From the NCBI GenBank assembly GCA_036229005.1, contig JAZAMN010000024.1, positions 128,001 through 192,000 on the forward strand: a DNA stretch of 64,000 nucleotides, in the 5' to 3' direction. This document shows positions 1 through 64,000 of this stretch, in pieces. Numbering within the stretch: the stretch's first letter is position 1; the number at the start of each line of letters is the position of its first letter. The notes under the pieces were generated by a model. The model was given only the letters and a program-made list of their open reading frames with translations. It ran no database searches and was not told where the DNA came from. The DNA is from Myxococcota bacterium (lineage in GTDB: Bacteria; Myxococcota_A; UBA796; CAJQPC01). The position numbers and the translations under genes were made by a program.

Positions 1-7
1 GGCCACC

Positions 8-1411
8 TTGATGGCCTGCGTTTCGGAGCCGCTGCTCACCGGACTGGGGGGCGGGGGCCTGGCGATGGTCAACATGGACCGGCGCACCCAGGTGCTGGAC
101 TTCTTCGGCACCATGCCGGGGCTGGATGGGCGGGCCCACGGGCAGATGCGGGGCATCGACGTGGACTTTGGGCCGGTCACCCAGCGCTTCCTGGCGGGGC
201 CCGCGAGCGTGTGTGTGCCGGGCATGCCCCAGGGGATCTGGGAGCTGCACCAGCGGCACGGGACCCTGCCGCTCCCCCAGCTCGCCGAGCCCGCCGTGGC
301 CGCCTGCTCAGAGGGCGTCCGCGTGAGCTTCGGCACCCAGCGCAGCGCCGTGCTGCTCTGGGAGATCCTCCAGATGACCGAGCTGTCTGCCGAGCTCTTT
401 GGGCGCCCGGACGGGAAGGGCGGCCGCCGGCCGCTGATGGAGGGGGACACCTTCTACAACCCGGCGCTGGGGCCCACGCTGGAGCGGCTGGCGCACGAAG
501 GGCCCGGCTTCCTGGCCCAAGGGGAGGGCGCGGAGGCGATGCTGCGCTGCCTGGGCCAAGGCTCGGCGCTGGGGCCACGGGACCTGGCGGAGTATCGGGC
601 GCTCTGGACCGAGCCCCTGCGTCTGGACTACCGGGGCGCCCGCATCCGGGTGCCCGCCGCGCCTTGCCAGGGGGGCTTCCAGGTCTTCCACGCCCTGCAG
701 GCGCTGGGTGCGCAGCCCACCCCCGAGCCCTTCTCGGTGGCGCAGATCCAGGCCGTGAGCGCAGCCCAGCACCGCGCGGAGCAGGCGCTGCCCGCGGATC
801 TCGCGGACCACCTCTTTGGGGCGGAGTTCCCCAGAGGCTACCTGGGGTCCGGCTACACCACCCACACCTCGACGGTGGACGAGAGCGGCAACGCAGTTGC
901 CATCACGAGCTCGCTGGGGGAGACCAGTGGCTGGGTTGTGCCCGAGACCGGGATCGCGACCAACAACTTCCTCGGAGAAGCCGACGTAAACCCGCCCGGA
1001 CACCCCAGACCGGCAGGGGAGCGCCTGCTGACCATGTGCACCCCGACCCTGATCCACCGCGGAGAGGACGTCGTCGCCATGGGAGCCGGGGGCAGCTCGC
1101 GGATCCGCAGCGCCGTGCTGCACGGGATCCTGTACGCGGTGGACCACGACCTCGCGCCCGCCGAGATCCCCTCCCGCCCGCGCCTGCACATGCAGGATGG
1201 GGTGCTGCGCCTGGAGAGCTTCGAGCGGCCGGCCCAGACCGTGGCGGCCATCCAGGCGGCGGACCCTGGACTGGTGCTCTTCCCCGAGTACTCGATGTAC
1301 ATGGGCGGCCTGCACGTCGCGGGGCTTTGGCGGGGCAGGCTCTCAGCGGGCGGAGACCCCCGCCGATCGGGCAGCGCGGATGTGCTGGACGGCGCACCAG
1401 GGCAAGGCTGA
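8..1411 (+). CDS. ggt: Gamma-glutamyltransferase family protein (probably 5'-truncated by the window edge)
   Basis: GLGGGG motif near the N-terminus; TTHTSTVD..GNAVAITSSLG with the Ntn nucleophile Thr; GAGGSSRI; C-terminal GGDPRR. Confidence 0.85.
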   Translation: MMACVSEPLLTGLGGGGLAMVNMDRRTQVLDFFGTMPGLDGRAHGQMRGIDVDFGPVTQRFLAGPASVCVPGMPQGIWELHQRHGTLPLPQLAEPAVAACSEGVRVSFGTQRSAVLLWEILQMTELSAELFGRPDGKGGRRPLMEGDTFYNPALGPTLERLAHEGPGFLAQGEGAEAMLRCLGQGSALGPRDLAEYRALWTEPLRLDYRGARIRVPAAPCQGGFQVFHALQALGAQPTPEPFSVAQIQAVSAAQHRAEQALPADLADHLFGAEFPRGYLGSGYTTHTSTVDESGNAVAITSSLGETSGWVVPETGIATNNFLGEADVNPPGHPRPAGERLLTMCTPTLIHRGEDVVAMGAGGSSRIRSAVLHGILYAVDHDLAPAEIPSRPRLHMQDGVLRLESFERPAQTVAAIQAADPGLVLFPEYSMYMGGLHVAGLWRGRLSAGGDPRRSGSADVLDGAPGQG

Positions 1412-1429
1412 AGGACTACACTGAGCACG

Positions 1430-2488
1430 ATGTTGGATCTCTCGCCCCGCCTGCTCTCCGTCGCCACGGCCAACCCGCCGGAGCGCTACACCCAGGAGGA
1501 CATCGCCGAGCGCTTTGAGATCCCGGACCCGCGGGTGCGCGCGCTCTTCAAGTCGGGGCACATCCACACGCGGCACCTGTATCTGCCGCCCGCCAACGAG
1601 CATGGCGCTCCGGAAGAGTCCCAGGGCGAGCTGCTGGCCAAGCACCTGCGCGGCGCTCTGGAGATCGGCCCCCAGGCGGTGGAGCGCTGCCTTGCGCCCA
1701 TGGGCCTGGGCGTGCAGGACATCGACTACCTGTGCTGCATCACCACCACCGGCTTCATGGCCCCGGGGCTCACCGCCCACATCATGAAGCACATGGGCTT
1801 CCGCGAGGACTGCAGCCGCGCGGACATCGTCGGCATGGGATGCAACGCCGGCCTCAACGGCCTGAACCCGGTCACCGCCTGGGCCCGCGCCAACCCCGGC
1901 AAGAACGCCCTGATGCTCTGCATCGAGGTCTGCTCGGCCGCCTACGTGTTCGACGGCACCATGCGCACGGCCATCGTGAACTCGCTGTTCGGGGACGGGG
2001 CCGCCGCGGTGCTGGTGCGGGCCGATCCCGCCGACGACAAGCGCTTCGCCCCCCGGGTGCTGGGCTTCAACTCCCAGATCATCACGCCGGCGATCGGCGC
2101 CATGCGCTACGACTGGGACCAGTCCGCTGGAAAGTTCAGCTTCTTCCTGGATCGGGACATCCCCTATGTGGTGGGTGCCCACGCCGAGAAGCCCGTCGAC
2201 CGCCTGCTCGGCGCCCACGGCCTCAAGCGCCGCGACATCAGCCACTGGGTGGTGCACAGCGGCGGCAAGAAGGTGGTCGACGCCATCAAGTACAACGTGG
2301 GCCTGAGCGCCTACGACGTCCGGCACACGACCACCGTGCTGCGCGACTTTGGCAACCTGTCCAGCGGCAGCTTCCTGTTCTCCTTCAAGCGTCTGCTGGA
2401 GGAGGGCAAGGTCCGCCGCGGAGACTACGGCGTGCTGATGACCATGGGGCCCGGCTCCACCATCGAGACCGCGCTGATCCGCTGGTAG
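1430..2488 (+). CDS. dpgA: Type III PKS, 3,5-dihydroxyphenylacetyl-CoA synthase DpgA-like
   Basis: DIVGMGCNAGLN (catalytic Cys), CSAAYVFDGTMRTAIVNSLFGDG, VHSGGKKV (His), GNLSSGSFLFS (Asn), MTMGPGSTIE; these match DpgA subfamily motifs. Confidence 0.9.
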   Translation: MLDLSPRLLSVATANPPERYTQEDIAERFEIPDPRVRALFKSGHIHTRHLYLPPANEHGAPEESQGELLAKHLRGALEIGPQAVERCLAPMGLGVQDIDYLCCITTTGFMAPGLTAHIMKHMGFREDCSRADIVGMGCNAGLNGLNPVTAWARANPGKNALMLCIEVCSAAYVFDGTMRTAIVNSLFGDGAAAVLVRADPADDKRFAPRVLGFNSQIITPAIGAMRYDWDQSAGKFSFFLDRDIPYVVGAHAEKPVDRLLGAHGLKRRDISHWVVHSGGKKVVDAIKYNVGLSAYDVRHTTTVLRDFGNLSSGSFLFSFKRLLEEGKVRRGDYGVLMTMGPGSTIETALIRW

Positions 2489-2509
2489 CCCCACCCCCTG
2501 GAGTCCCCC

Positions 2510-3253
2510 ATGTACGAGACCCTGCGCTACACCGAGGCCGATGGCGTCGCCACCGTGACCCTGGCCCGCTCCGGCGGCAACCGCATCTCCATGCAGATGG
2601 TCCGGGAGCTCACCGCCGTCTGCAACCACCTGGAGGACAGCTCCCAGGCCGAGACCGTGGTGTTCCGCGGACAGGGCGCGCACTTCTGCCAGGGCATCGA
2701 CTTTCAGGACTTCGACCCCAAGGCGCCGATGGACATCCACGGCTTCAACAAGTGGGAGAAGTGCGTCACCCGCATCGAGCGCCTGCCCAAGTCCACCATC
2801 GCTCTGGTGCAGGGGCAGGCGGTGGGGGGCGGTCTGCAGCTCGCCCTGGTCTGTGATCAGCGCATCGCGGCCCACGACGCGGTCTTCCAGGCGCCCGAGG
2901 TGAAGCTGGGTTTCCTGCCCGGCATGGCCACCTTCAGGCTCTCCAAGTACGTGGGGCTCGGCATCGCGAAGCGGCTGCTGCTCACCTGCGAGGACATCTC
3001 AGCGCAGGCCGCCCTGTCCTACGGCCTGGTGGATCTGGTGGTGCACGACCTGGAGCAGGGGCTGGCCACCGCGCTCGAGCGCCTGGGCCCCAACCACAGC
3101 GTCGCCATCGCGCTGACCCGCCGCCTGCTCAACGAGAGCTACGCCACCGAGTACGAGAACGCCCTGGGGCACTTCCTGGCCGCCCAGCACCGGGCCATCT
3201 CCCAGACGGCCTTCCTGGACACCCTCAAGGCCGCCCACAAGAGCAGCGACTGA
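2510..3253 (+). CDS. dpgB: Enoyl-CoA hydratase/isomerase, DpgB-like
   Basis: Crotonase motifs FCQGIDF and AVGGGLQLALVCD; KWEK..RIERLP, PGMATFRL and ALGHFLAA resemble DpgB; lies directly after dpgA. Confidence 0.75.
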   Translation: MYETLRYTEADGVATVTLARSGGNRISMQMVRELTAVCNHLEDSSQAETVVFRGQGAHFCQGIDFQDFDPKAPMDIHGFNKWEKCVTRIERLPKSTIALVQGQAVGGGLQLALVCDQRIAAHDAVFQAPEVKLGFLPGMATFRLSKYVGLGIAKRLLLTCEDISAQAALSYGLVDLVVHDLEQGLATALERLGPNHSVAIALTRRLLNESYATEYENALGHFLAAQHRAISQTAFLDTLKAAHKSSD

Positions 3254-3256
3254 GCC

Positions 3257-3931
3257 GTGCCGGTCAAGCCCTTCACCCCCGATCCGGAGATCATGGAGCG
3301 CATCCGCCCCATGATGCACATCGACGCCGAGCCCGTGGCCCGGCTGCACCACGCCGCCATGGGCAACAGCCTGTGGGCCCAGCTCGGCGTGCCCTTCCTG
3401 GAGGCGCTCTACAAGGCGCTGATGGCCGACCGGCGCTTCATGGGCTTTGTCTACCTGGAGCAGGGGCGCGTGCGCGGCTTCATCGCCGGGAGCCTGGACA
3501 CCCAGGCCATGATGGACGCCACCTTTGCCCGCGCGAAGGTCCCGCTGGCCTTGGCCGCGGGGCCGGGGGTGCTCCGGTCACCTCGCACGATCCCCAAGCT
3601 GCTGCAGACCTTCCGGTACAAGGAGGTGTCCGGTGTTGGGGGCGAGATCCCGGGGGAGTCCCTGTTCATCTCCTTTGAGCCGGACCTGCGCGGACGCGGC
3701 GCGGCCAAGCACATCAACAAGGTGCTGTTCGACGAGCTGCTCGCCCGCGGACACCAGCGGGTGAAGATCACCACCGAGCTGGACAACGAGCCCGCCAACC
3801 GCCAGCTCCAGAGCTGGGGCTTCCAGGACAGCGGCCACTTCTCGTTCTACGGGAAGGAGATGGTCTGCTACGTGCTGGAGCTGGCGTCCAGCCCGCGGGT
3901 CGACCCGGTGAGCCGACACCCCACGGTCTGA
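3257..3931 (+). CDS. GNAT-family N-acetyltransferase
   Basis: PDLRGRGAA acetyl-CoA-binding motif A; DNEPANR...WGF motif B; 3 bp after dpgB. Confidence 0.7.
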   Translation: MPVKPFTPDPEIMERIRPMMHIDAEPVARLHHAAMGNSLWAQLGVPFLEALYKALMADRRFMGFVYLEQGRVRGFIAGSLDTQAMMDATFARAKVPLALAAGPGVLRSPRTIPKLLQTFRYKEVSGVGGEIPGESLFISFEPDLRGRGAAKHINKVLFDELLARGHQRVKITTELDNEPANRQLQSWGFQDSGHFSFYGKEMVCYVLELASSPRVDPVSRHPTV

Positions 3932-3989
3932 GGGCGTCGGCTGCTCAGGCCGGAGAGGAGGGGCTCTGGGCGGCCCCCCACGGCTGGTC

Positions 3990-4940
3990 TCACCGCGTCA
4001 GGGTCCCGGACACGGTGTACTGGGCCTCGCCGAAGCCGCTCAGGGAGGCCGTCCCGCTGCCGGTCATGACCATCTCGCCGGAGCCGTTGATGGTGCCCGT
4101 GTACTCGATGCCGGTCAGCGAGCCCACCGTCATGTTGCCCTCGAGCACGTCGTCGCTGGCGTACTCGCCGTCCTGAGTGACGGTGTCGGAGCTGGTGAGG
4201 GTGGCCCAGGTGCAGGTGTAGGTGCCGGTCAGCACGGGGACGCTGGCATCGTTGATCTCGACGCTGGCGGTGCCCACGCAGGTGTCGGTCAGGAAGTCGG
4301 TGACGGACTCCACGCTGACCTCGCCGCTCCAGACGCCCTGCCAGCCGACATCGCACTCGTTGTCGGGGGTGGCCAGGGGGTTGCCGTCGTCGCAGTCGGT
4401 GTTGTCGGTGATCCACTCGCTGGTGGTGGAGCAGCGCTGCTCGCTCACGTCCGGGTTGCCGTAGCCGTCGCCGTCGGCGTCCTGGTAGGTGGTGATGGAG
4501 GTGCTGGTGTCCACGGAGTCGTCGCCGTCGTTGACCAGGCCGTCGCAGTCCTCGTCCACGCCCAGCTCGTCGCAGACCTCGGTCGCGGCGGGGTTCACGT
4601 CGGGGTCGCTGTCGTCGCAGTCCGTGTTGTCCAGGACGTAGTCGCTCAGGGCGTCGCAGGAGTAGCGTACGCTGGCGGGGTCGCCGTAGCCGTCGGCGTC
4701 GGCGTCCGGGTAGTAGGCGTCGGCGTCGGCAGCGGACTCATCGACGTTGTCATCGCAGTCCTGGTCCAGGCCGTCGCAGGACTCGGCCGCGCCGGGGAAG
4801 ATGCTGGCGTCGTTGTCGTCGCAGTCCACGGCGTCACCGAAGCCGTCGCCGTCCAGGTCGGCGCCGCCGGTGTCGTTGCCCAGGTCGGTGGCGGTGATGT
4901 TGTCCGGGTTGCAGGCGAGCAGCAGCAGAGCGACAAGCAT
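3990..4940 (-). CDS. Lipoprotein with putative metal-binding (DCDD / DxDGDGYG) repeats
   Basis: MLVALLLLAC lipobox with GGAGG RBS; repeated DCDDxD..PGAxExCD and DADGDGYG motifs. Confidence 0.85.
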   Translation of the reverse strand: MLVALLLLACNPDNITATDLGNDTGGADLDGDGFGDAVDCDDNDASIFPGAAESCDGLDQDCDDNVDESAADADAYYPDADADGYGDPASVRYSCDALSDYVLDNTDCDDSDPDVNPAATEVCDELGVDEDCDGLVNDGDDSVDTSTSITTYQDADGDGYGNPDVSEQRCSTTSEWITDNTDCDDGNPLATPDNECDVGWQGVWSGEVSVESVTDFLTDTCVGTASVEINDASVPVLTGTYTCTWATLTSSDTVTQDGEYASDDVLEGNMTVGSLTGIEYTGTINGSGEMVMTGSGTASLSGFGEAQYTVSGTLTR

Positions 4941-5074
4941 GGGGTTCCTCCAAAGGTCCGGCATGGTGACCGGTTTTGGAGGGCTTGTCACGCGCTTTTT
5001 TCAATGCAGGGGAGCCTCCCTGTGCGCGCTCGTGTCCATGGGGTCCAGCGGCGCCCGGCTGCCGGAGAGGCGCA

Positions 5075-6220
5075 TCAACCCGCCTGTCGGAAGAGCTCTT
5101 CGGGCTCGAAGACCGCCGGCCGTCCAAAGTGGTAGCCCTGCATCAGGTGGATGCCGCAGGCCCTGAGCGCCTCCGCCTCGTTGGCGGTCTCGACGCCCTC
5201 GCCCAGGACCAGCGCGTCGGTGGCCTCGCCGAACTTGCAGAGCAGCTCCACCAGGCGCTGCTTGCGGGGGGTGGTGTCGACGCCGCGCACGATCGACATG
5301 TCGATCTTGATGTAGCGGGGCTGCAGGTCGGCCAGCACGCTGAGGCTGTTGTAGCCGGAGCCCAGGTCGTCCACGGCGATGTTGAACCCGGCCTTCTGCA
5401 TCGCGTCGATGGTGGACTCCCACCCCAGGATGTTCTGCAGGCGGCTGCGCTCGGTGATCTCGATCGCGCAGCGGTGCTCCCGGCCGCGCAGGGGTTGCAG
5501 CCCGCGCATGAGCGCCTGGGGCTCCTGGAGCTGGTCGGGGTGCAGGTTCACGAACAGCACCTGCGTGGGGTCCAGGTGGTCCAGGATCTCGCCGGCCAGG
5601 CGGTTGACCTCCTCTCCCAGGCGCATGATCATGCCGTGCCGCTCGGCGACCCGGAGCACGCTCAGAGGGCCGTCCAGCACCGGGTGCGTGGAGCGGAGCA
5701 GGGCCTCGAAGCCAAAGACCTCGTCGGTGTCCTTCGCGCTGACGATGGGCTGGATCGCCAGGCGCAGGTGTCCGCCGGTGATGCAGTCCAGCAGCATCTT
5801 GCGCTCGCCGTCCTCCACCGCGCGCTGCTGCGCCAGGCGGACCTCGGCCATGCGCCGGACGCTGGCCCACGCGTCCTCCAGCGTGCTGACCAGGGTGCGT
5901 GGGTCGAAGGGCTTGGAGATCACCCGCAGCACCTCGCCCCGGTTGACCGCGTCCACGATCATGGGGAAGTCGTGGTGCCCGGTCATCAGGGCCCGCACAC
6001 AGGCGGGCTGCTGCTCGCGGATCTGCGAGAGCACCTTGAGCCCGTCCAGGCCCGGCATCTCGTAGTCCACCAGAGCCGCGTCGAAGGCTGTCCCCTGCAG
6101 CATCCGGACGGCTTGCTCTCCCGAGTTCGCCACGCTCACCTGAAGGCCGCGATGGGCAAGCACGCGCTGGATCGCTCGCAGCACGAATTCGTCGTCGTCG
6201 ACCACCAGGACGTGGTTCAT
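5075..6220 (-). CDS. Response regulator, REC + EAL c-di-GMP phosphodiesterase
   Basis: VLVVDDD, VDYEMPGLDG and KPF (intact receiver); QPIV, FEALLR, DDLGSGYNSL, IKID, EGVE, QGYHFGRP. Confidence 0.92.
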   Translation of the reverse strand: MNHVLVVDDDEFVLRAIQRVLAHRGLQVSVANSGEQAVRMLQGTAFDAALVDYEMPGLDGLKVLSQIREQQPACVRALMTGHHDFPMIVDAVNRGEVLRVISKPFDPRTLVSTLEDAWASVRRMAEVRLAQQRAVEDGERKMLLDCITGGHLRLAIQPIVSAKDTDEVFGFEALLRSTHPVLDGPLSVLRVAERHGMIMRLGEEVNRLAGEILDHLDPTQVLFVNLHPDQLQEPQALMRGLQPLRGREHRCAIEITERSRLQNILGWESTIDAMQKAGFNIAVDDLGSGYNSLSVLADLQPRYIKIDMSIVRGVDTTPRKQRLVELLCKFGEATDALVLGEGVETANEAEALRACGIHLMQGYHFGRPAVFEPEELFRQAG

Positions 6221-6279
6221 GCCATCTCTCCTTGGGCCGCACCCTGCGTGCCCTGCAGACCTGAACGGATCAGGGCAGG

Positions 6280-9200
6280 ATGGGGTTGATGCTTTGGATC
6301 CTCTTTCTGGGGTGGCCCGCCGCCCAAGCCGCCCGGATCACGGTCGATTCCTCCGGGGCCGGTGACTACAGCACCTTGGCCGCTGCGCTCACCGCGGCCG
6401 GGCCTGGGGACTACATCGCCATCGAGCCGGGGACCTACAGCACGGGCTCCACGACCAGCGGCTGGAGCGGGGCCATCGTCGGCCTGGGCGCCTCCCCCGA
6501 AGACACCGTGCTCAGCGGCGGCACGCCCCTCTGGGTCTCCTCCGGCGACAGCCTGCGCCTGGACAACCTGCAGCTCAGCGGCAGCACCACCGCCCTCCGC
6601 AATGAGGGCACCCTGGAGGCCACCCGGGTCTTCCTGCACGCCACCGGCAGCTACGCGCTCTACAACAACGGCCAGGGGGAGCTCCGCGCCTTTCGGTCCG
6701 TGGGCGGGTGGATCTACGGGGCCAGCGGCACCCTGGAGCTGAGCCACTACAGCGCCGTGGACTCGCGGGTCTACCTGAGCAGCGGCGTCAGCGGGAGCCT
6801 GGAGCATGTCGTGAGCTGGGACTCGCCCGTCTATAGCTGCAGCCGCACCACGCCCCTGAGCTACGCCCTCTACGACAGCGCCAGCACCGCGATGCCGAGC
6901 TGCGTTGTGACCACCAGCGTCTACGCCGGCTTCGACCTGGACTGGACCGCGTTCAGCGACGACGGCGACCCCAGCAACGACGACCTGACCCCCCTGAGCA
7001 CCAGCCTGGCCATCGACGGCGGCGACCCTGGCTGCAAGGACGTCGACGGCAGCGTCTGCGATCTGGGGTTCACCGGCGGCCCCCTGGGCTCCGACACCGA
7101 CAGCGACAGCGACGGCCTCCCCGACTCCTGGGAGGTCCGCAAGGGCACCTCCACCGCCAGCGCCGATGGCGACGCGGATCCCGACGGAGACGGCCTGGAC
7201 AACCTGGGCGAGTGGCTCTTTGGCTGCGATCCCCAGAGCGCGGACAGTGACGGGGATGGGGTGGAGGATCTGAGCGAGCTGCAGTCCGGGGCCGACCCCC
7301 TGGACCCCACGGACCAGGGTCCAACCGCGGCGCTCCTGGGCCCCAGCGAGGTCAGGGTGGGCCAGACCCTGGGCGTGGACGCCTCCGGCTCCAGCGACCC
7401 CAGCGGCGACGCCCTCAGCTACCGCTTCTACCTGGCCTCCGCCCCCGCCGGCACAGCGCTCACGGACGCGGACCTCAGCGCCAGCGGCGCCAGCGCGGAG
7501 CTCGTGCCGGATCTGCCGGGCACCTGGACCATCGGCGTCGAGGTCAGCGACGCCAGCTCCAGCGACAGCGTGGAGCTGGAGATCCGGGTGCTGGCGGAGG
7601 GGAGCACTCTGCGCGTTCCGGACGACGTGGCCACGCTGGACGAGGCGCTCCCCCTGCTGGAGTCGGGGATGACCCTGGAGCTGGGCGCCGGGGACTACGC
7701 GCTCTCCGGGCAGGACCTGGTGGGGCTGCAGGGCCTCCGCATCGTGGGCGCCGGCCGCGAGCAGACCAACCTGGAGCTGACCACCTACCTGCCGGCCGCG
7801 GACCTCCAGCTCCAGGACCTGTACATCGACGCCAGCACCCAGGTCTACGGCGCGGTGCTCACCAACAGCACGTCCTCGCTGGAGCTGTACCGGGTGGACC
7901 TGGTGGCGGGGAGCTACGGGATCTACGCCAGCGCGGGGGCCGTGGTGTCCGTGCTGGACAGCAGCATCCGCGCCGACAGCCGGGCGGTGTTCGCCAACAA
8001 CCTGCAGCTCCTCGCCATCGGCCAGAGCCGGGTGGGGGGCGCGGGCGTGGGGTTGTATGTGCAGACCAGCCCCACGGTGCTGCAGGGCGTGCTCCTGGAC
8101 GCCTCGCAGGGGATCTACAGCAGCGATGTGTTCCGCGGCAGCCACCTGACCTTCATCGAAGAGACCAGCTCTTCGCTCTACGGAGTGGGGGTGCGGGCGG
8201 ATCACGTCTACCTCGGGGGGACCTCGCCGATGTCCTGTCGCTCCGACGGGCTGCTGGAGCACGTGATCGTCCGAGGGGTGGGCCAGGATCCCGTGGGCTG
8301 CGATCCCCTCTTCCTCCAATACGAGGCCGCGGGGCTGGGGAGCGGTGGGGTGCCGGAGCCCACCTCGCTGGCCTGGGATGGCGGGAGCTGGGCGCAGACG
8401 GACGCGGACGGGAGCCGGGCGGATGTGGGCTGGACCGGGGGGCCGCTGGGGCAGGCGGTGCGGCTGGAGCTGGACCCCTGGGAGGATCGGGATGGAGACA
8501 CCCTGAGCGCCCTCACCGAGCGGATCCTGGGCAGCGACGACGGCGCCCTGGACAGCGACGGGGACGGGCTCGGAGATCACGGCGAGGTGCTCAGTGGCCT
8601 GGACCCCGCCGACCCCAGCGATGGCATGCCGCGCTTTGCTCCGCGCCCGGTGCGCCTGGACGGCAGCGCGGTGTCGCTGGAGCTGAGCGCCGAAGACCCC
8701 CAGGGGGAGAAGTGCAGCCTGAGCTGGGACGACGGCGAGGAGGGCTTCCGGCGGGAGCTCCCGGCCAGCGGCGAGCCGGTCGAGGTCTTGGGCTACACCC
8801 TGCGCTGCGGGGAGGGGAGCCTGCGCGGTGAGCAGCTCGTGATCCGGGAGCAGAGCCTGCGCGTGCCCGAAGACCAGCCCACGCTGGAGGCGGCGCTGGC
8901 GATCGCCGAGGACCACCACCGGATCCTGCTGGGGGAGGGGACCTGGGCCCTGGAGGAGGGCGACCTGCGCGGGCGGCACGTGGCGATCCAGGGGCTGGGT
9001 GGGGCGGAGATCCAGGGGGAGCTGCTGCTGGATGGGCCCGCCGCTCTGCTCACGGACCTGGCCATCTCGGGGGACGTGCAGGTGCAGGGCGGCAGCCTCC
9101 AGCGGCTGGAGATCGACGGTTCACTGCGCTCCCAGAGCGCGTGGCTGCGCAACCTCCAGGTGAGCGGGGATGTGGACGGCCTGGAGCGGGCCTCGGCGGC

Positions 9201-10977
9201 CAACCTGAGCGTCGGCGGGCGGCTGCACGGGGCCTTCTCGGACCTGCGCAGCTCGGTGGCCCTGGAGGACATCGCGCACGCCCCCTGGACCCTGGACAGC
9301 TACCTGCTCGCAGAGGCCGACGCCGCCGAGGTGTTCGTGCTGCCCGGCGCCCTGTGGATCCCCTGGCCGGGCTCCCTGCTGTGGGACAGCGGGTCGGTGA
9401 ACTTCCCGGATCTGGACGGCTCCCAAGAGGACGTCGGCTGGACGGGAGGTCCCGAGGCCTCCGCGCTGGATGGGGACACCGACGGGATGCCGGATGCCTG
9501 GGAGACCTGGTACGGCATCTCGTCCGCAAGCGAGGACAACGACGGCGACACCCTCAGCAACCTGGAGGAGTTCACGCTGGGCACCGACCCGACGCTCTGG
9601 GACAGCGACGGCGACCGGCTCCCCGACGCCAGCGACCCGGATCCGCGGCAGGCCCAAGGAGACGGGCTGAGTCTACGGCTGACGGTGGACGACGCGTTTC
9701 CTCGCTTGGGCCAACAGGTGCTGCTGTCCGTGGCGGGCAGTCAGGATCCCGGAGGGTTGATCCAGGGCGTGTCGTGGGAGGTCCTGGCCCCCTCCTCCTT
9801 CGATCCCCGGTCGGACTGGGTGGAGCAGGGGCAGCAGGCCTGGCTCACCGTGCGGGAGGGCGGCACCTGGCTGGTCCGGGCCACCCTGAACACACAGGAC
9901 GGCGAGTCCCTGACGCAGGAGCTGCTGATCCATCCCCAGGGCGACGTGGTGACGGTGCCGCTCAGCTCGAACCTGCAGCGCGCGGTGGACGAGGCGCTCC
10001 CGGGACAGGTGCTGGAGCTGCAGAGCGGGCCCCGCGAGATCTCCGGGCTGGTGGTGGACAAGGACCTGGTGATCCGCCACGAAGAGGGGGCCGACGGGGC
10101 GCTGAACTCCGACCTGCTGGCGCCCATCCTGACGGTCAGCGGCGGCGCGCGGGTGCGCGTGGAGGGGATCACGCTGCGCGGCGGGACGGAGCTGCCGGTG
10201 CTCAAGGTGACCGACGGGGCCACGCTGGAGCTGCGGGCGGCCTCCGTGATCGGGGGCGACGTGAACGTGCTGGTCAATGGGGCCGAGCTGGACGCGCGGA
10301 ACACCCTGTTCTCCCTGCCCTCGGTGGGGGTGGTGGAGGGCTTGGCGGAGAGCCGGCTGACGCTGGTGAACTGCAACCTGGGGTGGACCCAGGATGAGGA
10401 CTCGGCCCAGGGGCTGGTGCTGCTGGCGAACAGCAGGACGGTGATCCAGAGCTCCATCCTGGAGTGGCAGGGGGGCTCCTGGAAGACCTGCCTGGAGGAG
10501 CCCTGTGGGCTGGTGATCGACCACAGCCTGATCGCGCTGGGTTCCGTGGACCGCAGCCTGGACGTGGACTGGAGCCGCAGCGAGGTGGGGGAGCCCGGGT
10601 TCCTGCGGGCGCCTGATCAGGACCTCAACCCCGGCGCCGCCGACATGCGCCTGGGGCCGGGGGACGCTCGGGACGCGGGGCCCGATGGGATGCTGGATCC
10701 GGACGGGAGCCCCCTGGACCTGGGGATCTACGGCGGGGACTTCGCGGACTGGCTGGACGTGGACAACGATCGGGACGGGTTCACCAACCTGGAGGGGGAC
10801 TGCGATGACTGGAACCCGGAGCTGGCGCCCGATCTGCTGAGCGGAGAATGCAGGGCGCCCCGGGGTTGCTCAAGCACTGGAAACAGCGGGGTTCTCTGGG
10901 TGGCGCTGGGTGGCCTGCTGGTGGCGCTTTCAAGGAGTTGGCGCTGGGGCGAGGCGGCCCGCAGACGGATCGATTAG
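6280..10977 (+). CDS. Large secreted surface protein with beta-helix-like, Asp-rich Ca-binding and PKD-like modules and a MYXO-CTERM-like tail
   Basis: Signal peptide; four DxDGSxxDxGxxGG motifs; DSDGDGLxD repeats; DASGSSDPSGD PKD-like motif; C-terminal GCSS-hydrophobic-RSWR. Confidence 0.8.
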   Translation: MGLMLWILFLGWPAAQAARITVDSSGAGDYSTLAAALTAAGPGDYIAIEPGTYSTGSTTSGWSGAIVGLGASPEDTVLSGGTPLWVSSGDSLRLDNLQLSGSTTALRNEGTLEATRVFLHATGSYALYNNGQGELRAFRSVGGWIYGASGTLELSHYSAVDSRVYLSSGVSGSLEHVVSWDSPVYSCSRTTPLSYALYDSASTAMPSCVVTTSVYAGFDLDWTAFSDDGDPSNDDLTPLSTSLAIDGGDPGCKDVDGSVCDLGFTGGPLGSDTDSDSDGLPDSWEVRKGTSTASADGDADPDGDGLDNLGEWLFGCDPQSADSDGDGVEDLSELQSGADPLDPTDQGPTAALLGPSEVRVGQTLGVDASGSSDPSGDALSYRFYLASAPAGTALTDADLSASGASAELVPDLPGTWTIGVEVSDASSSDSVELEIRVLAEGSTLRVPDDVATLDEALPLLESGMTLELGAGDYALSGQDLVGLQGLRIVGAGREQTNLELTTYLPAADLQLQDLYIDASTQVYGAVLTNSTSSLELYRVDLVAGSYGIYASAGAVVSVLDSSIRADSRAVFANNLQLLAIGQSRVGGAGVGLYVQTSPTVLQGVLLDASQGIYSSDVFRGSHLTFIEETSSSLYGVGVRADHVYLGGTSPMSCRSDGLLEHVIVRGVGQDPVGCDPLFLQYEAAGLGSGGVPEPTSLAWDGGSWAQTDADGSRADVGWTGGPLGQAVRLELDPWEDRDGDTLSALTERILGSDDGALDSDGDGLGDHGEVLSGLDPADPSDGMPRFAPRPVRLDGSAVSLELSAEDPQGEKCSLSWDDGEEGFRRELPASGEPVEVLGYTLRCGEGSLRGEQLVIREQSLRVPEDQPTLEAALAIAEDHHRILLGEGTWALEEGDLRGRHVAIQGLGGAEIQGELLLDGPAALLTDLAISGDVQVQGGSLQRLEIDGSLRSQSAWLRNLQVSGDVDGLERASAANLSVGGRLHGAFSDLRSSVALEDIAHAPWTLDSYLLAEADAAEVFVLPGALWIPWPGSLLWDSGSVNFPDLDGSQEDVGWTGGPEASALDGDTDGMPDAWETWYGISSASEDNDGDTLSNLEEFTLGTDPTLWDSDGDRLPDASDPDPRQAQGDGLSLRLTVDDAFPRLGQQVLLSVAGSQDPGGLIQGVSWEVLAPSSFDPRSDWVEQGQQAWLTVREGGTWLVRATLNTQDGESLTQELLIHPQGDVVTVPLSSNLQRAVDEALPGQVLELQSGPREISGLVVDKDLVIRHEEGADGALNSDLLAPILTVSGGARVRVEGITLRGGTELPVLKVTDGATLELRAASVIGGDVNVLVNGAELDARNTLFSLPSVGVVEGLAESRLTLVNCNLGWTQDEDSAQGLVLLANSRTVIQSSILEWQGGSWKTCLEEPCGLVIDHSLIALGSVDRSLDVDWSRSEVGEPGFLRAPDQDLNPGAADMRLGPGDARDAGPDGMLDPDGSPLDLGIYGGDFADWLDVDNDRDGFTNLEGDCDDWNPELAPDLLSGECRAPRGCSSTGNSGVLWVALGGLLVALSRSWRWGEAARRRID

Positions 10978-11011
10978 CGCCTGTTCCAGCACCCCTGGAA
11001 CCGGAGCGCCC

Positions 11012-12220
11012 ATGCGCGTGTTGATCGCCGACAAGCTGCCTGACACCTTCCGCACCCTCCTTCAGGAGGCCCAGGCCGAGGTGGTGGTGGACGCCAGCCT
11101 CAAGGGGGACGCGCTCAGCGCTGCCCTGGCCGAGCACGACCCGGACGTGCTGGTGGTTCGCTCGACCAAGGTGCAGGCCGAGCAGCTCGCGGCGGCCAAG
11201 AGCCTGCAGCTCATCGTGCGCGGCGGCGCCGGCGTGAACACCATCGACCTGGAGGGGGCCTCCGCCAAGGGCGTGTTCGTCTCCAACTGCCCGGGCATGA
11301 ACGCGGTGGCGGTCGCGGAGCTCACCTTCGGGCACCTGCTGAACATCGACCGGGGCATCGCCGACGGCGTCGCGGACCTGCGCGCCGGCAAGTGGCGCAA
11401 GGGGCACTACTCCAAGGCCGGCGAGGGGCTCAAGGGCAAGACCCTGGGCATCGTCGGCATGGGCAGCATCGGCAAGGAGGTCGCCCGGCGCGCGCGGGCC
11501 TTCGAGATGGAGGTCGTCGCCTCCAGCCCCAGCCTGACCCCCGAGAAGGCCGCCGCCCTGGGCGTTGGCTACGCCAGCGACGCCATCGAGGTCGCCCGGC
11601 AGTCCGACGTGCTCAGCGTGCACTGCGCCCTGACCCCCTCCACCCGCGGCCTGATCGGGCGGGCTGTCCTGGAGGCTCTGCGGCCCGGCGCCATCTTCAT
11701 CAACACCACCCGGGGCCCCGTGGTGGACGAGGACGCCCTGCAGTGGGCGATCTCCGAGCGAGGTCTCCGGTGTGGCCTCGACGTGTTCGTCGGGGAGCCC
11801 AACGCGAAGGAAGAGGACTGGACCCACCCGCTGGTCCAGAGCGATCAGGTCTGGGGCACCCACCACATCGGCGCCAGCACCCGTCAGGCCCAGCAGGCCG
11901 TCGCGGATGAGGCCCTGCGGGTGATCCTGCAGTGGGCCGAGACCGGGGACGCGCCCAACTGCGTGAACCTGGCCGCCGTGACCCCCGCCACCCACATGCT
12001 CGCCGTGCGGCACGCGGACAAGGTGGGCGTGCTCGCCGCCATCCTGCGCGTGCTCGCGGAGCAGTCCATCAACGTCGAGGGCATGGAGAACATCGTCTTC
12101 TCCGGCGCCCAGGCCGCTCTGGCCCGCATCCAGATCTCCGCCCCGCTGGACGAGGCCGGCCTGGGATCGCTCCAGACGCTCGACGGCATCTTCAACGCCC
12201 AGCAGCTCTCCCTGTCCTGA
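11012..12220 (+). CDS. serA: D-3-phosphoglycerate dehydrogenase with C-terminal ACT domain
   Basis: GAGVNTID, GIVGMGSIG, NTTRG, DVFVGEP, HIGAST; ACT-like HADKVGVLA; adjacent to serC; start refined to ATG 11012. Confidence 0.9.
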   Translation: MRVLIADKLPDTFRTLLQEAQAEVVVDASLKGDALSAALAEHDPDVLVVRSTKVQAEQLAAAKSLQLIVRGGAGVNTIDLEGASAKGVFVSNCPGMNAVAVAELTFGHLLNIDRGIADGVADLRAGKWRKGHYSKAGEGLKGKTLGIVGMGSIGKEVARRARAFEMEVVASSPSLTPEKAAALGVGYASDAIEVARQSDVLSVHCALTPSTRGLIGRAVLEALRPGAIFINTTRGPVVDEDALQWAISERGLRCGLDVFVGEPNAKEEDWTHPLVQSDQVWGTHHIGASTRQAQQAVADEALRVILQWAETGDAPNCVNLAAVTPATHMLAVRHADKVGVLAAILRVLAEQSINVEGMENIVFSGAQAALARIQISAPLDEAGLGSLQTLDGIFNAQQLSLS

Positions 12221-12234
12221 GAGGAGGACCCCCC

Positions 12235-13311
12235 ATGGCCCGCATCCACAACTTCTCCGCCGGACCCGCCGTCCTGCCCGAGTCCGTCATCGCCCAGCTC
12301 AAGGACCAGCTCCTGGAGTACGGCGACAGCGGCATCGGCCTGATGGAGATGAGCCACCGCTCCGCCGAGTTCTCCGCGCTCATGGACACCGCTCAGGCCC
12401 GCGTTCGCCGGGTGCTGGGCGTCTCAGACGCCCACCAGGTGCTCTTCCTCCAGAACGGCGCCAGCGGCCAGTTCCTGTCCGTGCCCAACAACCTGCTCCA
12501 GGGCGGCGCGGCGGACTACCTGGACACCGGCACCTGGTCCAAGAAGGCCATCAAGGAGGCCAAGCGCTTCGGGCAGGTCAACGTGCCCTTCTCGGCGGCC
12601 GAGAGCGGCTACGACCGCGTCCCCGCCTCCTGGGAGGCCACGCCTGGCGCGGTGTACACCCACTACACGTCCAACAACACGGTCGCGGGCACCCAGTACG
12701 CGGACATCCCGACCGAGTACAGCGGCCTGCTGGTGTGTGACGCCAGCTCCGACATCGCCAGCCGCCCCCTGGACTACAGCAAGATCGACGTGCTCTACGC
12801 CGGCGCCCAGAAGAACCTGGGGCCCTCCGGCGTGACCCTGGTCGTGCTCTCCCCCGAGGCCGTGGAGCGCGCCGCCGCCAGCGACGCCCCCACCATGCTG
12901 GCCTGGCAGACCCACATCAAGGCCAAGAAGCAGCTCTTCAACACCCCCAACACCCTGGGCATCTACGTGCTCGAGCGCGTGCTGGCCTGGGTCGAAGAGC
13001 AGGGCCTGGAGGCCATCGGCCAGACCAACGCCCGCAAGGCCGGCGCCCTGTACGGGCTGCTGGACAGCAGCGACTTCTGGAAGCCCCACGCCCAGCAGGG
13101 CTCCCGCAGCCTGATGAACGTCACCTGGCGCCTGGCGGACCAGTCGCTGGAGGGCACCCTGGTGGCCCAGGCCGAGGCCGCAGGATTCTCCGGAATCAAG
13201 GGCCACCGGAGCGTGGGCGGACTACGTGCGAGCATCTACAACGCCTGTCCCGAGGAGAGCGTGACCGCATTGGTCGACTTCCTGCGGGACTTCGAGCGCA
13301 GCCACGGCTGA
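12235..13311 (+). CDS. serC: Phosphoserine aminotransferase
   Basis: NFSAGPAVLP, EMSHRS, YAGAQKNLGPSG, GHRSVGGLRASIYNA; GAGGAGG RBS. Confidence 0.96.
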   Translation: MARIHNFSAGPAVLPESVIAQLKDQLLEYGDSGIGLMEMSHRSAEFSALMDTAQARVRRVLGVSDAHQVLFLQNGASGQFLSVPNNLLQGGAADYLDTGTWSKKAIKEAKRFGQVNVPFSAAESGYDRVPASWEATPGAVYTHYTSNNTVAGTQYADIPTEYSGLLVCDASSDIASRPLDYSKIDVLYAGAQKNLGPSGVTLVVLSPEAVERAAASDAPTMLAWQTHIKAKKQLFNTPNTLGIYVLERVLAWVEEQGLEAIGQTNARKAGALYGLLDSSDFWKPHAQQGSRSLMNVTWRLADQSLEGTLVAQAEAAGFSGIKGHRSVGGLRASIYNACPEESVTALVDFLRDFERSHG

Positions 13312-13326
13312 GACAGGGAGTTCCCG

Positions 13327-13617
13327 ATGAGCGAGAGCAACGAAGAGACCATCATCCTGGTCGACGCCCAGGGCAACGAGGCCGAGTTCATGCTGCTTGG
13401 CTTGGTCGAGCTGGAGGACGATGGCGAGTTCGCCATGCTCACCTCCGTCGCCGACCTGGACGCCGACGATGACGTGCCCATGGAGATCTACATCTTCCAC
13501 TACGACGTGGACGAGGACGGCGCCGAGAGCTTCGTCCCCGTGGAGGACGAGGAGCTCGTCGAGCGCGTGGCCGCCGTCGCGCGCCCCGTGTTCGAGGGTG
13601 AAGAGGGCGAGGAGTAG
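13327..13617 (+). CDS. Small acidic protein, DUF1292-like
   Basis: IILVDAQGNEAEF...EFAML...PVEDEEL pattern. Confidence 0.65.
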   Translation: MSESNEETIILVDAQGNEAEFMLLGLVELEDDGEFAMLTSVADLDADDDVPMEIYIFHYDVDEDGAESFVPVEDEELVERVAAVARPVFEGEEGEE

Positions 13618-13723
13618 CCCCCGCAGACAGCGACAGCGCGCCCCTTGAGGGCAACGGTCACAGCCGCCTGACACACCTGTCGGCTGGGGCTTGTTAGACT
13701 CCCGCGACTTGCGAGGACCCCCC

Positions 13724-14905
13724 ATGCGCCTTTCGCTGCTGCTTGCCTGCCTCAGCCTCCCCCTCATCTCTTCCACCGCCTTCGCCCAGGACGAGGACGA
13801 GGACGGCTTCGACCTCGACGACTTCGACGAGGAAGAGGAGGACGAGGAGGAGGTCGAGCGCCTCGACGCCCCCGCTGAGGGCGACGAGGACTCCCTGGAC
13901 ATGCCCGACGAGGACGAGTTCGATGACCTCGACTTTGGCGGCGATCCCGAGGATGAGGAGCTGGACTTCGACTCGGAGCTCGACGAGCTGGGCGAGGACG
14001 AGATCGGCGGTGAGGGCGAGGACAACGTCGGCATCTACCGCGACTTCGTCGACAACATGGACGATCTGGGCCCCGAAGAGGAGCTGATCGCCTGGGAGCG
14101 CTACCTCGAGGAGTACCCGAACACCCTGTTCCGGGATCGCATCGAGCGCCGCATGGATGAGATCACCGAGGGTCTCTACGGCCAGCGCATCCGCGATCCC
14201 AACGCCGGCTACAAGGACGCCAAGGATCAGGAGATCGAGCTCGCGCGCCCCCTGGTGCTGGAGAACATCGATCCCCGCACCCACGGGCACATCTCCGTGG
14301 AGCTGGGCATCCCGGCCTACCTGAGCGGCAACGCCGAGGTCGAGTACGCCCTGGCCCGCCAGATGAGCGTGCGCGCCGCCTACCGCAACCGCTACACCGG
14401 CGGGAACCTCGAGGTCGGCGCCAAGTACGCGTTCATCAAGTCCAAGCGCCTGAACCTGATCGCGACGGGCATCGCGGACTTCCGCTACAACACCGACCCC
14501 GGCTACCCCGCCTTCCGGCCCCAGGTCGCGGTCGGCAAGGTGTTCGACATCGGCGGCGGGCTGCACGTCCAGGCCCAGGGCGGTGTGGATCTGGAGCTGG
14601 GGCGCGATCCCTTCTCGATGCGCTACGTGGGCGGCGCGAACATCACCTACATCGCCAGCGAGACGGTGCAGGTCTTCGCGGAGGGGAGCCTCAACTACAA
14701 GGACTCCCAGCTCCCCGGGGACTACCCGAACTTCCAGTTCCACGTCCTGACCTTCGGCATCAAGTTCGTGCCGGGCGGCCAGCCCATGACCGCGGGCCTC
14801 GCTGCCAACGTGCCGGTGGCCTACCAGTACTGGGGCTACCACTTTGGCGCGGTGCAGGCTGATCTCAACTACTACGCAGACGACCTCCTCCCCAAGGTCT
14901 TCTGA
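13724..14905 (+). CDS. Secreted or outer-membrane protein with a very acidic N-terminus and a beta-rich C-terminal domain
   Basis: Signal peptide ending AFA-Q; D/E tract; alternating aromatic strands; strong codon bias. Confidence 0.7.
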   Translation: MRLSLLLACLSLPLISSTAFAQDEDEDGFDLDDFDEEEEDEEEVERLDAPAEGDEDSLDMPDEDEFDDLDFGGDPEDEELDFDSELDELGEDEIGGEGEDNVGIYRDFVDNMDDLGPEEELIAWERYLEEYPNTLFRDRIERRMDEITEGLYGQRIRDPNAGYKDAKDQEIELARPLVLENIDPRTHGHISVELGIPAYLSGNAEVEYALARQMSVRAAYRNRYTGGNLEVGAKYAFIKSKRLNLIATGIADFRYNTDPGYPAFRPQVAVGKVFDIGGGLHVQAQGGVDLELGRDPFSMRYVGGANITYIASETVQVFAEGSLNYKDSQLPGDYPNFQFHVLTFGIKFVPGGQPMTAGLAANVPVAYQYWGYHFGAVQADLNYYADDLLPKVF

Positions 14906-14958
14906 GCGCGCCCGAGACGCTGCCCCGGACCCGGGGCGGCGTGGGCTAGGGTCTCGCC

Positions 14959-16854
14959 ATGTGGCTGCTGCTTTCGACCCTGGTCCGCGCGCAGAGCGTT
15001 CAGCTCATCGAGGACAGCTTCACCGTCCACACCAAGGTCTCCCTCCAGGTCCGGGTGACCGCGGGCGCGGACGGCTTCCAGGCCGGCGACGTGCTGGTGA
15101 TCGACGACCCTGTCCTCCACGGCGCCCGCTGGGTCAAGTGGGGCTGGCTCAGCCACCGCGGCGTGGGCGTTTGCAGCCCCATCAAGGAGGACTGGGACGG
15201 CTCCTCCGCTGGCCGCATCGCCGCATTCGGGCCCCAGGGCGAGTCCCTGGAGGTCCTGCACACCCTGGACGACGCCGAGATCCACGAGGCCGGGCAGGTG
15301 CTCGTCACCCTGGACGCCGACATCGCCCCCGGGGAGAGCGTGCGCATCGCTCTGGGGACCGAGGAGGAGGGGGGGGACTGTGGCTGGCAGACCCCGGTAC
15401 GTGCCTTCGACAACATCCCCCTCCCCATCTCGTATTGGCCTCTGGGTGCAGACGAGGACACGCTGATCGACGCCCCCCTGGTGCACATCCTGGCCGAAGA
15501 GGAGGTCGACCAGTGGGTGGTCTCGGTGACCTCGCAGGCGGCCGTGGGTGAAGAGGTTGTGGTGCGGGCCGCGCCGCTGGATCGGTGGGGAAACCTGGCG
15601 CGAGGGCAGGAGATCCTCCTCTCCTCCCACCGCTTCGAGGCCGAGGGCGTGCAGCGCATCCCGGTGGAGGTCGACGGGGAGACCCTCTGGTCGAACCCCG
15701 TGCGCGTGACCCAGGAGCCCCTGGACTGGGGCGTGTTCTGGGGGGACCTGCACACCCACCACGGGCACAGCTACGAGACCGAGGCCGGGGACTGGGTGGA
15801 CCAGAACCACGACTATGCCCGGGACGTCGTGGGCCTGGACTTTGGCTGCGAGTCAGTGAAGCTGGCGCCCACCGAGATCGACGGCGAGGCCCTCTGGGAG
15901 CGGGTCCAGCGGAGCTGCGAGGCCTACAGCGTGGACGGCGACTACCTGGCGCTGCTGGGCTTTGAGTGGATGGGCGCGGGCTCGGGGGCCGGGCACCACA
16001 ACGTCTACTACGAGAGCTGCGAGGGCCCCTACCTGGAGCAGGAGGCGCTGGTCGACCTGGAGGACGGGCTGTGGCCCTTCATGGAGCAGACCATGGCCGA
16101 GACCGGCCAGCTCATGGTCTCCGTCCCGCACGCGCCCTCCTTCACGGGCTTTGACTGGGAGGTCCAGGACGACACCCTGCGCCCGGTGGCCGAGGTCTTC
16201 TCGGAGTGGGGCAGCTCCATGGACCCCCAGCGCGCCGGCAGCGTCCCCGAGGGCCTGAGCGGCGGGCAGCGCCTGGGCTTCATCGCCAGCTCCGACAACC
16301 ACGACGGCTGGCTGGGCAACAGCGCCGCCCGAAAGAACACCCAGGGTGGCCTGGCCGCGATCCTGGCCCCCGAGCTCTCCCCTGGCGCCCTGCTCAGCAG
16401 CCTGCAGAACCGCGCCACCTACGCCACCACCGGTGCCCGCATCCTGCTGGAGCTGGTCGCGTGGGAGCAGGACAGCCCGCACCCCATGGGCAGCAGCTTC
16501 GTCAGCCGGGACGCGCGCTTTGACTGGAAGGTGCACGGGACGGACACCATCGAGCGCGTGCGCCTGGTCTATGCCCCCGTCGGCGCCCAGGAGAGCGGGG
16601 TGGAGTGGGCCCGGTGGAGCCCCAGCGCCCTGGACGCCGAGGGCAGCGCGCAGGTCCCCTACAGCCCCCGGGAGCTGGCCGTCTGGCTGGAGGTCACCCA
16701 GGTCGACCAGGAGATGGCCTGGAGCTCGCCGATCTGGCTGGAGCGAGAGGCCGCGGTCACTGGCTGCGCGGGCTCTCCGGTGGGGGCGTTGGCGCTGCTG
16801 GGCGGCCTGGGCCTGGGCCTCGGGATCTCTCGGCGGCGGCGGCCAGCGGGTTAG
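14959..16854 (+). CDS. DUF3604/PHP-like metallohydrolase with MYXO-CTERM-like tail
   Basis: WGDLHTH, GFEW, GHHNV, GFIASSDNHDG, YATTG; C-terminal GC-hydrophobic-RRRR. Confidence 0.8.
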   Translation: MWLLLSTLVRAQSVQLIEDSFTVHTKVSLQVRVTAGADGFQAGDVLVIDDPVLHGARWVKWGWLSHRGVGVCSPIKEDWDGSSAGRIAAFGPQGESLEVLHTLDDAEIHEAGQVLVTLDADIAPGESVRIALGTEEEGGDCGWQTPVRAFDNIPLPISYWPLGADEDTLIDAPLVHILAEEEVDQWVVSVTSQAAVGEEVVVRAAPLDRWGNLARGQEILLSSHRFEAEGVQRIPVEVDGETLWSNPVRVTQEPLDWGVFWGDLHTHHGHSYETEAGDWVDQNHDYARDVVGLDFGCESVKLAPTEIDGEALWERVQRSCEAYSVDGDYLALLGFEWMGAGSGAGHHNVYYESCEGPYLEQEALVDLEDGLWPFMEQTMAETGQLMVSVPHAPSFTGFDWEVQDDTLRPVAEVFSEWGSSMDPQRAGSVPEGLSGGQRLGFIASSDNHDGWLGNSAARKNTQGGLAAILAPELSPGALLSSLQNRATYATTGARILLELVAWEQDSPHPMGSSFVSRDARFDWKVHGTDTIERVRLVYAPVGAQESGVEWARWSPSALDAEGSAQVPYSPRELAVWLEVTQVDQEMAWSSPIWLEREAAVTGCAGSPVGALALLGGLGLGLGISRRRRPAG

Positions 16855-16879
16855 GCCAGCCCCCCAATCAGGAGCTCCC

Positions 16880-17734
16880 GTGTCCTTCTCCACCGTCACC
16901 GTCATCGGCGCAGGCACCATGGGCCATGGCATCGCCCACGTCGCCGCCCTCGCCGGCGCCCAGGTCCGCCTCTACGACCTGCAGCAGCCCGCCCTGGACA
17001 AGGGCCTGTCCGCCATCCAGGCCAACATGGACAAGGGCGTGGCCCGGGGCAAGCTCGCCGCCGAAGACGCCCAGGCTGGCCTCGCGCGCATCCAGGGCTT
17101 CACCGATTTGGCGGGGGCCTGCGAGGGGACCGAGCTCGTGGTCGAGGCGGTGCCCGAGAAGCTGGAGCTCAAGCAGAGCCTCTTCTCCCAGGTCCAGGGC
17201 CTGGTCAGCGCCGACTGCGTGCTGGGGACCAACACCAGCTCCCTGTCCATCGCCAAGATCGCCCAGGCCGTCGAGCAGGGGGACCGGGTCATCGGGCTGC
17301 ACTTCTTCAACCCCGTCCACATCATGAAGCTCCTGGAGATCGTGGTGCACCCCGGCACCAGCGAGGACACCCTGGCCCGCTGCCGCGCCTGGGGCGCCCA
17401 GATCGGCAAGGAGTGCATCACCGTCCAGGACTTCCCGGGCTTCGCCACCTCCCGCCTGGGCGTCTGCCTGGGCATGGAGGCCATCCGCATGGTCGAGCAG
17501 GGCGTCGCCAGCCCCCAGGACATCGACACCGCCATGGTGCTCGGCTACCGCCACCCCATCGGCCCCCTCAAGCTCACCGACCTGGTGGGCCTGGACGTGC
17601 GCATGCACATCGGCGAGTACCTGGCTGAGAAGCTGGACAACCCCGCGTTCAAGCCCCCCCAGCTCATGAAGGACATGGTCGCCCAGGGCAAGCTCGGCAA
17701 GAAGGCCGGCCAGGGCTTCTACGACTGGGAGTGA
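16880..17734 (+). CDS. 3-hydroxyacyl-CoA (3-hydroxybutyryl-CoA) dehydrogenase
   Basis: GAGTMGHGIA, EAVPE, NTSSL, HFFNP, DLVGLDV, GKKAGQGFY; GTG start after AGGAG. Confidence 0.93.
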   Translation: MSFSTVTVIGAGTMGHGIAHVAALAGAQVRLYDLQQPALDKGLSAIQANMDKGVARGKLAAEDAQAGLARIQGFTDLAGACEGTELVVEAVPEKLELKQSLFSQVQGLVSADCVLGTNTSSLSIAKIAQAVEQGDRVIGLHFFNPVHIMKLLEIVVHPGTSEDTLARCRAWGAQIGKECITVQDFPGFATSRLGVCLGMEAIRMVEQGVASPQDIDTAMVLGYRHPIGPLKLTDLVGLDVRMHIGEYLAEKLDNPAFKPPQLMKDMVAQGKLGKKAGQGFYDWE

Positions 17735-17797
17735 CGCGGCGCGTCGTGGGGGGACGCGGGCAGCCACCGGGCTCCCCCCCAGGGCGGGGTTCTGCGT

Positions 17798-17813
17798 TGG
17801 CACGGCCGTTGCT
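17798..17813 (+). promoter_or_regulatory. Sigma54 -24/-12 promoter
   Basis: TGGCACG-GCCG-TTGCT, a perfect match to the consensus TGGCACG-N4-TTGCW; intergenic, 77 bp upstream of ATG 17891. Confidence 0.8.
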
Positions 17814-17890
17814 GAGCCGGGGTGCGGGCCTCTCCGGATTGGATGGGAGGGTCCGCTCCCTTCTACTGCGCCAAATCTGGAGCTGTCCCA

Positions 17891-18634
17891 ATGAAGTTCG
17901 CTGTTCGCCTGCTCGCGCTCTGCCTGCTGCTGCTCACCACCCTGACCTTGGGCAGCTCCCAGGCCCACGCCTCCGAGGCCCCCCCTGCCGTCGCCGAGAG
18001 CGCCGAGACCCCGCCCACCGAGGCCCCGTCCAGCGAGACCGCCACCGAGCGCTACCTCTACAAGCCCGTCATCGACGGCAGCAAGCTGCGCCCGGGCGTG
18101 TACCGATTCCTGACCCAGGATCGGCCCTACAACCTGGGCCTGATGGTCGTCGCCGGCCTGGGCTTCGGCGTGGTGGGCACCGCCGGCGGGCTTGTCCTGG
18201 CGGCCCCGTTCCTCTTCATGACCTTCGACGTCATCGCCGGGGTGCTGATCACGGGGGGGCTCACCCTGGGCACCGGCTACGGGATCTGGAAGCACAGCGG
18301 GAACGCACCCTTCTACGCCATCGCCGCGGGGATCGCGGCCCTCGGGAACCTGGTCGCGGTGCCCCTGTCGGTGGTGATCCTGTTCGCGGGGGTCGTCGCC
18401 TTCCTCGGCGGGACCCTGACCCCTCTGCTGGTCTCGATGGGGATCTTCGTCGCGACGGTCGCCATCGCTGGCCTGGTCGGCGGCATCGCCATCGCCGCCC
18501 TCAACAAGCGCTTCCCTCAGCAGCGCGTCAAGGTCACCCCGCCCCAAGACGAAGCCCGCATCTGGCAGCTCCGCCGGCTCCGCCCCTCCGCACTTCGAAG
18601 CGCCGCTGCAGGGCTGGCTCTGAGCCCCGTCTGA
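17891..18634 (+). CDS. Multi-pass membrane protein (paralog of 19379-20044)
   Basis: Signal peptide AHA-SEAPP; Gly/Ala-rich hydrophobic helices. Confidence 0.7.
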   Translation: MKFAVRLLALCLLLLTTLTLGSSQAHASEAPPAVAESAETPPTEAPSSETATERYLYKPVIDGSKLRPGVYRFLTQDRPYNLGLMVVAGLGFGVVGTAGGLVLAAPFLFMTFDVIAGVLITGGLTLGTGYGIWKHSGNAPFYAIAAGIAALGNLVAVPLSVVILFAGVVAFLGGTLTPLLVSMGIFVATVAIAGLVGGIAIAALNKRFPQQRVKVTPPQDEARIWQLRRLRPSALRSAAAGLALSPV

Positions 18635-18702
18635 GCGTGGGACCGGGCTAGGGACCGTGGCCTTCGCGCCGGCGATAGAGTGCCGGAAACACCGGAGTCC
18701 CT

Positions 18703-19269
18703 GTGCGCCGTTCCCCCCTCGCCCTCGCCGTGATCCCCATGACCCTGCTCGCGCTGGCCTGCGGGGGAGGGGAGGAGGAGCTGACCGTGGAGCTCGACCC
18801 CGTCGCCTCCACCACCGAGCAACCGGCCACCCGCGGCATCAACGAGGATCCTCCCGCCGGCGAGGAGATCAGCAGGCAGGCCGGCACCCACTGCGGGGAG
18901 TTCGTCTACTTCAACTGCCCCGTGGCTGGCGGCAAGGTGCTCTCCGTCTGCGGCGAAGAGGGCGGCGTCATCTACCGCTTCGGCAAGATCGGCGAGCTGG
19001 AGAAGGAGTACCCCCCCGGCATGGAGCCCGGCGAATACCGCATCGAAGACGCCGGCACCATCCAGTCCCAGGGCACCGCCCTGGCCTTCGACGGCGACAC
19101 CCACAGCTTCAAGGTGGTCGAGCGCGTCGGCGCCGGTGGCCCCAACGGCGAGTTCAACAACTTCGCCGGGGTCGAGGTCTACAAGGCCGACGAGCTCATC
19201 AGCAGCATCCCCTGCACCGAGCCCCCCCACACCGAGTGGGAGCGCCTGCGGCAGGTCATCCCGGAGTAG
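18703..19269 (+). CDS. Hypothetical lipoprotein
   Basis: LLALAC lipobox; good codon bias; four Cys in the mature domain. Confidence 0.7.
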   Translation: MRRSPLALAVIPMTLLALACGGGEEELTVELDPVASTTEQPATRGINEDPPAGEEISRQAGTHCGEFVYFNCPVAGGKVLSVCGEEGGVIYRFGKIGELEKEYPPGMEPGEYRIEDAGTIQSQGTALAFDGDTHSFKVVERVGAGGPNGEFNNFAGVEVYKADELISSIPCTEPPHTEWERLRQVIPE

Positions 19270-19378
19270 GCCCAAGGGGAGGGGGGGATCCGGGCCCAGT
19301 CGCACCTCGCCTGCACCCCGGGTTCTCCCTGGCCCTTGGCCACCCTCAACGGGATATGGTGCAGTCGAGGACTGGCTG

Positions 19379-20044
19379 ATGCCCTGGATCCGCACAGCGC
19401 TGATGCTCGTGGCTCTGGCCTTCGGTCTGGGCTTCTCTCCGCAGGCTCTGGCCAGCGAAGCGCCCCCCATGCGCACCGTCGAGACGGTGGAGAGCGCGCC
19501 GCCCATCTACCTGTCCGGGCGGCACCTGAACCCGGACCTCCAGCTCCGCCTGACCCGCGAGCGCCCCTACCGCCCGGTCGCTGGAATGGCGCTTGGCCTG
19601 GGCCTGGGCCTCGCTGGCGGCGTCATCGGGGTCGGCATCGCGGCGCCCCTGCTGATCGTCGGCCTGCCGCTGGCCCTGGTCACTGGCACCGTCGGAGTCG
19701 CCAGCGGAGCGGCGCTGGGCGCCTGGCGCTTTGGCGGGGACGCCCCCTTCTGGTGGACCGCCGTGGGCGCGGGGCTGGGCATGGGGGTCGCCGCCTCGAT
19801 CCAGGTCGGCCTCATCCTGGCCGGGGTCGCCGCCGCGGTCACCGTGGTGGGCCTGCCCGTCGCGATCCTCTTGGCCGGTGGCGCCGTCGCCGTGGGCCTG
19901 ATCGCCATGCCGCTGGGGGCCAACATCGCGGCCCGCATCCACCAGAAGCGCCCCGTTCCCCGGGTGCTCTTCCGCGAGCCCACGCTGCTCTACGGCGACG
20001 CCCAGGCCGATGCCTTGACCTCTGCTGGATCCGAGGCTGGTTAG
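19379..20044 (+). CDS. Multi-pass membrane protein (paralog of 17891-18634)
   Basis: Signal peptide ALA-SEAPP; shares the RPY and APF motifs; hydrophobic helices. Confidence 0.7.
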   Translation: MPWIRTALMLVALAFGLGFSPQALASEAPPMRTVETVESAPPIYLSGRHLNPDLQLRLTRERPYRPVAGMALGLGLGLAGGVIGVGIAAPLLIVGLPLALVTGTVGVASGAALGAWRFGGDAPFWWTAVGAGLGMGVAASIQVGLILAGVAAAVTVVGLPVAILLAGGAVAVGLIAMPLGANIAARIHQKRPVPRVLFREPTLLYGDAQADALTSAGSEAG

Positions 20045-20063
20045 GGCCCCCCGCGGAGGCCCC

Positions 20064-21407
20064 ATGGACGACACCCGGTCCCTCATCGACGCCGACAAGC
20101 GCACGCTCTGGCACCCCTTCACCCAGCACAGCGCCTGGGAGCAGCACCAGCCCCTGGTCATCGCCGCGGCCGAGGGCGCTGAACTCATCGACAGCGACGG
20201 CGAGCGCTACCTGGACGGCGTCGCCTCCCTGTGGGTGGGCGTCCACGGACACCGGCACCCCAAGGTCGACCAGGCCGTGCGGGAGCAGCTCGATCGCGTG
20301 GCCCACACCACCCTGCTGGGCCTGGCCAACGTGCCCTCGGTGCGCCTGGCCGAAGCGCTGATCGCCAAGGCGCCGGGGCAGCTCTCGCGGGTGTTCTACA
20401 GCGACGCCGGCTCCACCGCGGTGGAGATCGCCCTCAAGATGGCCTTCCAGTGGCAGCAGCAGGCCGGGAACACCCAGCGCACGCGCTTCGCCCGCTTCGA
20501 CCACGCCTACCACGGGGACACCCTGGGGGCGGTGAGTGTGGGGGGGATCGACCTCTTCCACCAGGTCTATGGCCCACTGCTCTTCGACACGGTGGCCCTC
20601 CCCACGCCGCTGCACCCGGACCCCGCAGTCGAGGACACCCTGCTGCAGCAGGCGCTCGCCACTCTGGACGCCCACGGGGACACCCTGGCGGCCATCATCG
20701 TGGAGCCCCTGGTGCAGGGGGCCGCTGGCATGCGTATGCACTCGCCGGCCTACCTGGACGCCATCCTGCAGCGCGCCAAGGAGCTGGGCGCCCTGGTCAT
20801 CCTCGACGAGGTCGCCACGGGCTTCGGCCGCACCGGCACCCTCTTCGCCGCCGAGCAGCTCAGCGTGGCCCCCGACTTCCTGTGCCTGGGGAAGGGCCTG
20901 TCCAACGGCTACCTGCCCCTGGCCGCCACCCTGGCCACGGAGCGCGTGTTCCAGGGCTTCGTGGGGGAGCACCGGCACACCTTCTTCCACGGCCACACCT
21001 TCACCGGGAACCCCCTGGCCTGCGCCGCCGGGGTGGCCAGCCTGGCGCTCTTCGAGCAGGAGCGCACCCTGGAGCGCGTGCAGGCCCGGGCCGCCCAGCT
21101 CGCCCAGGGACTCCAGGCTCTGAGCGCCCGCCCGGAGGTCGCCCAGGTGCGGCAGCGCGGGCTGATGGTGGGGGTGGATCTGGTGTCGGCCTCCGGGGCG
21201 CCCTTCGACCCCGGACTCCGCATGGGGGCGCGGGTCTGCCAGGCCATGCGCAGCCAGGGCGTGATCCTGCGGCCGCTGGGGGACACCCTGGTGCTGATGC
21301 CGCCGCTGTGCATCTCGGCCGCCCAGATCGAGCAGCTCCTGGCCGCCGTGGAGTGGGGGCTCAACCAGCTCTCCGCCCTGTCCGATGGGGCAGGCGTCAG
21401 AGGATAG
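20064..21407 (+). CDS. bioA: Adenosylmethionine-8-amino-7-oxononanoate aminotransferase
   Basis: LWHPFTQ, GSTAVEIALKMA, YHGDTLGA, DEVATGFGRTG, LGKGLSNGYLP, HGHTFTGNP. Confidence 0.95.
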   Translation: MDDTRSLIDADKRTLWHPFTQHSAWEQHQPLVIAAAEGAELIDSDGERYLDGVASLWVGVHGHRHPKVDQAVREQLDRVAHTTLLGLANVPSVRLAEALIAKAPGQLSRVFYSDAGSTAVEIALKMAFQWQQQAGNTQRTRFARFDHAYHGDTLGAVSVGGIDLFHQVYGPLLFDTVALPTPLHPDPAVEDTLLQQALATLDAHGDTLAAIIVEPLVQGAAGMRMHSPAYLDAILQRAKELGALVILDEVATGFGRTGTLFAAEQLSVAPDFLCLGKGLSNGYLPLAATLATERVFQGFVGEHRHTFFHGHTFTGNPLACAAGVASLALFEQERTLERVQARAAQLAQGLQALSARPEVAQVRQRGLMVGVDLVSASGAPFDPGLRMGARVCQAMRSQGVILRPLGDTLVLMPPLCISAAQIEQLLAAVEWGLNQLSALSDGAGVRG

Positions 21408-21479
21408 ACAGCTTCCCTGTCTTGCCTTGATCCTTGCCTACGGGCTAGGGTCAGCCACCTGTTTCGGAGAGGAGGAGCG

Positions 21480-23162
21480 ATGCCTGTCGCGCTGCTGAGC
21501 ATTCTGGCCCTGGGTGGTGAAGCCCACGCCCAAGACGCGGACACCTTTGAGTTCGCCGGGAGCAACTTCGACCGCCGCGGTTCGCTGCAGCTCGCCCACC
21601 CCGTGCTGGGGGCCCCGGGCTCCTACTACGCCGGGCTCGGGCTGGTCTACGCCGACGACCCCCTGGTCATCCGCTACGACGACGGGACCGAGGAGTCGGT
21701 GGTCAGCCGCCAGTTCTCCACCCGCCTGGCCGGCGGCTACACCATCGGCGACTACGCCCGCGTGGACGTCAGCGTGCCCCTCTACCCCTCCGTCGTGGTC
21801 AACGACGAGGGCGGGTTCGCCTTCGGTGACATCAGCGTCGCCGCGCTGATCCCCGTCTGGTCCCAGGGCGACTCCGCCACCGGCTACAGCTTCGGCGTCA
21901 AGCCCAAGCTGCAGCTCCCCACCGGCAGCGCCGAGAAGTTCACCGGTCAGGGTGGCATCGGCGGCGGCCTCGTGCTGGCCTTCGGCGGCTACGCCAACCA
22001 GCTCAACTACCGCGTCAACGCCGGCATCGACCTCTCCAAGAAGGTCGAGCTGGACGACCTGGGCCTGGGCTCCAACATCGCCCTCGGCGCCGGCCTGGAC
22101 TACCGCCTCACCGAAGAGTGGCTGGTGGGCGCCGAGCTGACCTCGCTGGTGGACATCGCCGGCGGCACCGGCTGGAACGAGAACCCCGTCGAAGGCCACG
22201 TCTACGGCGGCTACTGGCACGACTCCGGCCTGACCACCCACCTGGGCCTGGGCACCGGCATCGTGGCCGGCGTTGGCGCGCCCGACTACCGCGTGGTCTG
22301 GGGCATCGGCTACCGCCTCCCCGACGTCTTCGACACCGACGGCGACGGCATCGTCGATGAGTCCGACCGCTGCGTCACCGAGCCCGAGGACCTGGACGGC
22401 TTCCAGGACACCGACGGCTGCCCCGACACCGACAACGACGGTGACGGCATCCTGGACGCCTCCGACGAGTGCCCCAACGACGCCGAGGACAAGGACGGCT
22501 TCGAGGACGAGAACGGCTGCCCCGATCCCGACAACGACGGCGACGGCATCCTGGACGGCAAGGACCAGTGCCCCAACGAGCCTGGCCCCGCCGCCACCGG
22601 TGGCTGCCCCGACACCGACGGTGACGGCCTGGCCGACGCCGAGGACGAGTGCCCCACCGAGCCCGGCCCCGCCGAGACCAAGGGCTGCCCCGACCGCGAC
22701 GGCGACCGCGTCCCCGACAAGCGCGATGAGTGCCCCGACGAGCCCATCCCGCCCCAGGCCGATCCCGCCCGCTCCAACGGCTGCCCCAGCCGCGTCATCG
22801 TGACGGCCGAGAAGATCGAGATCCTGGAGAAGGTGTACTTCAACACCAACAAGGCCACGATCAAGCCCGTGTCCTACTCCCTGCTGGACGACGTCGCCGC
22901 CGTGCTGATCGCCAACCCCGACCTCACCCTCATCGAGGTCGCCGGCCACACCGACAGCCAGGGCAAGGACTCCTACAACAAGGACCTCTCCCAGCGCCGC
23001 GCCGAGTCCGTGGTGGCCTACCTGGCCTCCAAGGGCGTGGACGAGAACCGCCTCAAGCCGGTCGGCTACGGCGAGGAGAAGCCCCAGGACACCAACGACA
23101 CCGCCGAGGGCCGGGCCAACAACCGCCGCGTCGAGTTCACCATCCTCGAGCGCGACGAGTAG
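21480..23162 (+). CDS. OmpA-family outer-membrane protein: beta-barrel + thrombospondin-3 repeats + OmpA C-terminal domain (TraB-like architecture)
   Basis: DxDGDGIxDxxDxCP repeats; AGHTD, NKDLSQRRAESV, GYGEEKP, NRRVEF. Confidence 0.9.
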   Translation: MPVALLSILALGGEAHAQDADTFEFAGSNFDRRGSLQLAHPVLGAPGSYYAGLGLVYADDPLVIRYDDGTEESVVSRQFSTRLAGGYTIGDYARVDVSVPLYPSVVVNDEGGFAFGDISVAALIPVWSQGDSATGYSFGVKPKLQLPTGSAEKFTGQGGIGGGLVLAFGGYANQLNYRVNAGIDLSKKVELDDLGLGSNIALGAGLDYRLTEEWLVGAELTSLVDIAGGTGWNENPVEGHVYGGYWHDSGLTTHLGLGTGIVAGVGAPDYRVVWGIGYRLPDVFDTDGDGIVDESDRCVTEPEDLDGFQDTDGCPDTDNDGDGILDASDECPNDAEDKDGFEDENGCPDPDNDGDGILDGKDQCPNEPGPAATGGCPDTDGDGLADAEDECPTEPGPAETKGCPDRDGDRVPDKRDECPDEPIPPQADPARSNGCPSRVIVTAEKIEILEKVYFNTNKATIKPVSYSLLDDVAAVLIANPDLTLIEVAGHTDSQGKDSYNKDLSQRRAESVVAYLASKGVDENRLKPVGYGEEKPQDTNDTAEGRANNRRVEFTILERDE

Positions 23163-23165
23163 CCC

Positions 23166-23801
23166 TTGGCGAGCTGGGTCACCTGGCTTGCCCCCCATCA
23201 ACCGGCCGTCGACCTGCGGGAGTCTCTCCCCAAGGTCGGCGGCCGTTTGGCGTTGCCGTGGGCGGATCTGCGGGTCTTGCGCGGCGGCCCCCTCTCCCCC
23301 GACGAGCTGGTCGAGGGCGCCCCCCACCGCCCCCTGCTGGACCTCTGGGTCCTGGAGCCCTGGGACCGCCGCGGCCGCTGGCTCAACCCCCAGGCCCACC
23401 AGCAGCTCATCGACGCCCCCATGGGCCCCGTCGCCCGCGGCGGCCACCCCTGGGACACCGAGATCCTGGCCCCCTCCGCCTCCCGACTCCTGGGCGCGGT
23501 GCTCGTGCTGGGCTTCTCGGATCACCCCGCGCTGGGCTACGCCGCCCTCTACCGCCAGGGTGGCCTCGACTGGTCCCTGGCTGTTCGCCGGGAGCACGAA
23601 CACACCTGGGTGTTCCGCAGTGATGGACGGGGCGTGCGAAAGCAACGACTCGCCGCTCCTCCCCCTGAAGGCGAGCCCCATGAGGTCCTGCAGAGGGGGC
23701 TGGAGAAGCTCCTGCGGATGCCCCTCTACCTGGCAGACCACCAGCAGTTCGTCCTGCCCGAGCTCCTGCAGGAGTGCATCGCCCAGGCGAGGACAGACTG
23801 A
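23166..23801 (+). CDS. Hypothetical protein
   Basis: ORF fills the gap between the OmpA gene and bioB; TTG start. Confidence 0.55.
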   Translation: MASWVTWLAPHQPAVDLRESLPKVGGRLALPWADLRVLRGGPLSPDELVEGAPHRPLLDLWVLEPWDRRGRWLNPQAHQQLIDAPMGPVARGGHPWDTEILAPSASRLLGAVLVLGFSDHPALGYAALYRQGGLDWSLAVRREHEHTWVFRSDGRGVRKQRLAAPPPEGEPHEVLQRGLEKLLRMPLYLADHQQFVLPELLQECIAQARTD

Positions 23802-23805
23802 GCCC

Positions 23806-23835
23806 TGTCAACCTTGTCGCGCGATCCGGTTGACG
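23806..23835. promoter_or_regulatory. BirA (biotin repressor) operator
   Basis: TGTCAACC-N14-GGTTGAC inverted repeat just upstream of bioB; fits the known TGTnAACC-N14-16-GGTTnACA BirA box. Confidence 0.8.
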
Positions 23836-23856
23836 CGTTAGCATCAGGGGCACTTC

Positions 23857-24906
23857 ATGGAGCCCCCAATGCACTTCGATGAGCTGGACTGGCAGGACAT
23901 CCTGCGGCGCGCCAAGGCCGGGATCGGCATCTCCGCGGACGAGGCCCAGGCCCTGGTGGAGCTGGACGACGAGTCCAAGCTGGAGCAGGTCATGGCCGTC
24001 ACCGACGCCATCCGCCTGCACTTCAAGCAGAACGAGGTCTACACCTGCGGCATCACCAACGCCAAGTCCGGCGCCTGCCCCGAGAAGTGCAACTTCTGCA
24101 GCCAGTCCGCGCACTTCAAGGCCGCCAAGTCGCCCGTCTACAAGCTCAAGGACGCCGAGACCATCGCCCAGGAGGCCCAGGCCGCCCAGGACGCCGGCGT
24201 GCGGGAGTTCTCCATCGTGACCCAGGGCCGCGCCCTGTCCCAGCGGCGCGAGATCGACGAGGTCAAGAAGGCCCTGAACCTCATCCGCGAGCGCACCGGG
24301 CTCCAGACCTGCGCCAGCGTCGGGCTCATCTCCAAGGAGCACCTGGCCGAGCTGCAGGAGGCCGGCATGGACGCCATGCATCACAACCTGGAGACCGCCC
24401 GCAGCTTCCACGGAAACATCGTGGAGACCCACAGCTACGACGACGAGGTCCAGGCCGTGAAGAACGCCAAGGAGCTGGGCATGTACGTCTGCTCCGGCGG
24501 CATCTTCGGCATGGGCGAGAACTGGGGCCACCGCGTCGAGCTCGCCGCCGACCTGCGGGAGCTGGACGTGGACTCCGTCCCCCTGAACTTCCTGAACGCG
24601 CGCCCCGGCACCCCCCTGGAGGGCCTGGACGAGCTGAGCCCCTTCGAGTGCCTCAAGACCATCGCGCTCTATCGCCTGATGCTGCCCACCAAGGACCTCA
24701 TCGTCTGCGGCGGCCGCCAGGTGCACCTGCAGGACCGCCAGTCCGAGCTCTTCCGCGCCGGCGCCAACGGGATCATGCTGGGCGACTACCTGACCACCAA
24801 GGGCGGTGAGCACGCCGGGGACCTGGATCTGCTGCGCGCCCAGGGCATGGTCGTGCGACCCCCTCCGCACACCCCCAACGCGCCCTCTCTGCCCCCCGCC
24901 AAGTAG
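23857..24906 (+). CDS. bioB: Biotin synthase (radical SAM)
   Basis: KSGACPEKCNFCSQS, HHNLETAR, VCSGGIFGMGE, VPLNFL, GDYLTT. Confidence 0.96.
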   Translation: MEPPMHFDELDWQDILRRAKAGIGISADEAQALVELDDESKLEQVMAVTDAIRLHFKQNEVYTCGITNAKSGACPEKCNFCSQSAHFKAAKSPVYKLKDAETIAQEAQAAQDAGVREFSIVTQGRALSQRREIDEVKKALNLIRERTGLQTCASVGLISKEHLAELQEAGMDAMHHNLETARSFHGNIVETHSYDDEVQAVKNAKELGMYVCSGGIFGMGENWGHRVELAADLRELDVDSVPLNFLNARPGTPLEGLDELSPFECLKTIALYRLMLPTKDLIVCGGRQVHLQDRQSELFRAGANGIMLGDYLTTKGGEHAGDLDLLRAQGMVVRPPPHTPNAPSLPPAK

Positions 24907-24916
24907 ACTGGCGCCC

Positions 24917-25996
24917 ATGCGGGCACGCTTCAAGAGGCTGGAGCAGCGGGTCGCCGAGGTGAAGGCCTCGGGGCTCAAGCGAGAGCTGCGTCCGCTGACC
25001 CCTACTGGCCCGACCACCGCCGAGCTCTCGGGGCGCAGCCTCGATGTCTTCTCCTCCAACGACTACCTGGGCCTGGCCTGGGAGCTGCGGCGTCACTGGC
25101 GCGGCCGCGGGGCCACCAGCTCCCGGCTGATCGCCGGCGACCGCAACGCCCACCACGCCCTGGAGGAGGCGCTCGAGGAGCTCTTCCACGGCGCCGCGCT
25201 GGTCTTCCCCTCCGGCTACCACGCCAACCTGGCGCTCATGTCCACCCTCTTCGAGCAGGGGGACGTGGTCGCCAGCGACAGCCTCAACCACGCCAGCATC
25301 ATCGACGGCCTGCGCCTGTCCAAGGCCCGCCGGGTGGTCGTCCCCCACGCCACCCCCGAGAAGCTCCCCGCGGACGCCACCGCCGTCGTGGTCGAGGGCC
25401 TCTACTCCATGGACGGCGACCAGCTCGCCCTGGAGGAGTACCAGCACCCCGACCGCTGGCTGGTGGTCGACGAGGCCCACGCCGTCGGCTGCGTCGGACC
25501 GCGGGGGCGGGGGGCCTCCTACGAGCAGGGCGTCGTCCCGGACGTGGTCGTCGGCACCCTGGGCAAGTCCTACGGGGCCGCGGGCGCCTTCATCATCGGC
25601 CCGCCGGAGCTCAAGGAGCTGCTGATCTCGAGGGGTCGCAGCTTCGTCTACACCACCGGGCTGGCTGAGGCCGCGGCCAGGGCCGCACTGGCAGGACTCG
25701 AGCGCGCAGACGAGGAGCGTCGATCCCTGCTCGCATCGCGCGTGCGGCGCTTCCGGGCCGGGCTCGCGGATCTCGGCCGCTTCCCCCCCGGAAAAGACCA
25801 CATCGTGCCCGTCGTCCTGGGCCCGGCCACCATGGCCGCCGCCCAGGCGCTGCTGGAGGCCGGCATCTACGTCCCCGGCATCCGCGCCCCCACCGTGGCC
25901 CCCGGCCAGGAGCGCCTGCGCTTCTCCTTGAGCGCCGCCCACAGCGACGAGCAGATCGACCGCTGCCTTTGCGCCATCGACCGGGTGCTGCGTTGA
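24917..25996 (+). CDS. bioF: 8-amino-7-oxononanoate synthase
   Basis: FSSNDYLGL, LNHASIIDG, YSMDGD, VDEAH, GTLGKSYG, IRAPTVAPG. Confidence 0.93.
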   Translation: MRARFKRLEQRVAEVKASGLKRELRPLTPTGPTTAELSGRSLDVFSSNDYLGLAWELRRHWRGRGATSSRLIAGDRNAHHALEEALEELFHGAALVFPSGYHANLALMSTLFEQGDVVASDSLNHASIIDGLRLSKARRVVVPHATPEKLPADATAVVVEGLYSMDGDQLALEEYQHPDRWLVVDEAHAVGCVGPRGRGASYEQGVVPDVVVGTLGKSYGAAGAFIIGPPELKELLISRGRSFVYTTGLAEAAARAALAGLERADEERRSLLASRVRRFRAGLADLGRFPPGKDHIVPVVLGPATMAAAQALLEAGIYVPGIRAPTVAPGQERLRFSLSAAHSDEQIDRCLCAIDRVLR

Positions 25997-26769
25997 TGTT
26001 GCCCCTGCTGGTCCTGCTGAGCTGCGTCGGCCTGCGTCAGGCGCGGGGCCCCGAGCCCCTGGAGATCCAGACCCCCATGGTCCTGGGTTGGCGCCTGATC
26101 CCCGGCGACCAGCTCGTCTACGACCTCTCCTCCACCTGGCGGGTGGGCGAGGCCGACACGGTGCAGCGCGTCGAGCGCTGGAGCTACCTGGTGCGGGACG
26201 TGGACCCCCAGGGCGTCGCGCGCCTGGAGGGCAGCCTGATCGCCATCGGCGTGGACCGCGTCCAAGGGGGCCGCCGCAGCGCTGACCCTGTCCTCGCTGA
26301 GGCCCTGGAGCAGGAGAAGGCGCGGCTCTCCCAGGATCAGGTGGTGGTGGAGATCGCCATGGACGGGCGCCTCGTCGACCTCCGCGGCCTCCCCTGGGCC
26401 GACTCCCTCACCCACCGCCTGCTCGCCCTCCAGCTCTCCGCCGACGCCGTGGACGCCAGCAGCGCGTGGCCTGATCCCGTGCTGGCCCGCCCCTACGCCG
26501 ACCTGCTCCCCGTCCCCCTGGACGTCGAGGTCAGCGGCGAGCAGCGCGTGCAGGGCCTCTACGAGCAGGGCGGCGGCCTGCGCCTGCGCATCGACGGCAG
26601 CGGCCAGGTCCGGGCCACCGAGGGCGGCCCCCAGATCCACCTCCAGACCCAGAGCTGGTGGGACCCCCAGGCCGGGCGCCTGGTCGAGCGCTCCCTGCAG
26701 GTGGAGATGGCCAACCTCAGCGTCGCCGATCCGGGGATCCTCCTGCTGGAGGCCCGCCTGACAGAGTAG
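25996..26769 (+). CDS. Hypothetical lipoprotein
   Basis: TGATG overlap with the bioF stop; MLPLLVLLSC lipobox. Confidence 0.65.
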   Translation: MLPLLVLLSCVGLRQARGPEPLEIQTPMVLGWRLIPGDQLVYDLSSTWRVGEADTVQRVERWSYLVRDVDPQGVARLEGSLIAIGVDRVQGGRRSADPVLAEALEQEKARLSQDQVVVEIAMDGRLVDLRGLPWADSLTHRLLALQLSADAVDASSAWPDPVLARPYADLLPVPLDVEVSGEQRVQGLYEQGGGLRLRIDGSGQVRATEGGPQIHLQTQSWWDPQAGRLVERSLQVEMANLSVADPGILLLEARLTE

Positions 26770-26778
26770 ATTCAGCCC

Positions 26779-28206
26779 ATGCTGCTTCTGCTCCTGGCCT
26801 GTGGCCCCAAGCTCGAACCCTTCCCGGAAGACTTCGCCTTCGGCACCGCGACGGCGGGCTTCCAGGTGGACCCCGGCTGCCCCTTGGTGGACCCCAGCGT
26901 CTGCGAGGACCAGCACTCCGACTGGTACCAGTGGGTCACCGAGCCCGGGCTGCAGGACGAGCCCGACACCTACCTCTCCGGCGATCCCCTCTCCATGGGG
27001 CCCGGTCACCACGAGCTCTACGCCGAGGACCTGGAGCGGGCCGCCACCATGGGCACGGTCTTCCGCTTCTCCTTTGAGTGGTCGCGGCTCTTCCCGGACG
27101 GCGCCGAGCAGGCCACCACCGTCGCCGAGCTGCGCGAGCTGGCCTCCCCCGAGGCCCTGGCCTGGTACCACGCCTACCTGGACGAGATGGCCGCCCAGGG
27201 CCTGACCCCCATGGCCACCGTCAACCACTACACCCTCCCGCTGTGGGTGCACGACGGCTACGCCTGCCACTTTGACCTTTCGACCTGCCCCGCCCGCGGC
27301 TGGGTGGACGGCGAGCGCATCATCCCGCTGATCACCCTCTACACCGCCTTCCTGGCCCAGGAGTACGGGGACCAGATCGACCTCTGGATCACCCTCAACG
27401 AGCCCGTCGCCGTGTTCATGAGCGGCTACATCTTCCCCTCCCAGGACCGCACGAACCCCCCCGGCATCGCCGACATGGCGGTGGGCCTGCAGGTCGCCCG
27501 GAACATGGCCCTCGCCCACGGCCAGATGGCCCAGGCCCTGCACAACAACGACCCGGACGCGCAGGTGGGCGTGGTCGTCAACCTCGGCGAGATCCGCCCC
27601 GCCGACCCCGAGCGCGAGCAGGACGTGCTGGCCGCCGAGCACATGCACTACCTCTACAACGAGCTGATCCCCGGGGCCTTCGTCACCGGCGCCATGGACA
27701 ACGACCTGGACGGCAGCACCGACGAGACCCTGGACGGGGTCGCCGGGAACACCGACTTCCTGGGGCTGAACTACTACTTCGCCTTCGAGGTCATCGGCCT
27801 GGGCCGCCCCGCCCCCGGCTTCGAGGACTACCCCCTGATGGACTTCTTCCCCGACACCCTGGACACCGACCCCCAGGGCATCGGGGCCGCGCTGGACATG
27901 ACCGCCGAGCTCGGCCTGCCCATCTGGATCACCGAGAACGGCGTCGCCGACCCCACCGACAGCGCCGGCCAGGACTTCCTGCTCCCCGCCCTGCGCGAGG
28001 TCCAGGCGCGCGCCGTCGAGCAGGACATCCGCGGTTACCTCTACTGGTCGCTGGTCGACAACTACGAGTGGAACCACGGAATGGACATGCGCTTTGGGCT
28101 CTACGCCGTCGACTCCGGCACCAAGGTCCGCACCCTGCGCCCCATCGGGGAGCGCTACCAGCAGATCGTCAGCGACCACGGGCTGCCCCGGGAGGAGGAG
28201 CAGTGA
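26779..28206 (+). CDS. Glycoside hydrolase family 1 lipoprotein
   Basis: FGTATAGFQ, FRFSFEWSRL, TLNEP (acid/base), ITENG (nucleophile), WSLVDNYEW; MLLLLLAC lipobox. Confidence 0.92.
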   Translation: MLLLLLACGPKLEPFPEDFAFGTATAGFQVDPGCPLVDPSVCEDQHSDWYQWVTEPGLQDEPDTYLSGDPLSMGPGHHELYAEDLERAATMGTVFRFSFEWSRLFPDGAEQATTVAELRELASPEALAWYHAYLDEMAAQGLTPMATVNHYTLPLWVHDGYACHFDLSTCPARGWVDGERIIPLITLYTAFLAQEYGDQIDLWITLNEPVAVFMSGYIFPSQDRTNPPGIADMAVGLQVARNMALAHGQMAQALHNNDPDAQVGVVVNLGEIRPADPEREQDVLAAEHMHYLYNELIPGAFVTGAMDNDLDGSTDETLDGVAGNTDFLGLNYYFAFEVIGLGRPAPGFEDYPLMDFFPDTLDTDPQGIGAALDMTAELGLPIWITENGVADPTDSAGQDFLLPALREVQARAVEQDIRGYLYWSLVDNYEWNHGMDMRFGLYAVDSGTKVRTLRPIGERYQQIVSDHGLPREEEQ

Positions 28207-29069
28207 GGCGCTGGGCCCTGTCCATCTTCGTCCTCACCGCTCTGGGCTGCAGCGGCGCCGCGCTCAACGGAACCCCGTCCACCAGCGAGGCCACCCGTCC
28301 GGCGACCACCCCCAAGCCGACCGGCCAGGCCGAGCTCACCCTGCTCTCCTGGAACGTCGAGTGGCTCGATGTCGCCGGCCAGGGCATGGTCCCGCGCTCC
28401 GCGGCCGAGCTCCAGGAGATGGCCCAGGTCATCCGCAGCGCCCAGCCCGACGTGGTCGTCCTCCAGGAGGTCGCCAGCGAGGAGGCCGCCCGCGCGCTGC
28501 TCCCCAAGGGCGACTGGCAGCTCGCCGTCGAAGACCGCAGCGACGACCAGCGCGTCGTGGTGGCCGTCCGCCAGGGCCTCGCCTTCGAGCGGAGGGCCGA
28601 CCTGCGCCCCCTGGCCGTCGGCAACCCCGGCCTGCGCCACGGCGTGGACGTCCAGGTGCAGACCGCCGCCGGCCCCGTGCGCGTGCTGGGGGTGCACCTC
28701 AAGGCCGGCTGCCAGTGGGACCCCTTCGACAGCAGCCAGGAGTGCGGCACCCTGGAGCGCCAGGCCGCCGTGCTCGAGACCTGGACCGACGCCCGCGCCA
28801 CCGAGGGCGTGCCCATGGTGGTGGTGGGGGACTTCAACCGCCAGATGCACGCCCAGGACCCCTTCTACCTGGCCGTCAGCGACGGCGAGCCCGCCGGCCT
28901 CCACCTGAGCCTGGGGCCCACCAAGGATGCCCAGTGCGAGCCCAAGCGGCGGCACCCCATCGACCACCTGCTGGTCAGCGGCGCCAGGGTGGGGGAGAGC
29001 AGACAGATCCCGCTGCAGCAGCCCCCCTTGTCCGACCACTGCCCCATCGTGGCCACCCTGGAGCTCTGA
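28203..29069 (+). CDS. Endonuclease/exonuclease/phosphatase family lipoprotein
   Basis: SWNVEW, LQEV, HLKAGC, GDFNR, IDH, SDHCP; GTGA overlap with the upstream gene. Confidence 0.88.
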   Translation: MRRWALSIFVLTALGCSGAALNGTPSTSEATRPATTPKPTGQAELTLLSWNVEWLDVAGQGMVPRSAAELQEMAQVIRSAQPDVVVLQEVASEEAARALLPKGDWQLAVEDRSDDQRVVVAVRQGLAFERRADLRPLAVGNPGLRHGVDVQVQTAAGPVRVLGVHLKAGCQWDPFDSSQECGTLERQAAVLETWTDARATEGVPMVVVGDFNRQMHAQDPFYLAVSDGEPAGLHLSLGPTKDAQCEPKRRHPIDHLLVSGARVGESRQIPLQQPPLSDHCPIVATLEL

Positions 29070-30488
29070 GTGCTGCTGTTCGCCAGCGAGGACAAGCGGG
29101 AGCGGGACCAGCTCGCCCGCGCTCTGGGCAGCGAGCCCCTGAGCCTCGCCGCCAGCGCCGCGGATCTGCTCCAGGCCCTGGAGCGGGGCCCCACCTTCGT
29201 CGTGCTCTCCCTGGACCTGCCCGGGCTGTCCACCCGCCAGCTCCTGGAGCGGGTCCACAGCCGCAGCACCTCGCCGGCGCCCTGGCTGTTGATCCGGCCT
29301 GAGCAGCGCCGACAAGCCCTGGAGTTGTGCCGTCAAGGCGCGGGGGGGACCCTGCTTCGCCCCTTCGACCCCCAGGAGCTGCTGTGGGCCATGGAGGGAG
29401 CCCGCGCGCCCTCGCAGCTCGGGGCACCGGCGGTCCCCAAGGGCCAGGGGGTGGAGCGGCTGATCGGCAGCTCGGCGCCCATGCAGCGGCTGCGGAGCAT
29501 GATCCAGCGGGTGGCCGGAACCGACCTGTCCGTGCTGATCACCGGCGAGTCCGGCACCGGAAAGGAGGTCGTGGCGCGGGCTGTGCACGAGTGCTCCCTG
29601 CGGTCCCGCGCGCCCTTCGTGCCGGTGGACTGCGCCGCGATCCCCGCCAAGCTCATGGAGTCCGAGCTCTTTGGCTACGAGAAGGGGGCGTTCACGGGGG
29701 CGACCAGCCAGCGCAAGGGCCTGGTGGAGTCTGCGCGCGGCGGCACCTTCTTCCTGGACGAGATCGGCGAGCTGGAGCCCGGCTCCCAGGTCAAGCTGCT
29801 GCGCCTGCTGCAGGAGGGGAGCTACCGCCGCGTGGGCTCGAACGTGGAGTCCAAGGTCGCCCTGCGCGTGCTGGCCGCCACCAACCGCCCGCTGGAGGAG
29901 CGCATCCGGCAGGGGGCCTTCCGCGAGGACCTCTTCCACCGCCTCAACGTGGTGCGCCTGCACCTGCCGCCGCTGCGTGAGCGCCCCGGCGATGTCCCCG
30001 AGCTGCTGCGCGCCTTCCTGGAGCGCTTCGCCCGGCAGGCCGAGCGGCCGGTCCCCGAGCTGCCGCAGCCCATGGCCGAGACCCTCGCCGCCTACCGCTG
30101 GCCCGGCAATGTGCGCGAGCTGGTGAACACCGCGCAGTACCTCGCCAGCCTGGCCCCCGGTCCCGTGTTGCGCGTGCAGGACCTGCCCCAGAGGTTGAGG
30201 GCGAGCCTGTCCAAGCCCTCCGAGAACCTCTCCTCCCCCCAGGACGCGGGGGCCGCGGCGCCGAACCTGGCGATCCGCTACGACCTCCCCTACAAGCAGG
30301 CCAAGCGGGTCTGGGTGGAGCTGTTCGACTACGCGTACTTCGGCCGGCTGCTGGCCGAGCACGACGGCAACCTGTCCCAGGCGGCGCGCAGCGCGGGGAT
30401 CGATCGCAAGTCCATCCAGCGCTACCTCAAGCGCGCGGAGGAGCCCGACTCCGGGGCTGACGTGGGTCAGACACCGCCCAAGGGCTGA
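29070..30488 (+). CDS. Sigma54-dependent activator with a degenerate receiver domain
   Basis: [28 protein letters not shown], Fis-type HTH; the receiver Asp position reads VVLSLDLP. Confidence 0.9.
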
Positions 30489-30507
30489 CGGTGTATCGTT
30501 GGGCCAC

Positions 30508-31863
<1,356 letters not shown>

Positions 31864-32068
31864 TTCTCCGAAGCATGAGTTCCGACACTCTTCGCGTGCC
31901 GGAACTCCTGCTCCAGAGAACTATTGTCTTCTCCGGGGGACACCCCCGGAAATGCGCCTTGCGGCGCAGCCCCCGCGGGCCCATTCGGGCCCGTGTTCTG
32001 CCGGACGGGCTTGTTTGGAACTCTGGCCCGGCAGAACCAGCCCGCGGTTTCTCCGACCCTCCAGCGGC

Positions 32069-32485
32069 TCAGCGCCTCAGCAGCCGGGAGAGCAGGCTGC
32101 GCTCGATGGGGCCGGTGACCGTGCGCGCGCCCTCGCGTCCGTCCAGCAGCTCCAGGATCTGTTCGGGGCTGAGCTGACCCCGGCCGTAGGCGTCGGCCAG
32201 GTGGGTGTCCAGCACCGCCTCCTGCTCGCTCGCCCCGTGAGGATCGAGCACGACCACCCGCGGGGGACGGCGGTCCGTCTTGAGGGAGAGGCAGAGGCGG
32301 AGTCCCGGGGCCGCGCGGCGGCCCAGGCTCAGGAGCACAAGCTCCGGACGCTGCTCGCGGATACGACGCACCGAAGGGGGCTTGTCAGCGCTGACGAGGA
32401 CATCGAAGCGCGCGCGTAGCTGCGTGATGAGCGTCAGGCGCCGCTTGGGGTCTTCCACAACCAGCAGCAGTCGGGGCAGGTGCAT
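32069..32485 (-). CDS. Stand-alone pseudo-receiver (CheY-like) protein
   Basis: LLLVVEDP...RPELVLLSL...LCLSLK pattern; phospho-Asp replaced by Ser; start refined to ATG 32485. Confidence 0.55.
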   Translation of the reverse strand: MHLPRLLLVVEDPKRRLTLITQLRARFDVLVSADKPPSVRRIREQRPELVLLSLGRRAAPGLRLCLSLKTDRRPPRVVVLDPHGASEQEAVLDTHLADAYGRGQLSPEQILELLDGREGARTVTGPIERSLLSRLLRR

Positions 32486-32596
32486 CCGGGTCCCTAACGC
32501 GGAGTCACGCGGATTGACCCTGCTCTGAGCGCCTGATAGCGTCTGAGTCGGTCGGAAAGCTCCGGCAGTCAAAGCTGAAAGTTGTAGAGGCAATCA

Positions 32597-33100
32597 ATGA
32601 GTGACCGCCTTCAGACGCTCCAGGGGGAGCTCCAGTCCATCCTCGACGAGAAGATGGCCGCCCTCCAGACGGCAATCGCCAACGCGGAGGAGACCACGCG
32701 GGGCATCGTGACCGCGGAGCTGGAGATCGCCCGCAACGAGCAGGATGCGGCCTCCATGGCCGAGGACACCAAGCGCCTGGAGCAGGACCTGGACGCCAGC
32801 AAGGCCAAGGCCGACGCTGCCCGCAAGTCCAACGAGGCCCTGCGCGGTGAGCGCGACGAGCTCGCCCTGATGCTCGCTGGCGTCGAAGAGGAGGGCTCCG
32901 ACCTGCACGCCGAGGTCGCTGAGCTGCGCGAGAAGGTCGCCAAGGCCGAGGCCGCGAACGCCAAGCTCCAGGCCGAGCAGGAGTCCCTGCAGAGCAAGCT
33001 CCAGAACCTGGAGGAGACCGCCAGCAAGATGCGCGCCCTCAAGGCCGAGCTGATGAGCTCCATCAAGCAGAACATGGACGAGCTGTCCGGGGGCAACTAG
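32597..33100 (+). CDS. Coiled-coil protein
   Basis: Heptad-rich E/K/A/L sequence with no Pro and no aromatic residues. Confidence 0.8.
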   Translation: MSDRLQTLQGELQSILDEKMAALQTAIANAEETTRGIVTAELEIARNEQDAASMAEDTKRLEQDLDASKAKADAARKSNEALRGERDELALMLAGVEEEGSDLHAEVAELREKVAKAEAANAKLQAEQESLQSKLQNLEETASKMRALKAELMSSIKQNMDELSGGN

Positions 33101-33101
33101 C

Positions 33102-35018
33102 GTGTCGGCGTCCTCCCTTCTGGCCACCCTGGCGCAGGCCAGGGGGCAGCTCGCCACCCTCCGCCTCGCGCCGCTGGAGCTGATCCGCGCCGAGGCTGAG
33201 CTCCACCTGGAGACCTTCGGGCCCGTCCACCAGGCCGCCCGTCAGCGCCGCATCGCCATCCAGCGCGAGCTCTTGGGGAAGCGGTCTTCGGAGCGTGGTC
33301 CCATTCAGGGGGTCACCCCTGTCCCCGACGTGGCCCCCGCGCCTGTGGTTCGACCCACTGGCGAGAACGAGGACACCACGGTCGACCACTCCGTCGAGCC
33401 CATCGAGGAGCTGGACCTGCTGAGCGACGACCTCTCGGTCGAGCCCGCGGAGCCCTCGGTCGAGCCCGCGGAGCTGTCGGTCGAGCCCTCAGGAGAGGCA
33501 ACGGTCGACGCCACGGTCGAGGAGTACCCCACCTCGCCCCTGCCGGGTATGGACGGCGGCTTCGATGAGGGTACCCAGCCCCTGGACGAGCTGACTGAGG
33601 TCTCCCCCGACTCGATCCCGGCCTCCGCCGAGGACATCGCCGACCTGCTGGACAGCGACGATCTGGCCGATGCCCTCTCGGGCACCCTGGACGACGACCT
33701 GACTGGCCTGGAGGACGAGGACAGCGGTGAGCTCCCCGAGCTCTCCCTCTCCGAGCTGGAGGCCTCCGACCTGCTGGACGACGAGCCCCCGCTGGACCTG
33801 CTGGGCGACGACGACTCCATCGACGAGGGCGCGCTGCTCGCGCCCATCGACCCCATCGACGGCCTGGCCGAGGACGAGCCCGTCCCCGGCTCCGAGGAGG
33901 AGGTCCAGGGTCTGGACCCGGCGCTCCACCCGGACGCGCTGTCCCTGGACGCCGATCTGCTCGAGCCGCTCTCCCAGGATCTGCCCCTGGATCTGGACGG
34001 CGACATCGCCCCGGACGAGGACGAGGACGACGCCGACTTCGCGGACGCCTTCGGCGACCACGAGGACGACGGCCTGGGCGAGCTGGTCGACGACGACGAC
34101 GAGATCGAGGCCGCGCTCTTCGAGGTCGAGGGTGGCCGCGGCGCCGGCGTGGACAGCGCCCAGCTCCGCGAGGTCCCCGCCGAGCACGCCAAGGACGCGC
34201 TCCCCGACATCATCCCCACCATCAAGGACCGCACCTCCGACACCCCGGTGGGCGCGGCCGCCGCCATCCAGCTCAACGCGGACGGCAGCTCGATGGCGCT
34301 GATGGGCGACGACGAAGAGAACATCGAAGTCGAGATGCCCGAGGCGGACGAGGACGAGTACGACGATCTGGAGCACGGTGAGGGCGGCCTGAACCTGTCG
34401 TACGTGGACGAGGTCGAGTACGTCGAAGAAGAGGAGTCCGAGGCTCCCGAGCTCGACCACGCCGGCAACCTGGAGACCCTGGACAACGGCCAGGACCTCA
34501 CCGGCGCGGACTTCCACGCCATGGAGGAGGTCGACTCCGTCGCGGTGGCCAACCTCGAGGCCGCCGCCGCCGAGGCGCTGGACCGGGGTGACCTGCACGC
34601 GGCCGTCCAGGCCTGGTCCGACATGCTGGAGCACGACCCCAGCAACATGGAGGCCTACCTGGGGCGCGGTCGCGCGCACCTGGACCTGGGCGACTTCGCC
34701 GCGGCGATGTCCGACTTCCAGAAGGCCGAGGACCAGGACCGCGAGGGCCCCGAGCCCCTGGTGGCCATGGGCGAGCTCTTCTTTGCCCGCAAGGAGTACA
34801 CCCGGGCCATCGAGTTCTTCGACCAGGCCGTGGAGATGGACAACGACCACGCCATGGCGCGCTGCCGGCGGGGCATCTCCTACTACTACAAGAAGAGCTA
34901 CCGCCAGGCCTTCCTGGACCTGCAGAAGGCCTACACGCTGGACCCGGACATCCCCAACATCCGCAAGTACGTGCAGATGGCCATCAAGAAGCTGGAGCGC
35001 AGCGGCGAGTCCATCTGA
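33102..35018 (+). CDS. Acidic low-complexity protein with C-terminal TPR repeats
   Basis: Long D/E-rich region; TPR motifs AYLGRGRAHLDLGD..AMSDFQKA and CRRGISYYYKK..AFLDLQKA. Confidence 0.8.
   Translation: MSASSLLATLAQARGQLATLRLAPLELIRAEAELHLETFGPVHQAARQRRIAIQRELLGKRSSERGPIQGVTPVPDVAPAPVVRPTGENEDTTVDHSVEPIEELDLLSDDLSVEPAEPSVEPAELSVEPSGEATVDATVEEYPTSPLPGMDGGFDEGTQPLDELTEVSPDSIPASAEDIADLLDSDDLADALSGTLDDDLTGLEDEDSGELPELSLSELEASDLLDDEPPLDLLGDDDSIDEGALLAPIDPIDGLAEDEPVPGSEEEVQGLDPALHPDALSLDADLLEPLSQDLPLDLDGDIAPDEDEDDADFADAFGDHEDDGLGELVDDDDEIEAALFEVEGGRGAGVDSAQLREVPAEHAKDALPDIIPTIKDRTSDTPVGAAAAIQLNADGSSMALMGDDEENIEVEMPEADEDEYDDLEHGEGGLNLSYVDEVEYVEEEESEAPELDHAGNLETLDNGQDLTGADFHAMEEVDSVAVANLEAAAAEALDRGDLHAAVQAWSDMLEHDPSNMEAYLGRGRAHLDLGDFAAAMSDFQKAEDQDREGPEPLVAMGELFFARKEYTRAIEFFDQAVEMDNDHAMARCRRGISYYYKKSYRQAFLDLQKAYTLDPDIPNIRKYVQMAIKKLERSGESI
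33435..33488 (+). repeat. Intragenic 21-bp tandem repeat, 3 copies (SVEPAEP)
   Basis: TCGGTCGAGCCC at 33435, 33456 and 33477. Confidence 0.85.
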
Positions 35019-35040
35019 GCGTCGCTTTCACTTCTTGGAG

Positions 35041-35066
35041 AACCCGCCTTTGAGGCGGGTTTTCTT
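35041..35066 (+). terminator. Rho-independent terminator
   Basis: AACCCGCCT-ttg-AGGCGGGTT followed by TTCTT, 22 bp after the TPR gene stop. Confidence 0.85.
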
Positions 35067-35193
35067 GCTCTGGGGCTTTGCCCCCTGCGCCGCGAAGGCC
35101 GCTTCCCACCAACCTGGAGTCCGCCGCGAAGTCCGCTTCGCACCTGGGGGCGAGATTGGGCTCAAGTCCTTGGAATCGCGACCGGGGTGCTCT

Positions 35194-35209
35194 TGGCCCG
35201 GGTCTTGCT
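35194..35209 (+). promoter_or_regulatory. Sigma54 -24/-12 promoter
   Basis: TGGCCCG-GGTC-TTGCT upstream of a GGAGG RBS and ATG 35238. Confidence 0.7.
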
Positions 35210-35237
35210 GGGAAAGGGGGAAAACACGGAGGCCTCC

Positions 35238-35411
35238 ATGGATACCCGCTCTGATCTCCTGCGCAACCGCAACCGCGTCGTCGCCCGCTCCTTCTACCGC
35301 CACCTCAAGAGCCAGGGCTTCTCGCACGAGCAGATCATCGAGCTGAGCACGCAGCTCCTCGACATGGTGACCGACGACATGCAGGCCCAGGCCCCCGCAG
35401 AGGCCAAGTAG
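35238..35411 (+). CDS. Small (57 aa) helical hypothetical protein
   Basis: GGAGG RBS; strong codon bias; VARSFYRHLKSQGFSHEQIIELSTQLLDMVT. Confidence 0.75.
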   Translation: MDTRSDLLRNRNRVVARSFYRHLKSQGFSHEQIIELSTQLLDMVTDDMQAQAPAEAK

Positions 35412-35530
35412 CGCCCAGCCTGACCTCGCTGGCGGCAGGGTGTCGCTGGTGAGTCTCCAGGGGAGGGGAGTCGACGTGGTGGGCCAAGGTGGCCCAGCGT
35501 CCAGATCCCCTCGACCCTGTCGCCCTGAGC

Positions 35531-36430
35531 TCAGCCCTCCAGCTTGCTGGTGAGCTCGGCCCACTCGCGCTTGGACAGGCCGGAGTCCTCCTGGCTGACG
35601 GGCTCGCCAGCGATCATCTTGCGGATGACGGCCAGGCCCTGCGCGGAGAAGAAGGCGCCGCCGACGCGGTAGTCGTTGAAGGCCTCGTAGGCCGCGGGGA
35701 CCCAGTCCTTGACGTAGTCGGCGATGGCGTCGGCGTAGACGCGGATCTCGTACTGCGCGTGGGGGTGCATGCGCAGGGACAAGAAGTGCAGCAGGTTGTG
35801 GAGGTCGATCTTCCAGTACCACTGCGTGTAGAAGTTCACCGGCAGGTTCATGCGGGCGAGCTCGCGGGCCAGGCCGTGCTCGTCCATCAGGGACTTGTAG
35901 GTGCCGTAGCTCTGGATGGCGTCGGCCTTGAGCAGGTCCAGCACCTGGGCGGACTGCTCGGCGCTCAGGGTGTCGCCGCGGCCCTGCTTGTTGTCGGTGG
36001 ACTGGAGCGCGATGTGCTCGGGGTCGGGCAGGTAGAACTCGCGGTCCAGCACGGAGTAGCGGGCGCTGTACTCGTTGACGTTGGCGGTGCGGTGCCGGAT
36101 CCACTGGCGGGCCACGAAGATGGGCAGCTTGACGTGCAGCTTGAGCTCGCACATCTCAAAGGGCGTGGTGTGGCGGTGGCGCATCAGGTAGCGGATCAGG
36201 CCGCGGTCCTGGCGGACCTTCTTGGTGCCCTTGCCGTAGGAGACGCGGGCGGCCTGGACGATCGCGGAGTCGTCGCCCATGTAGTCCACGACCCGCACGA
36301 AGCCGTGGTCCAGGAGCATGGTGGGCTCGTAGAGCCGCTCCTCCAGCGCGGGGACGGTCGCCCTGCGCGTGGGGTGGCTCTGGGCGCGGGCCTCGTCGAT
36401 GGCGTCGCGCATGTCCTGGCTGAGCTTCAT
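35531..36430 (-). CDS. thyX: FAD-dependent thymidylate synthase
   Basis: [42 protein letters not shown]. Confidence 0.96.
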
Positions 36431-36485
36431 CCTGCCTCCCGGGGTAGGGTTCGATAACCGAAACCCCTGCCCCGTGGAGGCCCCC

Positions 36486-37625
36486 TTGAGCGCGGACACC
36501 TTCTCCCAACTCGCCCTGCAGGCCCTCAAGTCCAACGAGCCCGAGAAGGCCGTGGCCTACTTCGAGCAAGCCCTGGAGCACGCGGAGCGGCCGCGCCCCG
36601 ACATCCTGCACAGCATGGGGGTTGTGCTCCTTCAGCTTGGCGAGCCCGAGAAGGCCCGGCCCCTGATGCAGCAGGCCCTGGAGCAGGCCTGGAAGGTCAA
36701 CGCCGAGCCCGAGCTGCTGCTGCAGTGCGCCCTTGGACTGGCCGCTGCGTCCGAGGACAGCGACCACGTGGGGGAGGCCCTGGCCGCGTACGAGCAGGCC
36801 TTCGAGGTCGACGCCCGCAGCGACCGCGCATTGGTCGGCAAGGCCCACCTGCTGCTGGGGCTGGGGCGCCTGGACGAGGCTGTTGGCCTGCTCGAGCGCT
36901 ACCTGGAGTTCTCCAAGGACGACGCCGAATACCTGGACGCCGCCAAGGCCTTGGTGGAGCACGTCAAGGCCTTCCAGGCCGAGGGCGAGCCCATCACCCT
37001 GCTGCGCGCCCACCGCGAGTCCTACATCGAGTTCTTTGACGAGACCATGAAGAACATGGCCGAGCAGGGCTGGATCGGCGAATGCGCCCGCATGATGCGG
37101 GACGACAGCGGCCAGGTCGTCAACGTCATCCCCGAAGGCGCCCGCCCCTACGCCGCGGTCCGCGTGGACCTGGTGGACCCCAGCACCGGCCAGGCCGGCC
37201 AGATCGGCGAGCAGCCCATGGTCGTGGCCGTCGGCGGCTTCGAGGCCCTCGCGCAGGCCCCGGTGTCCTTCGACGTGGAGGGCCGCCCCTACCGTCTGCG
37301 GGTGAGCAGCCAAGCTCCGTGGGACCAGCTCCCCATCTCCATCCTCCTGGAGAAGGGCGACGCCGAGCAGATCTGCGAGCCCATCTTCGCGACCTGGTAC
37401 ACCGCCGGGTTCAACGGGCAGTTCGGGGAGAAGGAGAAGGGCCGCTTCCACTACATCAGCGACCCCATCGTCTCGCGCTCTGGGCGCGGCATCACCTTCC
37501 ACCTGGATCTGGGCCGAAGCGAGGAGCGGTGTATCGAGCACCTGCTGGCCCGCATCGACCAGCTCCACCAGGAGGTCGGGGTGGTCGAGGTGCTGCTGGG
37601 GCGGGGCTACCTCAGTCCGGTGTGA
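36486..37625 (+). CDS. TPR-repeat protein
   Basis: N-terminal TPRs ([23 protein letters not shown]); TTG start after GGAGG. Confidence 0.75.
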
Positions 37626-38526
37626 GGCCGGGGACGGCGAAGGGCCGCAAGGGGAACCCAGGGCTCAGGAGCTGGAGCTGGTGCATGGCGTAGGTGGCGT
37701 CCGCTTGGGCGCCCAGGGCCTGGAATGCGCGGGCTCGCTGGGCGAGCAGGACGGGGTCCTGGCGGTGCATCACGAGGCTCTTGTCCAGCAGGTCCAGCAC
37801 GGCGCCGGGGTCGTCCTGGGCCAGGAAGATCTCGCACTGCATGGCCACGTTGTCGGCCAGCCAGCGCCGGTTCTCCCGGGCCGCGGAGACCAGGGCCTGG
37901 GCGCTCTCCAGGTCACCCTCGGCGATCGCCAGGCGGGCGCGCGCCAGCAGCAGACGGTTGGCCGGGTCGGCGGGGAGCGAGTCGGCCATGTAGAGGGACT
38001 CGCGGGCCAGCTCGACGTCCCCCTGGTCCAGGTGGATCTCAGCCATCCAGGCGTGCACGGTGGCTGAGCGGGGACTCAGGGAGAGGGCCATGTAGCCCGC
38101 ATCCAGCGCCCGCTGGGGCTCACCGGCGCTGCGGTGGTCTTGCAGCAGGTTCAGCCACACCTGGAGCTGGCGGCGCTCGTCGGGGGACTGCCACAGGCGC
38201 TCGGTGTGGAGGGCGATGGCGGCCTGGGCTTGTCCGGTGGCCCGCAGGCCCTCGGCCTCCCGGGCGACGCCCACCTGGGGGTAGATCTCGGAGCCCTCGG
38301 CGTAGGCCAGGTAGCCCAAGGCGTCGGCGTAGCGGCCCATGGCGTGGTAGGCGAGGCCCGCCTGGGCGTTCAGCCCGGGGTCCAGCGGAGCGGTCTCCAG
38401 CTTGGGGAGAAGCTGGTCGAGGGCCAGCCGGCCGCGCCCTTGGTGGATCATGCCCATGGTGCGGGACTGGGCCCACACCGCACCGGAGGCGAGCAGGAGG
38501 AGCAGCAGGGGGGCACGCTTTGACAT
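37612..38526 (-). CDS. Secreted TPR-repeat protein
   Basis: Signal peptide; GLAYHAMGRYADAL and similar TPR motifs. Confidence 0.7.
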   Translation of the reverse strand: MSKRAPLLLLLLASGAVWAQSRTMGMIHQGRGRLALDQLLPKLETAPLDPGLNAQAGLAYHAMGRYADALGYLAYAEGSEIYPQVGVAREAEGLRATGQAQAAIALHTERLWQSPDERRQLQVWLNLLQDHRSAGEPQRALDAGYMALSLSPRSATVHAWMAEIHLDQGDVELARESLYMADSLPADPANRLLLARARLAIAEGDLESAQALVSAARENRRWLADNVAMQCEIFLAQDDPGAVLDLLDKSLVMHRQDPVLLAQRARAFQALGAQADATYAMHQLQLLSPGFPLRPFAVPGLTPD

Positions 38527-38613
38527 TGTCTGTCGATAAGCCGCCCGCCCGGTCGGCGTCTACAGCAGGGGTGTTATCGGGGACCCTGGCCGCCCCCCGG
38601 CCCTGGAGCACCC

Positions 38614-40917
38614 ATGTCCCTGTTGTTGTGGTTGGCCTGCACTGGCGCCCCCGAGCCTCAGCCCGAGCCCGAGGCTGCCCCCCGCCCCTCGCTGCTGCTG
38701 GTGACGCTGGACACGACCCGGGCCGACGCGCTGGGCGCCTACGGCCACAGCGGCGCGCAGACCCCGGTGTTCGACAGCCTGGCCGGACAGGGTGTGCGCT
38801 TCGAGCGGGCCTACGCCACGGTGCCCCTGACCACGCCGTCCCACGCCTCGATGCTCACCGGGCTCTACCCGACCCGGCACGGCATCCACAACAACGGCGA
38901 CGCCGTCCTCCGCGACGACGTGGACACCCTCGCCGAGCTGCTGGGCGCGCAGGGCTACCGCAGCGCGGCCTCGGCCTCCGCCTTCGTGACCACGGCGACC
39001 TGGAACCTGGACCAGGGCTTCGACGCCTACTTTGACGAGGTCGAGCGCAGCAAGGGCTCCCGCTGGGAGTACGAGCGCCCCGCGAACGAGGTGGTCGACG
39101 ACCTGCTGGGCTGGCTGCCCCAGGGCGAGGAGCCCTTCTTCATGTGGGCCCACTTCTACGACGCCCACGCGCCCTACCAGGACCACGCCGAGTTCGACCT
39201 GGCCACGCCCTACGACGAGGAGATCGCGTTCGCCGATCAGCAGCTCGGGCGCCTGCTGGAGGCCGCCCAGGCCAAGGCCGGACCCGGCGGTCTGGCCGTC
39301 ATCGTGGTCGCGGATCACGGCGAGGCCTTCGGAGAGCACGACGAGACCGGCCACGGGCTCTTTGTCTACGACAGCACCATGCGCATCCCCTTCGTGGCGG
39401 TCCCCCCCGAGCGCCTCAAGGAGGGCGTGGTCTTCCCCCAGGCGGTCTCCAACGTGGACGTGACCCCCACCGCGCTCGGGCTGCTCGGCCTGACCGTGCC
39501 GCAGGGCCTGGACGGCCGCGATCTGAGCGTGGCCAAGGACGGCGCGCTCCAGGAGCGCGGGCCGGTCTACATGGAGTCGGAGATGGCGGCCCAGCGCTTT
39601 GGCTTCCACCCGGAGCTGGCCGTGGCCGCCGGCGTGATCAAGCTCATCGACACCCCGCAGCCGCTGCTCTTTGACGTGCAGAAGGACCCCAAGGAGCTGC
39701 AGAACCTGGCCGCCGAGCAGCCCGAGACCGTCAGCAGCCTGCACGGCTTCCGGATGGAGGTCTGGGCCCAGCGGCAGGCCGGTGAGGAGGCCGCCATGAC
39801 CCCCGAGCTGATGGAGCAGCTTGCTGCCCTCGGCTACGTCGGCGGCACCTCGGTCGAGGAGGTCGACTACAGCCAGGCGCCGGACGCCAAGGCCAACATG
39901 GCGGTGATCCAGGCCATCGAGTCCGCCCGCGAGCTGGCCTCCCAGGGCAAGGCCAAGGAGTCCATCCAGGCCTACCAGGAGGTGCTCAAGACTCACCCCG
40001 ATCTGGGCGAAGCGCTGGCCGGGCTGGCCCGCGCCCAGGCGCAGGTGGGTGACCACGCAGCCGCTGAGGCCACTTGGCGACGGGCCATGGAGCTGGCCCC
40101 GGACAGCACCTTCATCCGCACCAACCTGGCCCAGGCCCTGGCCGCTCAGGGGCGCCTGGAGGACGGCTTGGCGCTGATGCGCTCGGTGCACGAGCAGGTC
40201 CCCGGGGACGAGCTCGCCCGCAGCGGCATGCTCAAGATGCTGATCGACCTGGACCGCTACGAAGAGGCGGTCAGTCTGGGGCAGGAGTGGCTGGCCGCTG
40301 AGCCGGAGCAGCCCTCCATCCAGGCCTTCACGGGGATCGCGCTCACCCACATGGGCCAGGTCGAGCCGGCCAGGACCTTGCTGGAGGCCAGCCTGAACGA
40401 CGGCATGCCCCGCCAGCTTGTGCACATGGCCCTGGCCGAGCTCGACAAGCGCGACGGCAACGCCGAGGGCGCCCGCAAACACCTGGAGGCGGAGCTAAAG
40501 TGGTTCCCCGCCAAGCGCGAGGTGCGCCGGGAGCTGGCCAACGTCTGCATGGCCCTCAAGGACTGGAGCTGCGCGGTCGCGAGCTTCGAGGAGCTGGCCA
40601 AAGGACAGAAGAAGCTGCCGCCCGCCATGCGCTGGGGCTGGAGCCAGTCCCTCTACAACCTGCAGGAGTACGAGAAAGCCCGCATCGTGCTGGACCCCGC
40701 CCTCAAGGGCAGCCCCTCCGCGGACCTGCTGCTGCTCCACGCCAACCTGCTGGCCAAGGAAGGCAAGCGGGAAGAGGGCAAGGCGGTCTTCGAGAAGGCC
40801 CAGGCCCTCAAGGTCAAGGAGGTCGAGGCCGCGCGCAAGGCCGCCGAGGCCCGCAAGGCGGAGCAGGAGGCCAAGGGGGCGACCCCGGCTGCTTCGGACG
40901 ACAAGAAGACCCCCTGA
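38614..40917 (+). CDS. Sulfatase/alkaline-phosphatase superfamily lipoprotein with C-terminal TPRs
   Basis: LLVTLDTTRAD, TTPSHASMLTG, HFYDAHAPY, ADHGE; TPR tail; MSLLLWLAC lipobox. Confidence 0.88.
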   Translation: MSLLLWLACTGAPEPQPEPEAAPRPSLLLVTLDTTRADALGAYGHSGAQTPVFDSLAGQGVRFERAYATVPLTTPSHASMLTGLYPTRHGIHNNGDAVLRDDVDTLAELLGAQGYRSAASASAFVTTATWNLDQGFDAYFDEVERSKGSRWEYERPANEVVDDLLGWLPQGEEPFFMWAHFYDAHAPYQDHAEFDLATPYDEEIAFADQQLGRLLEAAQAKAGPGGLAVIVVADHGEAFGEHDETGHGLFVYDSTMRIPFVAVPPERLKEGVVFPQAVSNVDVTPTALGLLGLTVPQGLDGRDLSVAKDGALQERGPVYMESEMAAQRFGFHPELAVAAGVIKLIDTPQPLLFDVQKDPKELQNLAAEQPETVSSLHGFRMEVWAQRQAGEEAAMTPELMEQLAALGYVGGTSVEEVDYSQAPDAKANMAVIQAIESARELASQGKAKESIQAYQEVLKTHPDLGEALAGLARAQAQVGDHAAAEATWRRAMELAPDSTFIRTNLAQALAAQGRLEDGLALMRSVHEQVPGDELARSGMLKMLIDLDRYEEAVSLGQEWLAAEPEQPSIQAFTGIALTHMGQVEPARTLLEASLNDGMPRQLVHMALAELDKRDGNAEGARKHLEAELKWFPAKREVRRELANVCMALKDWSCAVASFEELAKGQKKLPPAMRWGWSQSLYNLQEYEKARIVLDPALKGSPSADLLLLHANLLAKEGKREEGKAVFEKAQALKVKEVEAARKAAEARKAEQEAKGATPAASDDKKTP

Positions 40918-41059
40918 GAGGCTCCGCTCTGGGGGCCGGCCGAGGAGACTCAGCGCGGGCCCGCCCAGGTCCCCCCGAGCACAGCCCCCCGGGACACAGG
41001 ATCCCAGAGCACAACACCCCCGCCCGAGGGCGAGGGTGCGGTTGAGCGGCTGCTTGGTC

Positions 41060-41692
41060 TCACTTGGAGACGGTCGCGTAGCCCTCGTAGTAGTTGGTGA
41101 TGTACTTGCCGGCGTAGTCGGGGTAGTAGCCGTAGCTGCCGGAGTAGTAGTACTCGGAGTAGCCGGAGCTGTACTCGAAGTTGCTGCCGTCGAAGGTGCC
41201 GGCGGTCCAGGCACCCCAGCCGTAGGTGCTGGAGTAGTACATGACGTAGGAGCCGTAGCCCTGGTAGTCGTCGGTGTAGCCGTAACCGAAGCTGAAGTCG
41301 GTCATGTAGCCAGCGCAGTCACCACCAGCGGTGTTGTCGAAGGAGCTGCCGGCGTTGTAGGTCAGGGCGACGTCGAAGGCGAACTCGCAGTCAGCGCAGG
41401 CGTCGCGGTAGGTGCCGACGGCGTCCCAGGTGATGGTGCAGTCCAGATCGACGCTGTCCTTCCAGCCCTGGTAGCTCCAGACCTCCTGGCCCGAGTAGGA
41501 CTTGTAGTCGTGGGGGACGTCAGCGTCAGCGTCGGAGTCGCTGTCGCTGTCGGAGTCGGAGTCCGCATCGGAGTCGGCGTCAGCGTCGCCCTCGGTCTCC
41601 CAGGTGTCGCCGGTCTCGGACTTGACCGAGATGCAGGCGGTGGACAGCGCGGCGAGGCCGGCGACGGACAGAATCAGGGACAAACGGCGCAT
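41060..41692 (-). CDS. Lipoprotein with a (D-A/S)n linker and a Tyr/Gly-rich domain
   Basis: LSTAC lipobox; DADADSDADSDSDSDSDSDADAD; Tyr-rich C-terminus. Confidence 0.8.
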   Translation of the reverse strand: MRRLSLILSVAGLAALSTACISVKSETGDTWETEGDADADSDADSDSDSDSDSDADADVPHDYKSYSGQEVWSYQGWKDSVDLDCTITWDAVGTYRDACADCEFAFDVALTYNAGSSFDNTAGGDCAGYMTDFSFGYGYTDDYQGYGSYVMYYSSTYGWGAWTAGTFDGSNFEYSSGYSEYYYSGSYGYYPDYAGKYITNYYEGYATVSK

Positions 41693-41814
41693 GGGCACTC
41701 CATCTCAGCCTGGGGGTAGGTCCCCAGGGGCTTCCTCGCAGGGTATTCAAAGGGGACGAGGTGTGCAAGGACCCTGCAGACCTTGGGTCGTCGTGGTGCC
41801 AACGGCACACAAGC

Positions 41815-42495
41815 TCAGAAAGTGAAGAAGAGATCGAGGCTGGGCAGGGGCAGCATCGCGGGCAGGTTGCTGCTGTCGCCATCTGCCCGGTCCACCCAGG
41901 TGACCAGGCGAGTGGTGTCCTGGTACTTGAGGCCCAGGGCGACCCGCCCAGCGTCGCCGAAGCCGCGGGTCCACTCCGCGCCAGCGCTGCCTACAAAGGT
42001 CTTAAGCTGCACGGCGTTGTAGGGATCGGCCTCGGCGTAGAAGCGCCAGACGGTCTTCTTGTTGGTGCTCAGGTGGTAGCTCCAGTAGAGCATCGTGGAG
42101 GGGGCGAAGTAGCGCTCCCCGTCCACCGACGCGGTGCCCACGCCGACCCCCGCGGCCAGGTTCACCCGGTTGCCCTTGGGGCCGCCCTTGGTCCACCGGA
42201 CGTTGCCGCTGACAGCTTGACTCCCAAAGAGCCAGCCGGTGCTGGCGTTGGCCCCCACGGAGAGCGCGCCCTGCTTGTTCTGCCGGATGGCGTACTCCAG
42301 CCCGGCGTTGGGGCCGCCCAGCCAGCTCAGGAAGGTGGTCTTGAGCTCCAGCTCCTTGGAGATGGCGAACTGTGACTCGCGGAACACGTCGATCTGCTTC
42401 TGCCCCTCCTTGAGGGTGTGGGCGGTGTCGTCGAACTCCGAGCTGGTCAGAGGCTTGGCCTGGGCGGTGGTCAGCGCGAGCAGCAGCGTCAGCAT
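41815..42495 (-). CDS. Putative outer-membrane beta-barrel protein
   Basis: Signal peptide MLTLLLALTTAQA; amphipathic strands; ends in Phe (DLFFTF). Confidence 0.65.
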   Translation of the reverse strand: MLTLLLALTTAQAKPLTSSEFDDTAHTLKEGQKQIDVFRESQFAISKELELKTTFLSWLGGPNAGLEYAIRQNKQGALSVGANASTGWLFGSQAVSGNVRWTKGGPKGNRVNLAAGVGVGTASVDGERYFAPSTMLYWSYHLSTNKKTVWRFYAEADPYNAVQLKTFVGSAGAEWTRGFGDAGRVALGLKYQDTTRLVTWVDRADGDSSNLPAMLPLPSLDLFFTF

Positions 42496-42526
42496 GGGGG
42501 ACTCCTGGCGGTTGTCTGCCGGGAGC

Positions 42527-43633
42527 CTACAACGGCTCGAGCTCGCCTTCCTCCAGCAGCACCACGTCGTCCCGGTGGATGGCCGGGCGGTGGCCACCCT
42601 GACCCAGCCGCTCCTGCATCACGCTGGCCCCGTCATTGGCCACCCCGTGGGCGAACACCCGGCCGTCGGCGCCGCGGATCGCGATGGCCTCGCCTGCGGG
42701 AAACTCCCCATGGATGTGGGTGATGCCGATCGGCAGCAAGGATGCACCGCGGGTGCGCAGGGCCCGCTCAGCCCCCTCGTTCACCTGGACCCAGAAGCGG
42801 GGGGCGGTCGCGTAGGCGAGCCATCTGCGGCGGCGGGTGCTGGTCACGTTGGCCGGAAAGAGGGTGCCCTCTGCGGCCCCCTCCATGATGTGGCGCACCG
42901 TCCCGGCTTCGTTCCCCGCGGCGATCACGGTGCTCACGCCCGCAAGCGAGGACACCTGTGCGCTGGCCACCTTGGCCTCCATGCCGCCCGTCCCGCCGGT
43001 CGATGAGCCGTAGAACTCCACGTCCAGGCTGGGATCCCAGCGCTCGATCACCTCGCCGTTGTGCAGCACGCCGCGCACGTTGGTGAGCAGGATGAGCAGG
43101 TCGGCGCCCAGTGCGGCGGCCACCAGGGCGGCCAGGCGGTCGTTGTCGCCGAACACCCGGGCGCGCGAGGGGTCCAGCCCCTGGGTGGACACGCTGTCGT
43201 TCTCGTTGACCACCGGGATGGCGCCCAGCTCCAGCAGGCGCTCCAGGTTCTGGGACAGGTTCCCGTAGCGGCGGCGGTTGTGGAAGTCGGCCTCGATGAG
43301 CAGGACCTGGGCGGTGCGCACCCCCAGGCGGCGGGCCAGCTCGTCGTAGAAGGACATCAGGCCGGCCTGGCCCGCGGTCGCGGCGGCCTGGCGGTCCCGC
43401 AGGTTGTCGGGCTGCGGGGGCAGGCCCAGGCGGCGGGCCCCGACTCCGATGGCGCCGGAGGACACCAGGATGACCTCGACGCCCTGGGATCTCAGGTCCG
43501 CGAGCTGCTCCATCAAGTGGGCCAGGCGGCTGACCGACAAGCCCCCGTCTGGCCGCGTGACCACTCGGGTCCCGACCTTGACGACGATGCGGCGGGCAGA
43601 GGCGAAGGCGGCGCGCTCCGGGCTGGGGGGCAC
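42527..43633 (-). CDS. proB: Glutamate 5-kinase with PUA domain
   Basis: RIVVKVGT, VSSGAI, NENDSV, GDNDRLAA, GTGGMEAK; PUA GASLLPIGI; start uncertain (43633 or 43654). Confidence 0.93.
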   Translation of the reverse strand: MPPSPERAAFASARRIVVKVGTRVVTRPDGGLSVSRLAHLMEQLADLRSQGVEVILVSSGAIGVGARRLGLPPQPDNLRDRQAAATAGQAGLMSFYDELARRLGVRTAQVLLIEADFHNRRRYGNLSQNLERLLELGAIPVVNENDSVSTQGLDPSRARVFGDNDRLAALVAAALGADLLILLTNVRGVLHNGEVIERWDPSLDVEFYGSSTGGTGGMEAKVASAQVSSLAGVSTVIAAGNEAGTVRHIMEGAAEGTLFPANVTSTRRRRWLAYATAPRFWVQVNEGAERALRTRGASLLPIGITHIHGEFPAGEAIAIRGADGRVFAHGVANDGASVMQERLGQGGHRPAIHRDDVVLLEEGELEPL

Positions 43634-43638
43634 CGGCG

Positions 43639-44607
43639 TTACAAGGTGGGCCACTTCTGGGCTCTCTCGTCGGGGGCGTAGTCCATGAACAGCGGGTGGT
43701 CGTCCACCGCGCGGCGGGCGCGGCAGTGGGAGAGCCACAGGCCGTAGTGGGCGGGGTTGGCGCGCAGCCAGGGCTCGGCGCGCTCCTGGATGAAGCGCCG
43801 CATGAGCAGCTTCCAGTCGCGCTCGTAGAGCGGCTCACCCACCTGGCAGAGGTTGGGGCCGTCGGCCGGGCACTTGTTGAAGATGGGCACCAGGGCGGCC
43901 CCGGAGCGGGCGGCGATGCGGAAGGCGCCGGGGTTGAGCAGGGCCTGGCGCCCCAGGTAGGGCACGCGCACAAAGCGGCTGCCGATGCGGCCGTCGTAGG
44001 TGATGCCCACGGTCTCGTTGGCCTCCAGGCGGCGGAAGAGCTCGCGGACGGAGGTGTCCAGCGTCAGGTAGCGGGCGGGCAGCCTGTCCTCGTTGTCCTC
44101 GCGTGCGGCACGCACCTGGGCACGGAGTGGGTTGTGCCCGAATGTGTCGGGGTGGGCCTGGGCCACATCGGGGGGAGCCAAGCCCCTCGCCGCATACTGC
44201 GTGTACGGGATTCCGCTCAGGGAGATGCGGGCGATCATCATCATGATGTTGCCGGCGTGGGGGAGCACGATGACCGCGCCCTTGCCGCGGGACAGGGCGG
44301 CGTCCAGGTGCTCGCGGCCCTCCCACAGCATGTAGTTGTCCACGGTCTGGGGGGTGAGCTTGCCCAGCAGCAGCTCCTCCAGGTGGACGCGGAAGGCGAT
44401 GCGGTAGGCGTCCTGGACGCGCTCGGGGCGGGCGTCTCCGAAGCTCAAGACCAGCTCTTCGGCCAGGTCGGCCTTCTGGGGGCCGGCGGCGGCCAGCTGG
44501 GCGCGCCAGAGGGGGTAGAGCGCGCGCAGTTGACCGGGGAGCTCGGGGCGGAGGGCGCGGCGGAAGGGCACCCAGAAGGCCCAGCGGGCCAGGTCCTTGG
44601 GGCTCAA
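43639..44607 (-). CDS. Lysophospholipid / lipid A late acyltransferase family protein
   Basis: EGREHLDAALSRGKGAVIVLPHAGN, PYLGRQA, IAARSGAALVP, NPAHY; TTG start overlaps the upstream TGA. Confidence 0.75.
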   Translation of the reverse strand: MSPKDLARWAFWVPFRRALRPELPGQLRALYPLWRAQLAAAGPQKADLAEELVLSFGDARPERVQDAYRIAFRVHLEELLLGKLTPQTVDNYMLWEGREHLDAALSRGKGAVIVLPHAGNIMMMIARISLSGIPYTQYAARGLAPPDVAQAHPDTFGHNPLRAQVRAAREDNEDRLPARYLTLDTSVRELFRRLEANETVGITYDGRIGSRFVRVPYLGRQALLNPGAFRIAARSGAALVPIFNKCPADGPNLCQVGEPLYERDWKLLMRRFIQERAEPWLRANPAHYGLWLSHCRARRAVDDHPLFMDYAPDERAQKWPTL

Positions 44608-45149
44608 CCCAGCACCAGGGAGAGCACGGTGCGGATGAGCACGCTGCCGCCGCAGCACAGGATCAGCAGAGCGGCCGCGCCGGCCAGGATGAGGATGAGC
44701 TTCTCGCCCTCCTTCTTCTCCTTGGCGCCGTCGGGGGTGGGGCCCTCGGCGATGGGCTGGGGGGCCACGTCGGACACGCCCTGGATCTGGCGGCCCCAGT
44801 GCAGCAGGAAGGGGCGGATGTGCGGGTGCAGGTCCTGGCGGTCGATGTGGACCAGGTGGATGGGCTCGGGGAAGCCCTCGATCTCCAGGCGCGCGTCGCT
44901 GGTGGTGGTGCGGGGGTACTGGCCGATGGCGACGGTGTCCCGGTTCATGGCCCAGCGTTTGTCGGTGGCCCAGCCCGCGGCGCCGTCGGCGGCGGTCATC
45001 TTGATGACGAAGATCCGGTAGTCGGTGAGCGCCACCTGGTACCAGACGTTCAGCGCGCCCTGCCGGGGACCGGGGGCGCCGAGCACGGTGATGACCGACT
45101 CCTGGCCGACCAACATGTCGTCGAACAGCTCGGTGTTCTGCGCGGACAA
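44604..45149 (-). CDS. Hypothetical protein with a C-terminal membrane anchor
   Basis: GGAGG RBS with TTG start; C-terminal hydrophobic segment containing LCCGG. Confidence 0.65.
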   Translation of the reverse strand: MSAQNTELFDDMLVGQESVITVLGAPGPRQGALNVWYQVALTDYRIFVIKMTAADGAAGWATDKRWAMNRDTVAIGQYPRTTTSDARLEIEGFPEPIHLVHIDRQDLHPHIRPFLLHWGRQIQGVSDVAPQPIAEGPTPDGAKEKKEGEKLILILAGAAALLILCCGGSVLIRTVLSLVLG

Positions 45150-45248
45150 CGCAACCTCCAGGTAGAGGGGAGGCTAACACCCTGTGAGCCCGCGCTCTTT
45201 CCGACCAGCGGCGCGACGCTCTATTCTCTGCGGACCCTGGGAGAGACC

Positions 45249-46772
45249 GTGCGCATCATCCTGATCAACCCGCCGCTGGACTCCGTGCTGCGCGACGGCA
45301 ACGTGGATCCGGTCACCACCTACCTCTTCTACAACTCCGCGCCGCTGGGGCTGCTCTACATCGCTGCGATGCTGGAGCAGCAGGGCCACCAGGTCGCCTG
45401 CCTGGACGCCGCCGCCGAGAAGCTGGACATCCCCGGGACCGTGCAGCGCATCCAGGAGTTCGGCCCGGACCTCATCGGCATCGGCTCGACCACCGTGGTG
45501 TTCGACGGGACGGTGGAGCTCGCCAAGCAGCTCAAGCAGGTCCTGCCGCGCATCCCCATCGTGCTGGGCGGCTACCACGTGACCCTGCTGCCCGACGAGG
45601 CCATGGCGCACACCTGCTTTGACGTGGGCGTCATCCACGAGGGTGAGCACACGATGGTCGAACTCGTCGAGCACTACGAGGGCAAGGGCCAGCTCGCGGA
45701 GGTCGAGGGGATCGTGTTCCGTGGTGAGGACGGGGCCGTGGTCCACACCCCGCACCGCAAGGCCTTCCGCAAGCTGGACGAGCTCCCTCTGCCAGCGAGG
45801 CATCTGCTCCCGCCCGACCTCTACAAGCCCATCCCCGTCGATGAGCACGCCATGCCCAAGTTCGCGATGGTGAGCTCCCGGGGCTGCCCCCACGCCTGCG
45901 CCTTCTGCCAGAAGAGCCGCACCGGCTACCGCTCGCGCAGCCCCCAGCAGGTGGTGGACGAGATCGAGCACCTGGTGCGGGACTACGGCGTGCGGGATCT
46001 GGCGTTCGTGGACAGCCTCTTCTGCGCCAACAAGCGCCGCGTGATGGCCATCTGCGACGAGATCATCCGCCGCGGGGTCAAGGTGAGCTGGACCTGCAGT
46101 TCGCGCGTCGAGGTCGTGGACCAGGAGATGCTGCAGCGCATGGCCGAGGCCGGCTGCTGGCGCACCCGCTTTGGCATCGAGTCGGGCTCGGACCAGGTGC
46201 TGGACTTCATCTCCAAGGGCATCACCAAGGAGAAGATCCGCAACGCGGTGACCTGGGCCCACGAGGCCGGGCTGCGCCCCAAGGCCTTCTTCATGGTGGG
46301 CCACATGCCCGACACCCACGAGACCATCGTGGAGACCATCGAGTTCGCCAAGAGCATCCCGCTGCACGACGTCACCGTGCAGATCAACACCCTGCTCCCC
46401 AAGACCCCGCAGATGGAGGCCTGGGAGCGCGAGGGCAGCAAGTGGGGCCGGCTCATCAACGAGAGCAGCTCCGAGAAGAGCTTCTGGGAGCCGACCTTCG
46501 TGCCCTGGGGCCTGGAGCCACAGGACCTGATCGACTACCACCGCCGCTTCTACCGGGAGTTCTACTTCCGCCCGGTCACGCTGGCGCGGCACCTGGAGAA
46601 CATCGACACCTGGCAGGACGTCTACAAGTACCTGCAGGCCAGCGGGCTGTTCAGCTTCTTGTTCTACAACGCCGAGAAGCCCAGCCTGAGCATGGTGACC
46701 AACTTCGCCAAGACGCTGCGGGAGGCGCGGCGGATGCGGGAGGCTGGGGCTGCGATGGAATACGCGGATTAG
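45249..46772 (+). CDS. Cobalamin-binding radical SAM protein
   Basis: PLGLLYIAA, IVLGGYHVT, GEHT (B12 domain); SRGCPHACAFC; GIESG; GTG start. Confidence 0.92.
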   Translation: MRIILINPPLDSVLRDGNVDPVTTYLFYNSAPLGLLYIAAMLEQQGHQVACLDAAAEKLDIPGTVQRIQEFGPDLIGIGSTTVVFDGTVELAKQLKQVLPRIPIVLGGYHVTLLPDEAMAHTCFDVGVIHEGEHTMVELVEHYEGKGQLAEVEGIVFRGEDGAVVHTPHRKAFRKLDELPLPARHLLPPDLYKPIPVDEHAMPKFAMVSSRGCPHACAFCQKSRTGYRSRSPQQVVDEIEHLVRDYGVRDLAFVDSLFCANKRRVMAICDEIIRRGVKVSWTCSSRVEVVDQEMLQRMAEAGCWRTRFGIESGSDQVLDFISKGITKEKIRNAVTWAHEAGLRPKAFFMVGHMPDTHETIVETIEFAKSIPLHDVTVQINTLLPKTPQMEAWEREGSKWGRLINESSSEKSFWEPTFVPWGLEPQDLIDYHRRFYREFYFRPVTLARHLENIDTWQDVYKYLQASGLFSFLFYNAEKPSLSMVTNFAKTLREARRMREAGAAMEYAD

Positions 46773-46900
46773 ATATTCGCGTATCGGCACGGTCAACGCC
46801 CGAGCGGAGCGAGCGGCTTGAGCGGCAGGGTATGCCGATTAGAGTTCGGCATACCGGCACGGTCAATGCCCGAGCGCAGCGAGTGGCTTGAGCGGCAGGG
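46760..46900. repeat. Two ~70-bp tandem units, each starting with a 10-bp hairpin
   Basis: Units 46761-46830 and 46831-46900 share CGGCACGGTCAAYGCCCGAGCG..GGCTTGAGCGGCAGGG. Confidence 0.9.
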
Positions 46901-46912
46901 GGCTCGCCGGGC

Positions 46913-47119
46913 GCGCAAGTCGTTCTGAACGCAACAGGGCCGCGCGCAAGTGGCTCTGAACGCAACACGCTGCCGCGCAAGCCCCTCTGAACGCAACACA
47001 ACCGGCCTATCCACCCTCGCTGAGAGCGCCTGTTGTTGCGTTGACCCCGACTTGCGCGGCGCCTTGTTGCGTTGACCCCGACTTGAGCGGTGCCTTGTTG
47101 TGCTCACCCCGAGTTGCGC
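46913..47119. repeat. 31-bp-period array, 3 forward and 3 inverted copies of GCGCAAG-N8-AACGCAACA
   Basis: Forward copies at 46913, 46944 and 46975; inverted copies begin at 47034, 47065 and 47096. Confidence 0.9.
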
Positions 47120-47128
47120 CGGCCGCGG

Positions 47129-48004
47129 CTACCCGGCCACCGCGCAGTAGCTCCCCAGCTCACGAGACCCGAGCCGACGGACCTGCTCGCGGGGAATGCC
47201 CTCATGAATCCAGAGCTCACCGCTGGGATTCGAGGAGGCCTGCACGCAGAGCGTGTCTTCGGTGGTGAGGGCCAGTGCCAGAGGGCTCTCTTGGGTGTCC
47301 GCCCAGAGGGTGAGGGGCAGGCGCTCTCCGGTCAACGTCACCTCGGCCTCAAAGCAGCTGCGCTCCGTGAAGGCCGGCATGTTCGGTCGGCCGTCCGGGG
47401 CCTCTCCGCACTCCCGGGGCTCCACCGCGCGGATGGGCACGCACTCCAACTGGGCGGGGAGCAGGCTGCTGTGGAAGGTGGCCTGGTCGCGCGGCATCAG
47501 CGCTGGGTACAGGCCCAGGAGCTGGGCGGTGCTGGGCTCGAACACCAGCAGCTCGCTCACGATGCAGCGCTGGTAGTCGGTGAAGGTGGCTCGTGTGGGC
47601 CTGGTGGCCTCCATGGTCCGCAGCGTCGCGGCCAGCTCCAGCAGGGGGGCGCCGCGGTGGCTGCGCTGTGCGGCCTGGAGGTAGAGGAAGGGCGCGGCCT
47701 CCGACCCGTCGAGCTCGGCCTCCAGGGCCAGGATCCAGAGCAGACGTCCGTCCCGTGGAGCACTCTCCTTGCGCTCGACCAGGCGGGTCCGGGCGGCCTC
47801 GCGCTCGGAGGGCTCAGCGTCCGAGAGGAGCAGCAGCGCGTCCTCCAGCACCGGAGCGTCCACCCAGGGCCCCGTGCAGTCCGGCGTCGGAGGCAGCTCG
47901 GGAAAGGCGAAGCGCAGGTCGTCGGCGACGCAGCGACCGTCCGGCCAGCGGCGAAGGGCGGGCGCCTCGGGGGCGCCGGTCATCAGGGTCAGGAGCAGGA
48001 GCAT
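47129..48004 (-). CDS. Hypothetical secreted protein
   Basis: Short hydrophobic N-terminus; several Cys residues. Confidence 0.55.
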   Translation of the reverse strand: MLLLLTLMTGAPEAPALRRWPDGRCVADDLRFAFPELPPTPDCTGPWVDAPVLEDALLLLSDAEPSEREAARTRLVERKESAPRDGRLLWILALEAELDGSEAAPFLYLQAAQRSHRGAPLLELAATLRTMEATRPTRATFTDYQRCIVSELLVFEPSTAQLLGLYPALMPRDQATFHSSLLPAQLECVPIRAVEPRECGEAPDGRPNMPAFTERSCFEAEVTLTGERLPLTLWADTQESPLALALTTEDTLCVQASSNPSGELWIHEGIPREQVRRLGSRELGSYCAVAG

Positions 48005-48037
48005 AGGGGGTTGGTACCCCGCGTGGCCTCCGGGTTC

Positions 48038-48742
48038 CTACGCGATCGGCGAGAAGTTCCCCACCACCGCGCCCGTCTCCGGGTCGGCCCAGATGTGCAG
48101 GCCTTCGTGGGGGCGCTTGCCGGCTCGGATGCGCGCCAGCTCGAAGCGCCAGGCCTCGGCCCAGGCGTCAAAGCGGAGGTTGGCCCAGGCGCACGGGGGC
48201 TCGGTCAGCTTCTCCAGGGGGCCGGTCTGCGCCTCGATGGCGGCGAGCTCGTCGGTGAAGGGGTTCACCGCGATGAGCACCCACAGACGACCGCCGGAGT
48301 GGGGCCAGTACAGGGCGTTCCACTGCGCCAGGATGGCGGGGGTGCCCTCGAGCATCTCCTGCAGCCTGTCCTCGTTGGCGGGCTCAAGCTTTGGGAGTTG
48401 GAGGTCAGTCAAGCGGGGGAGGTGTTGGACCACCTTCTCCGAGACGGACTCCGCGAAGACCTCCTCCACCGTCGCCCAGGGGCCAGTGCAGGCACCCTCG
48501 ACCTGGGGACAGCCCATCAGCGCCTCCAGCTCCTGGCCGCTGATGAACTCCTTGCCGTCGGGCTTGCAGGGGTCCTCTGGGGCCTCGATCTCGGGGTCGT
48601 AGCGGTAGGGCGCGTTGCGCTTCTGCCAGCAGGTCGTGGCGATCCAGGGGACCGGGGGCAAGGTCCGGGTGTCGGGCTCGCCGGAGCTGGGGGCGTCCCG
48701 CTCGTAGGGAGTCGAGAAGAGCTGCCCGATTGCCTTGAACAT
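48038..48742 (-). CDS. Hypothetical protein
   Basis: GGAGG RBS before ATG 48742. Confidence 0.6.
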   Translation of the reverse strand: MFKAIGQLFSTPYERDAPSSGEPDTRTLPPVPWIATTCWQKRNAPYRYDPEIEAPEDPCKPDGKEFISGQELEALMGCPQVEGACTGPWATVEEVFAESVSEKVVQHLPRLTDLQLPKLEPANEDRLQEMLEGTPAILAQWNALYWPHSGGRLWVLIAVNPFTDELAAIEAQTGPLEKLTEPPCAWANLRFDAWAEAWRFELARIRAGKRPHEGLHIWADPETGAVVGNFSPIA

Positions 48743-48945
48743 GGGTCCTCCAGGGTCACCCCCTATTCTGGTCCGGTCCGCATGCCGGGGGAAGGGGCGC
48801 TGACTCCCTTGTTGCCCGGAGCATGCTCTGGGACAGGGAGGAAGCGCGGAGGAGCCCCCGGGGTTTTGGGACACACCCCTTGACATCGTGATCGAGCGGG
48901 GTACCGATCCCTGTCCACTTTCTTGTCTCTTGCGAGGTCACTGCG

Positions 48946-50085
48946 ATGCTCTCTCTGCTGCTTGCGCTCTCCGCCCCTGTCCAGGCTCAGGACTGCAACG
49001 TCCGCCAGGCCCAGGCCGACCTCAAGGCCGCGACCCCCACCAGCGTGCCCGCCGCCTACAGCGCGTTGGCCGAGTGCGACGCGGGCGCCGCAAAGAAGGC
49101 CGCGCCCGACGCCCTGGAGAAGGTGCTCGCCGGCAAGGAGGGGAACGCTGTGCTCAAGACGGCCGTGCAGGTGGGCGCGGACGCCGCCGCGCTGGAGTAC
49201 ATCGAGGGCCTGCAGTCCGACGAGCGCTCCAAGGCCGTGGCCTCCCTGGGCACCGCCTGCAATGCCTCCGAGCATGTCGCCGACTTCCTGACCGCCACCG
49301 CCGAGTCCAAGGGCGACGCCTTCTGGACCGAGCGCTGGTACCGCTCCCTGGCCGAGTGTCGGAACCCCGGCGTCCAGGAGCTCCTGCAGTCCGAGATCGA
49401 CAAGCCCGTCTCCGACCAGACCCGCTTCTTTGGTGTGCTGGAGGTCTACTCCCGCAACCTGGGCGCCGACGCGCTGCCCACCCTCAAGCGCCTGCTGGGC
49501 GAGCTCGAGAACGAAGAGGAGCTCACCTACGTCGTCAACGCCTTCGCCGACGCCGCGCAGGTCGGCTCCCTGGAGGGGGTGAACGCCGAGACCTCCGGGA
49601 AGGCGGCCGCGATCATCGTCGAGATGGCCCCTCAGCTCCCCCCCAAGGCGGTCGAGCAGGCCCGCACCACGCTGCTCTCCCTGGGCGCCGAGGCCGAGGC
49701 CAACAAGCTCGCCGGCGTCCGCTACCAGGACCGCATGGTCGATGGTCAGCTTCGCTACGGCGTGGTCGTCGTCGAGACCGCCACCTGCAAGAAGGGCGAC
49801 ACCCAGATCGGCGTGCACATGGGCGTGCTCACCGAGTCCGGCGCCGCCTGGCCCGATCAGGTCGCTGAGTCCGTCGACGCCGCCAGCTACGGCTGGGACT
49901 ATGAGCTCGCGGGCAGCCGCAAGTGCAAGGGCACCAGCGAGAACACCGTGTTCCTGAGCGCCCAGCCCGTCGAGGACGACGCCGCCCTCCAGGCCTTCTG
50001 GGATGAGCAGCGCCAGAAGGTGATCCGCGCCGCCCAGGGACCCGTCACCGAGATCTCGGAAGAGACCGAGCTCAAGCTCCAGTGA
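48946..50085 (+). CDS. Hypothetical secreted protein, helical and Cys-containing
   Basis: Signal peptide MLSLLLALSAPVQA; strong codon bias. Confidence 0.75.
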   Translation: MLSLLLALSAPVQAQDCNVRQAQADLKAATPTSVPAAYSALAECDAGAAKKAAPDALEKVLAGKEGNAVLKTAVQVGADAAALEYIEGLQSDERSKAVASLGTACNASEHVADFLTATAESKGDAFWTERWYRSLAECRNPGVQELLQSEIDKPVSDQTRFFGVLEVYSRNLGADALPTLKRLLGELENEEELTYVVNAFADAAQVGSLEGVNAETSGKAAAIIVEMAPQLPPKAVEQARTTLLSLGAEAEANKLAGVRYQDRMVDGQLRYGVVVVETATCKKGDTQIGVHMGVLTESGAAWPDQVAESVDAASYGWDYELAGSRKCKGTSENTVFLSAQPVEDDAALQAFWDEQRQKVIRAAQGPVTEISEETELKLQ

Positions 50086-50621
50086 GTCCTCGCTTTGGGG
50101 CCGATGCCCTGCAGGATGCGCGCGTCCAGGAGCTGCAGCGGTGGGTCCTGGAGTGGGTGGTGGGGCTCAACCTCTGCCCCTTCGCGAAGGCCCCCTTGGA
50201 CAGCGGTCGCGTGGGCTGGGGCATCGAGGAGGGCGACGACTCCGCGGTGATCGACGCCCTGCTGCTGGCCATCGACGAGATCGAGGCCGGCCGCTGCGAC
50301 ACCCTGCTGCTGGCCCTGCCTTGGTTCCTGGACTTCTACGAGCTCATGGACTGCGTGGCCGCCTGCGAGGCGCTGCTGGACCAGGCCGGCCTCTCCGAGC
50401 GCTACCAGCTCGCGCACTTCCACCCGCGCTACATCTTCGAGGACGTCGAGTTCGACGACGCCTCCAACCTGACCAACCGCAGCCCGGTCCCGGCGCTCCA
50501 TCTACTGCGCACGCAGGACGTCGCGTGGGCCGTGGACAAGCACCCGGACATCGCGTCGGTGCCGGAGCGGAACGTGGCCTTGCTGCGGGAGCTCGCCGCC
50601 AAGGGGCAGCTCCCCGGCTGA
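50082..50621 (+). CDS. DUF1415 family protein
   Basis: VVGLNLCPFA, QLAHFHP, NRSP..LHLLR, PERN. Confidence 0.88.
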   Translation: MSPRFGADALQDARVQELQRWVLEWVVGLNLCPFAKAPLDSGRVGWGIEEGDDSAVIDALLLAIDEIEAGRCDTLLLALPWFLDFYELMDCVAACEALLDQAGLSERYQLAHFHPRYIFEDVEFDDASNLTNRSPVPALHLLRTQDVAWAVDKHPDIASVPERNVALLRELAAKGQLPG

Positions 50622-50649
50622 GTCTCCGGGCGGATGCTTCGGGTTGGGG

Positions 50650-51387
50650 TCAGCGGCCGCCGGCGGAGTGGATCTCGCAGAGCTCGCCTTCGTCCATCCA
50701 GGCGATGCAGGTGACCGGGCAGGCGTCGATGGCGTCCTGGATCAGGTCCATGGGGCCCTCCTGCTTGAGGACCTCGGCCTTGACCTCTTCGCCTTGCTTG
50801 TCGTCTTCGCCCAGGAAGAACACGTCCTCGGTCTGCTCGACGCAGGTGCCGCAGGAGATGCACTCCTCCTGGTCGATGCTCAGCACCTGGCCGGCGGCCT
50901 TGGCCCGGCTGGACTCGTTGTCGACCGGCCCGACGAACTGCACGCCGTCGTCCGCCGTGTTCAGGCCCACCCCAGCGAGCTCCACGTCGTCTCGGCCGTT
51001 GACCCGCATGCGCTCGGCGTAGGCCTCCAGGTCCGTGCCCGACTGGTCGGCGTGGCGCGCCTCTCCGAGCTGTCCGCTGGCCGCCAGAGCCGCCAGTGCC
51101 GCGAACGAGCTCCCACCCGCGGCAGGCTGCGGCGCGGCGGTCTCCGGGGGAGGAGAGGCTGGGGTCCGCTTTGGGGCTGCTTGGCCCACCGTCTGGACCG
51201 GCTCAGGCAGCGACTCCCTCTGTGCACGCTCTCCCCCCGGCGAGGTGCGACTGGGCGCAGCGGGGCTCGGGGCCTTCGCGGCGGAGGGAGCGGGGCGGGG
51301 GCTGGGCTCAGCGGGGGCGGGCTTGCCGGAGGGCTTGCCGCGTCCCAGGAGCTTCCTGCCGATGCGCTTGAGGCCAGAGCGGATCAT
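50650..51387 (-). CDS. Ferredoxin domain with a long Pro/Ala-rich N-terminal extension
   Basis: IDQEECISCGTC...AIDACPVTCI (single-cluster ferredoxin). Confidence 0.8.
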   Translation of the reverse strand: MIRSGLKRIGRKLLGRGKPSGKPAPAEPSPRPAPSAAKAPSPAAPSRTSPGGERAQRESLPEPVQTVGQAAPKRTPASPPPETAAPQPAAGGSSFAALAALAASGQLGEARHADQSGTDLEAYAERMRVNGRDDVELAGVGLNTADDGVQFVGPVDNESSRAKAAGQVLSIDQEECISCGTCVEQTEDVFFLGEDDKQGEEVKAEVLKQEGPMDLIQDAIDACPVTCIAWMDEGELCEIHSAGGR

Positions 51388-51455
51388 GGCGGCCAGTGTA
51401 GCCGGGTCGTCCGCGCTTGGCCCGGATAGAGGACGGTGAACCAAAGGAGGACGTC

Positions 51456-52142
51456 ATGGTGGGGTGGGTACTGGTGGTGGGGTTGGGGAGCGCGCAGGCT
51501 GGCGAGGGCGGGCCCATGCTTGGGATCGGGGCCGGGGTCGGCGGCCCTGGCACGGTGCGGATGCTGAACGGCGGCACCACCGTGTCTGCACCGCCGCTTC
51601 CCTACACGTCCCTGCGCTGGTTCATCGGGTCCAGCTTCATCCTGGAGCCCGACCTGACCTGGCTCCGCAGCTCTGGTTGGCTCGACGAAGAGGACCTGGA
51701 CCGCAGCGCGGATGAGCTCGTCTCAAGCTCGCTGTACTCGGAGCACAGCTACTTGAGCGCTGGCCTGACGGCCAAGTGGCTGCTCCCCGTGGGCGACGAG
51801 CTCGCCGTCTACCCCATGCTGGGGGGCGCTTGGGAGCGAGAGCAGCTGTGGGTGTGGAGCGACTCCGAGCTCCGCTCGGAAGCTGTGGTGACCGAGTCCA
51901 AGGTCGCGTCCGGCTGGATCGTGGGTGGGGGACTGGGGACCATGATCTGGCTGCGCTCCCAGCAGCTGAGCCTCTCAGCAGAGCTCTTCCTGGCGCAGTA
52001 CGGCGCCGTTCAGGTCACCCAGGAGCAGTACCTGCTCGACGATGAGACCGGAGACCGCACCCTGGACAACGTCAAGGACTACGACCTTGACGGGCTGCGG
52101 GTCGCGCCGGACGGTCGCCTGGCCGTCCACCTCTACTTCTGA
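51456..52142 (+). CDS. Outer-membrane beta-barrel protein
   Basis: AAGGAGG RBS; signal peptide ending AQA; ends VHLYF. Confidence 0.7.
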   Translation: MVGWVLVVGLGSAQAGEGGPMLGIGAGVGGPGTVRMLNGGTTVSAPPLPYTSLRWFIGSSFILEPDLTWLRSSGWLDEEDLDRSADELVSSSLYSEHSYLSAGLTAKWLLPVGDELAVYPMLGGAWEREQLWVWSDSELRSEAVVTESKVASGWIVGGGLGTMIWLRSQQLSLSAELFLAQYGAVQVTQEQYLLDDETGDRTLDNVKDYDLDGLRVAPDGRLAVHLYF

Positions 52143-52160
52143 GCCGCCGCAGCACGCAGC

Positions 52161-53816
52161 TCAGCGCGGCCACTGCTCCAGAAAGCGCACGATCCGGTCG
52201 CCCAGCGGGTCCAGGCGCTCGAAGAGCTCGTGGTCTTCGACATCGGACTGCAGGCGCAGGAAGAAGGCCTCCTCCAGCACCAGGGTGCGGCCCACCCGCT
52301 GGGCGATGCCCAAGGCCTCCAGCACCTCGGCGAGCTGCTCTCCGGTGGTCCCGCCGCGGGGACGACGGGTCACCAGCCAGCCCTGCATGGAGCAGAACTC
52401 GTCCAGCAGGAAGAGCAGATCTTCGTAGCGACGGCGCTTGATGCGCAGGTCGATGCGGGTGTTCTGGATGGTGAGCTGGACCTCGGCCCCGCTGCGGCGG
52501 TGCACCTGGAGCAGCGACACGATCATGGCCAGGTGGGGCACGTGGGCCAGGGCCCGCTGGCGCAGGGTCACCCGGTCGGGGATGGCGCGGCTGCGGGGCT
52601 CGCCGGGGTGGAAGATGCCGCCGTGCACCAGCTCTCGGCGGTCCACCGCGCTGGGCAGACCACCCTCCTTGGCCCGCCGCTCTTCCAGCAGGCGGTTCAC
52701 GCCGGTCACCCCGCCGACCAGGTCCTGCAGCGTGGGGGGCAGGGCGATGACCAGGTCGGTCTCCTCGGTCAGCTCCAGGAAGGGGCCGGTGAGCTCGCCG
52801 GGCTCGGGGCCGGGGTCGTCGGCCAGGGGGAAGGCGTCGATGGGGCGGCCCAGGAGCACGCGGTCCAGGTCGGCGGCCAGGCGGGCCGGGGTGACCTCGG
52901 CGCCGAACACGCGTCGATCCCAGCTTCCGTAGCGCTGCTGGAGCTTGGCGTATTGCATCGCCGCGCCCGGGTGCCCATCGGCCGCTTCCTTCAAGACCTC
53001 CAGGTAGTTGCGGTACCCAGGGTCGGAGAGGGCCACGCCCGCGACCGTGTCCGCCAGGTCCCGCCGCCAGACCGCGCCCCAGGAGACCACCAATCGGTCG
53101 CCCACGCGCCAGCCGTCTCCGCGACGCACCGCCATCTCGACATAGGAGCCCACCGGACACTCCTCGCCGCCGTGCCAGTCCAGCAGGGCCCGGACGTGCC
53201 ACAGCGAGAGCTCCCCGTGGTCCAACAGGGCGCGCAGGAGCACCCGGTAGGCCTCGGGGCTGTGCTCCGGGTTGCCGTGGATCTCCAGCTTGGGGGGGCG
53301 ACGCCGCGGCCGACCCAGGCCCAGGTCGAAGCTGAGCTGGTGGCCCTGGTTGGGCTTGCGGGCGGCGGGGTAGCGCATCGCGGGCTCCAGGAGGGCGCGC
53401 ACCGAGGTCGCTCGGCGGCGGGCGGTGCTGGGGGCCATGTCCGGCACGGCCTGTTGGATGTACTGGGCGATCACCCCGCTCTGGGGGAGCTCCGTGCGCC
53501 CCTCCATGAGCTGCACCACGAAGGGGTTCTGCCAGACCGCGCGCGCGTAGACCCGGGGGCGGTCGCGACCGGCGTAGGCGTACTCGGTACCCAGGCGCGT
53601 GAGGGTGGGGTGCAGCGTCTTCTCGTCCGTCGAGAGCAGCCGCAGCCAATCACCGGCCTGGGTGTAGTAGTTGACCGTCCGGACCTCGCAGTCCAGCAGC
53701 ATCGCGAGGCTACGGTTGTCCCGTACGCCGCGGGCGACCAGCTCGACCAGGCGGGCCAGCAGGCGCACGTTGTTCGCGTTGGGGATCAGGTTCTGGCGCG
53801 GGACCCGGGAGCTCAT
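52161..53816 (-). CDS. Hypothetical protein with an N-terminal winged-helix-like domain of the kind seen in restriction-associated proteins
   Basis: IPNANN..L..L...RTVNYYTQAGDWLRLL...LTRLG...STARRRATSV pattern. Confidence 0.65.
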   Translation of the reverse strand: MSSRVPRQNLIPNANNVRLLARLVELVARGVRDNRSLAMLLDCEVRTVNYYTQAGDWLRLLSTDEKTLHPTLTRLGTEYAYAGRDRPRVYARAVWQNPFVVQLMEGRTELPQSGVIAQYIQQAVPDMAPSTARRRATSVRALLEPAMRYPAARKPNQGHQLSFDLGLGRPRRRPPKLEIHGNPEHSPEAYRVLLRALLDHGELSLWHVRALLDWHGGEECPVGSYVEMAVRRGDGWRVGDRLVVSWGAVWRRDLADTVAGVALSDPGYRNYLEVLKEAADGHPGAAMQYAKLQQRYGSWDRRVFGAEVTPARLAADLDRVLLGRPIDAFPLADDPGPEPGELTGPFLELTEETDLVIALPPTLQDLVGGVTGVNRLLEERRAKEGGLPSAVDRRELVHGGIFHPGEPRSRAIPDRVTLRQRALAHVPHLAMIVSLLQVHRRSGAEVQLTIQNTRIDLRIKRRRYEDLLFLLDEFCSMQGWLVTRRPRGGTTGEQLAEVLEALGIAQRVGRTLVLEEAFFLRLQSDVEDHELFERLDPLGDRIVRFLEQWPR

Positions 53817-53867
53817 GGCGCGATCCTATCCCCGTTCGAACCTTCATGTTAGGTGGAAACAAATCCC

Positions 53868-53896
53868 TTGACATGACAAGAGCTTCGACCTAGTGT
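53868..53896 (+). promoter_or_regulatory. Sigma70-type promoter
   Basis: TTGACA-17 bp-TAGTGT in an AT-richer divergent intergenic region. Confidence 0.6.
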
Positions 53897-53940
53897 TTCG
53901 CTGCCGTGGGCGTCTGCAGCGTCCGCTGGCGGAGGAAGTT

Positions 53941-54960
53941 GTGAGCCGATTGGCCAGCCGCTTGGCGCGCAGAATGGAGCTCGAGAAGACAGGTGGCCAG
54001 CGCCAGGCCGCCTCCTTCGACCCCGACCAGCACTTCCTGGAGGCCGCTCTGCGTGGCCGGACCGCCCGCAAGGTGCGCGCCCACCTGCGCCGCCTGGAGC
54101 CCGTCGTCCTGATGACACCGCGGTGGTCCAACCCCCAGACTTTCCTGGAGGAGATCGCCCTGGACCTGGCCGTCGGAGAGCCCGCCGTGGGCTGCCGCAC
54201 CGTGTCCTTCCGGCCTCTCAAGGGTCGCCGCCCGCCCGAGGCCTGGAGCTTCATCCTCCAGGTTCTGGGCCAGCTCCGCAACCGCCGAAACGTCTCCCAC
54301 CCCCCCATCGTCGCCGATGGCCGCGGCTTCCGCTCCGTCGCCTTGGAGCTGCTGCTCCGGGCCCAGGACGAGACCGACCACAACCTGGCTCTGCTGGCCC
54401 ACGGCGCCGAGTACCTGCCCATCGACGTGATCGAGGACCTGGGCGAGGTCTGGGCCACCTACGTCCAGAGGATCCCGCGGGACCGCCGGGCCACAATGTT
54501 GCTCGCTGGCAGCGTCAACGCCGAGCTCGACCAGGGCAACCCCGTGACGCTGGCCGATTACGGGGAGGCTGAAGCGGCTGCTGCGATCTTCGGACGGACG
54601 GGGCCCACCGCTCGGGCTCACCTGGAGACCGCCGCCCGCTTCTCGGGCGGCATCCCCGCAGTGGTTGATGCGCTCGGTCGAGGTGCTCGGGAGCAAGGCG
54701 CGATGCCGCGCAGCCGGGCTGGTCTGGTGCGCGCTCTGGGCCCCCTGGGCGAAGAGATGCGCATGGCCGTGGACATCGTGAAGGCCGACACCGAGCTGGC
54801 TGAGCGCCTGCAGGCGCTGCTGCGCGGTGAGCCCCTGGTCGAGGTCCCGCAGGTCGACAAGCCCCTGATGATGGCGGGCTTGCTGCGTCGCGTGCGCTTG
54901 CCTGGCGAGGACCGCGTCATGCTGCGGGCCCCCGCAATCGGCGAGGTCGCTGGGAGCTGA
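53941..54960 (+). CDS. Hypothetical protein, possibly a degenerate STAND/AAA-like fold
   Basis: GGAGGA RBS with GTG start; FSGGIP resembles the GGxP motif; no intact Walker A. Confidence 0.6.
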   Translation: MSRLASRLARRMELEKTGGQRQAASFDPDQHFLEAALRGRTARKVRAHLRRLEPVVLMTPRWSNPQTFLEEIALDLAVGEPAVGCRTVSFRPLKGRRPPEAWSFILQVLGQLRNRRNVSHPPIVADGRGFRSVALELLLRAQDETDHNLALLAHGAEYLPIDVIEDLGEVWATYVQRIPRDRRATMLLAGSVNAELDQGNPVTLADYGEAEAAAAIFGRTGPTARAHLETAARFSGGIPAVVDALGRGAREQGAMPRSRAGLVRALGPLGEEMRMAVDIVKADTELAERLQALLRGEPLVEVPQVDKPLMMAGLLRRVRLPGEDRVMLRAPAIGEVAGS

Positions 54961-54997
54961 GGGTTCTCCGGGCGAGCCCGGAGCCCCCCGACCGGTC

Positions 54998-55495
54998 TCA
55001 GCCCGAGACCGAGGCGCCGCGCTCACCCTGGACGGTGGCGCTGCCCTTGTTGCCGTCGACGTCGACGACAAAGAGCTCGAAGGTCCACTCGTCCGCCGAG
55101 GTGCAGGGCAGGCTGTAGAGGTTGGCCTGGAAGCTGCCCGTGCAGGTGGCCGCGTCGGGGTCGCAGACCACGATGTCAAAGGCCGTGTCGACGGTCTGGC
55201 CGTCCTGTCCCCAGCTCACGCCGTGCTTGTAGGCCTCGTCCTCCTGGAAGGTGTTCCGGGGGACATCGTTGGGGCCCTGCGGGTCGTCGTAGCTCAGGGA
55301 GAAGCTCCAGAGATCGTAGGGGTTGTCGCCGCCCTCGTCGTGGGTGCGACAGATGGCCTCGAGCTCGCTCAGCTTGGGGCTCACGCCGTCGTCGACGACC
55401 TCCTCTGCGGTGTCGGAGTCGATGGGCTCGTCGTCTCCCTTGCAGGCGGTCAGGAGGACAAGGCCGGTGAAGAGGGCCAGGGGGGTGCTGCGCAT
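54998..55495 (-). CDS. Hypothetical lipoprotein
   Basis: LLTAC lipobox; AAGGAG RBS; YDDPQG..D motif. Confidence 0.75.
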   Translation of the reverse strand: MRSTPLALFTGLVLLTACKGDDEPIDSDTAEEVVDDGVSPKLSELEAICRTHDEGGDNPYDLWSFSLSYDDPQGPNDVPRNTFQEDEAYKHGVSWGQDGQTVDTAFDIVVCDPDAATCTGSFQANLYSLPCTSADEWTFELFVVDVDGNKGSATVQGERGASVSG

Positions 55496-55751
55496 GCGAA
55501 CTCCTTCAGCTCTCTGAAGGGTACCCCACTGGGGCTCGGCTGGCGAAGGCTCTCTGGGCTGGCCTCCGAGCCCAGTGTGTATAGTTGGCGATACATGGTG
55601 AAGGAGTGTGTACAGTGGCGCTGAGAAGCGTGTAATCCTGTAGGTTTGGCGTTCACTGTATTCGGTGATCTACAGGTGTTGATGGTCTTGGTGTAAGCAG
55701 GGGTCGTCAAGCGGTTTGCCGCAAGTGCCTGAAATCACGTTTCCAAAAAGT

Positions 55752-55767
55752 TGGCACAGGTCCTGCA
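55752..55767 (+). promoter_or_regulatory. Sigma54 -24/-12 promoter of the candidate ncRNA
   Basis: TGGCACA-GGTC-CTGCA; predicted TSS about 55778. Confidence 0.7.
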
Positions 55768-55779
55768 ATCTCTTTCTCC

Positions 55780-57345
55780 GACACCCGGCACAGTCCGGAG
55801 GTCAACCGAGAAAAACGCTCGGCACGTTCTTTGACGTTGACATCGCTGATTGTAGACGGCCGCTGGCCACCTCCTGTCGGAGGGACCTGAACTGGAAACA
55901 GAGCAGGGACAAAGTCAGCGCCTTGGGACAGACTCCTCGGAGTGGAAGACCCAAGGGGCCAACCCCGCAAGGCCAGGGCGACCTGGACGAGCGACGGAAG
56001 GCCGGAATCCAAAGCCTCCCTCGGGAGTGCGGAGGACCCAGCCGGAGCTCTTCGGAGCGAAAGGCGCGCTGCAGTCAGACAAACAAGCCCATGGAAGAAT
56101 CGAGCGGACCTTGGTCGGAAACGGCAAAGGGACGCAACGGACTCTCCCAGCGGAGCAAAGCCTTGGAGCCGCGAGAGCAGACCCCCTCGGGGGAACGCTC
56201 AGGACACAAGCCGGAGACGGCGGGTGTCCAAGTCGCCCAGACAGGACGGGAAACCAGCCTGACACGGCGGCGGGAACGGCAAGAGGGAAGCGCGGGTGCG
56301 GTGACGCATCGGCGGCTGCTGGAGAGGGAAAGTCTTTGAAGGGTCAGCGCTGCGGAAGCGCCAGGGACCGAGGCACCGAAAGGTGGGTCGGCAAGGGAGC
56401 CTCCTTTTGGGGGTGAACGGAACTGGAGCGGGAACGCAGCGAACCTCATGACCGGTAGCAGGATGCAACAAGCCTGCAGACCAGATGCTGATGCCGCCAA
56501 GGAGCTGAGAAAGCTCAAGGCAGCGCGAGCCCGACCTGGCAAGGAAGGGACAAAGCATGGACGAGCGACGCGGAGCCAGCGATGGCGAAGCGGAGCGGCA
56601 GTCGGAGACGGCTGTTGGGGTCGGAATGGCGTCGAGGCCACCCGGCACACACCCAAGACCATGTGGGAGCAGGCATCGCTGGAGAGAAGCCGACTGGAGA
56701 CAGTCTGAGGACAGCCAGCTTGGGTCCAGGAGAGACGGAGTCTGGAGAGCGCGCAGGCAGCGGAGTCGGCAACGACTCAGGCGCAGCGTGAACAAAGGCA
56801 CCGAACAGCCAGGACCGACGGTGACATCGGTGGAGAGGCGGAGAAACCCTCGGAGGAGGAGCAGGCGAGAGCGGACGACAGGACGCACTCACAGGCAAGC
56901 GAAAGAAAGGTCCTCGGACCCGGAGAGCGCCGGCTGCCGGCTCAGGAAACTTGGAAGAGTCTCCAAAGGAGGCGCCCAAGGACAGAAGGACGCAGCATCT
57001 TCGGATGCACAGCGGACTGCGAGAGAGACCTTGAAGGTCCCACCGAATCAACGCGAATCAAACCGCGTCGGTGAAGGCCAGGAAGGGACGCGGGAAAGGC
57101 CAACGACCCGCATCGCAGCCCAGGAAGGACAGCAGCAATGCTGGACGGCGACCTTGAGGTTCAGGCGAACCCCACAGCAGGCGTGACGCGGCGACGCGTT
57201 GAGCGCCAAGGTTCCCGTATCCTCCAAGAGGAACCCTCCCTGGGCTGGGTGTCACCTCTCCTTCAACTGCAAGGAGAGGAAGGCAGCAGACCTTGCTGCC
57301 AACCAAGACCCCGAACCGCTTTGCGCGGTTCGGGGTCTTGTCGTT
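55780..57345 (+). ncRNA. Candidate large (~1.5 kb) structured non-coding RNA of unknown class
   Basis: No ORF with host codon bias; at least 16 GNRA/UUCG/CUCG-capped hairpins on the + strand; terminal helix 55780-55789 with 57244-57253; promoter upstream and terminator downstream. Confidence 0.75.
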
Positions 57346-57347
57346 TC
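57304..57347 (+). terminator. Rho-independent terminator
   Basis: 16-bp perfect stem CAAGACCCCGAACCGC / GCGGTTCGGGGTCTTG followed by TCGTTTC. Confidence 0.85.
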
Positions 57348-57399
57348 GGGGCCCACCGCTCCGCCACCGCAGTGCAAACCCACCCCGACCCCCAGAGCA

Positions 57400-57428
57400 C
57401 AAACGAGGACACCCTCAGGATGTCCTCG
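57400..57428 (-). terminator. Possible terminator of the E1 gene
   Basis: CGAGGACA / TGTCCTCG stem followed by TTTG on the minus strand. Confidence 0.45.
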
Positions 57429-57477
57429 CTTGCGGATCGGGTGCACAGGTGTGCGGGGGCCCAGGACCCTGGGCGGT

Positions 57478-59649
<2,172 letters not shown>

Positions 59650-59704
59650 CGAGTCTCCTCGGGAGAGTTTGGGGACCAAGGGGTATCACGCCCGGCGCGG
59701 GGAT

Positions 59705-60937
59705 TCAGATGACCATCGCCTCGGCGCTGCGGAACTCGCGATCGATCTGGAAGACCCCGAGGCTGGCCTGCTCGCCGAGGACGGTGACATGGTCGATTGA
59801 ACGCCCGGCTTCAGCCAGGGCGGTGCAGACCTTGGCGGAGAAGGGGCCGAACATCGCGCCGTGTCCGGAGAAGCCCACCAGCCGGATCAGGTTCCGGGTG
59901 TTGGGGTCGAAGTCCATGAAGGGGTTGTGGTCGGGGGTGGTCCCGTAGAACCCGGCCGTGGTGGCGGAGATCCCCTTGAACTCGCCGACGGGGGGCAGGA
60001 CCTCGGCCAGGGCCATCCAGGTCTCGAAGGGGCGCGCGTCGGCCCCGGAGCGGTGGAAGAACTCGGGCTGCACGGAGTCCTGGTCTTCGTAGGAGAAGTC
60101 GGCGGACTGGTCGGGCGCCGCGTGCTTCCACCCGATCATCAGCGAGCCCGCGTTCTCGGGGCGGCAGTAGGCCCCCGACGGCGAGATCACCAGGGGCATG
60201 GACAGGAGCTGCTCGGCGCTCATGGCCTGGTCGTCGCGCTCCAGGAACCACAGGTAGCGCTTGAGGGCGGCCACGGGCAGCGCCTTGGCCCCCAGGATGT
60301 CACCGAGGCGCCGGCTCCAGGCGTTCGTGCAGTCCACGAACAGGTCGGCCGACAGGGTCTCGCCCTTGGCCGTGGTGACGCTCAGCAGGCGGTCACCTGC
60401 GCGCTCCGCCGAGACCACAGCGCTGTTCATCTTGAGGGTGCCGCCCCGCTGACGGAGCCCCTGGGCGGCCTCGTTGTAGAGCACCTCGGGCCTCAAGAAG
60501 CCATCGCTCGGGCACCAGGTCGCCCCCCCGATGCTCTCCGGGTCCACCCAGGAGAAGCGGCTCTGGACCTGCTCGGGGCTGAGGGCCTCCACCTCCTTCA
60601 ACCCCCAGGCCCTTTGACTCTCCACGCGGATCCGGGCGCCAGCGAGGACATCGGGGGCGTTGGGCAGCAGGAAGAGGTAGCCATTGGACTGGATGGGCCG
60701 GCCCTCGCCGCCGGTGCGCGCCTGCCAGTCGTTGTAGAAGTCCACGGCGTAGCGCATCCCCAGCACCGTCTCGCGCGTGGTGAACTGCTGCCGAAAGCCC
60801 GCCGCGGTGCGCGAGCTGGAGCCGGCGCCCAGGTGCTGGGCCTCGAGCAGGGTGACCGCCCAGCCCTGGTCCTGGAGCTGCAGCGCAGTGAGCGTGCCTG
60901 TGATGCCAGCACCGATGACGATCGCCGAACGAGCCAT
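59705..60937 (-). CDS. FAD-dependent oxidoreductase (DAO / sarcosine oxidase beta family)
   Basis: VIGAGITG, GSSSRTAAG, GFYGTTPDHNP, GFSGHG. Confidence 0.88.
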   Translation of the reverse strand: MARSAIVIGAGITGTLTALQLQDQGWAVTLLEAQHLGAGSSSRTAAGFRQQFTTRETVLGMRYAVDFYNDWQARTGGEGRPIQSNGYLFLLPNAPDVLAGARIRVESQRAWGLKEVEALSPEQVQSRFSWVDPESIGGATWCPSDGFLRPEVLYNEAAQGLRQRGGTLKMNSAVVSAERAGDRLLSVTTAKGETLSADLFVDCTNAWSRRLGDILGAKALPVAALKRYLWFLERDDQAMSAEQLLSMPLVISPSGAYCRPENAGSLMIGWKHAAPDQSADFSYEDQDSVQPEFFHRSGADARPFETWMALAEVLPPVGEFKGISATTAGFYGTTPDHNPFMDFDPNTRNLIRLVGFSGHGAMFGPFSAKVCTALAEAGRSIDHVTVLGEQASLGVFQIDREFRSAEAMVI

Positions 60938-61040
60938 TGAGGACCTCTGCTTTCGCAGAGCCTATCCAACCGCGCTCGCCGGGAATGTCAGAAGGCCCTG
61001 ACGGGTGGTAGCTTGGTCGGAATCCTGTGGAGGTCCCCCC

Positions 61041-61613
61041 ATGCTTGCCCTGCTTCTCCCCGCGCTCCTGGCTGCTCCCGCTGGCTGGGAGAGCTTCGAC
61101 AGCGGCGGCGGCTGCACCTACTTCAAGAGCCCCAAGCACGCCTCCGGCTACCCCACCCTGCGGGCGGAGTGCACCTGGTCGGACGTGACCCCGGCGCAGC
61201 TCGACGCCCTGCTCTCGGACCTGGAGGGCCACGACGAGATCCACAGCAGCATCGCGGAGGCCAAGGTCGTGGGGACCACCACCAGCGGCACCAAGGTGTA
61301 CCAGCGCCACGTGGCCTCGGGGATCTCCGACCGAGAGGCCAACATGGAGTACACCCGCGCGGTCTCCGGGGACACCATCACCCACGCGTGGTCCATGACC
61401 GCGGACCAGCCCACCCCGGCCGCCGGGAACGAAGCCCCCGCCCACAACTCCGGCAAGTGGGAGCTCAGCCCGGACGGCGCCGGCACCAAGGTGGTCTATG
61501 AGCTGCGCTACGAGCCCGGAGGCAGCGTCCCGGGCTTTGTGGTCCGCGCCTTCCAGACCAGCGGCTTTGTCCTGATTGTCCAGGAGCTCCACAAGGCGGG
61601 CCTGGCAGGCTGA
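61041..61613 (+). CDS. Secreted START/SRPBCC domain protein
   Basis: ISDRE, GKWEL, TKVVYELRYEPGGSVPGFVV. Confidence 0.75.
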   Translation: MLALLLPALLAAPAGWESFDSGGGCTYFKSPKHASGYPTLRAECTWSDVTPAQLDALLSDLEGHDEIHSSIAEAKVVGTTTSGTKVYQRHVASGISDREANMEYTRAVSGDTITHAWSMTADQPTPAAGNEAPAHNSGKWELSPDGAGTKVVYELRYEPGGSVPGFVVRAFQTSGFVLIVQELHKAGLAG

Positions 61614-61680
61614 CACCCACCGGGCCGCGGGACGCTCCGAGGGCCCCCTCCCGGCGACTGGGCCCCTCGGAGCGCAGCCC

Positions 61681-62271
61681 TCAGTAGGCCATCAGCTCGT
61701 CGACGATGTCGTCCGGCCAGGTGCGCTTGCCGTCCAGCCAGGTGGGCTCCTCGCCGTCCAGGTCAAAGAACAAGGGCTCGCTGCCGTCGACGTCGAACCA
61801 GGTGGGCTGCTCCCCGTCGATGTCGAAGAACTCGGGCTCCGTTCCGTCGATGTCGAAGGCCACGATGCTCCCGGCCTTGTCGCCATCGGGGGTGTAGAGC
61901 AGCAGGTCGCCATCCACGGCGGTGCGCCAGATCTCCACGTGCTCCTGGCTGGCGAACACGGCGAAGCCGTCCCCGTCGATGCCGCCCTGCAGGTCACACT
62001 GCCAGTCGGAGGCACCCTTGTTGGAGAGCCAGTGGCTCTGGCTGTCCGAGAGCCAGTGGGTCTGGCTGTTGGACTTGCACACGCCCTTGAGCTTGCCGGT
62101 GTCGGTGTAGAAGCCCAGCACGGCGTCGGTGGCGCTGCCCTCCTTGGCGACGTCCAGCATCACCGTCACGCGCAGGTCCGCGGAGTATTCGGCCGCGGCC
62201 GCCATGGTGGCGGCCATGCTCAGGCCAAAGGAGACGGCGAAGAGGGCCAGGGTGGACTTGGACATGGACAC
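61681..62271 (-). CDS. Secreted protein with C-terminal 10-aa FDxDGxxP repeats
   Basis: AGGAGG RBS; signal peptide; FDIDGTEPEF-FDIDGEQPTW-FDVDGSEPLF-FDLDGEEPTW. Confidence 0.75.
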   Translation of the reverse strand: MSMSKSTLALFAVSFGLSMAATMAAAAEYSADLRVTVMLDVAKEGSATDAVLGFYTDTGKLKGVCKSNSQTHWLSDSQSHWLSNKGASDWQCDLQGGIDGDGFAVFASQEHVEIWRTAVDGDLLLYTPDGDKAGSIVAFDIDGTEPEFFDIDGEQPTWFDVDGSEPLFFDLDGEEPTWLDGKRTWPDDIVDELMAY

Positions 62272-62352
62272 GGAGACCTCCTGTTCTTGGGTCTCCGCAA
62301 AGCTATGGCTGGGCCCCCTGGCGGTCCTGTCCCAGCTTGTCCCAGGCCGCGC

Positions 62353-62967
62353 CTACTCCTGGGGCAGGGCCTCGTCCGCCACCACGTCGATGCCCACGCC
62401 GACCACCTGGGCCAGCTCCTGCGCCTTCTTCTTGAGGTTCAGCTCCTTGCTGTCCTCGTAGACCAGGCGCCGGCCGTCCTTGAGCTCCAGCACGATGGCC
62501 GAGCAGAGCGCGTCCCCCTGGACCCGGCCCTCGTACTGCACCCCCGCGACCTCGCGGAAGCCGATCTCCAGGCGCTCGGGCTCCTCGATGCCCTTGTGGT
62601 GCACGTCGATCTTGATGAGCTCCCGGCCCCCCGCGAGCTGCGTGTAGGCGGTCTGGTCGGGATCGCAGATCTTGAGGACCGCGGGCGGCTCCGGGATGGT
62701 CAGCGCCCCCGGCAGGGTCGCGCTCTGTCCGTCGGGGTTCGCCACGATCACGGTGTGGGCGCCAGCGGCCAGCTCGGGCACGGTGCCCACAAGCTGCACG
62801 GCCCCCTTGAACTCCACGGCCAGATCCTGCCCACCCGCGGTGGCGGTCGCGCCCTGCTGGAAGTCGGCGCCGATCAGCGTCAGGCTGTCGCCGGGCTTGG
62901 CCGTGCCGGGATCCACGGCGCTGAGGGTGGGGGGAGCTGCGGTACAAGCCAGCAACAGAGCGAACAT
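62353..62967 (-). CDS. IPT/TIG-domain lipoprotein
   Basis: MFALLLAC; PTLSAVDP..G..LTLIGADF, VIVANPDG. Confidence 0.8.
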   Translation of the reverse strand: MFALLLACTAAPPTLSAVDPGTAKPGDSLTLIGADFQQGATATAGGQDLAVEFKGAVQLVGTVPELAAGAHTVIVANPDGQSATLPGALTIPEPPAVLKICDPDQTAYTQLAGGRELIKIDVHHKGIEEPERLEIGFREVAGVQYEGRVQGDALCSAIVLELKDGRRLVYEDSKELNLKKKAQELAQVVGVGIDVVADEALPQE

Positions 62968-63006
62968 GAGGCCTCCAAGGCACAAACATAGCGAATAGGG
63001 GATCCC

Positions 63007-64000
<994 letters not shown>

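Follow-up and report, generated by a model that had tools for sequence, protein, structure and literature searches.

Positions 55780..57345 of the 64,000-nucleotide stretch of Myxococcota DNA that we analyzed (hereafter the window) almost certainly encode a real structured non-coding RNA about the size of 16S rRNA, and the family to which this element belongs is a class of very large bacterial RNAs that has not been catalogued. We place the primary transcript on the + strand at 55778..57346 (~1,570 nt), on the evidence of RNA contigs that cover 55804-57228 and of similarity to a paralog that extends from promoter to terminator; within it, the closed body spans 55780-57253 (+ strand, ~1,475 nt). 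The element lies between a divergent upstream gene (54998..55495, − strand) for a 165-residue protein with a lipoprotein-like N-terminus and no Pfam family, and a convergent downstream gene (57478..59679, − strand) for a 733-residue fused E1 alpha/beta 2-oxo-acid dehydrogenase identified by Pfam, both outside the RNA. A first-pass annotation made from the sequence alone had proposed a stand-alone RNA of ~1.5 kb, and this reading stands: the element is transcribed, non-coding and covarying, has a conserved sigma54 promoter and matches nothing in Rfam. The annotation had named a missing transcript, a conserved reading frame or shuffle-level hairpin counts as evidence against itself; instead, RNA contigs were found, no frame is conserved and hairpins exceed those in shuffled sequence. 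Beyond what it described, we find a boxA, a closing helix, a paralog, a repeated internal-loop module, T-loops and a phylum-wide family of 0.8-3.3 kb.

Transcription, non-coding character and control signals

All 16 stem-loops originally listed are present on the + strand where they had been placed, and the outer helices 55921/55950 and 56202/56224 occur both in the sequence and in predicted folds. The description of the loops as canonical tetraloops holds in part: every hairpin exists, but 4 of the 16 are capped by CUCG rather than UNCG. The + strand carries 18 four-pair GNRA/YUCG hairpins, against 1.50±1.20 (maximum 5) in 300 dinucleotide shuffles, and the − strand carries 0; among 16,168 genome segments of the same size, the top four counts are those of the element and its paralog. 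Most of the listed hairpins sit on variable peripheral arms, outside the conserved core. Folding z-scores of the element are −4.5 and −6.5 (20 shuffles each). The host's GC3 pattern is absent, as had been claimed, with G+C by codon phase of 0.62/0.64/0.66 compared with 0.64/0.43/0.97 in the adjoining dehydrogenase gene, and the purine-rich look of the + strand corresponds to an AT skew of +0.4 to +0.5 across the element. Comparison of the window with the paralog reveals 50 indels, 1 of which is a multiple of three, and substitutions distributed 117/106/116 by phase; no conserved reading frame was found in this pair or in seven others.

Fourteen RNA runs contain the element's stretch. In four runs from four studies, all selected for containing the element and one only guessed to be RNA, the RNA contigs on 51000-62999 cover just 55804-57228 (four bins), a mapping that gives neither strand, ends nor level; the bare flanking genes provide no expression ranking, and runs with a word share <0.2 were left out. 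Word depth over the element reaches thousands in one RNA run, and the paralog appears to be expressed as well, because loose contig ends match it. Among 80 environmental contigs (79 from a metagenome pattern search plus locus L135), 39 contain boxA, and 36 of these 39 start 14-67 nt before it without a promoter; in genomic copies, the promoter lies 72-127 nt before boxA. Starting near boxA and lacking the promoter, these contigs have the appearance of full-length transcripts, 1-2.5 kb long, recovered by assembly. Samples in which the family is expressed come from marine water, invertebrate guts and mangroves. Strain variants in the RNA contigs, placed on the single-sequence minimum-free-energy fold, leave 7 pairs kept and 5 broken, with 9 variants unpaired, on a fold that disagrees with the covariation model.

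The sigma54 promoter that had been proposed is found as TGGCAC-N6-TGCA (−24/−12) at 55752..55767 on the + strand, with a predicted start at ~55778-55780. A sigma54 site followed by a boxA-like motif occurs in 40 of 52 loci, 47 of which have at least 700 nt of upstream DNA available; the promoter core columns are 95-100% conserved, and the family consensus is GTTGGCACG-N4-TGCA. Upstream in 20 of these 40 promoters, often twice, lies a palindrome, TGGGAA-N6-TTCCCA (GGGA-N8-TCCC), that is likely to be an activator site; it is absent from the window. In the window's lineage, TGTA/TACA-rich repeats lie upstream in its place. Thirty nucleotides upstream of the sigma54 site, a motif at 55722..55734 (no strand assigned) resembles an IHF site; it recurs at −30/−31 in 9 of the 40 promoters. 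Palindrome, IHF-like site and sigma54 site are together arranged as in sigma54 promoters that depend on an enhancer. DnaA-box-like motifs also occur upstream of the sigma54 site in 8 of the 40 loci. Among distant members, some have sigma70-like promoters and some lack boxA.

Downstream of the start, a boxB-like hairpin (55806..55822, + strand), which may take part in antitermination, directly precedes the boxA-like antitermination signal GTTCTTTGACG (55826..55836, + strand), found in 44 of 52 loci. This motif resembles one that precedes 16S by 82 nt in both rrn leaders (2/2) of the host genome; among 12 rrn leaders of other carriers, 6 have a boxA-like motif and 6 have no boxA within 450 nt. 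It also resembles the B. subtilis boxA AUGAUCUUUGAAA, described as binding NusB (PMC13753749). A nusB gene scored over the cut-off in 30 of 31 genomes and was not found in the host genome (94% complete), which yielded only an RsmB-like NusB domain; the missing gene is probably an assembly gap. The 5′ strand of the closing helix (55780..55788, + strand) pairs with the 3′ strand (57245..57253, + strand) as an inverted repeat with covariation z up to 7.5, and boxA lies 3′ of the 5′ strand and hence inside the closed body. This is the weakest helix of the model, with 4 compensatory events against 23 breaks and few held-out cells. The 3′ trailer (57255..57346, + strand) contains two hairpins and a terminator-like hairpin at 57304-57340. 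The claim of a terminator survives as far as this hairpin, a perfect one of 16 bp, but its U-tail is broken and a strict terminator scan does not return it; a similar hairpin occurs in 38 of 52 loci.

The location of boxA inside the closed body, together with a divergent upstream rho gene that shares the control region in 8 loci (L032, L033, L035, L059, L083, L084, L088 and L101), would suit an RNA that regulates Rho action or the synthesis of rRNA, in which boxA within the closed mature RNA titrates NusB-S10 and tunes antitermination under a sigma54 signal. We regard such a role as very unlikely. A single boxA does not account for 1.4 kb of conserved fold, some members have no boxA, nusB was not found in the host, and the eight rho-adjacent loci belong to related lineages.

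A covarying multi-domain fold with repeated modules

Homologs and covariation had been recommended as a check, and relatives collected in Myxococcota do contain long-range helices that covary. Our alignment holds 39 members drawn from 52 loci (7 truncated or promoter-less loci and short-flank loci were removed, 4 loci were added, and 1 near-duplicate and 6 loci longer than 2.1 kb were left out); 137 columns are at least 90% identical and 75 at least 97%. In these 39 sequences, covariation supports helices that are nested and bridge distances of up to 1,470 nt. A tree-based count over 93 pairs gives 201 compensatory events and 191 breaks, compared with 9.5±3.3 events for matched random column pairs, for helices chosen on the same alignment. 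In a held-out set of 18 contigs, those of the 80 that passed a boxA/length/type filter and were not used for helix discovery, pairing in the long-range helices stands at 88.2% and both-side changes number 92, whereas slid partners give 37-48% and 13-26. For 14 core pairs in all 80 sequences, 99.4% of positions are paired, with 253 both-side cells versus 74 in shuffles, on an alignment fitted to the model. No pseudoknot or kissing-loop covariation appears among the top helices, all of which are nested, in a set of 39 sequences that is perhaps too small for tertiary pairs.

The extent of this fold bears on whether the transcript could be a long precursor from which small regulatory RNAs are cleaved, in the manner of Pxr, a myxobacterial sRNA of the sigma54 type. 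The sigma54 promoter would fit such a precursor, and processing might take place at the rRNA-like closing stem, but helices spanning 100-1,470 nt covary and the environmental contigs of 1-2.5 kb extend over the whole body, making processing of this kind extremely unlikely.

The body consists of a central junction, a variable 5′ domain and three further domains, all on the + strand. The 5′ domain (55837..56082), with arms capped by GNRA, CUCG and UUCG loops, is poorly conserved and ranges from ~250 to >1,500 nt among homologs. Domain I (56085..56343) is closed by M1 (56088-56098 x 56333-56343) and contains M2 (56161-56171 x 56277-56287) and a covarying helix (56142-56153 x 56316-56326), with support from covariation z up to 13, compensatory events and the held-out test. 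A linker arm with a variable tip (56353..56441) includes the top covarying pair, 56356-56438 (z 15). Domain II (56441..56838), the universal core, is closed by M3 (56444-56456 x 56826-56838) and carries a T-loop hairpin (56458-56477, loop UGCAA at 56464-56468) and the arm M4 (56493-56524, T-loop UGAGA at 56506-56510). In the window's lineage, the M4 loop is 3x2 and the junction lacks the AGNAA motif; columns of the M4 3′ strand covary, and the window's row is misaligned there (56537-56548), its true arm being 56493-56524. Domain III (56843..57231), supported by covariation, compensatory events and the held-out test, is closed by M8 (56847-56849 x 57229-57231) and contains M7, M6 (56974-56982 x 57159-57166), M5 (57030-57040 x 57076-57086) and a hairpin at 57090-57111.

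Each of the three domains begins with RAA-CCY, and the module that closes it consists of two helices flanking a 3x3 purine loop, either GRA/AnG or GAG/GAG. The modules number ~8, five tallied on the alignment and three read from covariation and sequence, and the same A.A<->G.G switch occurs at three separate internal loops. The domain II model also matches the other domains weakly, all 20 of its 20 secondary hits at E<=0.1 falling on the RNA strand. These matches suggest growth by domain duplication, although base composition may contribute to the secondary hits.

Two T-loop-like loops of Domain II are present in 73 and 72 of 80 sequences, and the held-out contigs show A.G<->G.A and U.A<->G.G switches within them. 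An AGNAA motif occupies the adjoining junction in 62 of the 80. These features could indicate an RNA that binds the tRNA elbow through its T-loops. The T-loop module's core is described as AG..A plus UG..A (PMC3664808), and an interlocking pair needs one loop of each type, whereas both loops here are of the UG..A type. In addition, neither the window's Domain II nor that of its paralog has AGNAA, there is no tRNA gene in the window, and T-loops are frequent in unrelated RNAs. We therefore consider elbow binding improbable.

Family range, copy number and neighborhood

The host genome contains a second copy, whose 73% identity extends from promoter through terminator, and core models find no third (exactly 2). 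A suspected third copy, G000:C4:43654-44000, proved to be a sigma54-like site followed by ~31-bp tandem repeats rather than a paralog. A BLAST-type search returned a match in 19 of 61 relatives. When species genomes were scanned with a pattern, 46 loci were obtained, of which 25 are labeled Myxococcota or Deltaproteobacteria and the rest have generic or other labels, so that the phylum name of the family rests on those 25. A 139-position core model has matches in 74 of 150 genomes from the order and, among phylum genomes with a completeness of at least 95%, in 41 of 150, each carrier genome having 1-6 copies; whole families among the genomes searched gave no core-model match (f14, 0/11; f18, 0/15; f25, 0/10; f31, 0/8). 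At least 121 metagenome stretches were retrieved by a second pattern. Judged by these sequence matches, the family is common in mostly uncultured myxobacteria.

Thirty-two complete loci measure 1,180-2,716 nt, and about 1.2-2.7 kb is typical of the order. The longest member, L101, reaches ~3.3 kb (read by eye) and has large insertions and short internal direct repeats (L101 4100-6300); distant members are shorter, the stretch from boxA to terminator in L284 being 826 nt. In three genomes (L063, L278 and L279), tandem copies of the RNA gene lie 1.6-3.6 kb apart.

Neighbors of the RNA are varied housekeeping genes, and an E1 dehydrogenase gene lies downstream in 11 loci. Across distant lineages, no partner gene is found repeatedly next to the RNA, in a scan of 125 neighbors of which 52 have no Pfam family. 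A divergent pair at 52161-54960 of the window, encoding proteins of 551 residues (weak DUF7226 match) and 355 residues (no family), is found near the RNA in several relatives. Two candidate protein links were also absent: TROVE, the Y RNA/Ro60 partner, does not track the RNA (22 of 150 genomes of the order, none in the host, and 0 of 6 genomes in genus g14, where the RNA is present in 6 of 6), and encapsulin was not found in the host genome.

Multiple copies, a patchy distribution and many differing chromosomal neighborhoods are features that a selfish or mobile RNA element, such as a degenerate intron, a HEARO-like element or a retro-copied RNA, would share. Nevertheless, no reverse transcriptase, transposase, integrase or phage gene is named among the 125 neighbor proteins (68 + 57; 52 of them, 26 + 26, without a family), and reverse transcriptase (RVT_1) was not found in the host genome (94% complete). 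The paralogs keep an untranscribed promoter that retro-copying would lose, synteny is kept across families, and the RNA has no match in 50,697 phage records or in plasmid records. Such an origin, already disfavored, is very improbable. Two loci from a viral collection, L102 (1562-4934) and L135 (1227-3941), had raised the prospect of phage carriage, the RNA being joined there to RNA-virus polymerase and coat ORFs; they are most likely chimeric metatranscriptome assemblies, and chimeras of this type could mislead virus catalogs.

Relation to known RNAs and candidate functions

The annotation had raised the possibility of an undescribed class, and neither the window nor its homologs have a match in Rfam. 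The recommended search gave 0 matches at the gathering score in the window, where Rfam 15 returned only 9 hits at E<=10, all at noise level (15-21 bits), and 0 matches on 20 genomic homolog loci and 20 transcript-like contigs (E<=0.5-1). HEARO and MISL belong to Rfam. The 224 motifs of Weinberg 2017 were compared only through Rfam. No description of the giant RNA was found in the literature outside subscription journals that was covered.

Several known RNAs offer partial parallels. OLE is an RNA of ~600 nt from Bacillota with Oap proteins. Like OLE, the present RNA is chromosomal, regulated, large and structured, with its biochemistry unassigned, but it shows no match to OLE and no linked oapA-like gene, occurs in another phylum and is multi-copy. 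CsrB, CrcZ and Pxr are RNAs of 0.1-0.4 kb with single-stranded repeats, and CrcZ and Pxr are under sigma54 control. A repeated motif, trans action and sigma54 control (CrcZ and Pxr; for Pxr, PMC8538405) are shared with that group; here, by contrast, the repeats are internal loops within a covarying multi-domain fold. The leader of the rRNA operon, as described in PMC13753749 and 10.1101/091223, resembles our element in having a hairpin and boxA near the 5′ end, an end-closing helix and a long untranslated product, whereas the product here is not rRNA (no Rfam rRNA match) and the promoter in most members is of the sigma54 type.

GOLLD and ROOL are similar in style, unrelated, and up to four times shorter. 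Many GOLLD members exceed 800 nt and form an RNA-only nanocage (PMC12286853), and GOLLD (>800 nt) is named as the largest ornate class (PMC5737381, PMC12286853). Our RNA is likewise large, ornate and stand-alone, with no assigned function or known protein partner; unlike GOLLD, the family is chromosomal, not found in phages or beside tRNAs, 1.2-2.7 kb long, under sigma54 control and built from repeated modules. ROOL averages 581 nt and has three pseudoknots (PMC5737381, PMC12286853), and PMC12286853 reports no known protein partner. Both ROOL and our RNA are large, multi-junction and patchy among relatives, and ours looks abundant, as ROOL is, but it has no sequence or model match to ROOL, is two to five times longer, and shows neither a pseudoknot nor a phage or tRNA context.

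Large bacterial RNAs are described as often catalytic (PMC5737381), and a ribozyme or metabolite-binding RNA, with an active core in Domain II and other domains as stabilizing expansions, would be consistent with the occurrence of Domain II in every member found, including those of 0.8 kb, and with many near-invariant purines. Members were found by the domain II model, however, so that this universality arises partly by construction, and the invariant positions lie mostly in repeated modules. The RNA has no Rfam match to RNase P RNA, and the host genome already has a separate one on another contig (227 bits); there is likewise no Rfam match to a group I or II intron, and the element is intergenic with its own promoter. 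Overall, we think a catalytic or ligand-binding core unlikely.

The explanation that we prefer, and hold at even confidence, is a multivalent, stoichiometric scaffold or sink RNA that is regulated, abundant and untranslated, acts by shape and amount, and probably binds itself as GOLLD and ROOL do. The sigma54 promoter, with the activator-like and IHF-like sites found beside it, would switch the gene on under some signal. Next, the boxA motif could load an rRNA-type Nus complex, permitting 1-3 kb to be made without ribosomes. The 5′ and 3′ ends pair, through the weakest helix of the model, and would thereby protect a stable body, from whose central junction three related domains radiate; as covariation indicates, these share an A-rich linker and the 3x3 purine loop (GRA/AnG) in ~8 modules and include two conserved T-loops. 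Finally, the repeated modules could be docking sites, both for tertiary or self contacts and for a cellular partner bound in several copies; the RNA would then control how much of this partner is free.

A scaffold or sink is consistent with a dosage-like pattern of 1-6 copies, tandem copies, lengths of 0.8-3.3 kb and whole-clade gaps, and with the absence of a recurring neighbor partner, as reported for ROOL in PMC12286853. By contrast, the 75 columns at least 97% identical would also suit a catalytic or ligand-binding core, and there is no kissing-loop or pseudoknot covariation, unlike in the ROOL and GOLLD cages, which are described as relying on such contacts (PMC12286853, PMC5737381). Against the boxA step stand the missing host nusB, distant members without boxA, and the 6 of 12 rrn leaders that have no boxA within 450 nt. 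A more ambitious extension of the scaffold reading, which we advance only tentatively and on balance doubt, is an rRNA-sized RNA machine, pseudo-symmetric and internally triplicated, made by rRNA antitermination under enhancer-dependent control and assembling into a cage or ribonucleoprotein with an undescribed housekeeping-scale function, for example storing tRNA or a translation or transcription factor.

More broadly, bacterial orphan RNAs longer than ~0.9 kb are not catalogued, and this family, at 1.2-1.8 kb for typical members in the order and up to ~3.3 kb, is chromosomal rather than phage-borne. It has a deep alignment with long-range covariation and allows a direct test of whether self-assembly is the rule among giant RNAs. 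Since many large RNAs whose conserved cores are complex have proved to be enzymes or core machines, the family makes a strong target for cryo-EM and biochemistry. It may also provide a natural case of an RNA enlarged by domain duplication, a 3x3 loop motif whose repeats invite structural work, and another instance of rRNA-type antitermination in use. If the tentative model of an RNA machine were true, such a machine would be present in a quarter to a half of the genomes of these myxobacterial groups.

Follow-up and report, generated by a model that had tools for sequence, protein, structure and literature searches.

The window analysed here, a 64,000-nt stretch of a contig from a Myxococcota bacterium, carries on its forward strand at 55780-57253 what we annotate as a giant non-coding RNA (1474 nt between the outer ends of its closing helix), on the basis of a paralog of 73% identity, the indel pattern between copies and contigs from RNA libraries. 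Upstream, 52161-55495 holds three ORFs without a Pfam match (551, 355 and 165 aa), and relatives of the 355-aa and 165-aa proteins are encoded beside the RNA in several lineages. Downstream, a fused alpha/beta 2-oxoacid dehydrogenase E1 gene (57478-59679, minus strand), next to a gene for an FAD-dependent oxidoreductase, converges on the RNA; a fused E1 gene also adjoins the RNA in L032, L101, L108 and L116. The neighbours vary across the family and are ordinary genes, with lipoprotein-like, 355-aa and 2-oxoacid dehydrogenase E1 genes recurring in several lineages.

The region 55780-57253 contains only chance-type ORFs and displays a strong A-over-T skew. A second full-length copy, the one 73% identical, is present in the same genome (G000:C8:97256-98929, L021), where it is flanked by an FMN-dependent dehydrogenase gene and uvrB. 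Between the two paralogs, 1 of 20 indels is a multiple of three and substitutions fall evenly across the frames; in closer pairs the corresponding indel counts are 0 of 7 and 0 of 3. Because the indels break frames and the substitutions are even across frames, the RNA is non-coding.

A sigma54-type -24/-12 promoter, read from the sequence TGGCAC-N6-TGCA, is found at 55752-55767, and the motif keeps a fixed distance of 28 nt 5' of the helix described below in 13 of 20 BLAST-derived stretches. By the usual sigma54 spacing, +1 lies near 55778. The original prediction that a helix begins just 3' of the sigma54-derived start holds: 55780 corresponds to about +3. The same arrangement characterizes the sigma54 group as a whole, in which the helix begins about 28 nt past the first base of TGGCAC and its partner strand lies just 5' of the terminator. 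The host genome has 23 strong PF00158 matches, and we consider it very probable that sigma54 directs transcription from about 55778. An element resembling AAGTNNNTGAAAT at 55722-55735, 5' of the promoter on the forward strand, fits the IHF consensus and recurs, by eye, at equal distance in many homolog upstream regions. Many homologs also have a palindrome, TGGGAAA-N-TTCCCA, some 40-60 nt upstream of the sigma54 motif and again at a greater distance; it is degenerate in the window copy and is likely to be an activator site. A sigma54 activator gene lies upstream of L074, with homologous ORFs upstream of L094, L147 and L150, and the best match to the L074-type activator in the present genome is at G000:C36:79212-80597 (56% identity). 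Three further near-perfect sigma54 motifs occur in this genome, at G000:C29:22041(-), C43:125073(+) and C57:74764(-).

At the other end, an intrinsic terminator-like hairpin with an interrupted U-tract occupies 57304-57345 on the forward strand: a 16-bp stem (57304-57340, -32.3 kcal/mol) is followed by TCGTTT, and the interruption explains why the built-in terminator scan did not flag it. Homologs have an equivalent hairpin 3' of the helix. Between helix and terminator in the window copy (57255-57300) lie, exactly as had been described, two hairpins: 57255-57279, with a perfect 9-bp stem (-13.1 kcal/mol), and 57282-57300, with 7 bp (-11.2 kcal/mol). Across 48 homologs the spacer measures 48-66 nt in 5 (the window, L021, L047, L058 and L064), 21-33 nt in 4 and at most 7 nt in 39. 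The hairpins are kept within their genus-level lineage despite differing sequences, and spacer comparison thus defines them as a lineage-specific feature and no general trait of the RNA. In L022, a 20-nt sequence is tandemly repeated in several copies 3' of the terminator.

The two ends of the region are complementary. GACACCCGGC (55780-55789) and GCTGGGTGTC (57244-57253) form 9 Watson-Crick pairs and 1 G-U pair (55787-57246), as originally proposed. These 10 bp do not represent the full extent of the helix: about 8 further pairs (55791-93/57240-42 and 55797-801/57235-39) bring the stem to about 18 bp, so that its 5' strand spans 55780-55801 (outer part 55780-55789, inner parts 55791-93 and 55797-801) and its 3' strand, placed by pairing and homolog comparison, 57235-57253. 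The inner extension rests on the homologs, since the inner 5' bases pair locally in the single-sequence MFE. The region 55770-57350 contains four long-range helices of at least 10 bp with at most one G-U pair, and a 10-bp long-range helix is therefore not rare by itself in such a G-rich region. Its position is less easily obtained: of 2000 shuffles, 7 produced such a helix joining the 20 nt that follow the predicted start to the final 100 nt ahead of the terminator, and 10 of 150 produced one between those 20 nt and anywhere downstream. The MFE structure of the whole RNA contains the closing helix, with pair probabilities of about 0.9 for 55780-55785, and the folding z-score of the whole RNA is -8.8 (against 12 dinucleotide shuffles).

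By BLAST, 20 of 41 related genomes had a match, in several cases a short or doubtful one. A pattern combining the promoter and 5' motifs detected 39 loci among GTDB genomes plus 78 in metagenomes and gave no match in viral contigs; searches of phages, plasmids and viral contigs likewise returned nothing. After removal of matches judged by eye to be coding chance matches (7 of the 39 from genomes, 13 of the 78 from metagenomes), 4 genome matches that were too short and 10 duplicate loci, and after merging of 13 near-identical ones, 65 sequences were kept. From helix start to helix end they measure 1033-2407 nt (median 1405, n=48), L069, L063 and L060 being short examples at 1.0-1.15 kb, and one contig implies a length of some 2.87 kb. 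With a covariance model built on the central domain, matches came from 89 of the 151 class genomes (as many as 6 in one genome) and from 28 of 151 genomes at the level of the phylum, including 13 of 123 outside the class; groups f2 (0/9), g3 (0/4) and g4 (0/3) had no match to this model. A short pattern search of 401 phylum genomes gave 22 matches, the 7 outside the order being at about control level; it had suggested a family limited to one order, a notion overturned by the covariance model.

Many genomes contain a single copy. Tandem copies 1.6-3.6 kb apart were seen in L147, where a second promoter and 5' end lie 3' of the first terminator, in G283 (C1:2186442 and 2188347), in G031:C29 and in G428:C416. 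At L012, L034, L050, L066, L071, L075, L110 and L124 the assembly is interrupted no more than about 250 nt from where the RNA starts. Such breaks are expected at near-identical multi-copy genes, so copy numbers and absences are probably underestimated. Searches with Rfam 15, which includes GOLLD, ROOL and OLE, returned 0 matches at gathering thresholds in the window and 14 homolog loci, and at E<=10 only 12 chance-level matches (best E 0.33). We found no description of this RNA in the open-licence literature searched. By these model and literature searches, the RNA family is uncatalogued.

Covariation between the end segments, proposed originally as a check, is present in 48 homologs whose 5' and 3' ends were aligned separately and blind to pairing. 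The pair 55781-57252 is G-C in 24, A-U in 17, G-U in 2, U-A in 1 and unpaired in 4 (n=48); 55783-57250 is A-U in 36 and G-C in 7; and 55786-57247 is C-G in 18, G-C in 11 and U-A in 5 (n=45). On a tree, these columns changed 6-9 times each. This set is drawn from the 65 sequences by leaving out 15 that were doubtful or cut by contig ends and 2 without a 3' anchor (L032 and L051), with the list of 3' anchors widened by eye to variant motifs. Among 60 sequences, duplexes formed with a sequence's own ends average -25.7 kcal/mol compared with -17.2 for mismatched ends, and the own partner ranks in the top five for 35 of the 60, many of the low ranks belonging to contigs cut at the 3' strand. The end duplex (median 17 bp) is better than dinucleotide shuffles in 46 of the 48 complete homologs, a comparison whose p-values are overstated by the relatedness of the homologs. 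The stem is poor in L069 and L072 and is interrupted by loops in most homologs. Together, end covariation and own-end duplexes support the view that the pairing marks one folded unit.

An independent set of 20 distant loci was chosen by the central-domain model alone. By eye, 14 of them have an end-to-end helix of 20-33 bp starting beside a promoter-like site: 9 were recognized via a promoter anchor and 5 more via a terminator anchor, the two anchors not always agreeing. The best promoter-anchored partner lies elsewhere in L164, L168, L170 and L181, the right site is the second of 2 in L180, and a motif-anchored search of the distant loci was noisy, recovering 4 of 20. Of the 14 promoters, 2 contain sigma54 motifs and the rest are sigma70-like. 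As the helix is shared by these loci and the promoter type mostly is not, we regard the helix as a trait of the family and the sigma54 promoter as a trait of the lineage. On this comparative evidence the RNA almost certainly has an end-to-end helix. L165 and L166 have a helix of 27-33 bp with a U-run directly 3' of it. In these two, both ends can form hairpins, the hairpin of the closing strand is followed by the U-run and no separate terminator was seen; from this arrangement it appears that the terminator hairpin itself would be the sealing strand.

The 5' strand has a second, local partner. A hairpin at 55780-55803 on the forward strand (55780-82/55801-03 and 55785-88/55795-98) competes with the closing helix, the two being mutually exclusive. 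The seven prefixes examined, 30 to 1460 nt long, all contain it in their MFE structure; at 1474 nt it is replaced. Position 55781 covaries with both partners, 55802 in the hairpin and 57252 in the closing helix. The 5' hairpin beats shuffles (p<0.05) in 22 of 48 homologs and the 3' strand alone does so in 3 of 48, which argues that the 5' hairpin is no mere by-product of complementary ends. In all 48 the end duplex is more stable than both hairpins together. The hairpin is non-significant in the remaining 26 and weak in the group of L049, L053, L065, L073 and L154, and is not universal in the family. We lean towards a hairpin-to-duplex switch that acts as a co-transcriptional folding aid and as end protection: the new 5' end would first be parked in a short placeholder hairpin, guarding against mispairing or degradation during synthesis, until the 3' strand, made about 1.45 kb later, displaces the placeholder and seals both ends. 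The aapA3 and hok mRNAs offer a parallel for such a switch, their metastable hairpins yielding to a 5'-3' interaction (PMC6733600).

The body of the RNA was analysed in a core alignment of 45 of the 65 sequences, which left out 10 close relatives or doubtful sequences and the remainder as longer than 1800 nt; in column 608 the window, L021 and L047 are out of register. Covariation in this alignment shows nested helices in a large multiloop, with large variable insertions around a fixed core. All parts lie on the forward strand. Inside the closing helix, a second helix (CCGAG/CTCGG, with a variable loop) is found at 55806-55822, followed at 55828-55837 by a near-invariant box, TCTTTGACGT, with a self-complementary core. 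The box is at least 95% conserved in the 45 sequences, most of which were selected by a pattern that contains it; the 14 BLAST-derived ones also carry it. It was undetected in most of the 20 distant relatives, and covariation and conservation analysis revealed no partner for it inside the RNA. The idea that it is a DNA site was rejected, with 20 copies in the genome, most of them coding-like. The assembly contains no 16S rRNA, another partner considered for the box.

Three domains make up the rest. The first (56085-56344) contains modules M1 (loop 56091-93/56338-40) and M2 (loop 56165-67/56281-83), whose flanking pairs are kept in 44-45 of 45 sequences. The second (56444-56838) contains M3, T-loop-like hairpin 1 (56458-56477) and M4 with T-loop-like hairpin 2 (56502-56516); 12 of its 14 pairs have two-sided change, and 98% of cells are paired compared with 29-42% in slid controls. 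The third, the 3' domain (56840-57234), contains M5-M8. Likenesses to glycine and c-di-GMP riboswitch motifs were dropped in view of the covariation-based structure and the Rfam result. Up to nine helices carry a common 3x3 loop in which A-N-G faces G-R-A, and as a rule AA stands immediately 5' of the helix. Pairs flanking the modules are kept in 34-45 of 45 sequences for M1-M8 and in 25-34 of 45 for M0; the window copy has no canonical M0, and its M4 and M5 are variant.

The outer positions of the 3x3 loop swap A-A for G-G, and the same exchange is seen at M2, M4 and M8. At M2, 56167/56281 is A-A in 32 sequences and G-G in 13, with no other state (n=45), making it the fourth strongest of 276,423 column pairs. 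Its state tracks a base pair below T-loop-like hairpin 2 in 44 of 45 sequences, L072 being the exception, and each column of M2 and of the partner pair changed 4 times on the tree. We consider this a candidate tertiary contact between M2 and the base pair below T-loop 2, the covariation signal amounting to about 4 events in a custom APC G-test rather than R-scape. The loops R-UGCAA-CA-RR and G-UGAGA-AA-C of the two hairpins fit T-loops by sequence (the U-N-N-R-A pentaloop pattern); no covariation was seen between the two loops. The 3x3 loops may be sites at which the RNA docks for packing, whether tertiary or between molecules, as in ROOL, GOLLD and OLE, a possibility that we place just short of even.

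Sequence from the region is present in RNA libraries: 14 runs recorded as RNA contain part of the stretch, and in four metatranscriptome runs from three studies contigs, unstranded and without a DNA control, cover 55804-57228 with few differences. The same RNA runs also carry sequence of the paralog (again as unstranded contigs). Contig pieces end at 57228 (X1), 57174 (X2 and X4) and 57151 (X20), with none in X8. From the flanking genes, spacer hairpins and terminator a single 35-nt loose-ended piece was recovered, in contigs from 8 runs without a DNA run, which are uninformative on ends, level or trimming. Among the metagenome contigs, 16 of 65 end 25-46 nt past the last module, the helix end lying at a median of 35 nt. 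Contig ends near the helix end are a weak hint, since the libraries are of unstated type and an assembly can also break at a hairpin.

We consider it probable that the locus encodes a transcript under activator control, with its 5' end first kept in a hairpin and then sealed by the 3' strand, and that this transcript packs into an RNA-only scaffold. The sealed body is predicted to pack, via its repeated purine loops, into a compact scaffold or particle made of RNA only, and a structural scaffold under activator control is our leading guess for its role in the cell. Among the closest parallels are GOLLD and ROOL, which, as reported in PMC12286853 and PMC5737381, are likewise large non-coding RNAs of bacteria with multiple junctions and a conserved core surrounded by variable linkers. 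According to the same sources ROOL averages 581 nt and many GOLLD RNAs exceed 800 nt, whereas the present RNA is longer (median 1405 nt). GOLLD and ROOL are also described there as often residing in prophages near tRNAs and as carrying pseudoknots and kissing loops. In contrast, the present RNA is chromosomal and surrounded by ordinary genes, neither the phage sets nor Rfam gave a match to it, and its building block is a 3x3 loop that recurs; no tRNA was called near either genomic copy, and the top 75 pairs include no pseudoknot or kissing-loop covariation of the ROOL or GOLLD kind. A 2017 survey (PMC5737381) lists rRNA, GOLLD and group II introns as the only RNAs that surpass ROOL in length and complexity. 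OLE (577-578 nt), as presented in PMC12990946, is also a large chromosomal structured RNA in whose fold non-canonical A-A pairs matter, but it belongs to another phylum, has no Rfam or sequence match to the present RNA and is described with dedicated protein partners, whereas none was identified for the present RNA.

MISL RNA is large, with a conserved core and many variable insertions, and the present RNA shares this organization. MISL is in Rfam, according to PMC10925082; the present RNA has no Rfam 15 match at gathering or E<=10 and is thus set apart from MISL by model search rather than by consensus comparison.

The repetition within the body could instead serve proteins. CsrB and CrcZ are sponge RNAs that bind multiple copies of a protein, and the body might act as such a multivalent sponge or scaffold, with one protein copy per 3x3 purine loop and a closing stem that only stabilizes. 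The up to nine near-identical modules, several copies per genome and A-rich, U-poor composition agree with this, as does an activator-controlled sigma54 promoter, a feature of known sponge RNAs. Pxr, CrcZ and Qrr are stand-alone sigma54 transcripts with an upstream activator site and their own terminator, the same layout as here, but the present RNA is several times longer, has a deeply conserved tertiary-type core and has distant relatives with sigma70-like promoters. We regard the sponge as unlikely: this 94% complete genome has no csrA match, the GGA-like letters lie inside covarying helices and not in hairpin loops, the link between M2 and a distant base pair suggests that RNA docks on RNA, and no single neighbouring gene family is common to all loci.

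Improbable, too, is a role for the end-to-end stem in processing, in which it would be cleaved as RNase III cleaves the stems of rRNA precursors and a mature RNA would be left inside. The long end-to-end duplex, reaching 27-33 bp in distant relatives, would suit such a function, but it begins at about +3 and leaves no leader, it is interrupted by loops in most homologs, and several metagenome contigs cover the 3' strand in full.

Paired ends are familiar from RNase P RNA and tmRNA, in which the 5' and 3' ends pair in the closing helix P1, and the T-loop-like stretches of the present RNA resemble RNase P as well. The genome, however, has separate RNase P and tmRNA genes, and the present RNA matches no model, is 3-4 times longer and has its own terminator immediately after the stem. 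The loop R-UGCAA-CA-RR matches GUGCAACAGA in the host RNase P RNA, in which GUCGAAAC is similar to hairpin 2. The two hairpins could accordingly interlock as a tRNA-elbow platform, in an RNA whose function would be to bind, store or cut substrates resembling tRNA. Elbow binding by interdigitated T-loops is convergent and is described in PMC4810234 for three RNA classes, namely RNase P, the L1 stalk and T-boxes. Yet the probability of this reading is low: the genome has a normal RNase P (227 bits), the two loops do not covary with each other, and no catalytic-domain pseudoknot was seen. Homology to RNase P was rejected, with no RF00010 match at E<=10 and no RNase P match for the core HMM. The host RNase P RNA (G000:C31:31989-32440, minus strand) is 452 nt, longer than the 367-position model.

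End pairing could also occur between molecules, as head-to-tail copies or as an end swap between paralogs. The window copy and its C8 paralog are near-identical in the first 60 nt and the 3' strand and 73% identical overall, both are in the same RNA runs, and the two hairpins of L165 and L166 could trade partners. Covariation is blind to cis versus trans, but proximity favours cis and many genomes have a single copy, leaving the intermolecular arrangement very improbable.

The weakest alternative, an mRNA silenced by a 5'-3' interaction in the style of type I toxins or a remnant of a mobile element or retron, recalls the aapA3 and hok mRNAs, in which, as reported in PMC6733600, metastable 5' hairpins yield to a long-distance 5'-3' helix, but is largely refuted by the frame-breaking indels and the lack of a codon pattern, by the absence of a masked reading frame or ribosome site in a pairing that spans about 1.45 kb, by the absence of reverse transcriptase or integrase among 56 neighbours scanned, by a retron and group II intron test that found no linked reverse transcriptase and no domain V match, and by the lack of matches in viral contigs, phages and plasmids.

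For the sealed RNA-only scaffold that we favour, the closing helix is ordinary as such; its value in this case is that it sets the probable limits of an uncatalogued RNA family whose members are roughly double the size of ROOL and exceed typical GOLLD RNAs in length. Ends given in this way are what in vitro transcription for cryo-EM requires. The repeated 3x3 loop with its A-A/G-G exchange may be an undescribed packing or recognition motif, with natural variants at hand, and a hairpin-to-duplex switch over 1.45 kb would offer a clean test case for the co-transcriptional folding of very long RNAs. If the reading is true to its full extent, which we rate as somewhat unlikely, the family would represent a new class of bacterial RNA machines of 1-3 kb: one packing module repeated up to nine times would build a protein-free particle on the scale of a ribosomal subunit, with a double T-loop platform for tRNA-like ligands, locked in its active state only once the last bases displace the 5' placeholder hairpin, and in some lineages the terminator hairpin would serve as the sealing strand.
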